The position numbers and the translations under genes were made by a program. A stretch of 64,000 nucleotides of DNA from a phage: the sequence record PZ445440.1; one strand, given 5' to 3'. The notes beneath the pieces were generated by a model that worked only from the letters and a program-made list of their open reading frames with translations, was not told the DNA's origin and searched no databases. This document shows, in pieces, positions 1 to 64,000 of the stretch; positions within the stretch are counted from its first letter, which is position 1, and each line of letters starts with the position of its first letter.

Positions 1-122
1 AGAGCTTCACGGACATTGGCAGCAGTGGTGAAGTTGTTCTTAATGATATAAACCATTATTGCAGCAGTTTTTTCATTCAGAGCGTTTTCAGAAGCTTTGA
101 TGATGTAAGTAACTTTAGACAT
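1..122 (-). CDS. motA: MotA middle-transcription activator, N-terminal ~40 codons only; rest lies beyond window start
   Basis: Reverse complement of 1-122 translates MSKVTYIIKASENALNEKTAAIM..., matching T4 MotA N-terminus from memory; ATG at 122-120. Confidence 0.8.
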   Translation of the reverse strand, partial: MSKVTYIIKASENALNEKTAAIMVYIIKNNFTTAANVREA

Positions 123-161
123 TTTATTTCTCCAATTTGGTTGTTTTGTTTTGATAGGTCT

Positions 162-190
162 ATAATATCATGTTTGAAGCACATGTAAAC
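162..190 (-). promoter_or_regulatory. T4-type early promoter (GTTTAC -35, 17-bp spacer, TATTAT -10) upstream of motA
   Basis: Minus strand reads GTTTAC-ATGTGCTTCAAACATGA-TATTAT; about 40 nt upstream of motA ATG. Confidence 0.5.
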
Positions 191-307
191 TGTTTTGTGA
201 GAAAAATGCACAAAGGGGAGCCGAAGCTCCCTAATCATGTTTATCCAACCAGTACAGCCAAATCACTAGTGCAGCTATTGCACCGAGAAATCCTAAGGCT
301 AGGGCAC

Positions 308-1633
308 TCAAAGTGCCTCCAAGTCTTTAGTGTACTCTGTCACAACATCAGTAGACTTCCAATACTCATTTTCTTCTTTCTTAGCTTTAGCTTCTTCTGC
401 TAGTTTACGTGCTTCATCGGAAGTGATATGGAAGATGTTAAGTCCTACCAGTTTATCGACATGTTCTTTATACATTTCGATTTGTGCTAGCTCTTCAGTC
501 AAAGCTTTACGGGTCTTGCCCTGAATCACAATTTCGCCACTGATAACTTTTTTGATGAAGTGTGCCTTAGCAAAAGCAAGTTTAAATGCTTTTTCAGATT
601 CAAGGATTTTGTTGTCAATACGTTTCTGAACGTAAGTCTTACGGACTTCAACAAAATCTTTGATTAAGTCCACTACGTTATCGTAGACAGCTAATTTACC
701 CTTTTCATTAATCACTGTGATGTTTTGTGAACGACGTTCGATGAGACTAAAATCTTTCATGATTTTTTCATGACGTAGCTCTTCATCATCAGGAAGCGAG
801 TACTCTTTACGGAACTTCACCTTAAACCCAAAGCCGTGTTCACCACAATCATCTTCCCATGAGATTAGACCTTTGTCTTCCAACGGGTCAAGAACCTTAC
901 TCACATACGTTTCACGGTCGAATTTATATGGGATTTCAGTTATCTGCATTTGAGTACGAGATGTGAACTTATATGTTCCGTGAATCTCATAACGCCCATC
1001 AACTTCATGCACTTCACCACGGAATTCCGGGAATTCAACTTTTGGCTTAGTGACATTTTTACCTTGAAGAGCTTGTAATACAGCCTTTTTAACTGATTTA
1101 AAACTATGAGGCAGAATATTTGTTGCGTAACCGGTTGCAATACCAGAGACGCCATTCAAAAGAACTGTCGGAATAATAGGAAGATAGAATTTTGGTGGAA
1201 CGTGTTCTTTATCTTCATGTGCTGGAGCATATTCAGTATCTTTATAGACATTATAGAAATTTTTACTTACACGAGCAAAAATATAACGAGATGCTGCAGC
1301 TTTTTGGACTGTTCTAGAACCAAAGTTGCCCTGGCCGTCTAACAGTGGATAGTTGTTATTCCACGTATTAGCCATCAATGCACCTGCATCTTGCGCAGAA
1401 GATTCGCCATGATGATAACCTAAATCTGCAACACCTCCTGCAATTGATGCAAGTTTATGAAATTTTTCTTTATTACCACGAGCCAAATCTAACGCACGAT
1501 GAACAACAAAACGTTGAACCGGCTTAAATCCATCAATCATGTTTGGGATTGCACGGTTTTCAACGGTGTACATCGCATATGCTAAGGCTTCGTTATCAAT
1601 AATACTTTTTAGATTACGAGAATTCAATTGCAT
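308..1633 (-). CDS. 52: DNA topoisomerase II medium subunit gp52
   Basis: 441-aa ORF; N-terminus MQLNSRNLKSIIDNEALAYAMYTVENRAIPNMIDGFKPVQRF (GyrA/ParC-like) matches T4 gp52 from memory. Confidence 0.95.
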   Translation of the reverse strand: MQLNSRNLKSIIDNEALAYAMYTVENRAIPNMIDGFKPVQRFVVHRALDLARGNKEKFHKLASIAGGVADLGYHHGESSAQDAGALMANTWNNNYPLLDGQGNFGSRTVQKAAASRYIFARVSKNFYNVYKDTEYAPAHEDKEHVPPKFYLPIIPTVLLNGVSGIATGYATNILPHSFKSVKKAVLQALQGKNVTKPKVEFPEFRGEVHEVDGRYEIHGTYKFTSRTQMQITEIPYKFDRETYVSKVLDPLEDKGLISWEDDCGEHGFGFKVKFRKEYSLPDDEELRHEKIMKDFSLIERRSQNITVINEKGKLAVYDNVVDLIKDFVEVRKTYVQKRIDNKILESEKAFKLAFAKAHFIKKVISGEIVIQGKTRKALTEELAQIEMYKEHVDKLVGLNIFHITSDEARKLAEEAKAKKEENEYWKSTDVVTEYTKDLEAL

Positions 1634-1637
1634 ATTT

Positions 1638-1778
1638 TCACCATATTAATGAACGAATAACCATTATAACATCTGAAATGAAAAGCACTACTTGGATTAG
1701 TCCAAACATCACACCATAATACAGAACCGTAAGCAACAACAAGAGCCCGAAGGCTCCTGCTAAGATTTTCTTAATCAT
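1638..1778 (-). CDS. small hydrophobic membrane protein, 46 aa (ac-like position)
   Basis: Hand translation MIKKILAGAFGLLLLLTVLYYGVMFGLIQVVLFISDVIMVIRSLIW; ATG overlaps upstream stop; directly upstream of gene 52. Confidence 0.4.
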   Translation of the reverse strand: MIKKILAGAFGLLLLLTVLYYGVMFGLIQVVLFISDVIMVIRSLIW

Positions 1779-1924
1779 TACTCGCCTTTTAACACGTTAA
1801 GAAGAGCTAAGACCGCTAAGGTGCCTTGTGATACGGCCTGTTGAAATACTGTTGTTTCGCCTGTAACTAAAGTATTAACGAATAAAAACGACCAACACAA
1901 CAATGCAATAATCCATGTTACCAT
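1778..1924 (-). CDS. small hydrophobic membrane protein, 48 aa
   Basis: Hand translation MVTWIIALLCWSFLFVNTLVTGETTVFQQAVSQGTLAVLALLNVLKGE; its stop overlaps the start of the next small ORF. Confidence 0.35.
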   Translation of the reverse strand: MVTWIIALLCWSFLFVNTLVTGETTVFQQAVSQGTLAVLALLNVLKGE

Positions 1925-1975
1925 TTTATTACCTCAAAAATAAATTAAAGGGCCAACTTAATATGCCTGTATAAA

Positions 1976-2422
1976 TTAGTAACTCTGCAGAATGAATTTG
2001 AAATTATCTGCCAGAAGACGGTTCATTTCAGTGAGTGTTTGATATTCTGATGTATGATTGCGAGTGAATGCCAGAGCCAATTGTCCTTTACCATAACCAG
2101 TAGTCAGTGGTTTCATGTTCTTAGCTGCAACAAAAATTACATCATATTCAATATTGTTAGTGCCCATGGTGCGGGCTAGTTGCGAACGGCCTTGACGAAT
2201 GTGAGAAAGAATTGCATCCAACCCTTGTTTAGAACGTTGACGTCCTACAAAAAATCGTGCTGCTACTTGTCGCCAATCAGATGAACCTTTAACAAAGAAG
2301 TAAAAACCTTCACGAGAACGAAACTCTTTAGAAACTTCGGAACCGTATTCGCCATTACGAACTACTGCAACAACTTCACCGCCAACTGCCAGAAGGTCTT
2401 TACGAGTTAAATATTTGGACAT
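1976..2422 (-). CDS. ndd: Ndd nucleoid disruption protein
   Basis: 148 aa; motifs [25 protein letters not shown] and [32 protein letters not shown] match T4 Ndd from memory. Confidence 0.85.
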
Positions 2423-2498
2423 GCTAATTTCCTCAATTGATTAATGTTTTTGTAATCCATGAGAGCATTATACCCTGCTCTCAAGAGTTTGTACAATT

Positions 2499-2699
2499 TT
2501 ATTCGGCCATATCAGAACGTTCAAAAAGCTCTTCAACAGTTAAACATTCGGTGTCATCTTCAATAAAGAATCGAGTCCAACACGTTGGGGCAATACAGTT
2601 ATGAGTTTGTCCGGCGATAGAAGCTACACGAATAAGCTGCTGACCATTATTCAGAACAAATTTTTCACCAATTTCAACGTCTTTAAAAAGCTTAGCCAT
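2499..2699 (-). CDS. hypothetical protein (66 aa)
   Basis: ORF with GAGGAA Shine-Dalgarno and an early-type promoter upstream. Confidence 0.55.
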   Translation of the reverse strand: MAKLFKDVEIGEKFVLNNGQQLIRVASIAGQTHNCIAPTCWTRFFIEDDTECLTVEELFERSDMAE

Positions 2700-2727
2700 T
2701 TTGTGTTCCTCATGTTTCAGTAGGACT

Positions 2728-2757
2728 ACTATACCATAATCCTACCGTGATGTAAAC
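2728..2757 (-). promoter_or_regulatory. T4-type early promoter
   Basis: Minus strand GTTTAC (2757-2752), ~18-bp spacer, TATAGT; inverted repeat GTAGGA...TCCTAC around the -10. Confidence 0.45.
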
Positions 2758-2949
2758 AATTAAATTACATTAAAATATGTTAAAGCCAACCATGTTCCAG
2801 TGAACGAACATGCAATGTAAAAACCCGTATCGCAAATTGTTCTTAGTACAATAAGAAGTGCATTTTTCATAAGTACCTCAATACAATTGAAAATATTATA
2901 CAAATCATAGGGATACTAAGCAACCATATTCCGATCCACATTTTAGAGC

Positions 2950-3213
2950 TCATATCTCAACTTCCGCAAGTTCCATATATCCTTTGTTGATAACCTCTTT
3001 AAGGTCTTTAGAAAGAATAACACTAAAATGGTCGTTCATATGTCCATTAACTAAACGAGTTATTTCGGCTTCAGATGACATATAAGGCACGTCTGAGTCC
3101 CAATGAGATAGACCCAAATGGGTATAAATCATCCCTTCGTCATCTGTGGTGTTGTACATTGAAACAAACTCACCGGTCACTTTATGTTTTGCGTAGAAAA
3201 ATTTAAATTTCAT
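2950..3213 (-). CDS. hypothetical protein (87 aa)
   Basis: ORF in compact minus-strand gene array. Confidence 0.55.
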   Translation of the reverse strand: MKFKFFYAKHKVTGEFVSMYNTTDDEGMIYTHLGLSHWDSDVPYMSSEAEITRLVNGHMNDHFSVILSKDLKEVINKGYMELAEVEI

Positions 3214-3239
3214 GATGTTATCCTCTTTTAGATAGGACT

Positions 3240-3269
3240 ACTATATCATAGTCCTACTTAGTTGTAAAC
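3240..3269 (-). promoter_or_regulatory. T4-type early promoter with -10 embedded in inverted repeat TAGGACTA/TAGTCCTA
   Basis: Minus strand GTTTAC (3269-3264), 18-bp spacer, TATAGT; palindrome arms at 3233-3240 and 3249-3256. Confidence 0.45.
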
Positions 3270-3281
3270 ACTTTTATGAAA

Positions 3282-3839
3282 TTAAAGATGAAGATACCAC
3301 CCGTTGTAGTTGCTCTTGCGGACGATTTTCTTTAGGTCTTCATGGTCTCCCACGAACTTTATAGAATAAGAGAAGACGTCAGGTGAGGTTTCTTTGACAT
3401 CTAATATAATAATGCAATCTGCGACTCGATGATTCAAGAAGGGCCCTATATTGATTCCATTACCACCTGGGTAATCACCACTGTATCCTGTGGTAACCGA
3501 AATCCATTTAGAATCTATCTGGTGCGTCTTGACTTCTACACGAATTCCACAATACTTGGGATGGGCTAACACGTCCCATGCATACGTGTACGGGTCTTCT
3601 ACATCTTCAATACCTTTATTAACATATCCGTCTAGCCAATTTGCTACTACATACTCTGCAAAGACCGCAACCTTACAACGTCGAACAACGCCTTCTTTTA
3701 TTTGTCCTGGATCTTGTTTCAACGAGTACCGAGCAGTATCAGCGATCTTAACCTTCATTTCGCTAGTCAAAAACTCATTCGACAGGATAAATGTCGGAAG
3801 ACTCTTCAGCCTCAACAACCCCAAGTTCGTCTTTACCAT
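3282..3839 (-). CDS. denB: putative endonuclease IV (DenB-like) by position and size; start placed at internal Met with GAGG SD
   Basis: 185 aa from MVKTNLG..., same length as T4 DenB as I recall; immediately downstream of rIIB as in T4; sequence identity not verified. Confidence 0.45.
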   Translation of the reverse strand: MVKTNLGLLRLKSLPTFILSNEFLTSEMKVKIADTARYSLKQDPGQIKEGVVRRCKVAVFAEYVVANWLDGYVNKGIEDVEDPYTYAWDVLAHPKYCGIRVEVKTHQIDSKWISVTTGYSGDYPGGNGINIGPFLNHRVADCIIILDVKETSPDVFSYSIKFVGDHEDLKKIVRKSNYNGWYLHL

Positions 3840-4062
3840 AGATACCTCTGATGTGTAGTTCGCCAAAATAAATGCGGTCTCCTTCTTCAAGATATTCTGC
3901 ATCTACCGGTGGGATTTCAATAACAACTTCGTCGCATTCTAACCAGCCGTAGTGTGCATCGCCAGGATGTTTTACCAATTTAGCACAATAAACTGATTTA
4001 CACTTATGGTGACCACGAAGATTAGCAATTTTGGATTCTGATACGTCAAATGGATGAATCAT
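3775..4062 (-). CDS. hypothetical protein (95 aa); doubtful because it overlaps the denB-like start by 65 nt
   Basis: ORF following the rIIB terminator; track ORF N-terminus (4063-4101) is the terminator hairpin, so start moved to ATG at 4062. Confidence 0.3.
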   Translation of the reverse strand: MIHPFDVSESKIANLRGHHKCKSVYCAKLVKHPGDAHYGWLECDEVVIEIPPVDAEYLEEGDRIYFGELHIRGIYGKDELGVVEAEESSDIYPVE

Positions 4063-4072
4063 AATTACCCCT

Positions 4073-4099
4073 AAAGAAAAAAAGGGGACCGAAGTCCCC
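4073..4099 (-). terminator. intrinsic terminator after rIIB (GGGGAC-UUCG-GUCCCC + U-tract)
   Basis: Plus strand aaagaaaaaaa-ggggac-cgaa-gtcccc; on minus-strand RNA a UUCG-tetraloop hairpin followed by U7. Confidence 0.65.
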
Positions 4100-4104
4100 A
4101 ATTA

Positions 4105-5040
4105 TTATTCTGCAAATAATTCAGTAACGTCTGAAATTACTTCATAACGACAAGTACGCATCTTAGCATCACCATAGTCAACCGGGATGGATACAACATC
4201 ACGTGGATGAACTTTAACTTTCACAACTTTATCTGAGCTTGAACCAAAGTGGCGAATATAAGATTTAGCACAAACGTGGAGACCGCGAGAACAGGTTTGA
4301 GTATCATCGTCGTTAACTCGAGTACGAGGCATTGAAACAACTTTACCTGGGGAGTTATCAAATGTACCACTATAGCAGTCTAAATAGTCCTTACGAACTA
4401 CTTTCCATGCATAGAAATGTCCGTCTTCAGTGATTTCAATATCATTTGCAACCAAGAAGTCGAATAAACGTTGTACAGCTTTTTCGCTCGGGTTTTCTAA
4501 CAGGTTTTCAAGGAACGGCAGATAGAATTTAAAGTCTTCACCTTTTTCCATGGAATCAATAATACGGTTAACCAGTCCTGAACGAATCTCTATACCTTGA
4601 TAAAATAAACTACCACCTTCAATAGTAACATTACCATCAACAAACTTAGTAATAGCTTTCTTGACGTTAATAAGTTCGACAGCTTTACTAAGGTTTCCTG
4701 CGACCAGATTAGCTTTAATTTCTTCAAAATTTGCATGACTTGATGGGGTCGCATTGTATGCTACGCGTCCTTCAATAATTGAAATAAATTTAGATGACGC
4801 GTTCCATACGATTTCAGGACGGTGTCCGCCGATAATAGGTTCATCATTTTCTGGGATCTGTTCTTCGTCTTCAAATTCAGCTGCTTTCTCTTCAGCTTTA
4901 AAATTCTTAACAATCTTACGAAGAGTATCTGTTGAAATGTCGAAGTAATCGGCAATTTCTTTACGAGTCCATTTGCCTGATTCAACCAGGCCGTAAGCTT
5001 CTAACTGTTCTTCTTGGGACAAGCATTTAATATTGTACAT
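4105..5040 (-). CDS. rIIB: rIIB membrane-associated protein
   Basis: 311 aa (T4 rIIB 312 aa as I recall); adjacent to rIIA; synteny. Confidence 0.85.
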   Translation of the reverse strand: MYNIKCLSQEEQLEAYGLVESGKWTRKEIADYFDISTDTLRKIVKNFKAEEKAAEFEDEEQIPENDEPIIGGHRPEIVWNASSKFISIIEGRVAYNATPSSHANFEEIKANLVAGNLSKAVELINVKKAITKFVDGNVTIEGGSLFYQGIEIRSGLVNRIIDSMEKGEDFKFYLPFLENLLENPSEKAVQRLFDFLVANDIEITEDGHFYAWKVVRKDYLDCYSGTFDNSPGKVVSMPRTRVNDDDTQTCSRGLHVCAKSYIRHFGSSSDKVVKVKVHPRDVVSIPVDYGDAKMRTCRYEVISDVTELFAE

Positions 5041-5049
5041 AATGTTTCC

Positions 5050-7263
5050 TTATTTGGCCGCTTCCACGGCCTTCATGAATTTAACGATTTGAGCGACCTG
5101 TTCTTTGGAAAGAGTACCACGTCGTCCCATGTATTCTGACACAATATGATAATTGGTTTCGAATTCAATAACCATTTTATCATCATTATCGTAAGCATTA
5201 TCTTTAAGCTTATCGAAAATTTTAGCACACAATTCTAACTTCTTATTCAGGTCTGTATTAGTAGCACCTGCGAATCGATTCCATCCCCAACGATTATTTA
5301 CTGTTGAGAGTTTTGCAAAGTCTTTACTGATTTCTTTGTTCTTAGAGCTAAAATACTTACTAAGGAAATTAAGCTCTTCATTACGAGTAATATGATTCAA
5401 ATAAGGCTGTGCTCTACGACTTGGTGATACATACTCATCATAATCTACTTTATCGATTAGCATAATATAGTCATTAATTGATTTTTCGAACAAGCATTCT
5501 ACTTCACCAAGTTTACGAACTTTCTTAGCAATCTGTGGACGAACTACATTGAACTCTTTAATACCTGACAAATCAGCAATACGGGTCAAGAAATTAGAGT
5601 CATAGTTCAACCAACCTTTATCTGCGTCAAGACATTCAGCATTAGAACGATTACGAACTATAGCATAACCTTGGATTTCATCAGCTTCACTCGCTGGAAT
5701 AAAGAGATCTTCTGATACCCAAACATCGTTTTCATTCTTAAAGAACCGATGAGCACTTGGCGATTTAGGACGAGGCTCATTAGTCCGTTTCCTGACTTCA
5801 ATCCATGGCTTAACGATTTGTAAAAGCTCTGAAGTCTTGTACATGTTAATGTTGTCGCCATCAAAGATAACTTTAAGGCGTTCCAGAAGTTTCATTGCAT
5901 CTTCGTCTGTAGGGTCAACGAATAGTACGCTTTTACCAAAACCGCGTGGAACTTTACCAGTTAATTTAACCTCGTCTTTAGACATTTCAATTGAATTAAG
6001 AGCTCGCATTAATGGAACGCGTCCCTTAACGTCGTCAATAACAATTTCAACGTTTTTAATGTTAATGCCAATCAGACTGTTAATTGAAATGGTTGCCGTT
6101 GAGCTACCGCTTTCACGAATACGACGAAGACGAGGGGATTCAACGATATCGTATACGACGCCAAGATTACACCATTCAGGTCCCATTTTAAAACGTTTGT
6201 ACAACTCAGAATAAGTTAGTTGTTCTTTAGAGTATTTCAGTGATTCAATATTAGACCCGGCCTTTTCCATGTATTTACGAGCGGTATAGCCAAGAGAATC
6301 AATTTCACGGAACACATGACGTGGGTATTTACAATCAATCCATTTCTTAGAATCTTCAGCGAACAATTTAGCATCGATTTCTGCAACGCGTTTATGGATA
6401 TTTGCTACTGTACGTTTATCAAATGACAATGCTTCACGAGACGGGGCTACATCTAGTTCACCCATAGGGAATTTAATATAAGCTGTAGTGCACCGCGTCA
6501 TCATCCATGTTTGTTCTTTAATAACACTTCCGATTGGATATACAATACCACCATAAACAGCCATGATATTACCACGTTCACCCCATGGAGCTTCCTTGGC
6601 CAAATATACATCGTCAAATTCTGGGAAGTATTTAATATCTTTAACACCGCGAACTTCTGCAATATCACCTAGAGGACGCATAACATATGCAATTTCGGAT
6701 GCGAACTTTTCAAAATCTTCCGGGTTAACCGGTACAACTACTTCTACACCCGTACGGTCATTAGGGCCCATCTTATCTACAAAGGTCGGCTTAATTTGTG
6801 GACCTGTGTCATCTTGGTAGATTACGTAACCACGAACTTCGCCATTGTGATAAGACGTAAGGTTAAACGTATCAGTATATGCTAGTGGAGCTTTAGAACC
6901 GAGTCCGAATCCACCAATGAAATCGTTACTCGATGTTTTAGTTGAAGCAAAATATGAGTTATAAATTCCTGGTTCTTCATCATTACCACGAATAGTGAAA
7001 TCACTCATACCAGGACCAAAGTCTCGAACTACAAAACGTGGGTCTAAACGACCTGGAGCCTGAACAATAAATTTATCAGTGCAACCATTAAGAATTTGTC
7101 CATCTATACAGTTTGTGATTAATTCACGTACACAAGCCAATTCTTTGTTTGTATAAAGGTCATTAGACAAAATCTTATAAACTTTACTATTGCCTTGAAT
7201 AGTGAATGCTGTGCTCTTACCGCCTGAACCAATAATCGTTTCTTTAGCCGTTTCAATAATCAT
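5050..7263 (-). CDS. rIIA: rIIA protein (GHKL ATPase-like N-terminal domain)
   Basis: 737 aa; N-terminus MIIETAKETIIGSGGKSTAFTI...LYTNKELACVRELITNCIDG resembles T4 rIIA. Confidence 0.9.
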   Translation of the reverse strand: MIIETAKETIIGSGGKSTAFTIQGNSKVYKILSNDLYTNKELACVRELITNCIDGQILNGCTDKFIVQAPGRLDPRFVVRDFGPGMSDFTIRGNDEEPGIYNSYFASTKTSSNDFIGGFGLGSKAPLAYTDTFNLTSYHNGEVRGYVIYQDDTGPQIKPTFVDKMGPNDRTGVEVVVPVNPEDFEKFASEIAYVMRPLGDIAEVRGVKDIKYFPEFDDVYLAKEAPWGERGNIMAVYGGIVYPIGSVIKEQTWMMTRCTTAYIKFPMGELDVAPSREALSFDKRTVANIHKRVAEIDAKLFAEDSKKWIDCKYPRHVFREIDSLGYTARKYMEKAGSNIESLKYSKEQLTYSELYKRFKMGPEWCNLGVVYDIVESPRLRRIRESGSSTATISINSLIGINIKNVEIVIDDVKGRVPLMRALNSIEMSKDEVKLTGKVPRGFGKSVLFVDPTDEDAMKLLERLKVIFDGDNINMYKTSELLQIVKPWIEVRKRTNEPRPKSPSAHRFFKNENDVWVSEDLFIPASEADEIQGYAIVRNRSNAECLDADKGWLNYDSNFLTRIADLSGIKEFNVVRPQIAKKVRKLGEVECLFEKSINDYIMLIDKVDYDEYVSPSRRAQPYLNHITRNEELNFLSKYFSSKNKEISKDFAKLSTVNNRWGWNRFAGATNTDLNKKLELCAKIFDKLKDNAYDNDDKMVIEFETNYHIVSEYMGRRGTLSKEQVAQIVKFMKAVEAAK

Positions 7264-7275
7264 ATTTTTCTCTCA

Positions 7276-7476
7276 TCACAAGTTACGTTTAAAAATTTCT
7301 GCTACTTCAAGAAGTTCTTCTTTAGTAGCTGTATCGGTTTGTATTTTATATCGAATTTCTTTAAAGCGTTCTTTAAAGGACTCGGCTGATTCGATATCAA
7401 AAAATCTTTGGATAAGCCGGAATTCCCGGAGCACTGCTTTATCAAAAAGTTCCAAGTCCACGTTATATGTTCTCAT
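7276..7476 (-). CDS. rIIA.1: rIIA.1-like small protein (66 aa)
   Basis: Small ORF directly upstream of rIIA; synteny with T4. Confidence 0.55.
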   Translation of the reverse strand: MRTYNVDLELFDKAVLREFRLIQRFFDIESAESFKERFKEIRYKIQTDTATKEELLEVAEIFKRNL

Positions 7477-7568
7477 AATATTCTCTTCAGTAGATTCCTA
7501 GGGCACTATTACTAAAGACCATATAATCTATCATCTTATGTGTAATAGTGCCTCAGGCTATTCAGGAT

Positions 7569-8669
7569 TTACGCTGTGAAGATTTTATCCCACATCGCAA
7601 CAACTGCATCTCGATTATACTTCTTCCATACTGCTTCAGCACGTTTAACTCGAGCTTCGTATGTGTCAGTGAATTCTAATACAGCTTTTGTGTAAAGCGC
7701 AACTACTTCTTTCTTAGGAGTAGAGGAATCAATTTCTACACGCACAGTATCTGGGTCGTATTCGAATGTCGCATGAGGATAATCCTTAAAAACTAACTGG
7801 ATTACAGGGACACCTTTAGAGATGGCTTCAATAGAACTATTCTCTACCGTACCTGTGTCAGGACACGTATTAATAAGTGCTTTAGCTGTTTTAAGACGTT
7901 CCATGATTTCACTGTGTGGAGCATCAATAATAACAGGATACTTAGCCGGTGGTGCCCATTTGCTTGGACAGTATCCTGCACCATTTTCGCCTAGTGCTTT
8001 AATCGCTTCAAGAGCAACATCAGTACGACGCATTTTAGTGTCATAACGTTGTGCACTAATAATCAGATCAGTCGCCGGAAGAACTTCAGGTTTCTCATTC
8101 AAACAAATAACTGGATAATCTTCGGCTTCAAACAACGGATTTGCTCGCCAATAATCATAATCAATTTTGTCAGTCAGACCTGAAGTCATATAACAATATT
8201 TGCGTTCAAATTCACGGAAGGCTTTAGTAGGAGCATAACTCTTACCACCATTCTTATGAATTTGAATAGTCTGGTCCCAAATTTGAACAATGCCACGAGA
8301 TACCGGTTCAAATGGTGTTGCCATAAAATTCTTATGAACTTTAGAGAGACCTGCGTCTTTAATTGCCTGAACGGTTAGTTTAGTCGGTTCCGTAGTAACA
8401 ACAAAATCGTATTCATGGATGTCGGCTAGTTCAACAATCTTACGAGCCATAGTATAACTCATACCTAGACTGAATTTAGTCAGATGACCAACAGGATGAT
8501 GATTAACTTTCCAGTCACCAAACGTGTCATTATCAAAACCGATATAATCAATATCGGCACCAATAGAAACTAAATATTTCAACACATTTAAATGTACTGC
8601 TTCAAGACCACCTTGTACACGTTCTGGGTTAAATGGGACTGCGCGCGATGGGATAAACATAACTTTCAT
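7569..8669 (-). CDS. GT-B fold glycosyltransferase, candidate DNA (hmC) arabinosyltransferase
   Basis: 366 aa; C-terminal GTVENSSIEAISKGVPVI resembles the GT1/GT4 nucleotide-sugar binding motif; occupies the T4 gene 60/mobA slot; no T4 counterpart. Confidence 0.6.
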   Translation of the reverse strand: MKVMFIPSRAVPFNPERVQGGLEAVHLNVLKYLVSIGADIDYIGFDNDTFGDWKVNHHPVGHLTKFSLGMSYTMARKIVELADIHEYDFVVTTEPTKLTVQAIKDAGLSKVHKNFMATPFEPVSRGIVQIWDQTIQIHKNGGKSYAPTKAFREFERKYCYMTSGLTDKIDYDYWRANPLFEAEDYPVICLNEKPEVLPATDLIISAQRYDTKMRRTDVALEAIKALGENGAGYCPSKWAPPAKYPVIIDAPHSEIMERLKTAKALINTCPDTGTVENSSIEAISKGVPVIQLVFKDYPHATFEYDPDTVRVEIDSSTPKKEVVALYTKAVLEFTDTYEARVKRAEAVWKKYNRDAVVAMWDKIFTA

Positions 8670-8680
8670 AATTAAGCCTT

Positions 8681-8713
8681 ATTAAAATTAAAATGAAGCT
8701 CCCGAAGGAGCTT
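8681..8713 (-). terminator. intrinsic terminator after gene 39 (UUCG tetraloop hairpin + U-rich tract)
   Basis: Plus aagctcc-cgaa-ggagctt preceded by A-rich run; hairpin overlaps the gene 39 stop codon. Confidence 0.55.
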
Positions 8714-10529
8714 AGGACATCCATTCTTTACGAAGTTCTGAATCATCACCCATCAACATTTCAAAGAGTTCTTTCCAATTTTCAGGAAGTTTAACTACGT
8801 CGTACACAGGGTTCTGAATCATTTCACGATATTCTGACTTTTCAAGGGAGCCTAATCCCTTGATGTATCGAATACTATGCTTAGGCAGTGTATCTTTAAC
8901 TTCTTCATACTCAGCTACAGTATAAAACCATTTTTGAGTTTTGCCAATTTGTGCAATAATTACAGGCGTTTTAACAAAGCGAATACGTCCTTGTTCGAAC
9001 AATTCAGGCCAATTACTAAAGAAAGCAAGCAAAGCCGGATAGATACTTCCAAGACCGTCGTGATCTGCATCAGTCATAATTGCAATATTACGATAGTTCG
9101 TATTCTCTGCCTTTTCACCAAGAATAAGACCTGTGATAGCACAGATATCGAAGAGCTCTTTGTTCTTCATCATATCAGCATATGACATACCCCAGCTATT
9201 CATCACCTTACCACGTAATGGGAATCCGCCGTGTAGTTCACGGTCACGAACATCAATGAGATAACCAATTGCCGAATCACCTTCTGTTAAGAACAATGTC
9301 GTATCTGCATCTTTACCACATTGGTTAGCTTTAATATGCTTATGAACCTTAGCTTTAGTTGCCTTTTTAGCTGCTTTAGTTTCTGCAGCCTTTTCTGCTG
9401 CCAATTTACGAGCTAATGCTGCTTCAACAATAGGCATAATCAAGGCTTCGTTTTTAAGAAGCGCCTGAGCAATTTTCTTAGCATCTAATTGGATATGATT
9501 ACGAATATCACCATACGTTGACGTTAAACGTTCTTTAGTCTGAGAATCAAAACGCATGTTGCTCATGTCTCTAATAAACATCAACATTGTGAGGCATTCT
9601 TTAACACGAGCTTTAGTGACTTCAATACCCTTATATTTCTTTTTAATACCCGGCAAAAGATGTTCGCAGATATCATCCATTACACATTCAACATGATGAC
9701 CACCATTTTTAGTATGGATGTTATTCACATAAGTTAAATGACGGAAGCCATCTGGTGATGTTGTGAATGCTATAGAGACTTTATCATTTTCTTGAATGAT
9801 GTTATCTTCACCAAATTGTTTAGCAAATCGTTTAAAATTACCATCAACCTTTTTACCATTAAATGTGAACTTGATGTCAGGATAAACGACTGCCAATGTT
9901 TGAAGTCGGTCTAAAGTAATATCTAAATAAATTTGAGATAAATTATGCTCTTCAAATGAAGTGAAATCAGGAGTGAAGATTACTTTAGTGCCTCTACCTT
10001 TAGATTTCTTAGAAGACCATGATTTGTTTTCCATTCCGTTTGAACAGTTAACAGTGATTTCATTTTCGCCATCTGACGTGATGCCTGTAAACAACGTAGA
10101 GAAGATATTAGTTAAACTACTCCCGACACCGTTCATACCACCAGTCTTGCGTTCAGAGTCATCGCCAAAGTTACCACCGGCCTTTGGAATAGTCCAGGCT
10201 GCTACAGGCCCAGGAATTTGTTCACCTGTTTGGTCGGTAACTAAACCTTGAGGAATACCACGTCCGTTATCTTCCACCGAAACTTGATTATTTTTAATTT
10301 GCACATCAATTTTATTTGCAAACTTAAATGATGTACGAATAGCTTCATCAACCGAGTTGTCAATAATCTCATCGATTAATTTAACCAGACCAGGAACATA
10401 TTCAACTTGTTGATATTTACCAAACAAAAAACGCTCGTGGGCTTCTTTAGCCGAAGAACCAATATACATACCACTACGTTTCTTAATATGTTCTACATCT
10501 GACAATACCTTAATTTCATTTTTAATCAT
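8712..10529 (-). CDS. 39: DNA topoisomerase II large subunit, fused gp39+gp60 equivalent (GyrB-like ATPase + Toprim)
   Basis: 605-aa continuous ORF; ATPase motifs (IDNSVDEA, GGNFGDDS) and Toprim region (LTEGDSA, DADHDG); no split or bypass element. Confidence 0.9.
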   Translation of the reverse strand: MIKNEIKVLSDVEHIKKRSGMYIGSSAKEAHERFLFGKYQQVEYVPGLVKLIDEIIDNSVDEAIRTSFKFANKIDVQIKNNQVSVEDNGRGIPQGLVTDQTGEQIPGPVAAWTIPKAGGNFGDDSERKTGGMNGVGSSLTNIFSTLFTGITSDGENEITVNCSNGMENKSWSSKKSKGRGTKVIFTPDFTSFEEHNLSQIYLDITLDRLQTLAVVYPDIKFTFNGKKVDGNFKRFAKQFGEDNIIQENDKVSIAFTTSPDGFRHLTYVNNIHTKNGGHHVECVMDDICEHLLPGIKKKYKGIEVTKARVKECLTMLMFIRDMSNMRFDSQTKERLTSTYGDIRNHIQLDAKKIAQALLKNEALIMPIVEAALARKLAAEKAAETKAAKKATKAKVHKHIKANQCGKDADTTLFLTEGDSAIGYLIDVRDRELHGGFPLRGKVMNSWGMSYADMMKNKELFDICAITGLILGEKAENTNYRNIAIMTDADHDGLGSIYPALLAFFSNWPELFEQGRIRFVKTPVIIAQIGKTQKWFYTVAEYEEVKDTLPKHSIRYIKGLGSLEKSEYREMIQNPVYDVVKLPENWKELFEMLMGDDSELRKEWMS

Positions 10530-10570
10530 GTTGTCTCCTCGTTATGAAGGTATTCTATCATCCGAAATCT

Positions 10571-10594
10571 AAAGCAAAAAGGGCCGAAGCCCTT
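10571..10594 (-). terminator. intrinsic terminator (GGGC-UUCG-GCCC hairpin + U-tract)
   Basis: Plus aaagcaaaaa-gggc-cgaa-gccc at the stop of ORF 10593-11018. Confidence 0.5.
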
Positions 10595-11018
10595 ATTTAA
10601 ATTTAATTTTCTGAAGTGCATCAATTGCAGCCAAACGCCCTTGTTCACTTTTAACTGTAATGACCACATCGCCTGATACGATCACCGAACCATCAACAAA
10701 TTCTATAGAGCCTTTTTTGAAATCGACAGCTGTATCTGGTTCCGGAACTTCTTCAAAGAATTTAAATTCTGCACCATAAAGCAGAATATCACCTTGCATA
10801 CTATGAATAGTTCGGCCATAATCGCCTACGGCTTCTACAGCAATAACCGAAACACCGTAGCCAATCATCTCTTCCACAATAAAATCTTTGGACAATAAAG
10901 TAGTATGCAGATTAGTATTAAGACGTTTACCAGTCGTATTAAGAATTCTCAAGAAATTATCTTCCTGTCCTTTGATAATACGATATTTCTTACCAACTTC
11001 AAAACCTTTAAAAGCCAT
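10593..11018 (-). CDS. hypothetical protein, possibly GoF-like by size and position (141 aa)
   Basis: 141-aa ORF upstream of gene 39; T4 goF occupies the equivalent position; identity not verified. Confidence 0.4.
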   Translation of the reverse strand: MAFKGFEVGKKYRIIKGQEDNFLRILNTTGKRLNTNLHTTLLSKDFIVEEMIGYGVSVIAVEAVGDYGRTIHSMQGDILLYGAEFKFFEEVPEPDTAVDFKKGSIEFVDGSVIVSGDVVITVKSEQGRLAAIDALQKIKFK

Positions 11019-11020
11019 AA

Positions 11021-11200
11021 TTAACCCTTCTTAAGTAAATCGTAAAAACCACCGTTCACATGTTTAGGAGCAGAAACCCGACGAGTAGACATACGATGAC
11101 ATTCAGGGCAAACATCGTTTTCTCGTTCAGAAATTCTTTTAATTTTTTCATATTCATGACCACAATCTTCAGATTGGCATTTATAGTCGTATAACGGCAT
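11021..11200 (-). CDS. small zinc-ribbon protein (59 aa, CxxC...CxxC)
   Basis: Hand translation MPLYDYKCQSEDCGHEYEKIKRISEREDDVCPECHRMSTRRVSAPKHVNGGFYDLLKKG; fits exactly between flanking ORFs. Confidence 0.6.
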   Translation of the reverse strand: MPLYDYKCQSEDCGHEYEKIKRISERENDVCPECHRMSTRRVSAPKHVNGGFYDLLKKG

Positions 11201-11202
11201 TA

Positions 11203-11631
11203 TTATTCCTTAAAATGTGCTTTCAACATTTGATACAAAGACCATGCCTGGTCATTATTTTTGATAGTAATCGTCATCACAGGAAATTCAGACAATTCAT
11301 CAAGTTCACCAGAATCTTGCTCTTCGGACGCTTGATATGGATTTCCAACTTCGTCAAAGAACTCTGCTTCATTCGTGGAGAGCCAGATAAAGTTTTCATC
11401 AAGGATATCACCGCCTGCTGCATATCCAACCATGCCAGTAGATGTCACAATTTTAGTAGGACGACCAAGATGGTCAACATCTAATACTTTAAATGGTTCC
11501 ATGCCAAGACGTCGTGCATAAATCCCATTATCAGTGTGGTCTTTAATAAACTCTTCTTGGGCACGTTTATCTTTAAATTGGTACCATGAGTTAACGCGGA
11601 ATTTATTAGCCATTAGTAAGTTTCCTTCCAA
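11203..11631 (-). CDS. hypothetical protein (142 aa)
   Basis: ORF in gene array. Confidence 0.6.
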
Positions 11632-11885
11632 TAAGTTGTACCATTTTCAGTGATTTCACGGAAGATACCATAGATAGGCATTTCATCACCGAGTTTTTCG
11701 TAAACGTAAACCACTTCAGTGTAGCATAAAAATTCGGTCCAGTTTTTCTGTACAACAACTAAATCAGGATTAAACAGAACATCTTCAAACTCGTCGATGT
11801 TTGAATCAGTAGTTACATTTTTAATGATTTGACGTTTCATAATATTCTCCTCTTGTTTTGATAGGTCTATAGTATCATAGACCAT
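11613..11885 (-). CDS. hypothetical protein (90 aa)
   Basis: ORF in gene array. Confidence 0.55.
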
Positions 11886-11897
11886 AGTTGTTGTACA

Positions 11898-12422
11898 TCA
11901 TTTTAGCAAAATAAAATCAACTTGTTCTGCCAATGAACGTCTAAACATTAATTGACAACTTCCGAGGATGAAATCAGGTGCTTCATAGACGGCGATGTAG
12001 TATCCTTTAGCTTTCAAGAGTTCAACATCCACCTGGTCATCAAACCATGCATAAACCGCGTCAACACTTTCAAATCCAAAATAGAACCCTTGAGCCCAAT
12101 CTTCACTCAATTCAAATGTGTGCTCAATTCTATAGTATCTTAAGATATTTTGTTCAAGGAGTTTGTCTTCATTTACTGTAGGACGATTAGGGACATTATA
12201 GTTGTCACCGTGATGGTAGAAGTTACCTGAGAGTATTCCATGCTTATCAAGGAACTCCCATGTTTCTTCAGAGTTGTCGGTGCCTGACCAACCGTATGGC
12301 GAACGAGGTTCTTTATTCCAAGAGGTTTCCCAAATTCTGACGGCTTTACCGTCTTCAATAGCAATTCCTGGTAATGATTCACGTTGAGTACAAAAACTAC
12401 GTTCTACGCGGTAAACTAACAT
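11898..12422 (-). CDS. hypothetical protein (174 aa)
   Basis: ATG with GAGGAG SD and upstream promoter. Confidence 0.65.
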   Translation of the reverse strand: MLVYRVERSFCTQRESLPGIAIEDGKAVRIWETSWNKEPRSPYGWSGTDNSEETWEFLDKHGILSGNFYHHGDNYNVPNRPTVNEDKLLEQNILRYYRIEHTFELSEDWAQGFYFGFESVDAVYAWFDDQVDVELLKAKGYYIAVYEAPDFILGSCQLMFRRSLAEQVDFILLK

Positions 12423-12448
12423 ATTATTCTCCTCTGGTTGATATGGTT

Positions 12449-12477
12449 ATAATATCAAAACCAGAGGAGAAGTAAAC
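12449..12477 (-). promoter_or_regulatory. T4-type early promoter; -10 inside inverted repeat CCTCTGGTT/AACCAGAGG
   Basis: Minus GTTTAC (12477-12472), 17-bp spacer, TATTAT (12454-12449). Confidence 0.5.
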
Positions 12478-12481
12478 AACT

Positions 12482-12901
12482 TTATGCGAAAGCAGCTGGG
12501 CTATATTTTTTAATTTGGAATTCAGGAACTACCATGAACTGTCCAGCGAAAACGATGTTATAAAGCTTAACACCATCTTCTACCCAACGGTCGCTAATAA
12601 ATCCGGCGATTTGCTTAGTTTTCCATGGTGTTCCATCAGTTGCCGCAGCAATAGTGAATTCATGGTCTTTTTCAACAGAAACTGATCTGCATAGTCCCCA
12701 TTTGAACGCTTTTTCTTCTGGTTCAATGAATTGGCTTGAGACGTAGCCAATATTACCATTAGCATCACGAACTTTAACTTGGTTACGACCAAAAACCGGA
12801 TCACTCACAGAAAGAACTTCAACCAACTTCCCGGCAACTTTAGAGCGAGAAGCAACAGATACATATACGTAATCACCTGTAGAGAGATTTACAATATTCA
12901 T
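12482..12901 (-). CDS. member A of tandem paralog family (139 aa), function unknown
   Basis: Shares N-terminal SxASRSKxAGKLVEV and C-terminal GFISDRWVEDGxKLYNIVFxGxFxVV motifs with the next two genes; TTG start with AAGGA SD. Confidence 0.7.
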   Translation of the reverse strand: MNIVNLSTGDYVYVSVASRSKVAGKLVEVLSVSDPVFGRNQVKVRDANGNIGYVSSQFIEPEEKAFKWGLCRSVSVEKDHEFTIAAATDGTPWKTKQIAGFISDRWVEDGVKLYNIVFAGQFMVVPEFQIKKYSPAAFA

Positions 12902-12910
12902 AATAATTCC

Positions 12911-13375
12911 TTAAGCTTTACGAGGAGACACATAGCGAGTGATTTCAGATTCTTTAACAACTCGGAAGTCACCTAAGAATACGATATTGTATAACTTTTC
13001 ACCATCTTCAACCCATTGGTCACTAATGAAGCCACACATAGTATCAGTTTTGCTTGGATAACCGTATTCATCGATGAAGTCAAATTCTTTATCAGTCTGG
13101 AATTCAACACCTTTACACAAGGCCCATTTGAACTGTGTAGTAGGCTCAACGATATCGCTTGAAGCAAAGTGGGCACTTACACGAGTTTCCAAGAATTTAG
13201 GACTTACATAGGCGAACTGAGTTTCAGTTTTTCCAGAACTAGGAATGATTCGAACTTTAACTTCTTTAATATGGCCCATGCCATTAGTACGAAGTCCTAC
13301 TACTTCAACCAGCTTTCCTGCAGCTTTAGAACGAGACGCTGTCGATACACGTTTAATTTCACCAATATTAATCAT
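12911..13375 (-). CDS. member B of tandem paralog family (154 aa from internal ATG)
   Basis: Motif CGFISDQWVEDGEKLYNIVFLGDFRVV; track ORF N-terminus overlaps the upstream promoter so start moved to MINIGEIK. Confidence 0.65.
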   Translation of the reverse strand: MINIGEIKRVSTASRSKAAGKLVEVVGLRTNGMGHIKEVKVRIIPSSGKTETQFAYVSPKFLETRVSAHFASSDIVEPTTQFKWALCKGVEFQTDKEFDFIDEYGYPSKTDTMCGFISDQWVEDGEKLYNIVFLGDFRVVKESEITRYVSPRKA

Positions 13376-13405
13376 ATTTTTTCTCTCTTTGTTTAAGTTG
13401 AATTC

Positions 13406-13436
13406 ATTATACTCCATCCATCCTTGGATGTAAAAC
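13406..13436 (-). promoter_or_regulatory. early promoter, member of the conserved 29-bp module family (variant -35)
   Basis: Plus ttatactccatccatccttggatgtaaaac; near-identical to modules at 13963, 55771 and 56792. Confidence 0.45.
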
Positions 13437-13437
13437 A

Positions 13438-13932
13438 TTAATTAAGAATATTAACTACTGCACTACGTGGAACAACACTAAAATCACCTGCATGAACAAC
13501 GTTCAGAAGTTCAACACCGTCTTCAATCCACTGGTCAGTTACCCAGCCACTTACCGGTCCAGCGAACGGACGTCGAATTGAAACAGCTTTACACAACAAA
13601 TCAGTAGGCTCAATAGGCTTAATCAGAGTACCGTACATACAAGCGATATCCATATCAATACAGATGTCTTTAACGGGTTCTACTTCTTCAATCAACAGTT
13701 CAAAGTCGGTGTTTGGAAGGGCGGTAGTAGAAATTGTACCGTATGAATTTTTAATTTCTAAGAATAACCAAGGGCCTTCAGCTTGTTTGATAAAGTTAAC
13801 AATAGTGAAACTATTACCTTGAGTGGCACCTAAAATTTCGCAAAACTTTTCATAAGCTCGCACTGAAGCGCCGTACCAGTTGATTTGTTTTTCGTCTTTC
13901 AGGATGTAAGTAGCCGTAGTATTGATATTCAT
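13438..13932 (-). CDS. member C of tandem paralog family (164 aa from internal ATG)
   Basis: C-terminal GWVTDQWIEDGVELLNVVHAGDFSVV shares the family motif; track ORF start (TTG) lies inside the promoter -10. Confidence 0.65.
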   Translation of the reverse strand: MNINTTATYILKDEKQINWYGASVRAYEKFCEILGATQGNSFTIVNFIKQAEGPWLFLEIKNSYGTISTTALPNTDFELLIEEVEPVKDICIDMDIACMYGTLIKPIEPTDLLCKAVSIRRPFAGPVSGWVTDQWIEDGVELLNVVHAGDFSVVPRSAVVNILN

Positions 13933-13962
13933 AATGTTTTCCCGTTTGGTTAAGATAGAAAG

Positions 13963-13992
13963 ATTATACTCCAACCATCCTTGGTTGTAAAC
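13963..13992 (-). promoter_or_regulatory. early promoter, conserved 29-bp module (GTTTAC-AACCAAGGATGGTTGGAG-TATAAT)
   Basis: Plus ttatactccaaccatccttggttgtaaac; identical module upstream of three other genes. Confidence 0.55.
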
Positions 13993-13997
13993 TGGTT

Positions 13998-14675
13998 TTA
14001 TCGCTGTTTTACACTTAACGGGTCAGGATTCTCAGGGACATCTTCAAGGCCAAGCGCATAACGCTGAGCATATTTTAACATCAAAATATCTTTAGCACAA
14101 TCATGAATACTATCATGGGCAACGAATCCTTTTAGCGTACCCATCGGTAATGGACACATACTTAATCCTCGTGTCAACGAGTAAGCTTCGATTGCCGTAC
14201 GAATATCACGTTGAGCCCAGAATTTAACAGGTTCTAATTTATCGGTATCAATATCTGGTTCAAGAACACCTTCATCACGATAGAGGTCACGAATCAAATC
14301 GACTAAGATCGGGAAGTCAAAGCTCATACCACGGCACCACATCTGTGATTTCCATTGGTCAACTTTATTAGCTCGACAATAATCTAAAAAGATTTTAATG
14401 CCTTCAAGCGTAGTGACATCATCTTCAGACGGAGCCAGGTTTTTACGTGCTTCTGCTGATTGTTCTTTCCACCATTTCATAGTGGATTTAGCGAAAACTC
14501 GCTTCCCTTTCTGAGAAGCTAGATTAAATTTAATTCGCTTACCTCGTTGAACAAGTTCTTCAAATGATTCAACAACTTCAGGGTCGGAATTATATGCAAT
14601 AACCGCAAGGTCAATAACAGCCGCTTTTGATGTATTGCCGAATGTTTCAAAATCTATAATAACATCAGTGCTCAT
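13998..14675 (-). CDS. dexA: exonuclease A (DexA)
   Basis: 225 aa (T4 DexA 227 aa as I recall); DEDD-like N-terminal DFETFG; immediately downstream of dda as in T4. Confidence 0.75.
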   Translation of the reverse strand: MSTDVIIDFETFGNTSKAAVIDLAVIAYNSDPEVVESFEELVQRGKRIKFNLASQKGKRVFAKSTMKWWKEQSAEARKNLAPSEDDVTTLEGIKIFLDYCRANKVDQWKSQMWCRGMSFDFPILVDLIRDLYRDEGVLEPDIDTDKLEPVKFWAQRDIRTAIEAYSLTRGLSMCPLPMGTLKGFVAHDSIHDCAKDILMLKYAQRYALGLEDVPENPDPLSVKQR

Positions 14676-14684
14676 AATTTTCTC

Positions 14685-15998
14685 TCAAATAAAATGGACG
14701 TCAAAACGACCACGAGTTGTGCCGACATACAATAACTGTTTAGCTAATTCTGAATCGGCATAATGGATACACGGCGTATAAACAAAGGCCGTGTCAACAG
14801 ACATACCCTGGGCCTTATGGAAGGTTGATACAGGTAGTGCCTTCACCTTAGTGAACATACGTTTAGCATCCCAGAATTCGCTCCATGGGGCTTTACCACC
14901 TTTATTCCAAAATTTGTATGTTTCTGCGGTCTTAGCCAAAAACAAATTGAATTTATAAAGCTCTTCTTCAGAAGAAATAACCTTTATATCTTCGCGGATG
15001 TATTCTTCATCATCCCCATATGTTTCTACTGTAAGATTCCAGTATCGTATCATATATTCGCCTGAAACACCACGTGCTTTAACGAATGTAGACGTTTCTA
15101 CAGCATCTCGAATACGAACGAATTGCCCGTTATTGAAAAGCATTTCAGTCATATTTTTGCCATCTAGCTTGTACGTCTTAGTAAACGGCTCTTGTAGAAC
15201 AATGACTTCGTCTTTAATAAATGGTTTTTCTGTTTCAAGAAGTTTTCGGCGAATAATTGAATTTAACTTGTCCACCGACTTATTTGTGAATGCCATCATT
15301 CGATTTTCGAAAAGGTCTTCAGGAGTTTTAACGACGTTAAAATAGTTCATCATATACGATTTAAGGTCTGTATACCCATGAACACCGTGTCCATCAACTA
15401 CTTTATCGTAAATCCATTTGCCATTACGAATATCAGTCGCAACATCAATAATTGGTGCATTGCTACGTTTAACTTCTGTAAGGTTGCATTGCACGAAGTC
15501 TTTGTGAGTGAAGAAAGGACTTAGATATGCAGTTGATTCGCCTGGGTCTACCGGTCGAATCTGGCATCGGTCACCAATTCCAATTACTGTGCACCATTTA
15601 GGGATACTAGCTAACATTATTTTAAACAGAGAACGGTCGCACATTGATGCTTCATCAAATAACAGTACACGACACAAGGCTAAGTCGGGAACCTTTTTCT
15701 GTTCAAACAATACGTTTTCTTCGTATGTAGTTGGGTTGATTTTAAGAATGCTATGAATAGTCGATGCTTCTTGACCTGCAAGTTTGCTTAGAACCTTTTT
15801 AGCTGCATGTGTAGGGGCTGCTAAAATAATACCTGATTCTCCAGAAGAAATAAGGGCTTCAACGATGAATCTAGTAAGGGTTGTTTTACCTGTACCAGCA
15901 GGCCCATTAATAGTTACGTGATGTTTCTTTTCTTTAATAGCGTTCATAACAACATTGAAGGCGTTTTTCTGGCCGTCAGTCAAATCATCAAATGTCAT
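14685..15998 (-). CDS. dda: Dda SF1B DNA helicase
   Basis: 437 aa; MTFDDLTDGQKNAFNVVMNAIKEKKHHVTINGPAGTGKTT nearly identical to T4 Dda N-terminus from memory. Confidence 0.95.
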   Translation of the reverse strand: MTFDDLTDGQKNAFNVVMNAIKEKKHHVTINGPAGTGKTTLTRFIVEALISSGESGIILAAPTHAAKKVLSKLAGQEASTIHSILKINPTTYEENVLFEQKKVPDLALCRVLLFDEASMCDRSLFKIMLASIPKWCTVIGIGDRCQIRPVDPGESTAYLSPFFTHKDFVQCNLTEVKRSNAPIIDVATDIRNGKWIYDKVVDGHGVHGYTDLKSYMMNYFNVVKTPEDLFENRMMAFTNKSVDKLNSIIRRKLLETEKPFIKDEVIVLQEPFTKTYKLDGKNMTEMLFNNGQFVRIRDAVETSTFVKARGVSGEYMIRYWNLTVETYGDDEEYIREDIKVISSEEELYKFNLFLAKTAETYKFWNKGGKAPWSEFWDAKRMFTKVKALPVSTFHKAQGMSVDTAFVYTPCIHYADSELAKQLLYVGTTRGRFDVHFI

Positions 15999-16306
15999 CG
16001 TAAAGTCCCTGCAATTGGAATACTAACAATACGGCCTGTGTCCAGGATTCGTTGATACAATCTTTGCGTCTCCGCATCTAGTTTAATGTGTTTCATTTCA
16101 AGCTTATTAAACCAGAACTTACGCGGAGTTTCGACCATTCTTAGAACTCCCATTTTTAAATCTGTTTTATACTGTGTTTTCAAAGTATCGAAAACTTTAT
16201 CTGCAATATCCTTTCTAAAAAATACTGCAGGACGATGCTCATCAAGTGGAACCGGGACAGTAAATCCTTCCATATCTCGATAAACTATTGCATATACATA
16301 AACCAT
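15995..16306 (-). CDS. dda.1: Dda.1-like hypothetical protein (103 aa)
   Basis: 4-nt overlap with dda start; synteny. Confidence 0.6.
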   Translation of the reverse strand: MVYVYAIVYRDMEGFTVPVPLDEHRPAVFFRKDIADKVFDTLKTQYKTDLKMGVLRMVETPRKFWFNKLEMKHIKLDAETQRLYQRILDTGRIVSIPIAGTLR

Positions 16307-16308
16307 AA

Positions 16309-17055
16309 TTAACCTTTAATCAGTTGGAATAATAATGCGCTAAGTGGTAAGCCACGTTTCAATTTTAATTTACCAATGAAACCAATCTTTTCAAAACGTT
16401 GCAGACCTTGGATAACTTTATCATATGTATCGAAAAGCGATTCAGCGTCAGTTAATTTAGTTTTAGTTTTCCAGTCAGAGCCTTTAAGAAGAACGTTGAG
16501 TTTAGTAAGTTCATGGCCTTCTGCTTGATGTGAGCCGTTAATGCGTGCTTTCAAAGCAACAATTCTAAGTTTAGATTCGTTAGATAAAGGTTGATTTTTC
16601 ATCATGTTCGCCATATGCTTAACACGATTTTCACGTTTTGCTCGGATTTTTAAAATAGTACCATAAACCTTTTTAATTTGGGCCCATTTCTTCTCGTCGA
16701 GATTAAGTTTCTCTACTTTACGGGCAGAAGGATTAGCGATACGTCTTGCAACGGCATCACGTTTCTCAATAAGTTCTTCTAATGTTAAATCAGAACGAGC
16801 TGTGTTATATTTTTTCTTAACCGGGATAACATTACCTTTAATGTAGCCTATATCATTATTAAAACGTTCTAAGGATAATTTCTCACCTTCAACAGAGTTA
16901 TTGAAAGATTCACCTGAGTAAGCGCAGACCTTTTGATCAAGAATGTTTTTAAGGTAATTAAAGTCTAAGTTAAAATCCTTAGAGCGTCTCTTCGCAGAAG
17001 CTCTGGTGTGGTCAAGACGACGATTGATTTTGTTAATTTTATTATTTGATAACAT
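16309..17055 (-). CDS. srd: basic protein, possibly Srd (sigma-decoy) by position
   Basis: 248 aa, Lys/Arg-rich; located between dda.1 and modA as in T4; identity not verified. Confidence 0.45.
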   Translation of the reverse strand: MLSNNKINKINRRLDHTRASAKRRSKDFNLDFNYLKNILDQKVCAYSGESFNNSVEGEKLSLERFNNDIGYIKGNVIPVKKKYNTARSDLTLEELIEKRDAVARRIANPSARKVEKLNLDEKKWAQIKKVYGTILKIRAKRENRVKHMANMMKNQPLSNESKLRIVALKARINGSHQAEGHELTKLNVLLKGSDWKTKTKLTDAESLFDTYDKVIQGLQRFEKIGFIGKLKLKRGLPLSALLFQLIKG

Positions 17056-17207
17056 AATATTTTCCTCTGTCTTACGGACGTTAGGACATTTAGCTGATAA
17101 GCTTATAATATCATGCCCTCAGGTAGTGTACACTCTTTTTTCATAAAATGCTTTAATTTTTTATGTGTTATAATGGTTCTGAGTTCCATCCGGTTATTCC
17201 AATTCAG

Positions 17208-17816
17208 TCAGTAACTGACAATAGACAGATTCCAGATTGTATAACTTCCATCCTGAATAATAGAATCTACACGCAGTGTAGTCCCTATAGGGAGCATAAA
17301 TTCACATTCGTCAGATATAAGTCTAGCATTAGACCGTCTTGTCGCTTCAGGGAAAGCTCCATTGAACTCACAAGATGGCGCAGCCAGAATCATGTTAAGC
17401 ATATGTTCACGGAAGTTGAAAGCAAATGGTGCATCTTTGATGCAGAACATATTAAATGTTCCGTAAAAATTATACGAAGCAAAGTTACGTGCTACACCGA
17501 ACACTGGACTGAAGCTCATTACTCTGTCAAATTTAATAATACTACCAATGCCTTTATCATCGAGTGTGGCCATAGTTTTCTTAGAGATTCCACGATACAT
17601 TGTCTCAGGAACAGAAGACGTCCAATTTCTACGAACGATTGAACTTAAATCTTGTTGGATGCTATCAGGCTTGTTTTCCATACACTGCCACAGTACACTT
17701 TGTTCAATGTCGCTGAATTGCTCATCGATTTTGTACTGAAGCATATCTTGATAATCTGGACATTGGGCACGACGAACCATTTCTTCAATTTCACACTCGT
17801 TATACGGCATAAACAT
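17208..17816 (-). CDS. modA: ADP-ribosyltransferase ModA-like
   Basis: 202 aa; motif LW.C...TSSVPETMYRG shared with adjacent paralog; T4 modA/modB synteny. Confidence 0.7.
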   Translation of the reverse strand: MFMPYNECEIEEMVRRAQCPDYQDMLQYKIDEQFSDIEQSVLWQCMENKPDSIQQDLSSIVRRNWTSSVPETMYRGISKKTMATLDDKGIGSIIKFDRVMSFSPVFGVARNFASYNFYGTFNMFCIKDAPFAFNFREHMLNMILAAPSCEFNGAFPEATRRSNARLISDECEFMLPIGTTLRVDSIIQDGSYTIWNLSIVSY

Positions 17817-17873
17817 TTAGGTTTCTCCTGTGGTTGATAAAGGTATAGTATCATCATCGGAAGAGTTTGTACA

Positions 17874-18455
17874 CTAAAAATTCAACATTTTCAAATGAAT
17901 GATTTTGTATAATCGAGATAAAGGGTCATATTCTAAGTCTTCAATTTCCACAATCTCAAATCTAGAGATACCTGAGACCATGTACTCTTGTTCAGATTCA
18001 ATCATATCTAGGACGTCAACACGCGTTTCTTCCATAACATGCTTAGGGTTCTTTCCGGCGAGTACAATGTTAACCATGTTTTGGTAGTAATCAAAAATGA
18101 ATGGAGCATTCCTGAGACTAAGAATAGTGTACGTCTGATATTCCCATCTCCCAGAGAATTGACGAGCTGTACTGAAATCAGTTGTGAACGATGTTACTCG
18201 TCCAGGAGACCAATGGCATCCAACAGAAAGAAGGGAAAGACGTTCTACTTCTTCTGGAGTTACACCACGGTAGAGTTCTACTGGTACTGTAGAAGTCATA
18301 TGCTTACGAACAAGATGGTCTAATTCATAGTGGAAATCCGGGTCTTCCTTAGAATCGGTGCAAGCCCAGAGAATGTTTTGTTCTTGGCGGGTGAATTTGC
18401 TATCAATCAGATTTGTTAGGTATTCGCGTTCTTGAAGTTCAGATTGACATGTCAT
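17874..18455 (-). CDS. modB: ADP-ribosyltransferase ModB-like
   Basis: 193 aa; paralog of the preceding gene (ILWACT...TSTVPVELYRG). Confidence 0.7.
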   Translation of the reverse strand: MTCQSELQEREYLTNLIDSKFTRQEQNILWACTDSKEDPDFHYELDHLVRKHMTSTVPVELYRGVTPEEVERLSLLSVGCHWSPGRVTSFTTDFSTARQFSGRWEYQTYTILSLRNAPFIFDYYQNMVNIVLAGKNPKHVMEETRVDVLDMIESEQEYMVSGISRFEIVEIEDLEYDPLSRLYKIIHLKMLNF

Positions 18456-18531
18456 GATAGACCTCCATTTAAAGATAAGTCTATCATAACACGAGAGGAG
18501 GGAATGTAAACTACTTTTTAAGCTTTCCTAC

Positions 18532-18675
18532 TAAAGGCCCATCAGGACTAGGTTGTTCTAACATGAATAAGGATGCTTTAAAAAGCAATGTCAACCCTTT
18601 CACCATTCGATACCATGTCTCAAAGTCTTTTTCCTTGATTTCTAGTAAGAATTTCTCTTTAAATTTCTCTTTCAT
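18532..18675 (-). CDS. small Lys/Glu-rich ORF (47 aa), doubtful
   Basis: Hand translation MKEKFKEKFLLEIKEKDFETWYRMVKG...; ATGA overlap with upstream stop. Confidence 0.3.
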
Positions 18676-18860
18676 TTCCAAGGACTCCATGGTGGAGGGT
18701 CGTCATAATAAGATGCAAGGTCTTTCAGGGCTTCAACAGGTAAACTAAAGCCGTGTCGTTGTATAATACTATCTAGTTCATCAACAAGTTCACTACGATG
18801 CACTTTAGGAGCCTCAACTTCAGGCTCGTCAAACATACTCATAAGGTCCATATTATTCAC
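18672..18860 (-). CDS. hypothetical protein (62 aa)
   Basis: ORF in gene array. Confidence 0.5.
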   Translation of the reverse strand: MNNMDLMSMFDEPEVEAPKVHRSELVDELDSIIQRHGFSLPVEALKDLASYYDDPPPWSPWK

Positions 18861-18913
18861 CTAAATAAAAACTAGGCTGCTCGGAGAATGTTTCTAGCGC
18901 TACACCTTTTGTC

Positions 18914-19318
18914 TTAAAAAATTTCCAAATAGCTCGTTGCAAATGGACTAAATCTGCTAATGATGTAATAAAGTATTTTTTTGGCAAAATACTTATGGTC
19001 TCGCTTTTCAAACAAGTCTAAACGCTTTTCAGGATTCACATAAACTGCATTTTCCGTAGATTCATAACCTAAGTCCTTTATGCCTTCTTCAAGACTAAAT
19101 GGAGAATTTTTAGAACGAGTAATAGCTCCAACTCGCTCTACACGAATTTTGTAACCTTTAGGAATCTGCAATTTGTAGAATTCTTCTACGATATATTGCG
19201 GATTATTTAGACTTTTGTTAATTAGAATAGCTATTTCTAGTGGAGTCTTATCTTCCACTGGTATATGTTTAAACGATTTGGCTTCAAGCAAATACATTTT
19301 AAATAGCATAGCATCCAT
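18914..19318 (-). CDS. hypothetical protein (134 aa)
   Basis: ORF in gene array. Confidence 0.55.
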   Translation of the reverse strand: MDAMLFKMYLLEAKSFKHIPVEDKTPLEIAILINKSLNNPQYIVEEFYKLQIPKGYKIRVERVGAITRSKNSPFSLEEGIKDLGYESTENAVYVNPEKRLDLFEKRDHKYFAKKILYYIISRFSPFATSYLEIF

Positions 19319-19493
19319 TATAATTTCCTCGATGGTTCACCCATATAAAGTTTTACAATACGTTCGCCTTCATCTTCGACGAGCTTCTCTTCATGTTTCT
19401 GGAATTCTTTAGCCATATTCTCTTCAAGAACATCTAACCAATCTTCTGGTTCGACTCCATCATTCCAGCTTTTAAACCATTTTACTATTCTGT

Positions 19494-19694
19494 TCATTCA
19501 CAGCTCCCTGAGCTTGAACCACAATCAGAATAACTTGACCCAGAATCACCAGGCCAAGACGATACGTATGAATGATTATAACTTGAAGAGTTTGAAGCAT
19601 TAACATGTTTTGTTTTTGGACGAACAACTTCTTCCATCATGCCGTCACCAATGTATTCCCAAGCCTTTTCATGTGTATCTGGAATCGGCATCAT
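19494..19694 (-). CDS. hypothetical protein with Ser/Gly/Cys-rich C-terminal tail (66 aa from internal ATG)
   Basis: Track ORF overlaps upstream gene; start moved to MMPIPDTHEK with AGG SD; tail SWPGDSGSSYSDCGSSSGSCE. Confidence 0.4.
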   Translation of the reverse strand: MMPIPDTHEKAWEYIGDGMMEEVVRPKTKHVNASNSSSYNHSYVSSWPGDSGSSYSDCGSSSGSCE

Positions 19695-19707
19695 ACCTTC
19701 GCCTGGT

Positions 19708-19935
19708 TTAACAGCAAACAACTTCTTCAGTATCGTAAGCATTAATTGTTCCTCGAACAAAACGAACACTACCGTCGTCCCAGCGGATTTCGGCATTAAA
19801 TTTGACGTCTTCACCATCCATCATGAATGAGTGTACGACTACATCATCATAATATCCAAGACCGTATTTCAACGAAACTTCTTGAGCAATCAAAGCACCT
19901 AATGTGTTATTAGGTTTAATCCAACGATTTAACAT
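19708..19935 (-). CDS. hypothetical protein (75 aa from internal ATG with GAGGAG SD)
   Basis: Strong SD caagaggagaacaatATG at 19935. Confidence 0.55.
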   Translation of the reverse strand: MLNRWIKPNNTLGALIAQEVSLKYGLGYYDDVVVHSFMMDGEDVKFNAEIRWDDGSVRFVRGTINAYDTEEVVCC

Positions 19936-20002
19936 ATTGTTCTCCTCTTGAGTAAGTAAGAATATCTTAACATAGTTTTTAGTGGTTGTAAACTGTAGAA
20001 AC

Positions 20003-20031
20003 AAAAAAAAAAAGGAATCCCGAAGGATTCC
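20003..20031 (-). terminator. intrinsic terminator after soc (GGAAUCC-UUCG-GGAUUCC + U11)
   Basis: Plus a11-ggaatcc-cgaa-ggattcc; 9 nt after the soc stop codon. Confidence 0.8.
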
Positions 20032-20040
20032 TTAAATTAT

Positions 20041-20277
20041 TTAACCACTTACTGGTGTAGGGGTAAACATTGCAGCGTTCTTAGTTTTCCAGTCAGCTGC
20101 ATCAGAAACTACAGTAGAATAAGCTGCCTTTTCTGATGGAAAGATTTGGTAATGAGCATCAGCAATCCGATGTTCGTTTGAATAAATCTCAAACGGTACG
20201 GAAACTTCCATACCTTTAACTTCTTTACCTTCACCCGCAGGATGCGTAAAGGTTTTGATGTTTACATAACCACCCAT
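20041..20277 (-). CDS. soc: Soc small outer capsid protein
   Basis: 78 aa; GYVNIKTF...HYQIFPSEKAAYSTV matches T4 Soc motifs from memory. Confidence 0.9.
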   Translation of the reverse strand: MGGYVNIKTFTHPAGEGKEVKGMEVSVPFEIYSNEHRIADAHYQIFPSEKAAYSTVVSDAADWKTKNAAMFTPTPVSG

Positions 20278-20308
20278 AATTAACTCCTTTGTTGTTTAAT
20301 TACAGGTG

Positions 20309-20316
20309 TATTTATA
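20309..20316 (-). promoter_or_regulatory. T4 late promoter TATAAATA (gp55-dependent) for soc
   Basis: Plus tatttata is an exact TATAAATA on the minus strand, ~35 nt upstream of the soc ATG. Confidence 0.65.
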
Positions 20317-20322
20317 ACTTAA

Positions 20323-20844
20323 TTAGTAACCATTATCCTGACGTTCAAAGTTGTGTTGGTTTTTCAGATAATACAGTTTGAAGATTTCTTCAGCAGAAAG
20401 TCCTAGACCTTGGAACATATTCAGAACAAAGTGGAGGATATCAATCATCTCGAATTTAATTTCAAGCTGGTCTTCAGGAGACAGTTCATCGATACGACGA
20501 TTTCGATATTCAGCATGTTGTGCTTTCCAAGGCTTCCATACAGAGCTAGCGGCTTTTTCACCATTGCTCATACCGCCGAGTGAAGTCAGCAGTTCACGGA
20601 ATTCATCATCAATATAATCTTTCTGATTACGCAGCCAATCAACAACATCACCAGCAGTAGCCAATTCATCAGGATGTTTGTTATGTTCAGGCTTGTCATT
20701 TGCCAGACGAACCTGTAAAGATTTCTGCATATCAAGCATTACCTGCAGTGGGTCTTTATCTTCGTGAATCAGAGCATTAAAATAAGCTTCTTCTGCTTTA
20801 TCAACACCAGAAATAAGTTGTGAACATTCGTTAAAGTGTGCCAT
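20323..20844 (-). CDS. 56: dCTP pyrophosphatase gp56 (MazG-like)
   Basis: 173 aa from MAHFNE... with AAGGA SD (T4 gp56 about 171 aa as I recall); synteny between soc and gene 61. Confidence 0.75.
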   Translation of the reverse strand: MAHFNECSQLISGVDKAEEAYFNALIHEDKDPLQVMLDMQKSLQVRLANDKPEHNKHPDELATAGDVVDWLRNQKDYIDDEFRELLTSLGGMSNGEKAASSVWKPWKAQHAEYRNRRIDELSPEDQLEIKFEMIDILHFVLNMFQGLGLSAEEIFKLYYLKNQHNFERQDNGY

Positions 20845-20933
20845 TATTTTTCCTTTCAATTCAGTATAAGAGAGTTTAATTCTAACATTAATTTTATAAA
20901 GCGTAATAAATAATAGGTAACTAAGGAGATATT

Positions 20934-21131
20934 ATGTTTAAACTTCCATCGTTAATCAACGCTATTAAAGGCAATAAAAAGAAAACTGCTATCGCTGCAA
21001 TAGTTGTAGGTGGCATTATTTCATGGAACTTCGGGATTGCACCATTGTTAGTTGCCCATGGTATTATAGTTCCTTCTGTTCCGTTGGATACTGTGGTTGA
21101 TTTGGCCTTTGCTATTATAGGGCTTGTTTAA
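20934..21131 (+). CDS. small membrane protein (65 aa) on the plus strand
   Basis: Fits exactly the gap between gene 56 start and gene 61 stop; strong SD AAGGAG 6 nt upstream of ATG; hydrophobic (IAAIVVGGIISW...AFAIIGLV). Confidence 0.6.
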   Translation: MFKLPSLINAIKGNKKKTAIAAIVVGGIISWNFGIAPLLVAHGIIVPSVPLDTVVDLAFAIIGLV

Positions 21132-22150
21132 ATCTTCGAATAACGAGATAATCTCATTTTAGCATGCAACCCACTTGAAATATTCTGTTTCATATATTCT
21201 AAAATTTCTTGTGGTGTTGCATTTTCTTTCATTACCATATCATTCACATCCTTTGAACTCCATGGAGCTCTATCCCAGAACATAACACGTTCGCCTGCAT
21301 CTACTAATCGCTTCATACGAGCTATAGTATCCGGATGCCTAGGTTCATTATCCATCACCCATACCCGACGTTCTTTAAATGGTACCACATCTAAATCTAT
21401 TGAGCCGCCTGTAATAGCGATTGCATTGGGTATGAATAAACTATCAATAGGGCCTTCCATTACCCAGACGTCTCCTTCCTTAACACGTTCAACACCGTAA
21501 ATTTTTGTTGCCGACTCAAACGCTTTAATAGTGATATATTTCTGAGGAGCATCTTTACGAAGTGCACGTCCTTGGAATGACTCGGCCTTACCATCTTTAT
21601 TAAAAATAGGAATCACTAAACGTGGTTCGGGAATCTCTTTCTTATACGTACCAGGTTGAATCTTGTTGACCAATTTAGGCCATTCTAATGTGAACCATAG
21701 TCTATTCCATGATTCTTTAGGAATGCATCTAGACTTAACATATTTCACAATAGGATGCTCTTCAGGCAGCTTGTCCAGACGAGAACAAGACGGCAAAGAA
21801 TTTATAGTCTTTTTCTCCGGTTCTGGTTTGTGTTCAGGAACCTTTTCAATCTTTGGTTCCATTCTAGCTTTTTCTTTACGAACTTCCATTAGATACTCGC
21901 GATAAAGCTCTTCATCATACTCTTTTAAGTATCCGGAAATTGTATTATGGTATTGACAGTTATAGCAATGTACATTACCAGGAGTACCGCCATAATACCA
22001 TCCGCGAGCTTTCATTGCATCTGTCTGGGAGTCGCCACAAACCGGACATCGAAATGTTAATTTAAATGTGCTTGAATTATTGATTTGTCTAAAACGAGGT
22101 AGGTGAGAAAACGCACGATAAGCAAATTCATTATCTATCCATTCAGCCAT
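21128..22150 (-). CDS. 61: DNA primase gp61
   Basis: 340 aa (T4 gp61 342 aa as I recall); N-terminal zinc ribbon CPVCGDS...CYNC; synteny. Confidence 0.9.
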   Translation of the reverse strand: MAEWIDNEFAYRAFSHLPRFRQINNSSTFKLTFRCPVCGDSQTDAMKARGWYYGGTPGNVHCYNCQYHNTISGYLKEYDEELYREYLMEVRKEKARMEPKIEKVPEHKPEPEKKTINSLPSCSRLDKLPEEHPIVKYVKSRCIPKESWNRLWFTLEWPKLVNKIQPGTYKKEIPEPRLVIPIFNKDGKAESFQGRALRKDAPQKYITIKAFESATKIYGVERVKEGDVWVMEGPIDSLFIPNAIAITGGSIDLDVVPFKERRVWVMDNEPRHPDTIARMKRLVDAGERVMFWDRAPWSSKDVNDMVMKENATPQEILEYMKQNISSGLHAKMRLSRYSKI

Positions 22151-22189
22151 AGTATTCTCCAGAGGCCTTAAATTAATAAGGCCATCTTA

Positions 22190-22684
22190 TCACAACTTAT
22201 TAATATTTACTTTAATTCGCTTTCTTTTCTTGGAAGGAATTTGTTCGGGACCTTTATTTACAATTGCACCTGTAGTAGTTCCTGATGCAATAGCTTGAGG
22301 ATTGCCGTCTGAATCACCAGCAACCATATCCTCAAATAAAGGGAGTTCTTTAAATATTTCTTTCTGTTGTTCTTCAGTAATGTTATAGCGTGAAGCTACA
22401 GCACTCCAAGCAGACATCATTGATGCCATTCCATTAAGACCTGGAACAGTGTTCATCATTCGCTTCATTGAACGAACTGAAGCATGAAAAGGTGTATACG
22501 CCGCTTTCTCTTCAGGAGTGGAAGGACGTTTAAGAACACTTCCACGTTCATCGATGATTTTGGCTTCATATGCTTTCCATTCGGTAAAAGGTTTTTGCAT
22601 TAGTCGAATAAACTTATATGCGTAAACAGAATCTATTGCAGTGTTAATAATACCCATAGGTACCTCCTGAGTATATTTAATCAA
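22190..22684 (-). CDS. hypothetical protein (164 aa)
   Basis: ORF in gene array. Confidence 0.6.
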   Translation of the reverse strand: MIKYTQEVPMGIINTAIDSVYAYKFIRLMQKPFTEWKAYEAKIIDERGSVLKRPSTPEEKAAYTPFHASVRSMKRMMNTVPGLNGMASMMSAWSAVASRYNITEEQQKEIFKELPLFEDMVAGDSDGNPQAIASGTTTGAIVNKGPEQIPSKKRKRIKVNINKL

Positions 22685-22874
22685 TTACAAAGATTGCTTT
22701 GTCACCGTTTATATCTGTGACTTCATATGTAGTACCTTCATACTGTGGAATATTCCAAATTACACCGTCATTAGCTTTTACGCTAATATGGCATTGGTGT
22801 TTTGAAACAACTTCATAATCTTCAAAACTTGTAAAAACACTAATTTTAGAACCAGTGCAAATTGCAGTAGTCAT
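22677..22874 (-). CDS. hypothetical protein (65 aa)
   Basis: ORF in gene array. Confidence 0.55.
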   Translation of the reverse strand: MTTAICTGSKISVFTSFEDYEVVSKHQCHISVKANDGVIWNIPQYEGTTYEVTDINGDKAIFVID

Positions 22875-22875
22875 T

Positions 22876-23535
22876 TTAACCTCGATTCATAAATGCATTA
22901 AATATTTGGTCATCAACAGAAATTTCTAATTCGACTTCAATTGCTTCGGCCTTTTCTTCAGGTGGTAATTCGTATCCACACACTACAATTTTTTCATCGA
23001 TATCAAAATATACAGAAGCAATACGATTAATGTTATTTTCAGTTAAGTCCAAATCAACATCAACATCTTTTTGGCCTACACTTAGAGGATAACTAATACG
23101 GGTTATTTTATTATCTTTAACAAAGAGTCCACCAACATACTCTGTACTGCGTTTGAAGTTTACACGTTTCCGAATTGAAAGATATGATACATCTTTACCG
23201 TGAGCTCGGCTCATAGGACATAATGAATAGCTAGAATAAGAGATGTCAAATCCCACACCTTCAATATGAGCCAACGTGTCATGATTAAACCAATTATAAT
23301 CATATGCCAAATCCATTATATTGTAATATGTGAAAGGCACAGGATTAACATCATATGTTGTACCTTTAAAATCTGCCCAGGCAACGATTTCGTTATCTTT
23401 AACAATTACAAAAATTACACCGAGATGGTATCCGTTATTATTTTCATTCGGCGTTATATTATAACATTGTGCATTAGGAAATTTACCATATTTAAATGGT
23501 GCATTTTTGTGCATATAATAAATCATATTATTCAC
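22876..23535 (-). CDS. hypothetical protein (219 aa)
   Basis: ORF in gene array. Confidence 0.6.
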   Translation of the reverse strand: MNNMIYYMHKNAPFKYGKFPNAQCYNITPNENNNGYHLGVIFVIVKDNEIVAWADFKGTTYDVNPVPFTYYNIMDLAYDYNWFNHDTLAHIEGVGFDISYSSYSLCPMSRAHGKDVSYLSIRKRVNFKRSTEYVGGLFVKDNKITRISYPLSVGQKDVDVDLDLTENNINRIASVYFDIDEKIVVCGYELPPEEKAEAIEVELEISVDDQIFNAFMNRG

Positions 23536-23821
23536 CTGTGATTTCGGTTACGATATCTTTGTTATCGAAATTAGGGTCACAATACAAAACATAGTTGTAT
23601 TGCATGATACCACCAGACTTAAGTTGTTCAACAACTTTATTAACCATATTAGGACGGTCTCGTTTAGTGATGTTCATGATATCAGAGAAGATTTGTTGTT
23701 CAACATCTTCTTGATTTGCAGTCATTGACCACTCACAGAGGTCTTTATCATAACCTGCCGTAACTGGAGCCGGTGCACATGATACTGCAAGTAAGATTGC
23801 TGCCAATGATAACTTTTTCAT
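23528..23821 (-). CDS. sp: Spackle-like periplasmic protein (signal peptide)
   Basis: 97 aa, same length as T4 Sp as I recall; N-terminal signal peptide MKKLSLAAILLAVSCAPAPVTAG; AAGGAG SD. Confidence 0.65.
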   Translation of the reverse strand: MKKLSLAAILLAVSCAPAPVTAGYDKDLCEWSMTANQEDVEQQIFSDIMNITKRDRPNMVNKVVEQLKSGGIMQYNYVLYCDPNFDNKDIVTEITGE

Positions 23822-23850
23822 TTTAACTCCTTAGTTGATTTGATAGGACT

Positions 23851-23880
23851 ACTATACTATAGTCCATCTATAATGTAAAC
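23851..23880 (-). promoter_or_regulatory. T4-type early promoter; -10 within inverted repeat GGACTA/TAGTCC
   Basis: Minus GTTTAC (23880-23875), 18-bp spacer, TATAGT. Confidence 0.5.
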
Positions 23881-23884
23881 AAAT

Positions 23885-24133
23885 TTATTCTTTTTCGCGA
23901 ATAATAATTACTTGTTGAGGCTGCTGAGCCGATTTCTTTTCGGCAACGATAGACCAAATTAAAGTTCCAATCCAACCAACCATCGTCCAGTTAAAGAGTA
24001 AAGATACAAAGAAGATTGCTGTTGTGCTTTTTGTGCCACGAATAAGTGCGATTACCCAAGGCAACATGTAAATGATGATTGAACCAATACCTGCGATTAA
24101 AACTGCTACTGAACTAGCTACGAATAATTCCAT
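23885..24133 (-). CDS. small integral membrane protein (82 aa, two TM helices)
   Basis: Hydrophobic segments VAVLIAGIGSIIIYMLPWVIALI and IFFVSLLFNWTMVGWIGTLIWSIV. Confidence 0.65.
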   Translation of the reverse strand: MELFVASSVAVLIAGIGSIIIYMLPWVIALIRGTKSTTAIFFVSLLFNWTMVGWIGTLIWSIVAEKKSAQQPQQVIIIREKE

Positions 24134-24194
24134 GTTAATTTCCTCTTGATTTGTTATGTTTATAGTATCTTATTTTAACTTTGGTGTAAACCAA

Positions 24195-24563
24195 TTAATT
24201 AAATTTGTTTAAACGTTCAATACACTGCACGTAGTTATTCGCGATTTGTTTCTGGGTAGGCTCTTTACCAGTTGTTTCAACATAGCGAATGAATGCGATT
24301 TCAGTAGCCTGTAAGCAATGTTCTTTAACGCGCTGTTCTTTTGACATAGCTACAGTATCAGAATCACGATATCGTTGAGCATGAGCATCAGCTTGAATCA
24401 TTCGATTACCTACAGTAACCGGGTCTTCCACTTCAACTTTAGGTTGGTCATACTGTTTAACATTAGGATTGTAAATCAATTGGCCAACGTTATTAGGGAT
24501 AAAGCCATGGGCACCACATCCGGTTAATCCAAATACCATTGCTAAAGCGATTAATTTTTTCAT
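24195..24563 (-). CDS. putative lipoprotein (122 aa)
   Basis: Signal peptide with lipobox MKKLIALAMVFGLTGC. Confidence 0.65.
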   Translation of the reverse strand: MKKLIALAMVFGLTGCGAHGFIPNNVGQLIYNPNVKQYDQPKVEVEDPVTVGNRMIQADAHAQRYRDSDTVAMSKEQRVKEHCLQATEIAFIRYVETTGKEPTQKQIANNYVQCIERLNKFN

Positions 24564-24632
24564 TTCAATTTCCTCTGTAGTTGATATAAAGATAGTAACA
24601 CAGTATGTAGTGCTTGTAAACAGTTTTTAAAA

Positions 24633-24821
24633 TTATCGAAAATCTGCTTCGAAAACTTTCTCGTCATTAACAAATGCTTTAACTAATGCGTTGTTCACTT
24701 CAGCAAGTTGTACCGCAACCCACTCGATTTCTTCGCGATCTCCTGATAACATGATATCTTTAGTGAACATCTCACCGCTTTTAAACCAACCGATAAAAGT
24801 AACTTTAGTTAATTTGCTCAT
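24633..24821 (-). CDS. hypothetical protein (62 aa)
   Basis: ORF in gene array. Confidence 0.55.
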   Translation of the reverse strand: MSKLTKVTFIGWFKSGEMFTKDIMLSGDREEIEWVAVQLAEVNNALVKAFVNDEKVFEADFR

Positions 24822-25135
24822 ATTTCCTCACAGAACGCCCATTCAGCATGATAAACTGTAGCGCCTTTAGTAACATTCATTTGAACTACATCTACCGGAG
24901 AAATTACTCGATAGAGACGTGGTTCACCTCCATAAGAGCGTGCCGCTCGTCCTGCATAAATCTTTGCTAAACCTATATCTTCAGTAAAGAATACACGATC
25001 CAAGTTTTTCTTACGTCCTGTTTCAGACAGAACTCCTGTTTCTTCAGGAGGACAAAGCATGTTTTCGATGTTAGCTGAACTACTTGAACCGTGATAAAAA
25101 ATCTTAAATTCTGCTTTACAATCGATGGTTTTCAT
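24818..25135 (-). CDS. hypothetical protein (105 aa)
   Basis: ORF with upstream promoter. Confidence 0.6.
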   Translation of the reverse strand: MKTIDCKAEFKIFYHGSSSSANIENMLCPPEETGVLSETGRKKNLDRVFFTEDIGLAKIYAGRAARSYGGEPRLYRVISPVDVVQMNVTKGATVYHAEWAFCEEI

Positions 25136-25161
25136 TTTGTTCTCCAGTAGTTGATAGGTCT

Positions 25162-25190
25162 ATAATAACACAACTACTGGAGAAGTAAAC
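25162..25190 (-). promoter_or_regulatory. T4-type early promoter (GTTTAC-N17-TATTAT)
   Basis: Plus ttgataggtctataataacacaactactggagaagtaaac. Confidence 0.5.
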
Positions 25191-25565
25191 TTAAAAATGT
25201 AATTTAGATACATCTGCGTTGATTTCGGTTTGGTTTGCGTCATATGCAATTAAACGAACCGCTTTAGATGGGTCATTCAATGCATAGAAATGATGGAACA
25301 TTGCTCGAACGATATCACCATTTACGAGTTCTACCTGGATAGGAGAACCTTTTTCGAGTTGGAAATGTTCATAAGCTTTGATGGTTCGTAGATAATCAAG
25401 TTTTTGATTTCCAGCTCCAACGATTTGTACGATACGTTTGCCCATGTTTTCCATACGAGATACAATAGTTTTAGGAGCAAGAATAACGTAGGTTGCCAGC
25501 GGAGAAACTACTTCAACAGTTGTGTTTTCGGTGATTGCAGTAAAAATTGCTTGAGACATATTCAT
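25191..25565 (-). CDS. hypothetical protein (124 aa)
   Basis: ORF in gene array. Confidence 0.6.
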   Translation of the reverse strand: MNMSQAIFTAITENTTVEVVSPLATYVILAPKTIVSRMENMGKRIVQIVGAGNQKLDYLRTIKAYEHFQLEKGSPIQVELVNGDIVRAMFHHFYALNDPSKAVRLIAYDANQTEINADVSKLHF

Positions 25566-25620
25566 AATGTTTTCCTCTTGGTTGGTGTAAGTACATCATA
25601 TCATGCCTAGAGGAAGATGT

Positions 25621-25650
25621 AAACCCCGAAAGGAGACCGAAGTCTCCTTT
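25621..25650 (-). terminator. hairpin terminator after gene 41 (GGAGAC-UUCG-GUCUCC)
   Basis: Plus ggagac-cgaa-gtctcc flanked by T/A-rich runs on both sides (possibly bidirectional). Confidence 0.5.
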
Positions 25651-25653
25651 TTA

Positions 25654-27096
25654 TTAAAATTTTAACTCATTGGCTAAGCTATCTAGGTCAGCACGTGTTG
25701 CTTTGGCTTTACCTACGCGTTCCGTACGATTCACCTCTGCCTGACGCATCTGAGCACCTGCGTTTTCATTTACTGTGTTAGGTGTGTTCATGCCTTCTTG
25801 CTCAATCTCAATCCATTTCTGGTTGCCTTTACGTACACCCATCAGGAATTTATTCCACTTATTCTTATCACCATATCGTGATTTGATTTGTTTGATAAGT
25901 TGTTGTTCAGCTTGTGCAAGTTCTTCGGTTTCAATTACAGCCAACATGAAATCTGCCGTTGCTGGTAAACCTGCTGATTCTGCGATATCACTCATGTTCA
26001 TGTCTGAAGCATCCCATGCTGCACGTCCTACTTGAGCTGCAGTCCATAGAACTGTTTCAGATTCTACTGCTAATGCACGAAGTTCTTCTGCGATAGCTTT
26101 AACTAATGTGTAGCTATTTTCAGTGTAAACTCTGATACGACAAGACCCGCAAATACCTAAGTAATCAACCATGATTACAGATGGCACAAAGTTCTTCTTA
26201 AGTTTTAACTCATTAAGCAATGCACGAAATGTATTAGCATTAGCTCCACCAGTAGGATACTGTTTAACTACTAAACGTCCTAATGTGGATTTTGAACGCC
26301 ATTTTTCCATCTTGGCTTTATATTCAGCATAAGATACGTTACCATCATCAATATCATCAAGTGATACGTCAAGCATGTTTGCATCTATACGCTTAGCACA
26401 AACTTCTTCAGCCATTTCCATGGAAATATAAAGAACATTATGACCTGTTTGAAGATAATCTGCAGCAAGTGAACAAAGGCCTAAAGATTTACCAACGTTA
26501 ACACCTGCCATTAAAACATTCAGTGTACCGGTTTCAGCACCACCTTTAGTGATTTTATTCAGAATGTTTAATTTGAACGGGACCTTACGTGCTTTGTTCA
26601 GATAAGAAAGCCAGCGTGCTTCATAGTCTTCCATCCAGTCATGCCCAACATAACTATCAAACGAAATTGAAAGTGCTTGACGCATAATATCAGGAATAGC
26701 TCCTACGTCAGGCATTTTCTTGTTACGTTGTTCTGGAGGTAGTTCAGCATTAGACTGAATCTCAATGATTTTGGATGTAGCATTATACATCGCTTTTTGC
26801 TGGACATATTTCTCAGTTTCTTTAACCAACCATTCGTGGTCTTCAGGAGTATCAGCCAATTTTTCAATTAGGTCTGAAGTTCCTTTATATTCGGCTTCAG
26901 TTAAAGAACTGTTATCTAAAGCCACCTTTAATGCATTGATAGATGGCATTGCATTATATTCGTTAACGTGGCTCTTTATAATTTTAAAGACATTTTTTGC
27001 CGGTCCACGCTCAAAATACTCAGAATCCATATAAGGCCAGACCTTAGAAAAATAAGCCTGGTCGTATACTAGATGAGACAAAATAATTTCTACCAC
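25654..27096 (-). CDS. 41: replicative DNA helicase gp41 (DnaB family)
   Basis: 480 aa (T4 gp41 475 aa as I recall); Walker A GVNVGKS, DnaB-like motifs; synteny. Confidence 0.9.
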   Translation of the reverse strand: MVEIILSHLVYDQAYFSKVWPYMDSEYFERGPAKNVFKIIKSHVNEYNAMPSINALKVALDNSSLTEAEYKGTSDLIEKLADTPEDHEWLVKETEKYVQQKAMYNATSKIIEIQSNAELPPEQRNKKMPDVGAIPDIMRQALSISFDSYVGHDWMEDYEARWLSYLNKARKVPFKLNILNKITKGGAETGTLNVLMAGVNVGKSLGLCSLAADYLQTGHNVLYISMEMAEEVCAKRIDANMLDVSLDDIDDGNVSYAEYKAKMEKWRSKSTLGRLVVKQYPTGGANANTFRALLNELKLKKNFVPSVIMVDYLGICGSCRIRVYTENSYTLVKAIAEELRALAVESETVLWTAAQVGRAAWDASDMNMSDIAESAGLPATADFMLAVIETEELAQAEQQLIKQIKSRYGDKNKWNKFLMGVRKGNQKWIEIEQEGMNTPNTVNENAGAQMRQAEVNRTERVGKAKATRADLDSLANELKF

Positions 27097-27105
27097 GATA
27101 ACTCC

Positions 27106-27468
27106 TTAAAAGAATTTAAATTTTTTCTTGGTCCGTTCATTAAAAGCTTGTTGTACTTGCATTGTAACACATTTTTCAACATGCGGTGCAAGTTCTGCTT
27201 TTCTGTCCTGGTCAAGAACTGCAAAGTCCATTACGATTTTACCATCAACCCAGTCTAGTTTTGTAATATAGACTATATGATGGGAACCGTCTTCAAGTGT
27301 AATCAGAATCTCTTGAATGACATTTTCCATTGCTGAACGGACAATTTTAAGAGATTCATTAAACACTCGTTCTTTGCGAATGTCTTCCCCTTCCGAAGAA
27401 GGGGATTCATCAACGATTTCTAGATTTAAATCATCGAGATTATTCATCGAAATCTTCCATTTCGTCAA
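27106..27468 (-). CDS. 40: gp40-like protein by position (120 aa)
   Basis: Located between uvsX and gene 41 as T4 gene 40; sequence identity not verified. Confidence 0.45.
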   Translation of the reverse strand: MTKWKISMNNLDDLNLEIVDESPSSEGEDIRKERVFNESLKIVRSAMENVIQEILITLEDGSHHIVYITKLDWVDGKIVMDFAVLDQDRKAELAPHVEKCVTMQVQQAFNERTKKKFKFF

Positions 27469-28612
27469 GGTCGTTTTCTATATCTGCTGCAGATGGAGCA
27501 TCAGAAGTTTTAACTGGAACCTTAGTTGTTGCTTTGCAATTAATAAGGTCGTTAACAGCGTCATCAACTTCTTTAATAGAAGAGATAGCACCTAGTTTAT
27601 ATTTGGTTTCAATTGCATCTCGGAAAGGTTTGTGTTTAAACAACGGTCCCCAGAATTCTACACAATCAGTAGCTTTAGCACGCCACGATTTCTCTTCACG
27701 AATCATTTCACCTGTTTCTTCGTCAAGGAATTCACGAGCATACCAACCAGCTTTAGGCTTAACTACAAAACCAATTTCAGTTGCCATTTCTAACAAGCCA
27801 CTGAATGGATCAATACCGCCATCAAAATTAACCGTGATTGGGAAAGTAGATTTCTCTTTAACTGTACGAGATTTTTCTGCTTTCAACGTGAAGTCATAAC
27901 CGGTCAATTCTGTACCTTCTTTAACCTGACGTTTAGAGATAAAAAATACCGTGTTGGCAGAGTAAAGAATACCTGTACCACCACCCATAATCTCTTTAGG
28001 ATATAGTCCGCCGATTTCCATTGCTGTATGGTTGATTGCAACACACGGAATATCTTTAATAGTCAGATAAGGAGTCACAATGCGGAACAGAGATTTAAGT
28101 GCCTTAGCACGAGACATATCACCTACAACTTTTTCGTTCAACGCATCTTCGGTTTCTTTCTTAGATGCAGTATTACCGATTGAATCGATAAAGATAATAA
28201 CTTTATCACCGCGTTCAATAGCGTCAAGCTGATTAGTCATATCGACTTTAAGTTGTTCGACAGACTGAATTGGTGTATGAACTACGCGGTCTAAATCAAC
28301 ACCCATCGAACGGAAGTAAGATTCTGAAGCACCGAATTCTGAGTCATAAAACAAACAGATCGCATCTTTATATTTCTTCATATACGCTGCGACCATAGTT
28401 AGTCCAAACAATGTTTTAAAATGTTTAGAAGGTGCAGCAAAAATAGTCAAGCCTGATTGCAATCCTGCATTCAGAGCACCACCTAGTGCAATATTCAACA
28501 TCGGAATACGAGTAGGGACTTCATCACGATTATTAAACAGCTTAGACTTAGTCAAGTCTGCAGTCATTTTAGAAGTAGAAGCTTTAATCAGACGAGATTT
28601 TAAATCAGACAT
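27440..28612 (-). CDS. uvsX: UvsX recombinase (RecA/Rad51 family)
   Basis: 390 aa; MSDLKSRLIKASTSK... and WYAREFLDEETGEMIREEKSWRAK match T4 UvsX from memory. Confidence 0.95.
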   Translation of the reverse strand: MSDLKSRLIKASTSKMTADLTKSKLFNNRDEVPTRIPMLNIALGGALNAGLQSGLTIFAAPSKHFKTLFGLTMVAAYMKKYKDAICLFYDSEFGASESYFRSMGVDLDRVVHTPIQSVEQLKVDMTNQLDAIERGDKVIIFIDSIGNTASKKETEDALNEKVVGDMSRAKALKSLFRIVTPYLTIKDIPCVAINHTAMEIGGLYPKEIMGGGTGILYSANTVFFISKRQVKEGTELTGYDFTLKAEKSRTVKEKSTFPITVNFDGGIDPFSGLLEMATEIGFVVKPKAGWYAREFLDEETGEMIREEKSWRAKATDCVEFWGPLFKHKPFRDAIETKYKLGAISSIKEVDDAVNDLINCKATTKVPVKTSDAPSAADIENDLDEMEDFDE

Positions 28613-28665
28613 TGTATTTTTCCATAGGCATCATTATATTTTACTCATGTTTAAAAGATAAGATG

Positions 28666-28693
28666 ATTATATACTAAGGGTTATACAGCATTT
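28666..28693 (-). promoter_or_regulatory. candidate MotA-dependent middle promoter for uvsX
   Basis: Minus AAATGCTGTA (MotA-box-like, one mismatch to TGCTTtA) followed 12 nt later by TATAAT. Confidence 0.35.
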
Positions 28694-28710
28694 AAAACTT
28701 TAAATGGCTC

Positions 28711-29259
28711 TTAACGAGCCCATTTGATGATTTCTGTAATCAAATCATTACGTTCGCTTGCATTAAATCCTATAACTTTGTTAGCACCATCATGATTAAG
28801 TAATTGATACGTTTGGATTTTGTTATGAATTGCAAACTCTTCAAAATGTGAAATGACTGTATTAAAACCGAATGAAGACAAAGTAATAAGGTCGTCTTCA
28901 AAACTTTCAGTCATTTCGTTACGTGTTAAAATAATTGTGAACACATCATGGTTTTGGCAAAGACGAATATAATCCTGTTCATAAACGTCAAGAACCGAGT
29001 CCGCATCTTGTCGAATACGTCCATAAACCCAGTTACTAATATACCCACGGTCTAACAGATAAATCTTAGTAGGGTCTAAATAATTCAACATCGTTTCGAA
29101 ACAGCCAACTTCGTTTCGAGACTTAACATCGAAACGCCCATCAACTGTTCGTTTAGGGAAATCAATCTTTACATATCTTTCACTAATTTCCATTACGTCA
29201 TTAATGAAAGTTGTTTTACCAGCATTATCCGGGCCGTCTACTAAAATAATTTTAGCCAT
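28711..29259 (-). CDS. P-loop nucleotide/nucleoside kinase-like protein (thymidylate-kinase-like fold)
   Basis: 182 aa; Walker A ILVDGPDNAGKTT and a DRGY motif (YLLDRGYISNWVYG) reminiscent of dNMP kinases; GAGGAA SD; sits in the T4 beta-gt slot. Confidence 0.6.
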   Translation of the reverse strand: MAKIILVDGPDNAGKTTFINDVMEISERYVKIDFPKRTVDGRFDVKSRNEVGCFETMLNYLDPTKIYLLDRGYISNWVYGRIRQDADSVLDVYEQDYIRLCQNHDVFTIILTRNEMTESFEDDLITLSSFGFNTVISHFEEFAIHNKIQTYQLLNHDGANKVIGFNASERNDLITEIIKWAR

Positions 29260-29260
29260 T

Positions 29261-30160
29261 TTATTCCTCGATTACGACATCTTCGTATTTAGGTATATTA
29301 TACGGTGAAGAAATTAAAGCATTAAAGTAGATGAACTCACCAAGACCTGGATGGAATACTTCTTCAGGATTTTCGAAATATTGAATCTTCGGACGTCCTT
29401 TAAGAATTTGATAGTACTCAGTTTTAGTTGGTTTAAAAATTCGAATCAGCGCTTCTTCAGGATACTTATTTCTGTCGAAGCTATTATTTGGATCGGTTAT
29501 ATAAAGCGGTTGACCTAATTGAATTGCACATTCAACCACTTGTTCAAAACGATAGCATGGGTCACTAATTCGAAATGGATGAAAAATACCATCTAGATGA
29601 ATAGGAGCCAAATCACCTACAAGACGCTGCATGATGGAAGGACGTATAACTTTCTGGGTTATGATAATCTTATTACCATCGGCACCTGCGTTAACCAGCA
29701 CTTCTTTTTGACGTTCATTCAACACAGTAGTTTGAAGTGAACGATTAACAGACAACATATCGGTTTTTAAGAATTCGTCAATATAAAAACGTGGTTTATT
29801 AGGGTCTGCAGTGATATTGAAATTGAATTCTACATCAAAAGCGCCGTCATATCCAGTGATATCTGTGATTAGAAAATCACAATCATAATAAGCAATTAAT
29901 GAATCAACCACAAATTCATTTTCAGACCAGAAATATTTACGAGTGTTATACGCGTTATCTTTATACCATAATGGAACAAACTTAAATTCTGGGAAAAGAC
30001 GTTCACATTCTTTAATATCAGATGCATTACGTGGATATGTAATCACATCACCCGGATTAGCACGGTGCAAATGAAGTTGGAAGTTGCCATCCTTAAGGAT
30101 AGCATACTGTCCAGTTTCATAAGACCGCATACTCAAGATAGGTACGCGGAAAATAGCCAT
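29261..30160 (-). CDS. hypothetical protein (299 aa), candidate novel DNA sugar-transferase
   Basis: No recognisable motifs; translationally coupled to gene 42 (stop/start overlap); occupies the beta-gt position. Confidence 0.6.
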   Translation of the reverse strand: MAIFRVPILSMRSYETGQYAILKDGNFQLHLHRANPGDVITYPRNASDIKECERLFPEFKFVPLWYKDNAYNTRKYFWSENEFVVDSLIAYYDCDFLITDITGYDGAFDVEFNFNITADPNKPRFYIDEFLKTDMLSVNRSLQTTVLNERQKEVLVNAGADGNKIIITQKVIRPSIMQRLVGDLAPIHLDGIFHPFRISDPCYRFEQVVECAIQLGQPLYITDPNNSFDRNKYPEEALIRIFKPTKTEYYQILKGRPKIQYFENPEEVFHPGLGEFIYFNALISSPYNIPKYEDVVIEE

Positions 30161-30876
30161 TAGTCAAGGAATCCTTTAACATAATCAAAATCACGTTCAA
30201 ACACATGGGCACTTACCATGGTATGAGTATAATCACCAACTTCTACACCACATTCGTTAGCGATATAATGAAGTAATTTTCCTTGGAGATAAAAATCCAA
30301 CTGCATAACAACAGCACAGTTCTGAGAACGCATATGACAGTGGGTATAAAGCTTACCATCACGAATATAATAAGTCACTGAGTCAGTACATGGATATTCA
30401 AGCGTTTCGTCTGAATCAAGCAAAGCCTGATCAGAACTTTCTAGAATTTGGAACACAACTCTTCGAGAGTTAGGCTTCTCTTTAAGTTCTTTTAGAAGAG
30501 CTGGTAATTGGGCCGCAATGCGAGGACCGTAGAAAGTGTTGAAGTTCGCAGGCAAAGCATCTGATTTTGGTTTAGAAATAAATTTAGCGACATTAGGATA
30601 TGCCTTAAACGCTTCTTCTGCATCAGTACCACCAGAAATCATAAACTTCCAGAAGTCTTCGGCATATTCATAAGAGATGCGGTTAATACGTGGGTCGGTC
30701 ATTTTGAATGATGATGGAGTGTCAACAACTACTGTCATAGACCCAATTTCATTACAACGTCCAATACGAGAATCAGTTACGAATTCCGGGTTTTCTAAAA
30801 TTTCACGATTGACTGCTTTAAATGCGGTTTGAAAATCTGCGGCTTTGATATATTTCATTGTGTTATGTTTTCCCAT
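30160..30876 (-). CDS. 42: dCMP hydroxymethylase gp42 (thymidylate synthase family)
   Basis: 238 aa; thymidylate-synthase-like region HCHMRSQNCAVVMQLDFYLQ; synteny upstream of the uvsX block. Confidence 0.7.
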   Translation of the reverse strand: MGKHNTMKYIKAADFQTAFKAVNREILENPEFVTDSRIGRCNEIGSMTVVVDTPSSFKMTDPRINRISYEYAEDFWKFMISGGTDAEEAFKAYPNVAKFISKPKSDALPANFNTFYGPRIAAQLPALLKELKEKPNSRRVVFQILESSDQALLDSDETLEYPCTDSVTYYIRDGKLYTHCHMRSQNCAVVMQLDFYLQGKLLHYIANECGVEVGDYTHTMVSAHVFERDFDYVKGFLD

Positions 30877-30918
30877 GTTTACCTCAATACAATTTATTAT
30901 ATACTCGATTCGTAAAGC

Positions 30919-31158
30919 TTATTTGAATTTCTTGGCAGTGTTGATATACCGTAAAGCTTCAGCATCGATACTTCCAAGAACACTATGAAGAAATGCATCA
31001 GCGTAGTATTCTAATTGAACAGGTTCTTTAATCACTTTAGCCGCTTTGGTTTCAAACAGGCCCATCAGGGCCTTTTTAAGAATTTGTTCGTTGCTGTTAA
31101 TTTTAATAGTCAAAATCTCTTCATTAAGTTGGTGGTTAAAAGTTTTTCTAGAAATCAT
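30919..31158 (-). CDS. hypothetical protein (79 aa)
   Basis: ORF with ATGA overlap to upstream gene. Confidence 0.55.
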   Translation of the reverse strand: MISRKTFNHQLNEEILTIKINSNEQILKKALMGLFETKAAKVIKEPVQLEYYADAFLHSVLGSIDAEALRYINTAKKFK

Positions 31159-32315
31159 TCCGGGTACCTCAAAGCGTCGTCAGAGTTAGTTATATCAATA
31201 ATAGATATAGAATTTTCTGATAACCCATTTTTAGATAACTGACGTTTATAATATCTTTCACAATATGTACACGTCGTCCCGCAGATTTCATTAGCACAAT
31301 CGAAATCTGGATGTCTGAACCACCTTTTTTCTAAAAAGCCATCTAACAAAGAGGTTTCAATATTTACTGTATGTGAAAACTCAGTTTCGTTTTCAAGAGT
31401 GAAAATAGTCTCTAAAGGCTTCCACAGTTCTAACAAATTACCTTCAAACTTTTCAGAAGCGTATGCTTCAAGAACTTTCAAAATGTAGTCTGTGCTACCT
31501 GTACGTCCTGAAACTTTGAATTGAGTGATACCAATATCATTATAAAGTTTCAAATCTTGGGGACGAACAAAACGAGTTCTCAACCAGTTAAATGGGTCTG
31601 TATCACGAGCTTTAATACAGTGCTGCATTGGATACCCGTTTAAGGATTTAGCATCATCAGCTGTAACATCAGTACTATGGAAAATATAGCAAGAGTCACG
31701 ATAGCTACAATGTGTTGTATACCCTTTACCAGCATTAGAACAGAACTCATTTACAAGAACTTCAAATATTATATTGTTCTTATTGCAAAACTCTGCTGCA
31801 CGCTTCAGGAAAGAAACTGAACGGTTCTTATGAATTCCACAGCAGACCTTTTTGATATTATATTGGTCATGCAAGTATTTGATTTGAGTTACAGCATCGA
31901 CATGTAGAATTGTTGAAACTTCAATCTCAATGTCTTTATTGACTTCACGAACAATTTCCATAACAACAGGGTTAGCGATAGTAATACGCCATACGCCTAT
32001 TGACCAAAGATACTGAACATAATCCTGAATAGCTTTCTTCTTCCACTCAACTAGTTCTCTTTTTGAACCAGGATTTATCGTGTTGAGTGTATAGTTAAAG
32101 CAAATACCTAATTCGTTACAACGTTTAACGTAATCTTCTAACATCTTTTTGTCAACGTCAGGAAGCCTAAAATCAGGTCTGGCTGCTACAAAAGCCATTT
32201 CTCTTGTAGAGCCGTATACTTCATTTATCAAGCTATTAGGATAAGTTTTATTGAGCTCTACGATTTTATCAAGAAGAGCTAAATCAAAATTCGTTCCGAT
32301 TTTAAAAGTATTCAT
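31155..32315 (-). CDS. Cys-rich protein of unknown function (386 aa); weak peptidase-U32-like resemblance
   Basis: Cys clusters (EVLVNEFCSNAGKGYTTHCSYRDSCY; CANEICGTTCTYC); loose resemblance to the U32 signature region; not verifiable without a profile search. Confidence 0.6.
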   Translation of the reverse strand: MNTFKIGTNFDLALLDKIVELNKTYPNSLINEVYGSTREMAFVAARPDFRLPDVDKKMLEDYVKRCNELGICFNYTLNTINPGSKRELVEWKKKAIQDYVQYLWSIGVWRITIANPVVMEIVREVNKDIEIEVSTILHVDAVTQIKYLHDQYNIKKVCCGIHKNRSVSFLKRAAEFCNKNNIIFEVLVNEFCSNAGKGYTTHCSYRDSCYIFHSTDVTADDAKSLNGYPMQHCIKARDTDPFNWLRTRFVRPQDLKLYNDIGITQFKVSGRTGSTDYILKVLEAYASEKFEGNLLELWKPLETIFTLENETEFSHTVNIETSLLDGFLEKRWFRHPDFDCANEICGTTCTYCERYYKRQLSKNGLSENSISIIDITNSDDALRYPE

Positions 32316-32371
32316 TTTTTTGCATCTCGCGTTAATTGATGCGATGGTTTTTGCAGGTCTTACTTAAATTA

Positions 32372-32758
32372 TTATAGATTCGGTTTATATGATTTAAATG
32401 TTTCGAATTCGCCTTTATTCATAAGAGCTTTGAATTCGTCAGGACGCATAGCTTTGTCGTCGATAATCCAATCATATACTGGTTTATGTGTTAGCAAATT
32501 ATGGTACTTCAATCCAATGTTTGCTAAGTTCTGAATCAGACTTGGGAGAATGTCGATTGCTATACGACCAGGACCTACTGACTTCATACCGCGAGCAGTG
32601 TAAAGCGTTATGGTATGCCCTGCATCATACAGGGCATTAATGGCAGACACCATTTCGACGTCTGGTTTGAAGTTCACATAATCACGGTTGTTATTCCACT
32701 CTGTTATACAATCATCGACATCAAAACAAAGATTAAGCATGTTTTCTACACGGTGCAT
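32372..32758 (-). CDS. HAD-superfamily phosphatase (small, cap-less)
   Basis: Motif I FDVDDCI, motif II ITLYTARG, motif III/IV K...DWIIDDKA; ATG overlaps the stop of the upstream NTase/kinase gene. Confidence 0.7.
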   Translation of the reverse strand: MHRVENMLNLCFDVDDCITEWNNNRDYVNFKPDVEMVSAINALYDAGHTITLYTARGMKSVGPGRIAIDILPSLIQNLANIGLKYHNLLTHKPVYDWIIDDKAMRPDEFKALMNKGEFETFKSYKPNL

Positions 32759-34443
32759 TAGATTCGTTCCCATTGATGAGTGATATCGCCACCGATTGGA
32801 CGATAGGAAACACCAGTTTCTTTATCAGTTAGTACCCATTTACCAGGATTTTTTGTAATAAGAGTAGCCGTTACAGGTTCTGCTACGTCATAACTAATAG
32901 AGCCGTCTTGAAGTACACGGCCCATGTTACGTAATTGCTTAGTCAGAAGTTCCATACCTTTATAATATGCGGCTACCGCTTTAAGTGGATTATTCTTGAA
33001 ATAACCACCTAATGCAATCCAGATAATTGCCACCGCCAAATGATGATACTCGTTAAACGAACTCATCTTTCCATATTTGTAAATTAATGGATTGATGTTA
33101 ATAGTCACATTACAAGTTGTTTCATCAATAGTAAACTGTCCCCAGGTCGGATTAGCATTGAATTCATCATAACCTGAAACAGCGTAAAGCACTTTAGCTT
33201 CATCGTACAATTTTGGCCCGTAAATCTTGGTTTCACCAAAATATCCACGAGGGTCGATAAACTTGACTTCGCCATTATCAGTAATCATAGTATTACTGAA
33301 GTTCGGGTCACCATGAATAACAGAGTACTGTCCCTGAGAACGGTTATGATAACGAATAAGGTGTTCTAAAGCTTGTTTCAACATTGGCTTCAGACGTCCA
33401 ATCTTAGTGTAGTTCACATGTGTGATTTTACCAAATGAATCAATCAATGGTTGAATGCTTTCACAACGATCAATAACTTTCGTATAGAATTCTTTAGTGA
33501 AATCACGACGGACAGTTTCAGGACTTACAAAATAAGTGTCTGTGCTGAATTTCAGTGCATCTAAAATTGCATCAACAATTTGTGGACGAGCAAGACTTGA
33601 TTTGGATTTAATATATTCAAATGCCGGCTTACCTTTAATGCGTTCCATTTCAAAGTTATTTTCATTAACAGAAACTAACTGAGGAACTGAATCTGATTTC
33701 ACTTTCAAGTACCACGAAATCTCATCTTTCTGAAGAGCTCGACCCTGTTCGGTTAATGCGAATTTAGTTACAGTTTCTTCACCAATTTCAACTGCATTAA
33801 AACTACGATTAAGTTCACGAACTTCATGAGCTTTTTCAAGTTTAGGCATATCACCTAAATCAATTAGATTCATAAGCTCTGATTTATTGAATGCGCCGCT
33901 GTAAAGGAATTCTACGAAATCACGTCCTTTGCAGTATTCATGAATTTCCTCATCAGTAGAACCCATATAGAATTCCCAGTCTTTGAACTGATAAATTCCT
34001 ACAACATTACCGCCTGTTGCACCTACATTAGTGATATTTTCACCGTCGAAATTATATCGACATTCGTCACCCTTAACATAGATTGCGTTAACATTCCAAG
34101 ACCATGAACCAAAATCAGGAATAATATCACACCAGTTAACAATTACGTTATGGCCGTCTAAATCTTTGTGTAATTTAGCAAGAGCATAAGCAGAACCATA
34201 CGCTTCATCAACTGTACGAATAGTCACATTGAACCCTTCTTGCTCACAATAAGCTCGAACAGTTTCAGCAAATTTTGAATGAACTACTACAATAATTTCA
34301 TCTGCGCCAAGGTCAGAATAAATTGTATACAAATTGCTCAGAATAGTGTCTTGTTTATAGTTAACAAGCACCTTAGGAATATGATGCGTTATTGGATACA
34401 AACGAGTTGCCAGTCCAGCACCAAGAATAACAGCTTTTTTCAT
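32758..34443 (-). CDS. bifunctional sugar-1-phosphate nucleotidyltransferase / anomeric sugar kinase (LicC-like N-domain + APH/choline-kinase-like C-domain)
   Basis: 561 aa; N-terminal MKKAVILGAGLATRLYPITHHIPKVLV (NTP-transferase signature); C-terminal VIHGDPNFSNTMI (Brenner HGDxxxxN) and FIDPRGYFG. Confidence 0.8.
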   Translation of the reverse strand: MKKAVILGAGLATRLYPITHHIPKVLVNYKQDTILSNLYTIYSDLGADEIIVVVHSKFAETVRAYCEQEGFNVTIRTVDEAYGSAYALAKLHKDLDGHNVIVNWCDIIPDFGSWSWNVNAIYVKGDECRYNFDGENITNVGATGGNVVGIYQFKDWEFYMGSTDEEIHEYCKGRDFVEFLYSGAFNKSELMNLIDLGDMPKLEKAHEVRELNRSFNAVEIGEETVTKFALTEQGRALQKDEISWYLKVKSDSVPQLVSVNENNFEMERIKGKPAFEYIKSKSSLARPQIVDAILDALKFSTDTYFVSPETVRRDFTKEFYTKVIDRCESIQPLIDSFGKITHVNYTKIGRLKPMLKQALEHLIRYHNRSQGQYSVIHGDPNFSNTMITDNGEVKFIDPRGYFGETKIYGPKLYDEAKVLYAVSGYDEFNANPTWGQFTIDETTCNVTININPLIYKYGKMSSFNEYHHLAVAIIWIALGGYFKNNPLKAVAAYYKGMELLTKQLRNMGRVLQDGSISYDVAEPVTATLITKNPGKWVLTDKETGVSYRPIGGDITHQWERI

Positions 34444-34484
34444 GTTGTGGTCCTCATTGGTAAGTAGAAGTATTGTACACTATT

Positions 34485-34628
34485 CTAGTTAAAGCATTCA
34501 TACTTCGCTTGTAGTCCAATCATAATCCATCCAATTACAAGTGTTGGAATCATTACTGGAGCCGTTAAGCTCCAGTAGATAGTCATGACAAGCATCAATA
34601 GTAAAAGTCCTATTGTTATTGTTTTCAT
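34485..34628 (-). CDS. small membrane protein (47 aa)
   Basis: Hand translation MKTITIGLLLLMLVMTIYWSLTAPVMIPTLVIGWIMIGLQAKYECFN; ATGA overlap with the isomerase stop. Confidence 0.4.
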   Translation of the reverse strand: MKTITIGLLLLMLVMTIYWSLTAPVMIPTLVIGWIMIGLQAKYECFN

Positions 34629-35260
34629 TGTTCGCCTCGTAACATGGCACCTAGTGCGCCGCCTGGATGGAACTTAAGGAAATCATTAGAGGTAAATCCA
34701 CGTTCAGACGAAAGGTTGATAGCGAACGTATCGATAAGCGCTAACAACAATGTAGTAGACATTGTCGGAGCTAAAGAGTTCTCGTCAACTTCTACCGCGA
34801 TACCGGTACAGAACGTATAATCAAAAAGAGCTTCGTATTCTTGTGGAATGTCAGGGTTACAATGTAACAGAATCTGTTTAACCTGAGGACGAATCATACG
34901 AAGATGTTTAGCAACACCTATCATTTCTTCAGTCTTACCAGAACGACTGATGTGAACTAATACATCATTAGGTGCAATAAATCCTGCGTCGCCATGAGAA
35001 TAATGCCCGGTGTTCAAGTACATACTCGGGATACCTAGTGAAGCAAAAGTCTCGGAAGCTTTAGTTGCGATATTAGCATTCTTACCAACACCTGTAATAA
35101 TTACACGACTTTCGTAATTACTCAGTCCAGGGCGACGAAGAGTTTCAAGAATAGCATTATATCGGGCAGGGTTTTGACTAATTATTTTAGCCATAGTGGC
35201 AAGAGATGAAGCTTGTTTTACGATTGCGTCAATAGCGATAGTGATTGGTGTAGTTTTCAT
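34625..35260 (-). CDS. D-arabinose-5-phosphate isomerase, SIS domain only (KdsD/GutQ/KpsF-like, no CBS pair)
   Basis: 211 aa; strong similarity to E. coli KdsD SIS domain from memory: GVGKNANIATKASETFASLGIPS, HGDAGFIAPNDVLVHISRSGKTEE, LAPTMSTTLLLALID, HPGGALG. Confidence 0.85.
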   Translation of the reverse strand: MKTTPITIAIDAIVKQASSLATMAKIISQNPARYNAILETLRRPGLSNYESRVIITGVGKNANIATKASETFASLGIPSMYLNTGHYSHGDAGFIAPNDVLVHISRSGKTEEMIGVAKHLRMIRPQVKQILLHCNPDIPQEYEALFDYTFCTGIAVEVDENSLAPTMSTTLLLALIDTFAINLSSERGFTSNDFLKFHPGGALGAMLRGEQ

Positions 35261-35300
35261 ATTTCTCTCATTTAATTAGTTGGCCATCCTTGGCATTATA

Positions 35301-38012
35301 TCAAAAATCAAACATATCGAACAGAGATGCTTTCTTCTCGTAATCGAGTTTCGCTGCTGATGTGAATCCTTCAAGTGGTTTAATAAATGTCTTCTCAAGG
35401 AGAACAGTGTAGTCCATCCAATGAAGTACATCATCTTTGATTAAATCAGTGATTTCCGTACCAGAAGGCCATGCGATACATTTATCACCGAACGGGTTTC
35501 CATCACGTAAAGGCAGAACGTATACCTTTTCGCCTTCTACAACTTGTGGAGCATCAATATTACCTTTGATAGCTCGGTTATATGTCAGAATTCCACGAAT
35601 ATGGAATGGGCATTTAGGTCCTGGATATCCACCTACATCATATTTAGCAATGTTATTCGCAGAAGATACCGACGCGATGCTAATATAATTCAATTGACGG
35701 AATTCTTTTTCAAACTCTTTAAAATATTCTTGTAATGATTCTTCACCTTCTTGAAGCATACGACGAATACATTCTTTAAGAGCTTTCTGTACTGCTTTAG
35801 GGGTCGAAGATTTCTGAGTTTCTAGACCCATGATTTTGAGTTTAGGCTCAGCGTAACGAGTACCTTCCATATCCCACACGTTTAATGCATAACGTTTCTT
35901 ACCAGTCCAGAATCCACCAATACCTTTAGAACCGAGCGGAGGACCAGCGATAGCTTCTCGGTCCATGAACATTAAGTGTTGTTTATTGTTCATGTATTCA
36001 CACATTTCACGGAAACCTCTATCAATAGCAGGTTCCATACGTTCACGTGCAAACTTATCTAAGAAGTCTACCCAATGGTTGGTATCACGGAATTTAGATT
36101 CACCAACCTTATCGATAATTTTATCAGCAGATACGTAAATAGAGTCGGTATCACCATAAAGAACGAAAGCTTCACCTTCTGTACCACAAACTTCATTCAG
36201 ATATTCATTAACTTTACGTTCAATCCACTGTAAAGCCATTTGCCCAAATGTTGTGATTGCAGTAGCATTACGCAAATCATAATAACGGAACCAAACGTTT
36301 CCAAGTGCACCATAAAGTGAGTTGATAAGCAATTTACGGTTAATTTGTGCAGTCATACCTGCAACTTCAGTACGTTGAGCTCTAAACAACATTTCATTAA
36401 GAGATTTAGCAGACAACTTTTTAATCTTTTCTTTAATCTCATCACTGAAGTCGAAACGATAATCAACATCTAATGGTTCGTCAACAGAAAGATTAGGATT
36501 ATGCAATGCCTCTTTAATTATTTCACCATTACGTTGAGCTGCAAGCATGTAACCTTTATGTTCTTTACGTTGATTAAAGACCTTAGTGATTTCAGTTGGA
36601 ACTACACCATCACGGTCTTTATAATACATCATGCCGTTAGGAGAGCAACTGTACACATCTGAAGGACGTTCAGCGATTGCGTTAATATAATCATGCAGTG
36701 GAGCTACTTTAAACGTTCCTGCTATTGTTTCCGGGCTAATATTCACTTGGCGAATAATACTTGGATACAGAGATGTAAGGTCGAAACTCATTACATATTT
36801 GTATCGATTTGGAATAGGTTCCTTAACAAAAGCGCCAGGATAAGGTTGAACCGGATGAGAACGACCTTGTGGAATCACCTTGTTCTGCTCTTTAAGGCTA
36901 TTAAAAATAATAGCATCCCATGTTTTAATTGGGCTAAACACAGATTGAATCTGTATCTTAGCATAATAACCCATGTCCAAACTCAAGTTGATGAACTGAC
37001 GCTTAGCATCAATTTGCAATACACGATACACGTCGATAATGTTATAAGAAATATATCGTTGGTGATTGCTTTCACGAAGCTTAGAAATAGGGCCGTCATA
37101 TTTCAGTTTACCGACGTTCAATTCAAATTCTGAAATGTAATCCAGAGAATACGACGGTTGATTGGTAAAAGAGAATTTTTTGTAAAGGTCAATGTAATCA
37201 AGAACAGAGATACCGAACAATGTAATGATTTCACGAGAACCATACATGTTTTCGATAACTTTAACACGAGTTTTACGATGTGGTGATAAACGTTTCGCAG
37301 TAGATTCGCCAAAAATATTCTTGATTCTGTTATACACATATGGAATATCAAATGACTCAACGTTCCATCCAGTCAAAATGACAGGAGTTTTCTGTTGCCA
37401 GAAGTTGAGATATTCCATCAACAATTCTTTTTCGTTATCGAACGGCATATAAACAATTTTGTCGATAATTTCGGATGGAACTTCATCACCGCCTTGTTCT
37501 TGAAGCTTAGCAGCGATTTCAATAGACCATTCTTCTACATTACCATATGGAGAATTCAATAGATCAAATACGTAGAACCTGTCGTCAATTGAGTCATAAT
37601 GGGTGATAGCATCAATCGGATGTTTTGCTTGTGACGGCTCAGGGAACCCATCCGGAGATGTTACTTCGATGTCGAAGTTAGCCACACGAATTTTTGTATG
37701 GTCGTATTTGATTTCATAGTTATAAGTGTCAGACAAATACGCTAATTTGAAATCGTCCATGCCAAGTGCTTCAAGTCCGATATCTTCCATGCGTTTAATC
37801 CATTGTGAGGCATCACGCATATTAGCGAACAACTTACGAGTACACGGCTTACCGTAGATATCGAAATATTTCGTAGCCTGACTTTCTGGACAATGAGCAA
37901 ACAGTGATGGTTTATATTCTACTTCACGAGTACGTTCACGGCCATTAGAATCGATGTAACGTTCAAAAATTGAATCACCAATCTGTTCAACCGTTAAGTA
38001 AAATTCTTTCAT
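35301..38012 (-). CDS. 43: DNA polymerase gp43 (family B, 3'-5' exonuclease)
   Basis: 903 aa; exo motifs FDIEV, polymerase motifs DxxSLYPS and YGDTDS; sequence matches the RB69 polymerase from memory. Confidence 0.97.
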   Translation of the reverse strand: MKEFYLTVEQIGDSIFERYIDSNGRERTREVEYKPSLFAHCPESQATKYFDIYGKPCTRKLFANMRDASQWIKRMEDIGLEALGMDDFKLAYLSDTYNYEIKYDHTKIRVANFDIEVTSPDGFPEPSQAKHPIDAITHYDSIDDRFYVFDLLNSPYGNVEEWSIEIAAKLQEQGGDEVPSEIIDKIVYMPFDNEKELLMEYLNFWQQKTPVILTGWNVESFDIPYVYNRIKNIFGESTAKRLSPHRKTRVKVIENMYGSREIITLFGISVLDYIDLYKKFSFTNQPSYSLDYISEFELNVGKLKYDGPISKLRESNHQRYISYNIIDVYRVLQIDAKRQFINLSLDMGYYAKIQIQSVFSPIKTWDAIIFNSLKEQNKVIPQGRSHPVQPYPGAFVKEPIPNRYKYVMSFDLTSLYPSIIRQVNISPETIAGTFKVAPLHDYINAIAERPSDVYSCSPNGMMYYKDRDGVVPTEITKVFNQRKEHKGYMLAAQRNGEIIKEALHNPNLSVDEPLDVDYRFDFSDEIKEKIKKLSAKSLNEMLFRAQRTEVAGMTAQINRKLLINSLYGALGNVWFRYYDLRNATAITTFGQMALQWIERKVNEYLNEVCGTEGEAFVLYGDTDSIYVSADKIIDKVGESKFRDTNHWVDFLDKFARERMEPAIDRGFREMCEYMNNKQHLMFMDREAIAGPPLGSKGIGGFWTGKKRYALNVWDMEGTRYAEPKLKIMGLETQKSSTPKAVQKALKECIRRMLQEGEESLQEYFKEFEKEFRQLNYISIASVSSANNIAKYDVGGYPGPKCPFHIRGILTYNRAIKGNIDAPQVVEGEKVYVLPLRDGNPFGDKCIAWPSGTEITDLIKDDVLHWMDYTVLLEKTFIKPLEGFTSAAKLDYEKKASLFDMFDF

Positions 38013-38045
38013 TTAATTTCCTTTAGACGAGTTATTGTCTTTTGT
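38013..38045 (-). promoter_or_regulatory. candidate gp43 translational operator (RNA hairpin AGAC-AAUAACUC-GUCU adjacent to SD)
   Basis: Minus RNA AAGACAAUAACUCGUCUAAAGGAAAUUAAAUG: 4-bp stem, 8-nt loop, then SD AAGGA and the gp43 AUG. Confidence 0.45.
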
Positions 38046-38072
38046 TTGTTGGATGAACTTATTATACTCCAA

Positions 38073-38090
38073 ATGGGACCGAAGTCCCAT
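38073..38090 (-). terminator. UUCG-tetraloop hairpin between regA and gene 43 (terminator or RNA stability element)
   Basis: Plus atgggac-cgaa-gtcccat, 7-bp stem; weak U-tract; immediately followed (in transcript direction) by a TATAAT box. Confidence 0.35.
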
Positions 38091-38094
38091 TGCT

Positions 38095-38463
38095 TTAATT
38101 ACCAATTGTATATTTTGCTTTCAAAGTCCAGTCATCTTTCTGTTTAAAAGAGATAACACGGAAGTTATTAGTCAGGCTAAATAGATCTTCACGAGCAGAG
38201 TCTTCAATAACAATCAATCCCCAGTCTTCAAGCAACTGGGCAATCGAATCACGTCGCTGATAGTCTTCACCATCGATATCAACTTGACGTCCGTCCATAC
38301 GCAACATTTCTTTAAAGTGGACGATGTAGTATTTACCTTGCTTTTGGAGGATATGACAGGACTGATAAAGAACTTTATCCTTGTTATTAGCGATGCCCAT
38401 ACGGGTCAGAGTCTCTTTGACTTTCAGAAAATCTTCTGGGTTCTTCAATTTAATTTCGATCAT
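38095..38463 (-). CDS. regA: RegA translational repressor
   Basis: 122 aa from MIEIKLKNPEDFLKVKETLTRMGIANNKDKVLYQSCHIL...; matches T4 RegA from memory. Confidence 0.85.
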   Translation of the reverse strand: MIEIKLKNPEDFLKVKETLTRMGIANNKDKVLYQSCHILQKQGKYYIVHFKEMLRMDGRQVDIDGEDYQRRDSIAQLLEDWGLIVIEDSAREDLFSLTNNFRVISFKQKDDWTLKAKYTIGN

Positions 38464-38465
38464 TT

Positions 38466-39029
38466 TTACCATTCCAATGCTAATTTTTTAAATTGTTTTT
38501 GTTCTTTCACATTTTTTGTAACTTCTTTGAGAAACTCATCAGTGACCATTGCCTTCAGTTCTTTAAGGACTATTGGCAGCTTGTTATTTTTTTCAAGGAG
38601 CCGTTTATACTCGGTGGCATCATTCATGTTGATTGTGTAATGTTTCATCAACAGTTTGATAACTAGTAACTCTGAAGTGTCTTCGACTAGTTTAGCCCAT
38701 TTAGAGAATCGTCGACCACGCGGAATTGCCGCCATCATATAGTTGAAGTGCGCTTCATCACTTAATTCAGAACCGACCAAGTTCATCATGTAAACTGCGG
38801 GCATACATTCTGGAAACTGGGACAATGAGTTCTCAACCATAAATTTTGAGTAGTCGACCTGAGCAATTGACATAGATTTCTTTTCATTAATAGCATTAAT
38901 GATTTTAAAGAATTCGTTCTCAGGTTTTTCTTTAAACATGTCAGCACATTTTTGAATCGCATCAGCGTCATTAGACTTCCATGCGATTTGGTGCTCGTTA
39001 AGTTGGACGTCATCATCAAATAAGTTCAT
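38466..39029 (-). CDS. 62: clamp-loader small subunit gp62
   Basis: 187 aa (T4 gp62 187 aa as I recall); immediately downstream of gene 44. Confidence 0.8.
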
Positions 39030-39030
39030 A

Positions 39031-39993
39031 TTATTTCCAAGTCAATTCACAAGTCAATTGAAGAAGCATATACATAACATGTAATTCAATATTACTAGCT
39101 AGCCCATGAAACTTATTATTTTCGCCTGCAATTTCGTAAAGCGAAATAATACTTTTACCAGGTGCAACTTTGTCATAACACTCAGAAACTAATTTATCTA
39201 TGAACCATGAATAATCAGCGGCATATTTTGGAGCTAATGCACGAAGCTGTTTGATATCTTTATTTTTCATTGCTTCTATGACATCATCTACCGTGCCACG
39301 ATCATTGGTTACAATCGACAAAATACCTGCATCAAGAACACCTTTAGACGAGTACTGGTCTAATTGTCCAATTGTACGACGAAAGTCCGGGAAGTTCTTT
39401 TTAACAAGAGCTGCAACAACTTTCATATCAGCGATTTCAATATTTTCGTTCTTACAGATTTCAACCATACGATGAATCATTTTCTTCATCATCGAGATTT
39501 TATCTTCTTCGGTTGGACGTCCGAATTCGATAACTCGACAACGACTACGCAATGGTTCAATAATTCCATCGATGTTGTTAGCAGTAATAATAATAGAACA
39601 GTTACTAGAGAATTCTTCCATGAATGTACGAAGGTGTCGTTGTGATTCAGCAAGGCCACTACGGTCAAATTCATCAATAACAATAACTTTAGGCTTGCCT
39701 TCCATTGAGACTGAACGAGCAAATGCAGTTAACGGGCCGCGTACAAAATCAATCTTACAATCGGAACCGTTGACAAACATCATTTCGGCATTGATATCAT
39801 TACATAATGCTTTTGCTACGGTTGTTTTACCTGTGCCAGGAGAAGGAGAGTGCAAAATAATATGAGGAAGTTTTCCTTTAGATACTAAAGACTTGAATGT
39901 TTCATGGTCATACGCAGGCAGAATACATTCGTCAATGGAAGAAGGACGATATTTCTGTTCTAGAATGTGTTCTTTGGAATTGATAGTAATCAT
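39031..39993 (-). CDS. 44: clamp-loader large subunit gp44 (AAA+ ATPase)
   Basis: 320 aa; Walker [11 protein letters not shown], Walker B VIVIDEFD. Confidence 0.9.
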
Positions 39994-40068
39994 GTAATTT
40001 TCCTCATTATCATTAAACTGGAGGATTTCTCCTCCATAATCGTATCACAATAAACGTAAAGCTTTGAC

Positions 40069-40755
40069 TTAGAAGTCGTGGGTAGAATCGGCTTCCATCG
40101 CAATAACATAACTTACTTGAGAGCTTTCAAACTTGGCTGCAACTTTATCACCAGCTCCCCACAACATTACTTTATAGTTACCTGGCTGGATTTTCATATT
40201 AGCCATATTGATTACGAAGTTAAAGTTGTTAGAACCATCATAATCGGTAAGAGTCAAAGAATACTTAGGACGAGTTAGTCCAGAATCTTCAACTTTATTA
40301 TAGCCATTGATAACAATTTTACCATCTTTATTTGTAATAGCAATTGTATCAATCTGAAGACCACGTGAAACTCGAAGCAATTGTTGAAGGTCTTCGGCTT
40401 TAATTTCAGTAATCACAGAAGCCACTGGGAATTGAATTGGCTTATTAGGAAAAACAATGGTGCTCTTGTCAGCGGCAGGCCAATAAACTGTGGAACGTGT
40501 ATCTGCAATTTTAATATTGCCATCAGTGTGCATTGAAATTTCAGCATCATCAGACACTAGACTCAAAATGCTTAAGAAGCTATTCAAATCATAAAGTGCT
40601 ACGTCAAAATCAATTTCATCAGAGATATTTGCTTCCGCATAAGTGGTGCCATTAACTGCACGAGTCATAATAAATTTACCTTGACTCAGCAGAATACCGG
40701 AGTTAATAGAGGCAAAGTTTTTCAGAATAGCGATAGTATCTTTAGACAGTTTCAT
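40069..40755 (-). CDS. 45: sliding clamp gp45
   Basis: 228 aa from MKLSKDTIAILKNFASINSGILL...; matches T4 gp45 from memory. Confidence 0.9.
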   Translation of the reverse strand: MKLSKDTIAILKNFASINSGILLSQGKFIMTRAVNGTTYAEANISDEIDFDVALYDLNSFLSILSLVSDDAEISMHTDGNIKIADTRSTVYWPAADKSTIVFPNKPIQFPVASVITEIKAEDLQQLLRVSRGLQIDTIAITNKDGKIVINGYNKVEDSGLTRPKYSLTLTDYDGSNNFNFVINMANMKIQPGNYKVMLWGAGDKVAAKFESSQVSYVIAMEADSTHDF

Positions 40756-40797
40756 TTTATTTCCTTTCAAGACAATTCAAAGTTTATAACAAATTTA

Positions 40798-41214
40798 TTA
40801 TGCAGCAACCATCTGCTTTTTAATAGCTTCAGGCAGCGATTCAATATATTCTGGAATTTTAGAAGCAACAATTTCGCCAGCTGCAATTAGTTGTTCGTCG
40901 GCATCAACACAGTAAAAATCTTCAAGGCGTTCAGAACCGTCTTTATCAAGAACGATTTTAGCACCTGCTTCGATAGAATCTTTATAGTGCTTACGCATCA
41001 AATGAATCCACATATCAGACACATCGTTATCAATAAAACCATAAATCATAAAACGAGTTTCTTGTGGCAAAGATTGGAGTTTTTTAGCACTTGCGTCATC
41101 ACAATGCAGGACCCATGCTTTACGAACACGATTATGGTTATGTGGGTTAGCGTCAGTACGGATAGAAGTAACTTTCAGATCAGCAGCAGTGAAACCTTTA
41201 GCAGTAGTAAACAT
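40798..41214 (-). CDS. rpbA: RpbA-like RNA polymerase-binding protein by position
   Basis: 138 aa between gene 45 and gene 46 as T4 rpbA; identity not verified. Confidence 0.5.
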   Translation of the reverse strand: MFTTAKGFTAADLKVTSIRTDANPHNHNRVRKAWVLHCDDASAKKLQSLPQETRFMIYGFIDNDVSDMWIHLMRKHYKDSIEAGAKIVLDKDGSERLEDFYCVDADEQLIAAGEIVASKIPEYIESLPEAIKKQMVAA

Positions 41215-41226
41215 ATTATTTCTCTC

Positions 41227-41427
41227 TTATTCGTAGAAGTCGGTAACTGTCCATGCGGAATTGCGATTAGACATTATTTTATTATACTCATCTTTAAAAG
41301 CAGATTTGAGCATTTGTTCAGTAACAATATGTTCTTCACCTGAAAACGTATTGGTCAAAACATATTTTTTAATTTCAGGGACAACGAGAAGATGTTGGCC
41401 GGTTGAATACTCCATGTTGTTCTCCAT
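41227..41427 (-). CDS. hypothetical protein (66 aa)
   Basis: ORF in gene array. Confidence 0.55.
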   Translation of the reverse strand: MENNMEYSTGQHLLVVPEIKKYVLTNTFSGEEHIVTEQMLKSAFKDEYNKIMSNRNSAWTVTDFYE

Positions 41428-41469
41428 TTAATTTGATGTGGTCATTATAACCACATCATGTTAAAGCGT

Positions 41470-43158
41470 TTATGAAACAGTCATTACAGTAAATCGTCCA
41501 ACTTTGCTCATCTGAAGATGTTGTCCATAAGCTTGTGGGTCATGGTCTCTGTGACTAATTATAAACACGTTTGCATTGGTTAGAGAGTTAAGAATTGTTG
41601 AAATAGCTTTAATACCTTCAGAATCAGTCGCGGAATCCATGACTTCGTCCATAATTAATGTATTGATTCTAACACCAGAAACCTTTTCAGCAATATCTCG
41701 CCATGTAAACAACAACGCGATATCGATACGTGCTTTTTCACCTTGACTAAATGAAGCATAACTGAACTCTTCACGACCACGTGATTTTATAGATTCATTG
41801 AATTCTTCGTCAATAGAAAACACGTAATCGGCTTCCATGATTTTAAGATAATGGTTAATCTGCTTATTGAACAAAGGCACGTATTTTTTAATGATAGCAC
41901 CTTTAATACCAGAATCTTTTAACATATCTGTGATAATACCACGGTGGTATTTTTCAAGAACGATGTCTGATTTTGTTTTAATGATTTTATCAAGTTCTTT
42001 TTGAAGCAAAGCTATCTCATCGGCATGGTCGATAAATTCCGCCGAGGCTTGTTCTATTGCAGCTTTAACTTTCTTAGCTTTATCAATAGTGGCAATCATT
42101 GCTTGTTTCTTGGTACGAATATCAGATGCAAGGTCCTGTTTAGTCTTAACATTAGCTCTGTATTCGTCCACTAGGACACTCAGATTATCTCTGTGACATG
42201 TAAGTTGCTCGAATGAGTGATTACATTCGTGAAGCTTATCGGTAATCTTAGAGACAATAGGATCACCCTGGTGCAACTGTGATGCGCAAGTAGGACACGT
42301 ACCGCCATCATGATACATCTTAATAACTTTGTTATATGAGTCGATTTTAGATTTAATCAAGAATGCTTCTTGTCCTATCTTGTTGAATGCCTCAGTAGGG
42401 TCTTCATCAAGAACGATATTAAGTAGTCGCTCATTAGCTTCTTCGATTTCTGCTTTTAATGAACGAGCTTCTTTGGCTAGGTCGTCATACATATTCTGTA
42501 GACGCGCTACATTATCGCCAGATAATTTCTTTTGACGTTCGATATTCTCGTTATAAATCTTAATTTGTTGGATAACACCATCTTTCTTGGCATCGAGAAC
42601 TTGCCCTTGGGAATTAAGTTCTCGAACTTGAGACTTATTGATTTTATCCATTTCAGCGAGTGTGCCAACTTCTAAAAGGTCTTCGACAAGTTTTCTACGA
42701 GCAGGGGTGCTAAGAGCCATGAAAGGGGTATACCCTGCCGTCCCAAGCACAACGATTTGTTTAAAAGACGCGTATGACATTCCGATGCTACGTTCAAATT
42801 CTTCTTGGAAGTCACGACTGCTGGCAGATTCATCGAGACGAACACCGTCAACGGAGATTTCGAAAATATTGGGCTTTTGGCCACGTCTAATGAAGTATTT
42901 TTTATCATCGAATTCCATCCAAAGCTCAACTAAGAGCTCTTTCTTGTTCGTGCTATTAATGATTTGTCCTTTCTTAACATCACGAAATGGTTTACCGAAA
43001 AGTCCGAAAGTAATGGCTTCTAACATCGTAGATTTACCACCGCCATTTTTACCAGTGATTAATGTCTTTTGGACTTTATCTAATTGGATATCAATAGGAT
43101 TCCCACCTACCGACATGATGTTTTGATAACGAACACGATTTAATTTAAATGATTTCAT
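41470..43158 (-). CDS. 46: recombination endonuclease subunit gp46 (Rad50/SbcC-like ATPase)
   Basis: 562 aa; Walker A GKNGGGKST, central coiled coil with CPTC hook, C-terminal signature/D-loop region. Confidence 0.9.
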   Translation of the reverse strand: MKSFKLNRVRYQNIMSVGGNPIDIQLDKVQKTLITGKNGGGKSTMLEAITFGLFGKPFRDVKKGQIINSTNKKELLVELWMEFDDKKYFIRRGQKPNIFEISVDGVRLDESASSRDFQEEFERSIGMSYASFKQIVVLGTAGYTPFMALSTPARRKLVEDLLEVGTLAEMDKINKSQVRELNSQGQVLDAKKDGVIQQIKIYNENIERQKKLSGDNVARLQNMYDDLAKEARSLKAEIEEANERLLNIVLDEDPTEAFNKIGQEAFLIKSKIDSYNKVIKMYHDGGTCPTCASQLHQGDPIVSKITDKLHECNHSFEQLTCHRDNLSVLVDEYRANVKTKQDLASDIRTKKQAMIATIDKAKKVKAAIEQASAEFIDHADEIALLQKELDKIIKTKSDIVLEKYHRGIITDMLKDSGIKGAIIKKYVPLFNKQINHYLKIMEADYVFSIDEEFNESIKSRGREEFSYASFSQGEKARIDIALLFTWRDIAEKVSGVRINTLIMDEVMDSATDSEGIKAISTILNSLTNANVFIISHRDHDPQAYGQHLQMSKVGRFTVMTVS

Positions 43159-43409
43159 ATGTATTCTCTTCGAATGAAGTCCTCTACATATTTTAACATG
43201 TCATCTCTATCAGCAAAATATTCATCTAGTTCTGCATACATAACAACACCTGGTGCGTACTCACAGGTAACATACATTGTTCCAAAGAAACGAGGAGTTG
43301 ATTCCTCGTAATTCTCAGTCCATTCAACGATACCAATATAACCGTCACCAATACTAAATTCATGACGATGGATTTCATAATCAGTCTTCGTCATTATACG
43401 CATCCTCAA
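43155..43409 (-). CDS. hypothetical protein (84 aa)
   Basis: ORF overlapping the gene 46 start by 4 nt. Confidence 0.6.
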   Translation of the reverse strand: MRMRIMTKTDYEIHRHEFSIGDGYIGIVEWTENYEESTPRFFGTMYVTCEYAPGVVMYAELDEYFADRDDMLKYVEDFIRREYI

Positions 43410-43638
43410 TACACGCTTCAGCCATTTTAAGAATAGAGCCGGGAGTATCGTTGTCCATTATATTAAAGCTAAATTCAATAGCCCAGTCGGTGCAGACATG
43501 AACTGCTTTAACTTCATTGCCTTCAACGCGTAATGGCTCAATCCAATACTTGATAGTGTTCTCGAATCCATCATCATCTTTAACGTCTATTTCAACTTCA
43601 AGCCTGAGTCCAGCATTGTTAAATTCATCTAAAGTCAT
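43381..43638 (-). CDS. hypothetical protein (85 aa)
   Basis: ORF in gene array. Confidence 0.55.
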   Translation of the reverse strand: MTLDEFNNAGLRLEVEIDVKDDDGFENTIKYWIEPLRVEGNEVKAVHVCTDWAIEFSFNIMDNDTPGSILKMAEACIEDAYNDED

Positions 43639-44654
43639 TGTGTTGCCTCAATATAAAGTTCGTTGGAATATTTGACCAGCGCTTCTCTGTCTTCGTCTGA
43701 GATATCTGGAATCGCGTCAATATATTCTTTAATGATATCTTGAAGTGATTTAATCTCGATTTCCTGGTCGTCATCAGATTCAACACTGTTATCAACTTTA
43801 GAAACCATACGAAGAGAGTGAACTACTTTTTCAAGTTCAGATTCAAACTTAGTCAACTCTGAATCAATTTCTGATACTATAACACGTACGGCTAGATTGG
43901 TATAATCAGAATAATTGATTTTGCCTTTAAACGGATAAGTGATTCGTCGATGCCATGTTGTTTCATTAGGAATAAATTCCATACGTTCAACATCAGTGTC
44001 AAATACCCAGAATCCACGAGGATCATTCTCATCGCCTGCAGTAAGGGTCCATGGTGTCCCAATATATTTGACGTTAGCAGCTTCAGAGATTGTGTGGAAG
44101 TGGCCAGACCAGACTTGTTTATAGGTCTTTAAGAAATCAGGTTCAAGCCCATGAGACTTCATTCCTTTATAGAAATAAAAACCATTCAGTTCCCAGTGCC
44201 CAACACAATACGCTGCAGAAGAAGTCTTGATGTGCTCTAAGATTTCACCTGTATTTTCTTCACACATCCATGGAACGATATCAATCAGACATCCGTCAAA
44301 ATCTACAGTAGTTGGATGCTCGTAAATAGTAAAGTTTTCAAATTGAGTTAACAATTCAGAAACAGTGTTAGGTGTTATGGTATTCTTAAACGCCATGTCA
44401 TGATTTCCTATCGTGACATGAACGTGAATGCCTGCTTTAGAAATCATATCAACGATTTCACGATTGAATTCCATTGTACGATGTGTTATTGCTTTACGGA
44501 CGTCAAACCAATCACCGTACTGAATCCAAGTTTTAATCCCGTGTTTCTTAGAGTATTCAATTGCTTGACGAATACCATCACGTTGAATATCTTGAACCCA
44601 TGGGTCGTCTTGTTTGACTCCGATATGGAAGTCGCCTAAGTGCAAAATTTTCAT
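43635..44654 (-). CDS. 47: recombination nuclease gp47 (Mre11/SbcD-like phosphoesterase)
   Basis: 339 aa; metallophosphatase motifs LHLGDFH, GDWFD, GNHD, GHFH. Confidence 0.9.
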   Translation of the reverse strand: MKILHLGDFHIGVKQDDPWVQDIQRDGIRQAIEYSKKHGIKTWIQYGDWFDVRKAITHRTMEFNREIVDMISKAGIHVHVTIGNHDMAFKNTITPNTVSELLTQFENFTIYEHPTTVDFDGCLIDIVPWMCEENTGEILEHIKTSSAAYCVGHWELNGFYFYKGMKSHGLEPDFLKTYKQVWSGHFHTISEAANVKYIGTPWTLTAGDENDPRGFWVFDTDVERMEFIPNETTWHRRITYPFKGKINYSDYTNLAVRVIVSEIDSELTKFESELEKVVHSLRMVSKVDNSVESDDDQEIEIKSLQDIIKEYIDAIPDISDEDREALVKYSNELYIEATQ

Positions 44655-44694
44655 ATTATTTCCTCATTAGTTAATTCATTCTATCATCCGTTTA

Positions 44695-44724
44695 TAAAGC
44701 AAAAAAGGAACTCCGAAGAGTTCC
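44695..44724 (-). terminator. intrinsic terminator (GGAACUC-UUCG-GAGUUCC + U6)
   Basis: Plus aaaaaa-ggaactc-cgaa-gagttcc immediately after the stop of the small ORF 44724-44897. Confidence 0.6.
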
Positions 44725-44897
44725 TATCCACATAGTACACCGTACAGAGGCTCATTTGAACTTTTAAATCGAATGGGCTTGTATGTAATAGTTCCTTCGG
44801 CTTTAGCTTTATCATAAGACTCTTTAAAACGTCTCATTCTTTCTGCTTTGCCTTTACGGATTTTATCGAAATTTTCAGAAGTCGGGATGTTCGTCAT
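44724..44897 (-). CDS. small hypothetical protein (57 aa)
   Basis: Hand translation MTNIPTSENFDKIRKGKAERMRRFKESYDKAKAEGTITYKPIRFKSSNEPLYGVLCG; terminator directly after its stop. Confidence 0.45.
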   Translation of the reverse strand: MTNIPTSENFDKIRKGKAERMRRFKESYDKAKAEGTITYKPIRFKSSNEPLYGVLCG

Positions 44898-44936
44898 GCA
44901 TAAGCACCTCTCAGAAAATGCCTAAATCAATTTCTC

Positions 44937-45158
44937 TCATCGTTTCCACCATTTCTTAACTTGAAATGAATCGACCCACACGAGTTGTTTTGGGTCTGCC
45001 TTTACAATAGGCGGACAAATTTCTGTAATAGAACCGTCGTGATATTCCTTTTCAGAAATTTTAACACAAAGAGGACCTCCCAATTTAAGGGTGAACCCTG
45101 CGTTCAGCTTCAGACGTTTAAACTTTATTTGAACTAGCGCCATTAATGATGTCCTCAA
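44937..45158 (-). CDS. hypothetical protein (73 aa)
   Basis: ORF in the slot where T4 has alpha-gt. Confidence 0.5.
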   Translation of the reverse strand: MRTSLMALVQIKFKRLKLNAGFTLKLGGPLCVKISEKEYHDGSITEICPPIVKADPKQLVWVDSFQVKKWWKR

Positions 45159-45441
45159 TAGCCTGACGAGTAGTAACCCACTGGATTTTAATTAACTTGT
45201 CATTGTATGGTTGTCGTAGAATATCCCGAGATTTCTTAATAGCATATTCGTAAGCTTCGAAGTTGTTTTGAATTGCTGCTTCTTGAGCATGAGCATAAAG
45301 ACGGTTTAGTTCAAAACGATTCTTTTTAAGAATCTTTTCGGATTTTTTACGTGCTTCAGCTTCATTTTTCTTTTGGATTTCTTGTAGCATTTTAGCTACT
45401 GCATCTTCTGCTTCTTTATTTTCAATAATCTCGGTAGTCAT
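45118..45441 (-). CDS. hypothetical protein (107 aa)
   Basis: ORF in gene array. Confidence 0.55.
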   Translation of the reverse strand: MTTEIIENKEAEDAVAKMLQEIQKKNEAEARKKSEKILKKNRFELNRLYAHAQEAAIQNNFEAYEYAIKKSRDILRQPYNDKLIKIQWVTTRQAIEDIINGASSNKV

Positions 45442-45442
45442 A

Positions 45443-45658
45443 TTATCTCATTAAATTAAAATAAAAACGTCCATCCTCTTCAATACAGAACTCGTACTCA
45501 ACTGGAGTTCCATTTATCGAAAATGACACGTCATGTGGGTTCAAAGGGTCGATGTCAAAATTAATTTTAAATTCTCGACCCAACAGTTTTACCAAATAAG
45601 GGATTGCTTCGTCAAAAGGTTCTTCTAAGTAGTTAGAGATGTCAATTGTCATCCTCAT
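45443..45658 (-). CDS. hypothetical protein (start uncertain)
   Basis: Track ORF overlaps the gene 55 3' end; start moved to an internal ATG. Confidence 0.4.
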
Positions 45659-46199
45659 ATAAAAAATCCAAACTAGGCGAATCGCTAACAACTTCCTTCT
45701 TTTCAGCCCCAGGAGCTTTATAAGCGGATTCTTCATAATGCGTCATTTTATCGTAGATGTCTTGAATAAACGTTTCATCTACCAACGCTACCATATCATC
45801 GTCATGACTGTCGTAGACATTATGAACGAAGTAACTATATTTCTTTGCAACTTCCTTACGTTCTTTTTTGATACGTTGGACAAAAGCATTAAAACAAGCT
45901 CGAGTTATGTATGCATGTGGGTTATTGTACTTAGTTTCGTCGAAATTATGAAGTCCCTTAATAGAGGCTTCAATCCCATCTGCAATCATCTCCTGCTTCC
46001 AAGACTGGGTATATCCTGAAAAGTTGAAACGTTTGGACAGGCCTTCGGCGATAAGCATAATTGCTAAACCGATGGTATCATTCTGACGAATAATTTTGTT
46101 TGGGTCTTTATTATTTAAGAGCTCCTTTTTCCACTCGATTATAGCGGCGAGAAGCTCTTTATTATTCACATAGTTATTTTTAGGTTTTTGTTCAGTCAT
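45642..46199 (-). CDS. 55: late-transcription sigma factor gp55
   Basis: 185 aa; [105 protein letters not shown] nearly identical to T4 gp55 from memory. Confidence 0.95.
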
Positions 46200-46274
46200 A
46201 AGTACCTCTTAGCTCAATTCATAGGTCTATTATATCATAATATTTAGAGACCTATCTTAAAGCACGAGATACTA

Positions 46275-46541
46275 TCAGAGCAAACAATAAGCCTGAAACA
46301 CTTTTTCCATTAAACGTTTGAACTCATGGATATCGATATAAAGCTCAGTAAGACCGGCATTATAAAGAAAATCTAAAAAGTTCTCATGTGTTTCGTTATA
46401 GACGCCTTCGTTTAATTGAGATACATGAGTTTCCCAAAAACCAACACCTTTAACGAATGGAAAATACGTGACTTTCATGTATTCGTCAACATAAAATTCG
46501 CCCAGCTTTTCTTCAGTTATACTGATTCGAGTTAATTTCAT
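46275..46541 (-). CDS. hypothetical protein (88 aa)
   Basis: ORF in gene array. Confidence 0.55.
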   Translation of the reverse strand: MKLTRISITEEKLGEFYVDEYMKVTYFPFVKGVGFWETHVSQLNEGVYNETHENFLDFLYNAGLTELYIDIHEFKRLMEKVFQAYCLL

Positions 46542-46765
46542 TCTAGTTCCTTTGCTGCTTCAAGAGCAGCATCCAGCGAATCAAATTGGTCAACGAAATC
46601 AATATTCAACGCATCGTCAACCGTAGCATATAACCACCATTGTTTGAATTCGTATTCTAGAATAAATCCAGGACCTTCAATCTGAGGAAGACCTAGGCTA
46701 TTTGTACCAACTTCGTAACCAGCTAGACGCAGGTCATTAATCAAAGTTTCTGTTAATACGCTCAT
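46538..46765 (-). CDS. hypothetical protein (75 aa)
   Basis: ORF in gene array. Confidence 0.55.
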   Translation of the reverse strand: MSVLTETLINDLRLAGYEVGTNSLGLPQIEGPGFILEYEFKQWWLYATVDDALNIDFVDQFDSLDAALEAAKELE

Positions 46766-47142
46766 TTTACCGCCTTAACAATTTTCAGATCAACGAATTT
46801 TTTCTTACGTTGATTTTTCATACGACGGATAGTCTTTTCAGAGATTTCATGTTTCTGATAAGCTTTAGATTCAACACCAAATGCAGCAACGTCAAATTCA
46901 GAAAGAATATATTGTACTAGAATTTCGCGAATAGAATTACGTCCAATTTTCTGGTCGTGTTTTTGCATGATTTCATAAAGACGGAATTCCCACGCGTCAA
47001 GAACTTGAGGAGTAACAATATTGCCGGATTCCAGAAGAGCAACAACTTTATCGAAAGCGAAAGAATTAACTACGTTTTTGATTTTAGTAGACATATTATT
47101 TTCCTCGGTTATTTTATTATCCAACGAGAGAATTATATTCAT
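46762..47142 (-). CDS. hypothetical protein (126 aa)
   Basis: ORF in gene array. Confidence 0.55.
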   Translation of the reverse strand: MNIILSLDNKITEENNMSTKIKNVVNSFAFDKVVALLESGNIVTPQVLDAWEFRLYEIMQKHDQKIGRNSIREILVQYILSEFDVAAFGVESKAYQKHEISEKTIRRMKNQRKKKFVDLKIVKAVK

Positions 47143-47160
47143 CTCTCAAGAGTTTGTATA

Positions 47161-47400
47161 CTATTTTTTAAGCATGAAAAGTAAGTAATTTGTATCACGT
47201 GGAGTAATATCAACACCCATATCAAAGATGCCTTTATAGATTGGGTATTTGTTTTCGGTTGTATCGAAGCTGAAACTATTTCCATCACAACTAACAGTAA
47301 TAGCATCTGTTAAAATGTCATACTCAATCCTAACAATTGAATCCCCAATTTTAACGTCGAGGTGTTTTTTGAATTTGATAAAATCTAATTCTTGGGCCAT
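47161..47400 (-). CDS. hypothetical protein (79 aa)
   Basis: ORF with upstream promoter and SD. Confidence 0.55.
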   Translation of the reverse strand: MAQELDFIKFKKHLDVKIGDSIVRIEYDILTDAITVSCDGNSFSFDTTENKYPIYKGIFDMGVDITPRDTNYLLFMLKK

Positions 47401-47431
47401 GATATTTTCCTCATTTTAAGACGATAGGAAG

Positions 47432-47460
47432 ATAATAACATGTCTTCCTATCGTTGTACA
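47432..47460 (-). promoter_or_regulatory. early-type promoter; -10 inside an 11-bp inverted repeat CGATAGGAAGA/TCTTCCTATCG
   Basis: Minus TGTACA(-35 variant)-N17-TATTAT; palindrome arms at 47423-47433 and 47443-47453. Confidence 0.45.
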
Positions 47461-47463
47461 TTA

Positions 47464-47664
47464 TTAACCGAACTTTTTAGCGCCTTTCCAGCCTTCGTAC
47501 ATAACTGCACAAGTCAATAGCACAGCATGTTGGCATTCTTTGTATTTGTAAATCCAGAACCAGCGTAAGAAGTCTTCATCCTCAACACCGTTGAGTTTCA
47601 TATTGGCAAAGAATTCGGCACGTTCTTCACGAAGCTTTTGCGATAACATAGTTTCAGGATTCAT
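47464..47664 (-). CDS. hypothetical protein (66 aa)
   Basis: ORF in gene array. Confidence 0.5.
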   Translation of the reverse strand: MNPETMLSQKLREERAEFFANMKLNGVEDEDFLRWFWIYKYKECQHAVLLTCAVMYEGWKGAKKFG

Positions 47665-47889
47665 TTAAATTTCCCAATTGCCATTTTCATCAATAAATTT
47701 AATCCAGTCAGTTACTGACCACTTAGTTGTATCGCCTTTTGGAGTAGCATTTAAAGTGTAGAACCCTTGCTTAAAAAGCCAGCGTTTGATATTCATAATT
47801 TCCTCAACTGTAACGATAACATTCGTTAGCTTTACGTTTGGCTTCAGTATGAGAAGTATTATAATCATAATCTTCTTTACTGTAAACAT
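47665..47889 (-). CDS. hypothetical protein (74 aa)
   Basis: ORF in gene array. Confidence 0.5.
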   Translation of the reverse strand: MFTVKKIMIIILLILKPNVKLTNVIVTVEEIMNIKRWLFKQGFYTLNATPKGDTTKWSVTDWIKFIDENGNWEI

Positions 47890-48125
47890 CTTTTTTTCAA
47901 CTTACGAACTTCTTTGCGGAGTTGTCGATTCATTTCATTCTTGACTTCAGAATCAACGCCTTTCATACGTTTCCATTTATCTGAGCGGAAAATGTTTTCA
48001 ACCATGTCTTTGTGGCTAACACCGTCAGGAGCTTTACGCTTACCAAAATAGTCGTAATCGCGAACTTTCAAATCTTTACGACGATATGTTTTACCCATAA
48101 GTACCTCAGAGGTTGATTGATACAA
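47877..48125 (-). CDS. hypothetical basic protein (82 aa)
   Basis: ORF in gene array. Confidence 0.5.
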   Translation of the reverse strand: MYQSTSEVLMGKTYRRKDLKVRDYDYFGKRKAPDGVSHKDMVENIFRSDKWKRMKGVDSEVKNEMNRQLRKEVRKLKKRCLQ

Positions 48126-48354
48126 TGCGTTTGATAAAATTCACTTCACTTACTGAAAGGTCTTTAAGACCGATTGATTCTAAACGCTGAGTAAGCGTCA
48201 ACATCGGGATATAATCCCAATGAGTTTTATTTGCTTGATAAGTACGAACGCCGTTAGCAATTTCAACATGCAAATCGGAAATGGTAATGAATATCGGACG
48301 TTCGTCATTAACTTTAAGGGTTAGAACAACTTTCTTTGAATCTAAACTAATCAT
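48106..48354 (-). CDS. hypothetical protein (82 aa)
   Basis: ORF in gene array. Confidence 0.5.
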   Translation of the reverse strand: MISLDSKKVVLTLKVNDERPIFITISDLHVEIANGVRTYQANKTHWDYIPMLTLTQRLESIGLKDLSVSEVNFIKRIVSINL

Positions 48355-48533
48355 GGCTTAATTTCCTTCGCAATTGAACAGAAGATACCACGGTCACAAA
48401 GCATTTCACCAATTTCTGGATATTTGATTGAACGGTACCAAACATCCAGGCTTGAAACTCTGGTTATCTGTACTGCGTTACCGTTGACAGAATAGTACTG
48501 GTCAACCTTAATTTCTTTATCTTCAATTGTCAT
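48351..48533 (-). CDS. hypothetical protein (60 aa)
   Basis: ORF in gene array. Confidence 0.5.
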   Translation of the reverse strand: MTIEDKEIKVDQYYSVNGNAVQITRVSSLDVWYRSIKYPEIGEMLCDRGIFCSIAKEIKP

Positions 48534-48698
48534 TTTATTTTCCTCTATAGTAGATGGTTTAATCTTAACACATCTATTGAGGATGTAAACTGTTTTATGA
48601 AAATATTTTCAATTTGAGAGGGGCACAAGGAGATAGTGAAGTGAAGATTCCAATGGATTATATTAGAAACGAGATAAAGAAGACCAGGCGGCACCTGG

Positions 48699-49070
48699 TC
48701 AATCTTCTATGATATCAGAGTCATATCCTAATGAAATCAAGGACTTTTTAAACTCTGCAATATTCTTTTGTTTCTTATCATTTAAAAATATGACAGGATA
48801 ACGAATATTAAGTGAAGTGAATCCTGCACGTTTAGCAAGAGATACGATTAAAGGACGGTCATATTCAATCTTACCATTATTAGTGAGGACTTTATAAAAT
48901 GTATAAGGAGCATTGAGCTCCTTTAAAAGTTTTGTAACAGTATAACATCCTGGACAACGTCCAACTTCTTCAGGGATGCCATAAACTTCAATTTTATTCT
49001 TTGGGTTCGAGTTTTGTTCCACGAGAAATAATTCCTTGATAAGCCCAGTACGGCGGGTTAACAGAATCAT
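48699..49070 (-). CDS. nrdH: glutaredoxin/NrdH-like redoxin (start uncertain)
   Basis: Redoxin domain KIEVYGIPEEVGRCPGCYTV begins exactly at the stop of ORF 48994-49305 with no canonical start codon; nearest in-frame ATG is at 49070. Confidence 0.5.
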   Translation of the reverse strand: MILLTRRTGLIKELFLVEQNSNPKNKIEVYGIPEEVGRCPGCYTVTKLLKELNAPYTFYKVLTNNGKIEYDRPLIVSLAKRAGFTSLNIRYPVIFLNDKKQKNIAEFKKSLISLGYDSDIIED

Positions 49071-49305
49071 CACCAGAATTTTCTTCAGGGAAATAAACCT
49101 GAATAACGAATCCGGATTCGTCAAAGGTAAAATACACTGTAGGCAGTTCACCAAGCAATTCGGAACGAGCGTTAATTTCTTCGAGGTCTTGCTCACGTCC
49201 AGCCCAAAAACTAGGATTTAAACTACATTCGTAAAAATAATAGTCATTACCGAACATATCAAAACCCTTCCAACTCTCTACCACGTACCGCTCAAAACTA
49301 ATCAT
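48994..49305 (-). CDS. hypothetical acidic protein (103 aa)
   Basis: ORF; its stop codon abuts the redoxin domain in another frame. Confidence 0.5.
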   Translation of the reverse strand: MISFERYVVESWKGFDMFGNDYYFYECSLNPSFWAGREQDLEEINARSELLGELPTVYFTFDESGFVIQVYFPEENSGDDSVNPPYWAYQGIISRGTKLEPKE

Positions 49306-49307
49306 AA

Positions 49308-49523
49308 TTAAGCCTTTTTATCAAGAACAGAATTCAGTTTATTAGTAATTTTGTCCAAACGTTCATTGAATTCGCTGGAGGATAAACCCTTTTCTGGAGA
49401 AATTAAACTAATCACGAAAAATACACCAGTAAAAGGAATAAGAAAAATAGCTCCAACTGCCATAAACAAAAAGAACGTTACAGTTGTAAGAAAATCAGCT
49501 AAACCTTTACGAAATTTGTACAT
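49308..49523 (-). CDS. small membrane protein (71 aa)
   Basis: Hydrophobic segment LTTVTFFLFMAVGAIFLIPFTGVFFVISLI. Confidence 0.55.
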   Translation of the reverse strand: MYKFRKGLADFLTTVTFFLFMAVGAIFLIPFTGVFFVISLISPEKGLSSSEFNERLDKITNKLNSVLDKKA

Positions 49524-49633
49524 ATTTACCCTTAATTAACTAAGCATTGATAATCATTAAACTATATTGCGAATAAAATTCTGGACCAAAACGAAAAATC
49601 ATATCATTTATAGTATCCATAATGTAATTCAAT

Positions 49634-50104
49634 TTAATCATGTTTCCACACCCCATCGGTATTTGACCAAAGTCGCTGATTATCTGATCCTCGCCACAGC
49701 TTTTTAGTCGGAAGATTTTTCTCATACTTCCCATCAATAATAACATCAACATATTTAAGCATTTCTAGTTGTTTAATATCTTCAAACTTATATCCTGTCC
49801 ACAACCAAATGCTTTTATTGGGATAAAGATTTTTTACTGTTTGAGCAATGCGATGAATAACATCTCGGTTATCAGGATAGAGAGGGTCACCTCCGGTTAT
49901 AGTTAATCCTTCTATATAATCATTATTCAAACATTCAATTAATTGTTCTAGTGTTTCACCGGTGAATGGAACACCATTTCTAGCATTCCATGTTGATTTA
50001 TTATAACACCCTTCACATTTATGCAAACAACCTGTAACGAAAAGAACGACCCTGCAACCAGGGCCATTCACAAAATCGCAAGGATAAAATCTATCATAAT
50101 TCAT
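49634..50104 (-). CDS. nrdG: anaerobic ribonucleotide reductase activating protein NrdG (radical SAM)
   Basis: 156 aa; CxxxCxxC-like cluster GCLHKCEGCYN; overlaps nrdD start by 4 nt. Confidence 0.85.
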   Translation of the reverse strand: MNYDRFYPCDFVNGPGCRVVLFVTGCLHKCEGCYNKSTWNARNGVPFTGETLEQLIECLNNDYIEGLTITGGDPLYPDNRDVIHRIAQTVKNLYPNKSIWLWTGYKFEDIKQLEMLKYVDVIIDGKYEKNLPTKKLWRGSDNQRLWSNTDGVWKHD

Positions 50105-51918
50105 TGGTGTTTAACCCTATGCATGATTTCTTTATTTTTGCCTAGATTAAATCCGCGTTCGTTTGGATTTCCCAAATAACCGCATGTTCTTCTTATTGTG
50201 TTCATCTTTTTAGGATCAGTTTCTCCGCAAACTGAACAAACAAATCCATTTTCAGTAGGAGTCATTTCATGAGTACTTCCGCATGTAAAACATTTATCTA
50301 CTGGCATATTAACACCAAAATAATCTAAATGTTGTGCAGCATAATCCCAGACAGCCTCAAGTCCTTTTAAGTTATTTTTCATATCAGGAAGTTCAACATA
50401 AGAAATGTGACCACCTGTCGCAATGAAATGATATGGCGCTTCACGAGAAATCTTTTCAAACGGAGTAATATTTTCTTCTACTGAAACATGGAAACTATTA
50501 GTGTACCAGCCTTTATCGGTAACATCTTTTACGCTTCCATATTTTTCTGTATCGAGTTTACAAAAGCGATAACAAAGGTTTTCAGCAGGAGTAGAATATA
50601 AACTAAAAGCAAATCCGGTTCTTTCAGTCCACTGTTTAAGATGAGCATTCATTTTAGTTAAAATTTCTTGTCCAATATCACGACCGACAAGAATATTCAA
50701 TTCGTGAATACCGATGTATCCCAAAGACACTGAACTTCTACCATTTTTAAATAACTCAATTATGTCATCATCAGGTTTAAGACGAACCCCGAATGCACCT
50801 TCTTGGTAAAGAATAGGAGCAACAGTAGCTTTAACTCCTTTTAAGGAACTAATTCTACACATCAAGGCTTCAAAACACAGGTCCATTCGCTCGTCGAACA
50901 ATTCAGTAAATTTCTGTTCATTGAACTGTGTTCCAATATAAGAATCTAATGCGATACGAGGAAGATTCAGTGTTACAACACCGAGATTATTACGTCCATC
51001 AAGAATTTCATTACCAGTCGAATCTTTCCATACGCTCAAGAAACTACGGCAGCCCATTGGAGAAACTGGAACTGAAGAACCGGTAATAGCTTTATTATTC
51101 TTAACCGAAATAATGTCAGGATACATTCTTTTGCTTGCACATTCTAACGCAAGTTGTTTAATATCATAGTTCGGATCATCTTTATAAAGATTAACACCTT
51201 CTTCAACAAACATAACAAGCTTAGGGAAAATAGGAGTTATTCCATCACGACCAAGACCTTTAATGCGGTTTTTAAGAATTGCCTTCTGAATCATTCGTTC
51301 AGTCCAATCGGTTCCCGTACCAAATGTAATTGTTACAAAAGGAGTTTGTCCGTTTGAACTAAAGAGAGTATTTACTTCATATTCATAAGCTTGGAATGCG
51401 TCATAGACATCTTTTTCTGTTTTAGATTGAGCATAATTCAGAATGTCTGGTATTTGCCATTTTTCTGCATCTTCAACATGTTTAGCGTATGTGCGTTTAA
51501 CATAAGGAGAAAGAACTTTATCGACATTCGCAAATGTAGTTCCGCCATACTGGTGTGAAGCAACTTGCGCGGTAATTTGTGCCATAATTGCAGTAGCAAC
51601 GCCAATTGATTTAGGAGTTTCAATCTGTGCATTACCAAGCTTAAATCCGTTCTCAAGCATTCCTTTTAAATCTACTAAACAGCAATTAGTAAATGGAAGA
51701 GCAGGAGAATAATCAATATCATGCATGTGAATGATTCCGCTTTCATGCGCATTCATAATAAAAGACGGGACCATATTTTTGGCAATGTGCTTAGACACAA
51801 TACCAGCCATAAGGTCCCGTTGAGTTGGAAAAACACGAGAATCTTTATTAGCATTCTCGTTCAAAAGATCTTTATTAGTTTTATGAATTAATCCTTCAAT
51901 TTCTTTTTCAATTTTCAT
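50101..51918 (-). CDS. nrdD: anaerobic ribonucleoside-triphosphate reductase NrdD (intron-less)
   Basis: 605 aa continuous ORF; C-terminal glycyl-radical region and CxxC zinc ribbon (CFTCGSTHEM...CSVCG). Confidence 0.9.
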   Translation of the reverse strand: MKIEKEIEGLIHKTNKDLLNENANKDSRVFPTQRDLMAGIVSKHIAKNMVPSFIMNAHESGIIHMHDIDYSPALPFTNCCLVDLKGMLENGFKLGNAQIETPKSIGVATAIMAQITAQVASHQYGGTTFANVDKVLSPYVKRTYAKHVEDAEKWQIPDILNYAQSKTEKDVYDAFQAYEYEVNTLFSSNGQTPFVTITFGTGTDWTERMIQKAILKNRIKGLGRDGITPIFPKLVMFVEEGVNLYKDDPNYDIKQLALECASKRMYPDIISVKNNKAITGSSVPVSPMGCRSFLSVWKDSTGNEILDGRNNLGVVTLNLPRIALDSYIGTQFNEQKFTELFDERMDLCFEALMCRISSLKGVKATVAPILYQEGAFGVRLKPDDDIIELFKNGRSSVSLGYIGIHELNILVGRDIGQEILTKMNAHLKQWTERTGFAFSLYSTPAENLCYRFCKLDTEKYGSVKDVTDKGWYTNSFHVSVEENITPFEKISREAPYHFIATGGHISYVELPDMKNNLKGLEAVWDYAAQHLDYFGVNMPVDKCFTCGSTHEMTPTENGFVCSVCGETDPKKMNTIRRTCGYLGNPNERGFNLGKNKEIMHRVKHQ

Positions 51919-52388
51919 TTTAAACTCTTTCTAAGCTGCTTTTTGAATGAAGCTATTAATTGTGTTTTAGTATCAGATTCATTATATTCAAATCCTCTTT
52001 GAAGCATCTCGACCATCATTTCCTCTTTACCTAGTCTTGAGAACTCTTTAGTTTTGTCTGGAACAAAATTAGGATGGATATTATTAGCAGAATAATCTTG
52101 TTTCAAATAAGCAAGAAGAGCTTCAAGCCATTCGAGGTAGTCGACATCACGTCCTTTAAGACCAGAACGGTTGAACTTATGCTTCATTTGGCCTTCTGCT
52201 GCGTTGCACAGAGAACAGAGTAACCCACGAACCTTACCAGCTTTTGGCCCGTTTAATTCATGGTCGTGGTCAAGATGGTTACCTTGAACATCAGGGTCTA
52301 ATTCACGGTGGCAAATAGGACACTTACCGTTCTGTGCATCATAAAATTTTTGTTTTTCTTCTTTATATTTTGCGCCTGATAATAACAT
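51915..52388 (-). CDS. 49: endonuclease VII (gp49), Holliday junction resolvase
   Basis: 157 aa; MLLSGAKYKEEKQKFYDAQNGKCPICHRELDPD...HLDHDHELNGPKAGKVRGLLC matches T4 endo VII from memory. Confidence 0.9.
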   Translation of the reverse strand: MLLSGAKYKEEKQKFYDAQNGKCPICHRELDPDVQGNHLDHDHELNGPKAGKVRGLLCSLCNAAEGQMKHKFNRSGLKGRDVDYLEWLEALLAYLKQDYSANNIHPNFVPDKTKEFSRLGKEEMMVEMLQRGFEYNESDTKTQLIASFKKQLRKSLK

Positions 52389-52423
52389 GATAAACCCTTA
52401 CCTTAAATAGATAAGGGTATTTA

Positions 52424-52849
52424 TTAACTTAAACGTCTTTCTAAATATTCAATGTATTCCGCTGCGGCTTGCATCAGATTACCTTCATAACCATCATTAT
52501 TTTCTTGACCGGCTAATTTAGCTAATGCATAAGAAATTCGTTCACCTTCGAATTCGCCAAGTTTACTACCTAGCACATCCGCAATATCAGCCGAATCAAT
52601 TTCTTCGAGTTCATCTATTGAATGAGATTCCCAGAAGCACCAAAGAGAAGTATCACGGTCATAGATGCAAAGTTTCTCACCTGTGTTCAACATCACTTCG
52701 TTAATGCCATGGTCGCCATAACCATCTTCGGTAGTAGTACCAATTACCTTGATGATTGTTCCTTTCTTTAATTCAGGAAACTTGACTTGTAGTTCTTCAT
52801 CTTCTTTAACAATCTTGAACCATTTACCGCGAGTTTCAGAAATATTCAT
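52424..52849 (-). CDS. pin: Pin-like protein by position (start uncertain)
   Basis: Follows gene 49 as T4 pin does; 141 aa from the internal ATG MNISETRG; identity not verified. Confidence 0.4.
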   Translation of the reverse strand: MNISETRGKWFKIVKEDEELQVKFPELKKGTIIKVIGTTTEDGYGDHGINEVMLNTGEKLCIYDRDTSLWCFWESHSIDELEEIDSADIADVLGSKLGEFEGERISYALAKLAGQENNDGYEGNLMQAAAEYIEYLERRLS

Positions 52850-53149
52850 ATCAATATTCTCTATAAAAGTTACGATGAGAACGTTTAGCTTTGCGAAGCT
52901 GACGTTTAGTAGGACGAACTGTAAATGGTTGTCCAGAGAAAAAATTCGGATCGGTTTTAATAAGCAAATACCAATCATGTTTGCCATTTTTTAATAAACG
53001 GTACAATAATTTAACTTGCATAATAATCTCTTCCCATTTCCATATCAATTAATTCATTTATTGAAGGTTCATCATAACATGGTTCTTCGTCGTTGTAAAC
53101 TGTTTCGACGTCTGGCTCGACTGTCTCCCATCGAGCAGAATACCACGGT

Positions 53150-53506
53150 TTAACCCCGGAGTTTATTGAGCTCTTCATAATCAATCCAGGATTCTAGCCC
53201 TGATGGCAGGTCACATTCAATGTTCCACAGAAGCTCTTCAATGGCTTGCAGGCGATTATATTCTTCAACGGTAATGGTAACCATTGGTGCAACCGGTTCT
53301 GCCTTTTTAACCATCATATCGTTCATCAGGACGTAAAGGTCATCACGAACGACAGTGTCGTTCCATCCCCATGATTTGGCTTCGTAAGCTAATGATGAAG
53401 GGAGCACATTTAAAACTTCAATAATAGTTGGAGCATCAGGACCAAGTTCATTGGCACAAACTTCGTATACATCTTGGAAATCTTTAAGATTTAATGAATA
53501 TGTCAT
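53150..53506 (-). CDS. hypothetical protein (118 aa)
   Basis: ORF in gene array. Confidence 0.55.
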   Translation of the reverse strand: MTYSLNLKDFQDVYEVCANELGPDAPTIIEVLNVLPSSLAYEAKSWGWNDTVVRDDLYVLMNDMMVKKAEPVAPMVTITVEEYNRLQAIEELLWNIECDLPSGLESWIDYEELNKLRG

Positions 53507-53524
53507 TTAAAATTTTCTCGCAGG

Positions 53525-53821
53525 TTATTGTTCTACCCATGAACAAGAGACTTCAAAATCAGGACCACCGTATTCCCAGTGATATTCACCAACAGGAATC
53601 CAGTCACCGTGCTCGTTTTCTTCATAGTCCTCAGGCTCAAGGCCAACGAATCGCCATTGGACACCGATGATTCGATTACCCATCATTACTCGAAATTCGC
53701 CCCATGGATTATCGATAGCATACTGAATATCGTTCTTGGCACGAGAGCACATTTCTTGATATAATAAAGCTTCTAATTCACCCTGGTCATAAGGGCCAGG
53801 GAAAGTTAAATCAATACTCAT
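53525..53821 (-). CDS. hypothetical protein (98 aa)
   Basis: ORF in gene array. Confidence 0.55.
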   Translation of the reverse strand: MSIDLTFPGPYDQGELEALLYQEMCSRAKNDIQYAIDNPWGEFRVMMGNRIIGVQWRFVGLEPEDYEENEHGDWIPVGEYHWEYGGPDFEVSCSWVEQ

Positions 53822-54081
53822 TTAAAATATTCTCGTAGTTGGTCAAATCCACCAATGTGACTTCCATCAGGAGCAAACACTTGAGGCATAGTCAATCCGA
53901 CTTGTGATTCACGTCCAAGCTTAACCAGAAGCTCAGCAATTTTCTCATCATCAAAAACACCTTTTTCTGGCATAACATTAATGAATTCGAACGGCTGTTT
54001 CTTAACAGTCAGCAATCGTTTCGCATTATCACAATAAATGCATTTATGAATAGTAGAGTCATACCCGTACACTTTAAACAT
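53818..54081 (-). CDS. nrdC: thioredoxin/glutaredoxin NrdC
   Basis: 87 aa from MFKVYGYDSTIHKCIYCDNAKRLLTVKKQPFEFINVMPEKGVFDDEKIAELL...; nearly identical to T4 NrdC from memory. Confidence 0.9.
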   Translation of the reverse strand: MFKVYGYDSTIHKCIYCDNAKRLLTVKKQPFEFINVMPEKGVFDDEKIAELLVKLGRESQVGLTMPQVFAPDGSHIGGFDQLREYFK

Positions 54082-54487
54082 TATTTTTCCTTTCATCGAT
54101 TAAATATGCAATGCCAAATACAATACATGTAATAAAACCTGTGATACAGATAGAAACCAACAACACCGTACCAAAGAACCAAATCAAGTTATCTTTAGTA
54201 GTTTGTTTGATATCCATCTCACGAATTTCTATAGCTATCGTATCACCTTTATTCAGAAGCGTATAAAACGACGGTGATACACGCCTGTCAAAAACTCGTC
54301 CTTGTTCATCTTTATAAACTGCAATAAATTCTAATTTAGAATATTTTCCTGTAGATTGGCCTGAGATTAATTCCACTACCTCCACAGGAATTACTTTAGT
54401 TTCCATGTAAGTATTCTGGCTGTTCCAAATGAATGGAATGATGGCAAAAACTAAAGCTGCAATAAAACAACGAAGGCTATATCTCAT
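54074..54487 (-). CDS. membrane protein (137 aa)
   Basis: N- and C-terminal hydrophobic helices. Confidence 0.55.
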   Translation of the reverse strand: MRYSLRCFIAALVFAIIPFIWNSQNTYMETKVIPVEVVELISGQSTGKYSKLEFIAVYKDEQGRVFDRRVSPSFYTLLNKGDTIAIEIREMDIKQTTKDNLIWFFGTVLLVSICITGFITCIVFGIAYLIDERKNNV

Positions 54488-54792
54488 TATAATGTTCTCT
54501 CAAATTTGTGGAAGCATTTACGGCATTTCAATTTCAAGTTATCAGTGGTCCAGTTAACCAGTTGGACTTGGATAGTTCCACATTCCGGACATGGATGTTT
54601 TGCTGCCGATTTGGCAGCATTTTCACGTCGTTCAACCATTTTCATGATTTCGTTCCATGCCGGAGGAACGAACTCTTCTTCACTATGAATTTTATCTCGT
54701 TGAACAAATTCAATCTTTGAACTATCGTCAATAAACTTAACCAAGCGGTGATTAGTGTTCATATCAATATCTTCTAAAAGACGTAGTTTCAT
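54487..54792 (-). CDS. zinc-ribbon protein (101 aa)
   Basis: CPECG...CRKC motif pair. Confidence 0.55.
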   Translation of the reverse strand: MKLRLLEDIDMNTNHRLVKFIDDSSKIEFVQRDKIHSEEEFVPPAWNEIMKMVERRENAAKSAAKHPCPECGTIQVQLVNWTTDNLKLKCRKCFHKFERTL

Positions 54793-55742
54793 TATAACAC
54801 CTCAATGGCATTTCGTAAACCATCCGCTTTAGCATTCAGAGCTTTTAACGATTTAGTTTGTTCTGCAATCTGGGCTTCGACTTCTTTCAGACGAGATTTG
54901 AGATATTCGCGTTCTTCTCTTAAGTTATCAACTTTTTCTGCTTTAGGCTCTTTAATAGACTTAGGTTTATATGTATTAGGGTTCTTCAACTTAATTTGAA
55001 TGCGAGAACTGAATAACATCGAACCGTTATCTTCGGTTTCACTGTGCATTTCTACCACATCCATGATTCTTAACATCATGCGAAGTTTATAAGACAGCGA
55101 ACGAACGGTTTTATTGTGCTTCTTAATTTCTTCAGCTTTCATGGTGCCGAGATTACGTGAGTAGTAATAAGGAACCTGGATATCAATTGATAATGATGCG
55201 TTACCATTACCAGTTGGTTTGAATACTGCAGTAACCCAATCTTTAACATGAACTTTATTTGTACGATCATCGCCGCCTGTGAATAATTTACAAGAATGTT
55301 TAAAAAGCATATTCACTTGGTTATTGAATTCACAAGCAAATTTATCAGCAAATTTAGTTTCAGGAATGGTAGTTAACCATTCAGCCAAATGAGTCTTTTT
55401 AACATCATTAACAATAGTGAATTCAACCAAATCGGTTTTAGTTGTCACAGATTTAATAAAGCTCGGCTTCATAAAGTTTTTAATGTTATCGCGAGCTACA
55501 GTAGAAGATAATAAACGAGAACGTTTGAACCATTGAAGCAACGTCCCTAACGAATGAGAATACGCATTTTGAGTATCTTTACAGATATGATTTTCTTGGC
55601 CTATGTATGTACCAAAATCGCGAAGAATACCACTTACTACATCTCGGTGTGGAACATCAAATCCTAGTGCACCAGAAGCACGTTGGGCATGAACGTTAGC
55701 GATAAGACCTGCAAAGTATTCAATGTAATGTGAACGTGTCAT
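54792..55742 (-). CDS. hypothetical protein with C-terminal coiled coil (316 aa)
   Basis: ATG with GAGG SD; heptad-like C-terminus EEREYLKSRLKEVEAQIAEQTKSLKALNAKADGLRNAIEVL. Confidence 0.65.
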   Translation of the reverse strand: MTRSHYIEYFAGLIANVHAQRASGALGFDVPHRDVVSGILRDFGTYIGQENHICKDTQNAYSHSLGTLLQWFKRSRLLSSTVARDNIKNFMKPSFIKSVTTKTDLVEFTIVNDVKKTHLAEWLTTIPETKFADKFACEFNNQVNMLFKHSCKLFTGGDDRTNKVHVKDWVTAVFKPTGNGNASLSIDIQVPYYYSRNLGTMKAEEIKKHNKTVRSLSYKLRMMLRIMDVVEMHSETEDNGSMLFSSRIQIKLKNPNTYKPKSIKEPKAEKVDNLREEREYLKSRLKEVEAQIAEQTKSLKALNAKADGLRNAIEVL

Positions 55743-55770
55743 AATATTTTCCTCTCGTTAAGATAGATTC

Positions 55771-55800
55771 ATTATACTCCAACCATCCTTGGTTGTAAAC
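55771..55800 (-). promoter_or_regulatory. early promoter, conserved 29-bp module
   Basis: Plus ttatactccaaccatccttggttgtaaac (minus GTTTAC-N18-TATAAT). Confidence 0.55.
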
Positions 55801-55804
55801 TATT

Positions 55805-56764
55805 TTATGATTTTAATGCATTCATTGCGTTAAAAAGTTTAGAATACTGCAACTGGAGATTCGTTACAACACTTTGAGCATCACGAAGCTTAGCTTGTGC
55901 TTTGTCAAGTTCAACAGACAGTTGGTCTACAGTAGCCTTGATTTGGTTGTAATGATAATCTTCGGCTGGAAGAAGGTCATTAGAAACATTTAGTTTTACT
56001 GCAGACAGTTTGCACACATTTGGTAAACCTTTAAACATTGATTTACCTGAAGTAGAATAAGCACTTAGGACTTCAGCCTGTTCAATTGGGGTCCCAGTAA
56101 GCGATGCTTCGAACGTTGCATTTTCCTTTTTAAGATTTTGATAGTATTCAGAGTCTTTGTGCCACCATGGCGCAGGAACCTTTTTACCAATAGATACACG
56201 AGCCTGGATAGCGATATGGCCCTTATTCTTGATAGGGTCGATAATATTAAGCTCACGAGAATAAATTGCTTTAATCTCATGGATATTATCGCCTAACACT
56301 TCTAGCGCTTGGTGGAATACACGAGCAACGTTATCATTCTTAGGTTTATACGTAAGAGTGAACTCGTTCTCACTGATAACCATGATTTCTAACTTATCGT
56401 AAGTGTACTTAAGATGCTTCATGTTAACCGCTTGAGGACGAATACGAGAAGCAATGGCCATCAGATTGTTAAGGTTATTCCGGAACTGCTTAGCGAAATA
56501 TTGTCCTTCACCACCAATACAAAAATTACGAAGTTTCTGTTTGGCTAATAAACGGCTGAACTCACCATTTTTAATGAACTCTTTAACGGGTGTGTTAGTA
56601 ACGCATTCAAATTGAGTAAACTTACGAGAATTAATCCCATAATACGAACAGATTTCCTCAATCTCTTCAGGAGTCTTTACAGGCATACGGATAGGATTAG
56701 GTCCTGGAGTATATGCGTTCGAGGTAAATTCTTTGATAAGTTCTTTACGTGTAATAAAAGCCAT
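55805..56764 (-). CDS. hypothetical protein with C-terminal coiled coil (319 aa)
   Basis: ATG with GAGGAA SD; own promoter module. Confidence 0.65.
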   Translation of the reverse strand: MAFITRKELIKEFTSNAYTPGPNPIRMPVKTPEEIEEICSYYGINSRKFTQFECVTNTPVKEFIKNGEFSRLLAKQKLRNFCIGGEGQYFAKQFRNNLNNLMAIASRIRPQAVNMKHLKYTYDKLEIMVISENEFTLTYKPKNDNVARVFHQALEVLGDNIHEIKAIYSRELNIIDPIKNKGHIAIQARVSIGKKVPAPWWHKDSEYYQNLKKENATFEASLTGTPIEQAEVLSAYSTSGKSMFKGLPNVCKLSAVKLNVSNDLLPAEDYHYNQIKATVDQLSVELDKAQAKLRDAQSVVTNLQLQYSKLFNAMNALKS

Positions 56765-56791
56765 TTTATATTCCTCATGTTGAAAAATTTA

Positions 56792-56820
56792 TTATACTCC
56801 AACCATCCTTGGTTGTACAT
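56792..56820 (-). promoter_or_regulatory. early promoter, conserved 29-bp module (variant -35)
   Basis: Plus ttatactccaaccatccttggttgtacat. Confidence 0.5.
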
Positions 56821-57656
56821 CATTCCTTAAGAAGTTTTACTACCTGAATAAGATTAGCTCGTTCTGTTTTATTTTTACCGTTTAAGCCTGCTAATCGTGA
56901 GATTTCATCGTCAGTCTGTTGAATAGTTACATTAAGTTCGTTAATCAAAGCTTCAAAGTATTTGATTTGCTCAGCATGTTTTGATTCAAATTTCTGAACC
57001 GGAATAACGTCTTGGTTTAGTTCATCAATAAGGTCTTTAAGAGCATCTTCTTGGTTGATATCATATTCAACTTCTTTTATTTCTTCAACGAGCTCGTCTT
57101 TATATCTAACGTCTTTTAGTCCTGGTGCTGGTCCTGAAATCTCTTCTTTAAGAGTACAAACATATCCAATACGGTATCCAATGCCGGCTCGCTTGATATC
57201 AACTTCGTCGATAAATCCACAATGTTTAAGCCCGGAGCCGATTAGGTCAAAATATCCTTGACGTCGTCCTTCAAACGTTACATGAACTACTAAGACAGTT
57301 TTACCTGCAACCTTTTGAAGCTCACATTTATAAAAGTCAGTTGAACCTGAATAACGTGGATGAGTTTTAAAGTTCATCTGACGATCTAGGCCCATTTGTA
57401 AACGCGCTGTTACGGCCAGAAAACGTGTTTGGTTCTCGTTAAGATGAGCAACAATCCATTTCAAAGGCATTTTACATTGGTCACGACAGAACAAATCAAC
57501 ATATCCAAGATTACGAAGGATATTGTTAGAGTTAATCATCGACAGAACGTTAAGTTTATTCAGCGCGCTGAAGATTCCATCAGCCATTGATTTTCCGTAA
57601 CCTTTACACGCTTTAATAAGTGCTCGCGGCAGATTAGTATAGATTTCAGACGGCAT
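56820..57656 (-). CDS. hypothetical protein with C-terminal coiled coil (278 aa)
   Basis: ORF in array. Confidence 0.6.
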   Translation of the reverse strand: MPSEIYTNLPRALIKACKGYGKSMADGIFSALNKLNVLSMINSNNILRNLGYVDLFCRDQCKMPLKWIVAHLNENQTRFLAVTARLQMGLDRQMNFKTHPRYSGSTDFYKCELQKVAGKTVLVVHVTFEGRRQGYFDLIGSGLKHCGFIDEVDIKRAGIGYRIGYVCTLKEEISGPAPGLKDVRYKDELVEEIKEVEYDINQEDALKDLIDELNQDVIPVQKFESKHAEQIKYFEALINELNVTIQQTDDEISRLAGLNGKNKTERANLIQVVKLLKE

Positions 57657-57879
57657 ATGAAAATCAAATTTACTCTAACCAGTAATTGATGAACTTGGAT
57701 AGCAATTTGTTCATAATTAAGTGCTCTGCGATCATTATGGTCTTTAAACCACACTTTAATCTGTGAAGCACATAAACCGTTAATTTCATGTTTTACCGCA
57801 TCAGATGTAATGCTCATAACTATTTCCTCAGATTGAATTGGAACTCAAAACCATTATAACCCGTCCTTGGGTAAAGCGT

Positions 57880-58407
57880 TTATGCGTGAACCGTCTTTAA
57901 ACGTTCTTCAAATTTCCGAAGAGTACTAATACGTTCTGCTTTCTGTTTTGTATAGTTTGCAATACGTTCTGAAGTGAGAGCGTATCGTTCGTTTACTGTT
58001 TCTTTCATGAAGTCAGTGATTTCACGAGAAGCTTTAATTTCATCAAACTTATCGAGTACTGCCTGATCTTCAGCAATTAAATTTTCGTACATCTCGATAT
58101 CTTTCTTGATGAAGTCGATATCTTCCTGGGTTACTTTGGATAAACGAGATGCTTTATCCTTTTTGTATTGCTCGTTAGTTTCACGAGACCAGAATAATGT
58201 ACGGTTTTTGTTGGTGTTTTTGTAGACTTCCACAATTCCAACTGAATCGATGATAACAATCCAATTCCAGCGAGATTTGAAAATCTGACCTCCGTCCACG
58301 GTAATCTCGTTACCATAAGCAACATCATTAAAGAACTTGCTTTGTGCTTCAGATTTAAATTTACCGTCGTTATAATTTACCAGGTTGAAAATATCTTTAG
58401 CGTTCAT
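57880..58407 (-). CDS. hypothetical protein (175 aa)
   Basis: ATG with upstream promoter. Confidence 0.6.
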   Translation of the reverse strand: MNAKDIFNLVNYNDGKFKSEAQSKFFNDVAYGNEITVDGGQIFKSRWNWIVIIDSVGIVEVYKNTNKNRTLFWSRETNEQYKKDKASRLSKVTQEDIDFIKKDIEMYENLIAEDQAVLDKFDEIKASREITDFMKETVNERYALTSERIANYTKQKAERISTLRKFEERLKTVHA

Positions 58408-58434
58408 GTTTTACCTCCAGTAGTTGATAGGTCT

Positions 58435-58463
58435 ATAATAACATAACCATAGACCTTGTAAAC
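58435..58463 (-). promoter_or_regulatory. T4-type early promoter; -10 between inverted repeat arms AGGTCTAT/ATAGACCT
   Basis: Minus GTTTAC (58463-58458), 17-bp spacer, TATTAT (58440-58435). Confidence 0.5.
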
Positions 58464-58465
58464 AA

Positions 58466-58753
58466 CTAAAAGAAACTTTTTTCGGTATTTTTTCCACTGA
58501 ACCAAACCGACTTCGGGATTTTTTGTAATTTTTCAGATTTAAGTTTCTCTTCCTGTTCTTTCTTATATACACCCTTGTCGTACTGGAGCATCTCTATGGC
58601 ATTCTTTTGCAAACGATCTAAGGTAATTAAGGCTTTAGTTTTTCCTTTCAAGGAAGAGTCCTGGCGAACCTCCTCACTATATTGCATCGTAGAACTAACC
58701 ATACGATGAGCATACAGTTCGACTGCGGCTTTAATTTTTTGCATAAAATCCAT
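58466..58753 (-). CDS. hypothetical protein (95 aa)
   Basis: ORF; overlaps alternative ORF 58648-58854. Confidence 0.45.
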   Translation of the reverse strand: MDFMQKIKAAVELYAHRMVSSTMQYSEEVRQDSSLKGKTKALITLDRLQKNAIEMLQYDKGVYKKEQEEKLKSEKLQKIPKSVWFSGKNTEKSFF

Positions 58754-58891
58754 AACATATCCTCTTTGATTTGTACATCATTATTTTTAAATATTTCTAT
58801 GCCCTCAGTAGGTTCCTGGTGTCCTTCTTTGAGGTAAGCCATATGATTATTCATCTTTATGGCTTTTGTTACCTCAGAACTTCCTATAAGC

Positions 58892-59872
58892 TTATTTCAG
58901 TAAAGTTACTTCAGAGATTTCCTCCCAACCATCTTTATCAGTTGAAATAAAATCTGCTACATAAAGAGCCGTACGTAATGATACATTGCGAAGACGAGAT
59001 ACGTTAGCCTTCATCCAAGATAATGCTTTATACGTTTCTGCATCAGTCAGACCACGTTTCTGCATCATGTCAGTAGATAATATTACATCTTCAACTCGAA
59101 CCATAATCTCTTCATTAGAGTGTACTCCAAGGTCAAGATACACTGAACGAGATACTAAAGCTTGAAGGTGTGGAGCAAGTTTAGAACCGCGTTCTAACTC
59201 TTTATCGATATCAACGTTTGTAATGAAAACGATAGTACCTTCAAACTCAAATTCTTTATCGATACCCTTATCATCAAGATAAGATGATGCAGTGCTCCAA
59301 CAAACTTTGCGTTTATCACCGGTATCTAATGCGGCTTTAAGAAGGTTCAAGATGTCCATATCTGAGAATACGTCAACGTCGTCGATTAAGAGAACGCTGT
59401 CTGCATCACGGTTGAGCCAAAGTTGTTCGTAAAGGCCAATACCAGAGATTTTACCATTAATACTTTTGTATTTGATGAAACCATTATCATTAGCATTATT
59501 AAGTGCTTTATCCAGAGAATACGTCTTACCAATACCTGCTGCACCTGAAATAATGAGTGAACGAATTTTGCCATCGATAATGCCATTCGTCATCATGTTC
59601 ATTACTTTAAAGCGTTTGTTGATACGAGTTTTCATATCTTCAGTGCTTTCAATAACTGCAACTGGTGACGTCTCAACTCCTTCCATTACGATGTCTGATT
59701 TGAAGACCCATACTCCACGTTCAGAGCCATCAATCATAACGAAAATTTTACCATCACCTAAGTGGGAACATTCAGGATTAAGCTTTGCCGGGAACCATGT
59801 CTTTGTGGCAACATAAGAACCAGAGATTTCGTTATTACGATAGATACCTTTTTTGATTTGAACGTTGAACAT
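58892..59872 (-). CDS. P-loop ATPase (326 aa from ATG with GGAG SD)
   Basis: Walker A ISGAAGIGKTYS, Walker B VLLIDDVD; track start is TTG, the ATG 4 codons in has a better SD. Confidence 0.65.
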   Translation of the reverse strand: MFNVQIKKGIYRNNEISGSYVATKTWFPAKLNPECSHLGDGKIFVMIDGSERGVWVFKSDIVMEGVETSPVAVIESTEDMKTRINKRFKVMNMMTNGIIDGKIRSLIISGAAGIGKTYSLDKALNNANDNGFIKYKSINGKISGIGLYEQLWLNRDADSVLLIDDVDVFSDMDILNLLKAALDTGDKRKVCWSTASSYLDDKGIDKEFEFEGTIVFITNVDIDKELERGSKLAPHLQALVSRSVYLDLGVHSNEEIMVRVEDVILSTDMMQKRGLTDAETYKALSWMKANVSRLRNVSLRTALYVADFISTDKDGWEEISEVTLLK

Positions 59873-59911
59873 TTTATTCTCCAAATTTACTCATTTCGTT
59901 TCGATAGGTCT

Positions 59912-59940
59912 ATAATAACATATCCTAAAAGCATGTACAC
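59912..59940 (-). promoter_or_regulatory. early-type promoter (GTGTAC -35 variant, TATTAT -10)
   Basis: Plus tcgataggtctataataacatatcctaaaagcatgtacac. Confidence 0.4.
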
Positions 59941-59960
59941 TACTTTTTAAAAATATTTTG

Positions 59961-59986
59961 ACCCCCTAAAGGGCCCGAAGGCCCTT
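59961..59986 (-). terminator. hairpin (AAGGGCC-UUCG-GGCCCUU) after ORF 59988-60977; weak U-tract
   Basis: Plus aagggcc-cgaa-ggccctt adjacent to the stop codon. Confidence 0.35.
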
Positions 59987-59987
59987 A

Positions 59988-60977
59988 TCATTTATAGTAC
60001 GAATTGTGGTTTTCTAAGTAGACTTGTTCAAGGAAGTCATCCCAGAAACTCATATCTACTTTTTGTTGCATACCATTCTTAGCAGCTTGTTCTGCTGCAT
60101 GTTCAACTTGGTCAACGATATCTTCTAGGAATTCCTGTATGGTTTTAAACGTATGTTTACCAAGCTTAACATCGAGAATAAATGGAGCATCCTGAAGCGG
60201 GTAAACCAGGTCGCCGGTTTTGTAAATTTCTAGGAGCTGAAGTCCACCACGGCATGCATGACTCAATGCTTTCCAATCAATACCTTCATTGGCTTCTGCC
60301 TTACGAGCACGTTCACCGTAGTTCTCTTCAAGTTTAACCAGGATGGCATTGAACTCTTTATTGGTTAACGTGTCTTGGAATTTACGGTCCAACAGACTAT
60401 AGAATGTTTGCTTACCTGTTTTCTCATTTTCGGTTTCAACCCACGAAGCAAATTCACCTACAGGCAGAACATTCTTCATATGTGATAAACGAATTACTGC
60501 ACCATTATCAAAGTATCGTCCCCATTCATTAGAACGTTTAAGGGCTTGACGAAGAACAGCCAGTCGAGAACCCTTGACACCGTATTTAGAAGCTTGCTTA
60601 CGGACATACCCTAAATAAGATTTCATGTTAGTGGTATAGAAACGAGACCTGTTATCTTGAATATACTTCCATACATCAGGCAAATCAGATTTAACTACTA
60701 GACTTTGTGGAGTGTGAAGCATATCTAATGCGACGGTTTCACCATCAGCAGCTAGTTTAAAGAAATATTTGAGACTATACAACTCATGGTCCACGTCGTC
60801 TTTTGTGTTCTTAGAAGATGTGTTATTCGTGTTCTTGCTCATGTGTTCTTTAACGTTACCGGTCAAGATATCACGAGCATGAGGGACATAAATTTCTTTA
60901 AAATCGACGTCAGATTCAGGAGTAGACGTTCCATAAAGGTGGCTACCAAAGTAAGCCTTAACAATCGTTTTCATCAT
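59988..60977 (-). CDS. predicted nucleotidyltransferase (Pol-beta/minimal NTase superfamily-like)
   Basis: 329 aa; N-terminal GSHLYGTSTPESDVDF fits the GS-x(9-13)-DxD NTase motif. Confidence 0.55.
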   Translation of the reverse strand: MMKTIVKAYFGSHLYGTSTPESDVDFKEIYVPHARDILTGNVKEHMSKNTNNTSSKNTKDDVDHELYSLKYFFKLAADGETVALDMLHTPQSLVVKSDLPDVWKYIQDNRSRFYTTNMKSYLGYVRKQASKYGVKGSRLAVLRQALKRSNEWGRYFDNGAVIRLSHMKNVLPVGEFASWVETENEKTGKQTFYSLLDRKFQDTLTNKEFNAILVKLEENYGERARKAEANEGIDWKALSHACRGGLQLLEIYKTGDLVYPLQDAPFILDVKLGKHTFKTIQEFLEDIVDQVEHAAEQAAKNGMQQKVDMSFWDDFLEQVYLENHNSYYK

Positions 60978-61447
60978 TTAGCCTTATATTCAAGAGTAGG
61001 ACAGACTTTTTCTTTACGAGCTTTAAGGTATCCACCTATTAATGATTTCTTACGTTCAATAGGCTCAAGTCCATTTTTAATTCGTTCTTGGTTTTGCGCA
61101 ATGAGCTCAATTTCTTTATAATATTTTCTGTCGTTATATTTGTCTAACAGCCAAGACGGACCAATTACTAACCCGGTAGCAATAAAAGCCATGACTGCTA
61201 CAATTAAAATGCCTACACCAATTGAGGCTGGAACTAATGTCCATAGACTGCTAAAAACAAAGAATTTAGTTAAAATTTCCTGGCCAATGATTGTGACTGC
61301 TGCTAAAATCGCAAATCCAATAATTGAAGCAGCCAATACCGGGATTAACGTTTTCCAAAAATAAGCACACAACGTTTTCGGACGATTCCATGTACTATTG
61401 AACGCGGCATAAATTTTAAAGTGCCAAGAGTTTTCATTGATAATCAT
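60974..61447 (-). CDS. integral membrane protein (157 aa)
   Basis: Several predicted TM helices (ASIIGFAILAAVTIIG; GVGILIVAVMAFIATGLVIG). Confidence 0.6.
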   Translation of the reverse strand: MIINENSWHFKIYAAFNSTWNRPKTLCAYFWKTLIPVLAASIIGFAILAAVTIIGQEILTKFFVFSSLWTLVPASIGVGILIVAVMAFIATGLVIGPSWLLDKYNDRKYYKEIELIAQNQERIKNGLEPIERKKSLIGGYLKARKEKVCPTLEYKAK

Positions 61448-61456
61448 AATAATTCC

Positions 61457-61999
61457 TTATTTCAAAGTTGGGATAATGGAATCGAGATAAGCTTTAAGAG
61501 CTACAGCTTCGTCTTTGGTAAATGTAGTAACATGTGAACGTAAATCATCATTTTGGCGAATAGTTACTACATCACCATCTTCATAAGAATTCATGACAGC
61601 CAAAGTCGTGGTATAGTTTGGAGCTATTGGATTAATAATGTAAGCACCACGACTGATACCCCATTTAAGTTTAGCCTTTTCAGGTGGTTCGGATTCCAAG
61701 AATTCTTTCACCTTAGCAACGAATGTTTTCCAGTTATCGATAGAAAGGCATTTGTCTTCAGTTTCGATATTAGCACCGTTATAAAGCCCATGATAAAAAC
61801 GAGCCTGAAGGTCTCCACCAATATTAATTGCCGATGCATGACCAGGCGGATTGAGTTTCAAAATCTCGTCTAGTTCCATAGGACAAATAGTAATACCATC
61901 ATCTTCCTGAGTCAGAACGTATACATTACCACGTTTTTCGATAGTCAAATCACCGAACAGTTCGGTTGTTTCAATTACAGTTTTCATATTATTCACCAA
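61457..61999 (-). CDS. hypothetical protein (180 aa)
   Basis: ORF in gene array. Confidence 0.6.
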   Translation of the reverse strand: MVNNMKTVIETTELFGDLTIEKRGNVYVLTQEDDGITICPMELDEILKLNPPGHASAINIGGDLQARFYHGLYNGANIETEDKCLSIDNWKTFVAKVKEFLESEPPEKAKLKWGISRGAYIINPIAPNYTTTLAVMNSYEDGDVVTIRQNDDLRSHVTTFTKDEAVALKAYLDSIIPTLK

Positions 62000-62303
62000 T
62001 TAAAGTTTCAACAAAATTCACCAAATCATTCTGACGAGCATCAACTTGTTTTTCATAAAAGTCTCCACAGTCATTTACTGCATGATAAGCTACATCATTT
62101 AAATCTGAATCAGCTTCACGTAAGTCATGGATAAGGTCCATCAATTTATTAGCTTGTTCACGGGTCATTTTACCATACTCGTTTCAATAAGATTCACTAT
62201 GCCGTTTACCATGTTATAAGTAAACATCGGATAATTGTATTGTATCACAACGTATACGATAAGCAAAAGTTTCATTTTGTTCTCCATTTGTTTTGGTAGG
62301 ACT

Positions 62304-62333
62304 ACTATAACATAGTCCTACCAAGATGTAAAC
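62304..62333 (-). promoter_or_regulatory. T4-type early promoter; -10 in the loop of a perfect 10-bp inverted repeat GGTAGGACTA/TAGTCCTACC
   Basis: Minus GTTTAC (62333-62328), 18-bp spacer, TATAGT; arms at 62295-62304 and 62313-62322. Confidence 0.5.
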
Positions 62334-62566
62334 TACCGATTGTGTTTTAAATGTTGATAAAGTTCTTCAACTTGTTTAGGGTCCAAAACAATTAGGTCAT
62401 TTTCTTGGCGAAGATAAATCCATCCCTTATCCCCAGGACCATTTTTACAAAACATCACCACCATATCATCATCTTCAGCGCTTTCAGGTAAAAGTTCAAG
62501 TACGCCGTCTTCAGATTTTTCAGTATAATCGTAAAGCATAATATCCTCACATAATCTCGTTAACAT
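62333..62566 (-). CDS. hypothetical protein (77 aa)
   Basis: ORF in gene array. Confidence 0.55.
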   Translation of the reverse strand: MLTRLCEDIMLYDYTEKSEDGVLELLPESAEDDDMVVMFCKNGPGDKGWIYLRQENDLIVLDPKQVEELYQHLKHNR

Positions 62567-62795
62567 ACATTTGCAATTCGGTGTGGGCGTCAGCCATCTT
62601 TTTCATAGCTCTGTTAATGTCGATGTCTCCATCTTCGCAACCATGAGCATTTTCCCAATCAGATACCGCATTAGCGTACTCTTCAATCAAAAACATTAAC
62701 TTAGAAATTTTTTCTTTACGTGACATAACGTTCTCCTCTAGTAAGTAAGGTTTACTATAACACAACCTGAGGAGAAGTAAACTGATAGATGCCAA
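62547..62795 (-). CDS. hypothetical protein (82 aa)
   Basis: ORF in gene array. Confidence 0.55.
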   Translation of the reverse strand: MASISLLLLRLCYSKPYLLEENVMSRKEKISKLMFLIEEYANAVSDWENAHGCEDGDIDINRAMKKMADAHTELQMYVNEIM

Positions 62796-62821
62796 AAAGC
62801 CCCGACCTTTCGGAAGGGGCT
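62792..62821 (-). terminator. intrinsic terminator after ORF 62828-63130
   Basis: Plus aaaaa-agcccc-gacctttcggaa-ggggct: GC stem followed by U5 on the minus-strand RNA. Confidence 0.5.
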
Positions 62822-62827
62822 AGTAAA

Positions 62828-63130
62828 TTAGATAGATGTAGGCTCTAATTTTATTTTCATGAACTCGGCAAATTGTCTGGCAGTTTTTATGCCTTGTTCA
62901 TGACATTCAAATGCATCATCACAGGGGCTATTTTTGTAATGCTTTGCCATATACTTATAGAATTTTTCAGAATTCTCGACATTTTGAATTTCAAACAAAG
63001 TATATACGTTTTTAATCCCTGATTCCATAAAGTTATCAAAGTATGGGTCAACATATGCAGTGCCAACAATAGGAGTCGTTGCTGCAAAAAACCCCAGCAT
63101 CGCCACAATGACTATCGCTCTTAAGGCCAT
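62828..63130 (-). CDS. secreted/periplasmic protein (100 aa, signal peptide)
   Basis: N-terminal MALRAIVIVAMLGFFAATTPIVGTA. Confidence 0.6.
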   Translation of the reverse strand: MALRAIVIVAMLGFFAATTPIVGTAYVDPYFDNFMESGIKNVYTLFEIQNVENSEKFYKYMAKHYKNSPCDDAFECHEQGIKTARQFAEFMKIKLEPTSI

Positions 63131-63142
63131 ATAGGCCTCCTG

Positions 63143-63355
63143 TTAATTTTGGCCAGTATTTATTTTTCGCCTTTGGACGGCATTAACATCTGCGAGGTAT
63201 TTTTCCAGCTTGCGCTTGCGTGTATAATCAGCTTTAGAACCAGTTTGACGGATATCCTCGTTTAAATGAGAAATAGAATGTCCTAATTCTCTTCGGATTT
63301 CATCCAATTGGGTTACAGTAAGATTACGAAGTTGTCTTTCGTTTAATTGCTGCAT
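63143..63355 (-). CDS. hypothetical protein (70 aa)
   Basis: ORF in gene array. Confidence 0.5.
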
Positions 63356-63382
63356 ATATACCTCTTGGTTAGATATTAGTAT

Positions 63383-63964
63383 TTATAACAACCCTGTCAA
63401 ATCGTTCCAATGCTTCCGGCATAATGACACATATCTATCGGTATCACCAATTTCAATTTGACTGCCATCTGTAATTGGAAGTCCGTCTTCCGTGACTCTA
63501 GCTACCATTGTGGCCTTTTTACCACAATGACAGACACCTTTAAGTTCAACAAGCTTATCGGCAATAGCCATTAATGCTTGAGAACCTTCAAATAGATTAC
63601 CTTTAAAATCTGTTCGTAGTCCGTATGCCATTACCGGCACATTGTATACGTCAACAATACGACTAAGTTGATACACCTTTTCAGTAGTTAAGAACTGAGC
63701 TTCGTCAACAAATACACAGTGAATATCCTTTTGTGCTGCAGCCCATTTATAGAATTCAAAGATATCCATGTCTTTTGTAATTATATTGGCGTCCTGACGA
63801 ATACCAATACGAGAGACTATTTCACCTTTTGAATCACGAGTATCAATAGCCGGTTTAAGAACTAATACACCCATGCCACGTTCTTTATAGTTATGTGCGG
63901 CAGTAAGTAATGAAGCAGACTTACCAGCGTTCATAGCGGCATATGTAAAAATTAAACTAGCCAT
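63383..63964 (-). CDS. tk: thymidine kinase
   Basis: 193 aa; P-loop AMNAGKSAS, Zn ribbon CHCGKKA...C; matches T4 Tk length. Confidence 0.9.
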   Translation of the reverse strand: MASLIFTYAAMNAGKSASLLTAAHNYKERGMGVLVLKPAIDTRDSKGEIVSRIGIRQDANIITKDMDIFEFYKWAAAQKDIHCVFVDEAQFLTTEKVYQLSRIVDVYNVPVMAYGLRTDFKGNLFEGSQALMAIADKLVELKGVCHCGKKATMVARVTEDGLPITDGSQIEIGDTDRYVSLCRKHWNDLTGLL

Positions 63965-64000
63965 AAGAGTCCCTTATAGTGAATTCACGTAGTCAATGAG

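Follow-up and report, generated by a model that had tools for sequence, protein, structure and literature searches.

A repeated T4-type early promoter of a Mosigvirus carries a covarying GGA-loop hairpin in its spacer

Why is a promoter-like module conserved over its whole length, spacer included, in front of several genes of one phage? The question is raised by GTTTACAACCAAGGATGGTTGGAGTATAAT, a minus-strand module with the unit GTTTAC-AACCAAGGATGGTTGGAG-TATAAT, which recurs in the 64,000-nt stretch of phage DNA analysed here (the window). A 3-kb query around the module was 100% identical to Escherichia phage ChristianSchoenbein (Bas46, MZ501056.1; Mosigvirus, RB69-like, Tevenvirinae), and the window corresponds to positions 64479-128478 of that record, with nearly all of its genes being early or middle ones on the minus strand. 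Searching the window for the 29-mer at ≤3 mismatches yielded four sites versus 0.00 expected from shuffles, with 0 mismatches at 13964-13992 and 55772-55800, 2 at 56792-56820 and 3 at 13407-13435. The repetition reported in a preliminary description of this DNA is thus real, with its coordinates one base off at some ends, and the genome-wide motif search proposed there returned the same four copies, with 0 additional ones at ≤3 mismatches in the other 105 kb of MZ501056.1. The copies and the genes downstream of them, named after RB69, are as follows.

55771..55800, minus strand: module copy, nrdC.3 (bas46_0188) promoter, GTTTAC-N18-TATAAT; -10 at 55771-55776; predicted +1 ~55764; ATG 55742; RB69 Pe:51019
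56791..56820, minus strand: module copy, nrdC.5 (bas46_0189) promoter; predicted +1 ~56784; ATG 56764; RB69 Pe:52042
13963..13992, minus strand: module copy, motB.1 (bas46_0112) promoter; predicted +1 ~13956; ATG 13932; RB69 Pe:8947
13406..13435, minus strand: variant module, motB (bas46_0111) promoter, TTTTAC...TATAAT; predicted +1 ~13399; ATG 13375; RB69 Pe:8387
54792..55742, minus strand: nrdC.3 homologue, 316 aa, no Pfam hit; downstream of the 55771 copy
55805..56764, minus strand: nrdC.5 homologue, 319 aa, DUF7235; between two direct module copies 1020 bp apart
13438..13932, minus strand: motB.1 homologue, 164 aa, C-terminal MotB domain; between two module copies 557 bp apart
12911..13375, minus strand: motB homologue, 154 aa, PF17613

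Of the four near-identical copies, the 30-mers at 13963-13992 and 55771-55800 are identical to each other, and those at 56791 (ATGTAC) and 13406 (TTTTAC, CATCCA/TGGATG) are not. The supposed truncated copy at 38059-38070 has to be given up: it shares only TTGGAGTATAAT with the module and is the -10 region of another promoter, preceded by a terminator-like hairpin, GGGAC-UUCG-GUCCC. That the downstream genes are unrelated is true of the NrdC.3, NrdC.5 and MotB-type proteins, among which pairwise comparison found no similarity, but not of MotB and MotB.1, which have the C-terminal MotB domain in common and nothing more. A related-locus search with NrdC.3 retrieved 4 close loci, and tblastn together with the whole T4 and RB69 loci was used instead.

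Judged by its sequence, each module copy is a T4-type sigma-70 early promoter, predicted to be active in Bas46. Read as TTTACA-N17-TATAAT, three copies score 11/12 against the sigma-70 consensus and the 56791 copy (TGTACA) scores 10/12, its degenerate -35, ATGTAC, overlapping the TGA stop of the upstream nrdC.6 ORF. The T4 early consensus comprises GTTTAC at -36..-31 plus TATAAT (PMC1524935), and the module equals these hexamers. The region upstream of the modules (~-40 to -44) is A-rich and UP-like (cataaaata, gataaaacca, cttaattaatg), and the module sits ~22-33 nt upstream of a start codon at all four genes, each ATG following the -10 by 26-33 nt and having a Shine-Dalgarno sequence. The RB69 orthologues of all four sites are predicted early promoters (Pe:8387, Pe:8947, Pe:51019 and Pe:52042; Nolan et al. 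2006 supplement, PMC1524935), so the promoter reading has been known since 2006, and two related GenBank records, one of them MH243438.1, carry a 'promoter' annotation at the module site. The promoter proposed in the preliminary description is borne out by all these features. Among 216 phage records containing the 30-mer, Mosigvirus genomes have 2-4 copies and Dhakavirus genomes one diverged copy. The module thus shares with the T4-type early promoters (Pe; Liebig and Rueger 1989; Nolan et al. 2006) the GTTTAC at -36..-31, the TATAAT, the A-rich upstream region and the position before early ORFs, but differs in that the spacer is non-informative in those papers and forms a covarying hairpin here; the words 'spacer', 'palindrome' and 'inverted repeat' are absent from Nolan et al. 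(PMC1524935). What is new is accordingly the spacer hairpin, for which we infer a function below.

The inverted repeat of the module constitutes a hairpin of 5-7 bp with a constant GGA-containing loop and the core CCA-AGGA-TGG, and the 13406 copy has a compensatory double change in it, CATCCA/TGGATG versus CAACCA/TGGTTG.

55780..55795, minus strand: spacer hairpin, nrdC.3 copy, CAACCA-AGGA-UGGUUG; loop 55786-55789; -6.9 kcal/mol, z -2.3
56800..56815, minus strand: spacer hairpin, nrdC.5 copy, CAACCA-AGGA-UGGUUG
13972..13987, minus strand: spacer hairpin, motB.1 copy, CAACCA-AGGA-UGGUUG
13415..13430, minus strand: spacer hairpin, motB copy, compensatory stem CAUCCA-AGGA-UGGAUG; -7.3 kcal/mol

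As RNA, the hairpin folds weakly, at -6.9 to -7.3 kcal/mol, and an Rfam search of 55000-58000 gave nothing but noise even with a lenient E-value cut-off. Related promoters were gathered from the T4 and RB69 upstream regions and by pattern scans without a stem requirement, and across them the stem sequence varies among promoters and phages with the pairing retained. The versions of the stem are listed below, followed by the diverged member that lies in the window.

CAACCA/UGGUUG: Mosigvirus module
CAUCCA/UGGAUG: motB copy; Dhakavirus
CUUCCA/UGGAGG: Dhakavirus
AGCCA/UGGCU: T4 nrdC.3
U(G/A)CCACA/UGUGGUA: T4 nrdC.4 and rIIA.1
UACCA/UGGUA: T4 nrdC.7; Dhakavirus
ACCC/GGGU: Mosigvirus nrdC.6, window 57853-57877
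CACCA/UGGUG: bas46_0237
AACACC/GGUGUU: Bas46 alc
CCACA/UGUGG: rnlA, loop AGGAU in Bas46 and UGGAG in T4
57853..57877, minus strand: diverged member, nrdC.6 promoter; MotA-box-like GCTTTA, hairpin ACCC(A)-AGGA-(C)GGGU, then TATAAT

Diverged hairpins were thus found in Bas46 (nrdC.6, alc, rnlA, bas46_0237), T4 (rIIA.1, nrdC.3, nrdC.4, PnrdC.7), Dhakavirus and distant T4-like contigs, and the loop is the constant part (orthologous rnlA promoters have CCACA-AGGAU-UGUGG in Bas46 and CCACA-UGGAG-UGUGG in T4). The hairpin occurs in promoters of the early -35 type, of the MotA-box type and with TATAAA variants, at an offset from the -10 that ranges, depending on the promoter, from a 2-nt overlap to 5 nt upstream; the 57853-57877 site is homologous by position to PnrdC.7, a mapped middle promoter of T4. 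Spacer hairpins with a GGA loop thus occur widely among T4-like phages, and no earlier description of them seems to exist in the literature searched.

Is the pairing itself maintained? In 12 distinct instances, 93% of the cells were paired versus 65% in shuffles and 19-39% in slid-partner controls, with both sides changed in 3/5 pairs, the 93% figure being inflated by the stem filter with which part of this alignment was gathered. Because of that filter, an ascertainment free of any stem requirement was carried out in IMG/VR, using the core CCAAGGATGG and a nearby TATAAT only. At least 3 further pairs were present in 17/78 distinct contexts versus 4.1 expected (P=5e-7), and in 10/65 versus 3.4 expected when one was taken per sequence cluster (P=0.002); these tests are weaker than the 12-sequence alignment, but still significant. 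The stem-free set includes TTGACA -35 promoters in distant T4-like and unplaced contigs, and for one locus with a TTGACA promoter and the same hairpin (L219) no relative was found in the phage collection. As an IMG/VR background control, random GTTTAC..AAGGA..TATAAT arrangements in mostly unrelated viruses had stems of at least 4 bp in ~5% among the matches listed. In Bas46, the AAGGA-bearing sites with good -35/-10 elements have the hairpin in 5/5 cases, equal to 5/7 of the sites within 2 mismatches of GTTTAC, and a genome-wide count of any stem-AGGA-stem was not above shuffles. Only the CCA-AGGA-TGG type within promoters gives the signal. Wobble pairs point both ways as to the strand, namely that two U.G pairs favour the sense strand and the frequent closing A.C is G.U on the antisense strand. 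As a separate candidate, the mini-ORF AUG GUU GGA GUA UAA was rejected, its AUG being abutted directly by the SD-like AAGGA and the ORF not being conserved in the other versions.

How, then, have the copies stayed alike? Mosigvirus and T4 each have their own near-identical module with different stems, and in the T4 version, GTTTACTTT(G/A)CCACAAGGATGTGGTATAAT, the rIIA.1 and nrdC.4 copies are 29/30 identical at a distance of 48 kb. The RB69 nrdC.3 and motB.1 copies have 48 nt in common, flanks included, and the flanks of Bas46 nrdC.3 differ. Gene duplication fails to account for the identity of the modules, the genes behind them being either unrelated or far diverged, and so does selection on one optimal sequence, since T4 keeps a different homogenised version; the genus-specific homogenised versions point instead to gene conversion. 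The copies have thus evolved in concert, for which gene conversion from one to another is the simplest mechanism. The recombinational spread suggested in the preliminary description is supported by this concerted evolution. However, four Mosigviruses are collinear over the locus, with 95-97% identity and without mosaic breakpoints, indels or gene-content changes at the modules, and divergence from RB69, NBG1 and an IMG/VR Mosigvirus, followed in sliding windows, revealed no breakpoints there. From one genus to the other, the nrdC.8-proximal promoter is followed by a different gene, nrdC.7 in T4 and nrdC.6 in Mosigvirus.

Close to the module in this respect are the PeSLs, near-identical early-promoter cassettes that lie in hyperplastic regions beside accessory genes and have been proposed as recombination substrates (Arbiol 2010, PMC2839356; Comeau 2014, PMC4122927), with the T4/PST consensus TTTACW-N17-TAYWAT (PMC2839356; PMC4122927). 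In common with them, the module is a strong early promoter of sigma-70-like type whose copies lie beside accessory ORFs in hyperplastic regions, here the nrdC.x and motB clusters; nrdC.5 is an anti-Dsr1 accessory gene in T4 (PMC9391042). The PeSL stem-loop, however, is a terminator placed immediately 5′ of the promoter (G-rich...C-rich in RB49/phi1, AGNA...TCNT in PST), whereas that of the module lies within the -35/-10 spacer, has no U tract and a conserved GGA loop, and is associated with no indels that we found; a search upstream of the modules found no terminator-like site on the minus strand. An assignment to the PeSLs was therefore rejected on the position and the terminator character of the stem-loop.

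What could the hairpin do within a promoter? In the module, 3 nt separate its 3′ end from the -10 hexamer downstream, and in T4 PnrdC.7, a middle promoter whose start has been mapped by experiment to 53325 (PMC2988021), the 7th nt after TATAAT in the T4 sequence, it lies between the MotA box and the -10. Being upstream of the start of its own promoter, the hairpin is absent from the RNA made there and is possible only in read-through transcripts. No minus-strand terminator-like sites were found between dda/dexA and motB, nor between nrdC.8 and nrdC.3, so read-through is plausible, and the nrdC.5 and motB.1 copies point straight into the nrdC.3 and motB copies, respectively. The explanation that we favour, and for which the balance of probability is slightly positive when it is taken as a whole, combines an early promoter, a hairpin tag on read-through RNA and gene conversion. 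Host sigma-70 RNA polymerase would read each copy and transcribe leftward into motB.1, motB, nrdC.3 or nrdC.5, and the 17-18 bp spacer, hardly read by the polymerase, would carry a second signal, the short GGA-loop hairpin (CCA-AGGA-UGG). Read-through RNA from an upstream promoter, e.g. the neighbouring module copy, would contain this hairpin as a tag, by which the cell or the phage might treat read-through and locally initiated messages of the same gene differently, a putative RNA-binding protein recognising the GGA loop and affecting translation or stability. Non-allelic recombination (gene conversion) would keep the four copies alike within the Mosigvirus lineage.

What leads us to infer an RNA-level role is a precedent in neighbouring spacers and in known T4 genes, an exchange at the alc promoter and the retention of the hairpin across promoter classes. 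Other early promoters in the window have spacers complementary to the downstream Shine-Dalgarno region, such as those at 12449-12477 (TTCTCCTCTGGTT against AACCAGAGGAGAA) and at 25162-25190 (14 nt), and such an anti-Shine-Dalgarno segment, lying upstream of the start, could act only in read-through RNA; the orthologous alc promoter has an anti-Shine-Dalgarno spacer in T4 and a GGA hairpin in Bas46. That the 5′ arms of inhibitory structures are embedded in promoters is established for T4 e, soc, 49 and I-TevI (PMC3014915). In these genes, as in our model, the promoter lies within or after the 5′ part and the structure is found only in longer, upstream-initiated transcripts, but their helices pair with the Shine-Dalgarno sequence or the AUG and belong to late promoters, whereas the module hairpin is local, does not include the ribosome-binding site and belongs to early and middle promoters. 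A check for sequestering of the ribosome-binding site gave the local hairpin as the predicted structure, with the Shine-Dalgarno sequence not paired to the spacer.

As to a protein that might recognise the loop, the likeness to a CsrA site makes CsrA a candidate on the strength of the motif. The CsrA SELEX consensus is RUACARGGAUGU, with the GGA in a short hairpin loop and a bridging range of 10-63 nt (PMC7652899). Like the CsrA/RsmA hairpins (glgC leader, CsrB repeats), the module has a 4-7 bp stem and a GGA in a loop of 4-6 nt; it matches the consensus at 9/12 positions and the core CARGGAUG at 8/8, through CAAGGAUG, while T4 nrdC.4 and rIIA.1 (ACAAGGAUGU) match at 10/12, including ACA, GGA and GU. 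For nrdC.3, nrdC.5 and motB.1, a second GGA is present in the downstream Shine-Dalgarno sequence ~30-35 nt away, inside the bridging range, and the motB Shine-Dalgarno sequence (AGAGAGA) and some T4 copies lack it; Shine-Dalgarno sequences often contain GGA anyway. The module sites differ from CsrA sites in lying in intergenic promoter spacers of a phage, and the likeness is one of motif only; the literature search found nothing linking CsrA to T4. It is conceivable, though rather unlikely, that the GGA-loop spacer hairpins form a conserved post-transcriptional switch of T4-like phages that recruits CsrA or a phage GGA-loop binder only to read-through transcripts, silencing or destabilising them for the downstream accessory gene, with transcripts from the gene's own promoter escaping. 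Such a switch, if true, would be the protein-mediated counterpart of the anti-Shine-Dalgarno spacers in neighbouring promoters.

Other readings of the inverted repeat have to be weighed against a hairpin tag. It could be an operator, bound as duplex DNA by a dimeric regulator of phage or host origin that tunes this subset of promoters, e.g. for early shut-off. Every hairpin instance does lie between an upstream element (-35 or MotA box) and the -10, every CCA-AGGA-TGG instance so far is within a promoter spacer, which a DNA-level promoter role also fits, and the arms closest to the centre, CCA...TGG, are nearly invariant; the closing A.C variants are G.T on the other strand, so the pairing need not be specific to one strand. 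A palindromic operator, however, would show the reverse of the pattern observed, in which the outer arm positions vary freely yet remain complementary and the asymmetric AGGA is the most conserved part; arms that are variable but complementary around a constant asymmetric centre argue for a hairpin with a recognised loop. The variable offset from the -10 (2-nt overlap to 5 nt upstream) and the varied contexts (-35, MotA box, TATAAA) also speak against an operator, for which no candidate DNA-binding protein is known, and we regard it as improbable. The shared regulator site of the preliminary description can thus be kept only in modified form, as the recognised AGGA loop of a hairpin and not as a palindromic operator. 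At the RNA level, the hairpin and the GGAG that follows it might direct cleavage by RegB/S1 or RNase E, or protect the 3′ end of the upstream cistron, so uncoupling neighbouring messages. The segment directly after the stem, GGAGUAUAAUG, matches 8/11 of the RegB/S1 consensus GGAGRAYARAA (PMC1702504), the versions of Mosigvirus, Dhakavirus and T4 nrdC.3 have GGAG 3′ of the hairpin, and regB is encoded in the Bas46 genome. On the other hand, GGAG is missing from the T4 versions at nrdC.4, rIIA.1 and nrdC.7, RegB requires RNA that is single-stranded and the initial G of the motif is paired in the stem, and among T4 intergenic GGAU sites RegB cuts 2/30 (55.2, motB.2) with 28/30 resisting, so that the GGAU sites in the loops are presumably resistant; this reading, too, has a low probability.

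The copying could also be all there is, the module being a PeSL-like mobile promoter kept by recombination, with a palindrome that is functionless or a target of recombination or a nuclease. Lineage-specific homogenised versions with co-converted flanks, direct copies that bracket the single accessory genes nrdC.5 and motB.1, and a location in hyperplastic regions like that of the PeSLs (PMC2839356, PMC4122927) are all in its favour. Yet, across genera and unrelated promoters, one and the same loop is enclosed by at least 8 different stems that pair, which copying cannot yield, and among Mosigviruses the modules are free of indels and mosaic junctions, making a pure cassette highly unlikely. 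Chance, or a remnant of tandem gene duplication, is extremely improbable: motB and motB.1 are indeed tandem paralogues, but they are 44% identical over 36 aa only and their promoters 27/30, the nrdC.3, nrdC.5 and motB proteins are unrelated, and the chance expectation is zero matches. Tandem duplication as the source of the identity was ruled out by these protein comparisons.

The tagging of read-through RNA by a spacer hairpin would bear on how T4-like phages use their compact genomes. Intergenic regions of T-even phages are so short that hardly any sequence ahead of a start site is free except the promoter spacer. Our work indicates that the phages place a second signal in this spacer, one that works at the RNA level and consists of either a GGA-loop hairpin or a segment complementary to the Shine-Dalgarno sequence; this would explain why whole spacers are conserved. 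If true, this would give a handle on separating immediate-early expression, from a gene's own promoter, from delayed-early expression by read-through of accessory and counter-defence genes such as nrdC.5; it might also connect T4-like phages with the Csr system of the host, and would refine the PeSL idea of repeated promoter cassettes as recombination substrates.

T4 (NC_000866) carries a near-identical promoter pair of its own, 29 of 30 bases being shared between the promoters preceding rIIA.1 and nrdC.4, in which the hairpin U(A/G)CCACA-AGGA-UGUGGUA overlaps the extended -10. The CCA-AGGA-TGG spacer hairpin was also found in five IMG/VR contigs of distant T4-like or unplaced phages (L191, L219, L236, L239 and L277), here in promoters with a canonical TTGAC(A/T) -35 and with stems that are different again. 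In Bas46 itself, the alc, rnlA and bas46_0237 promoters, which lie outside the window, carry further GGA-loop spacer hairpins.

GGA-loop spacer hairpins and related promoters outside the window
Bas46 genome ~40100-40130, 41290-41320 and 141920-141940 (L002, L004): alc, rnlA and bas46_0237 promoters
NC_000866 ~2410-2450 and 50925-50965 (L170, L171): rIIA.1 and nrdC.4 promoters

A second promoter family, GTTTAC..(G)TAGGACTAT..TATAGT-AGTCCTA, is repeated within the window, with an inverted repeat spanning its -10 and start site.

TATAGT-AGTCCTA family promoters
2728-2757, minus strand
3240-3269, minus strand
23851-23880, minus strand
62304-62333, minus strand

At 38059-38100 on the minus strand, a terminator-like hairpin (GGGAC-UUCG-GUCCC followed by UUU) is directly succeeded by GGAGTATAAT, and by its sequence this site does look like a classical PeSL, i.e. 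a terminator 5′ of a promoter. Three MotB-family genes, namely motB.1, motB and one additional motB-like ORF, stand in tandem 3′ of dexA at 12482-13932, and the gene order at this locus differs from that of T4. The nrdC.6 region (56820-57817) is made up of two overlapping ORFs, bas46_0190 and bas46_0191; since nrdC.6 is a single 996-nt CDS in both NBG1 and RB69, the window copy is probably a frameshifted gene.

In other early-type promoters of the window, the spacer is complementary over 8-14 nt to the Shine-Dalgarno region of the driven gene, as exemplified by TTCTCCAGTAGTTG versus CAACTACTGGAGAA.

Promoter spacers complementary to the downstream gene's Shine-Dalgarno region (anti-Shine-Dalgarno)
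12449-12477, minus strand
18483-18511, minus strand
25162-25190, minus strand
25595-25624, minus strand
58435-58463, minus strand
62754-62782, minus strand

The same complementarity was found in the T4 motB.2, nrdC.8 and alc promoters. Judging from such pairing, read-through transcripts, which include the spacer, would sequester the RBS at anti-Shine-Dalgarno promoters, while locally started ones would leave it free.
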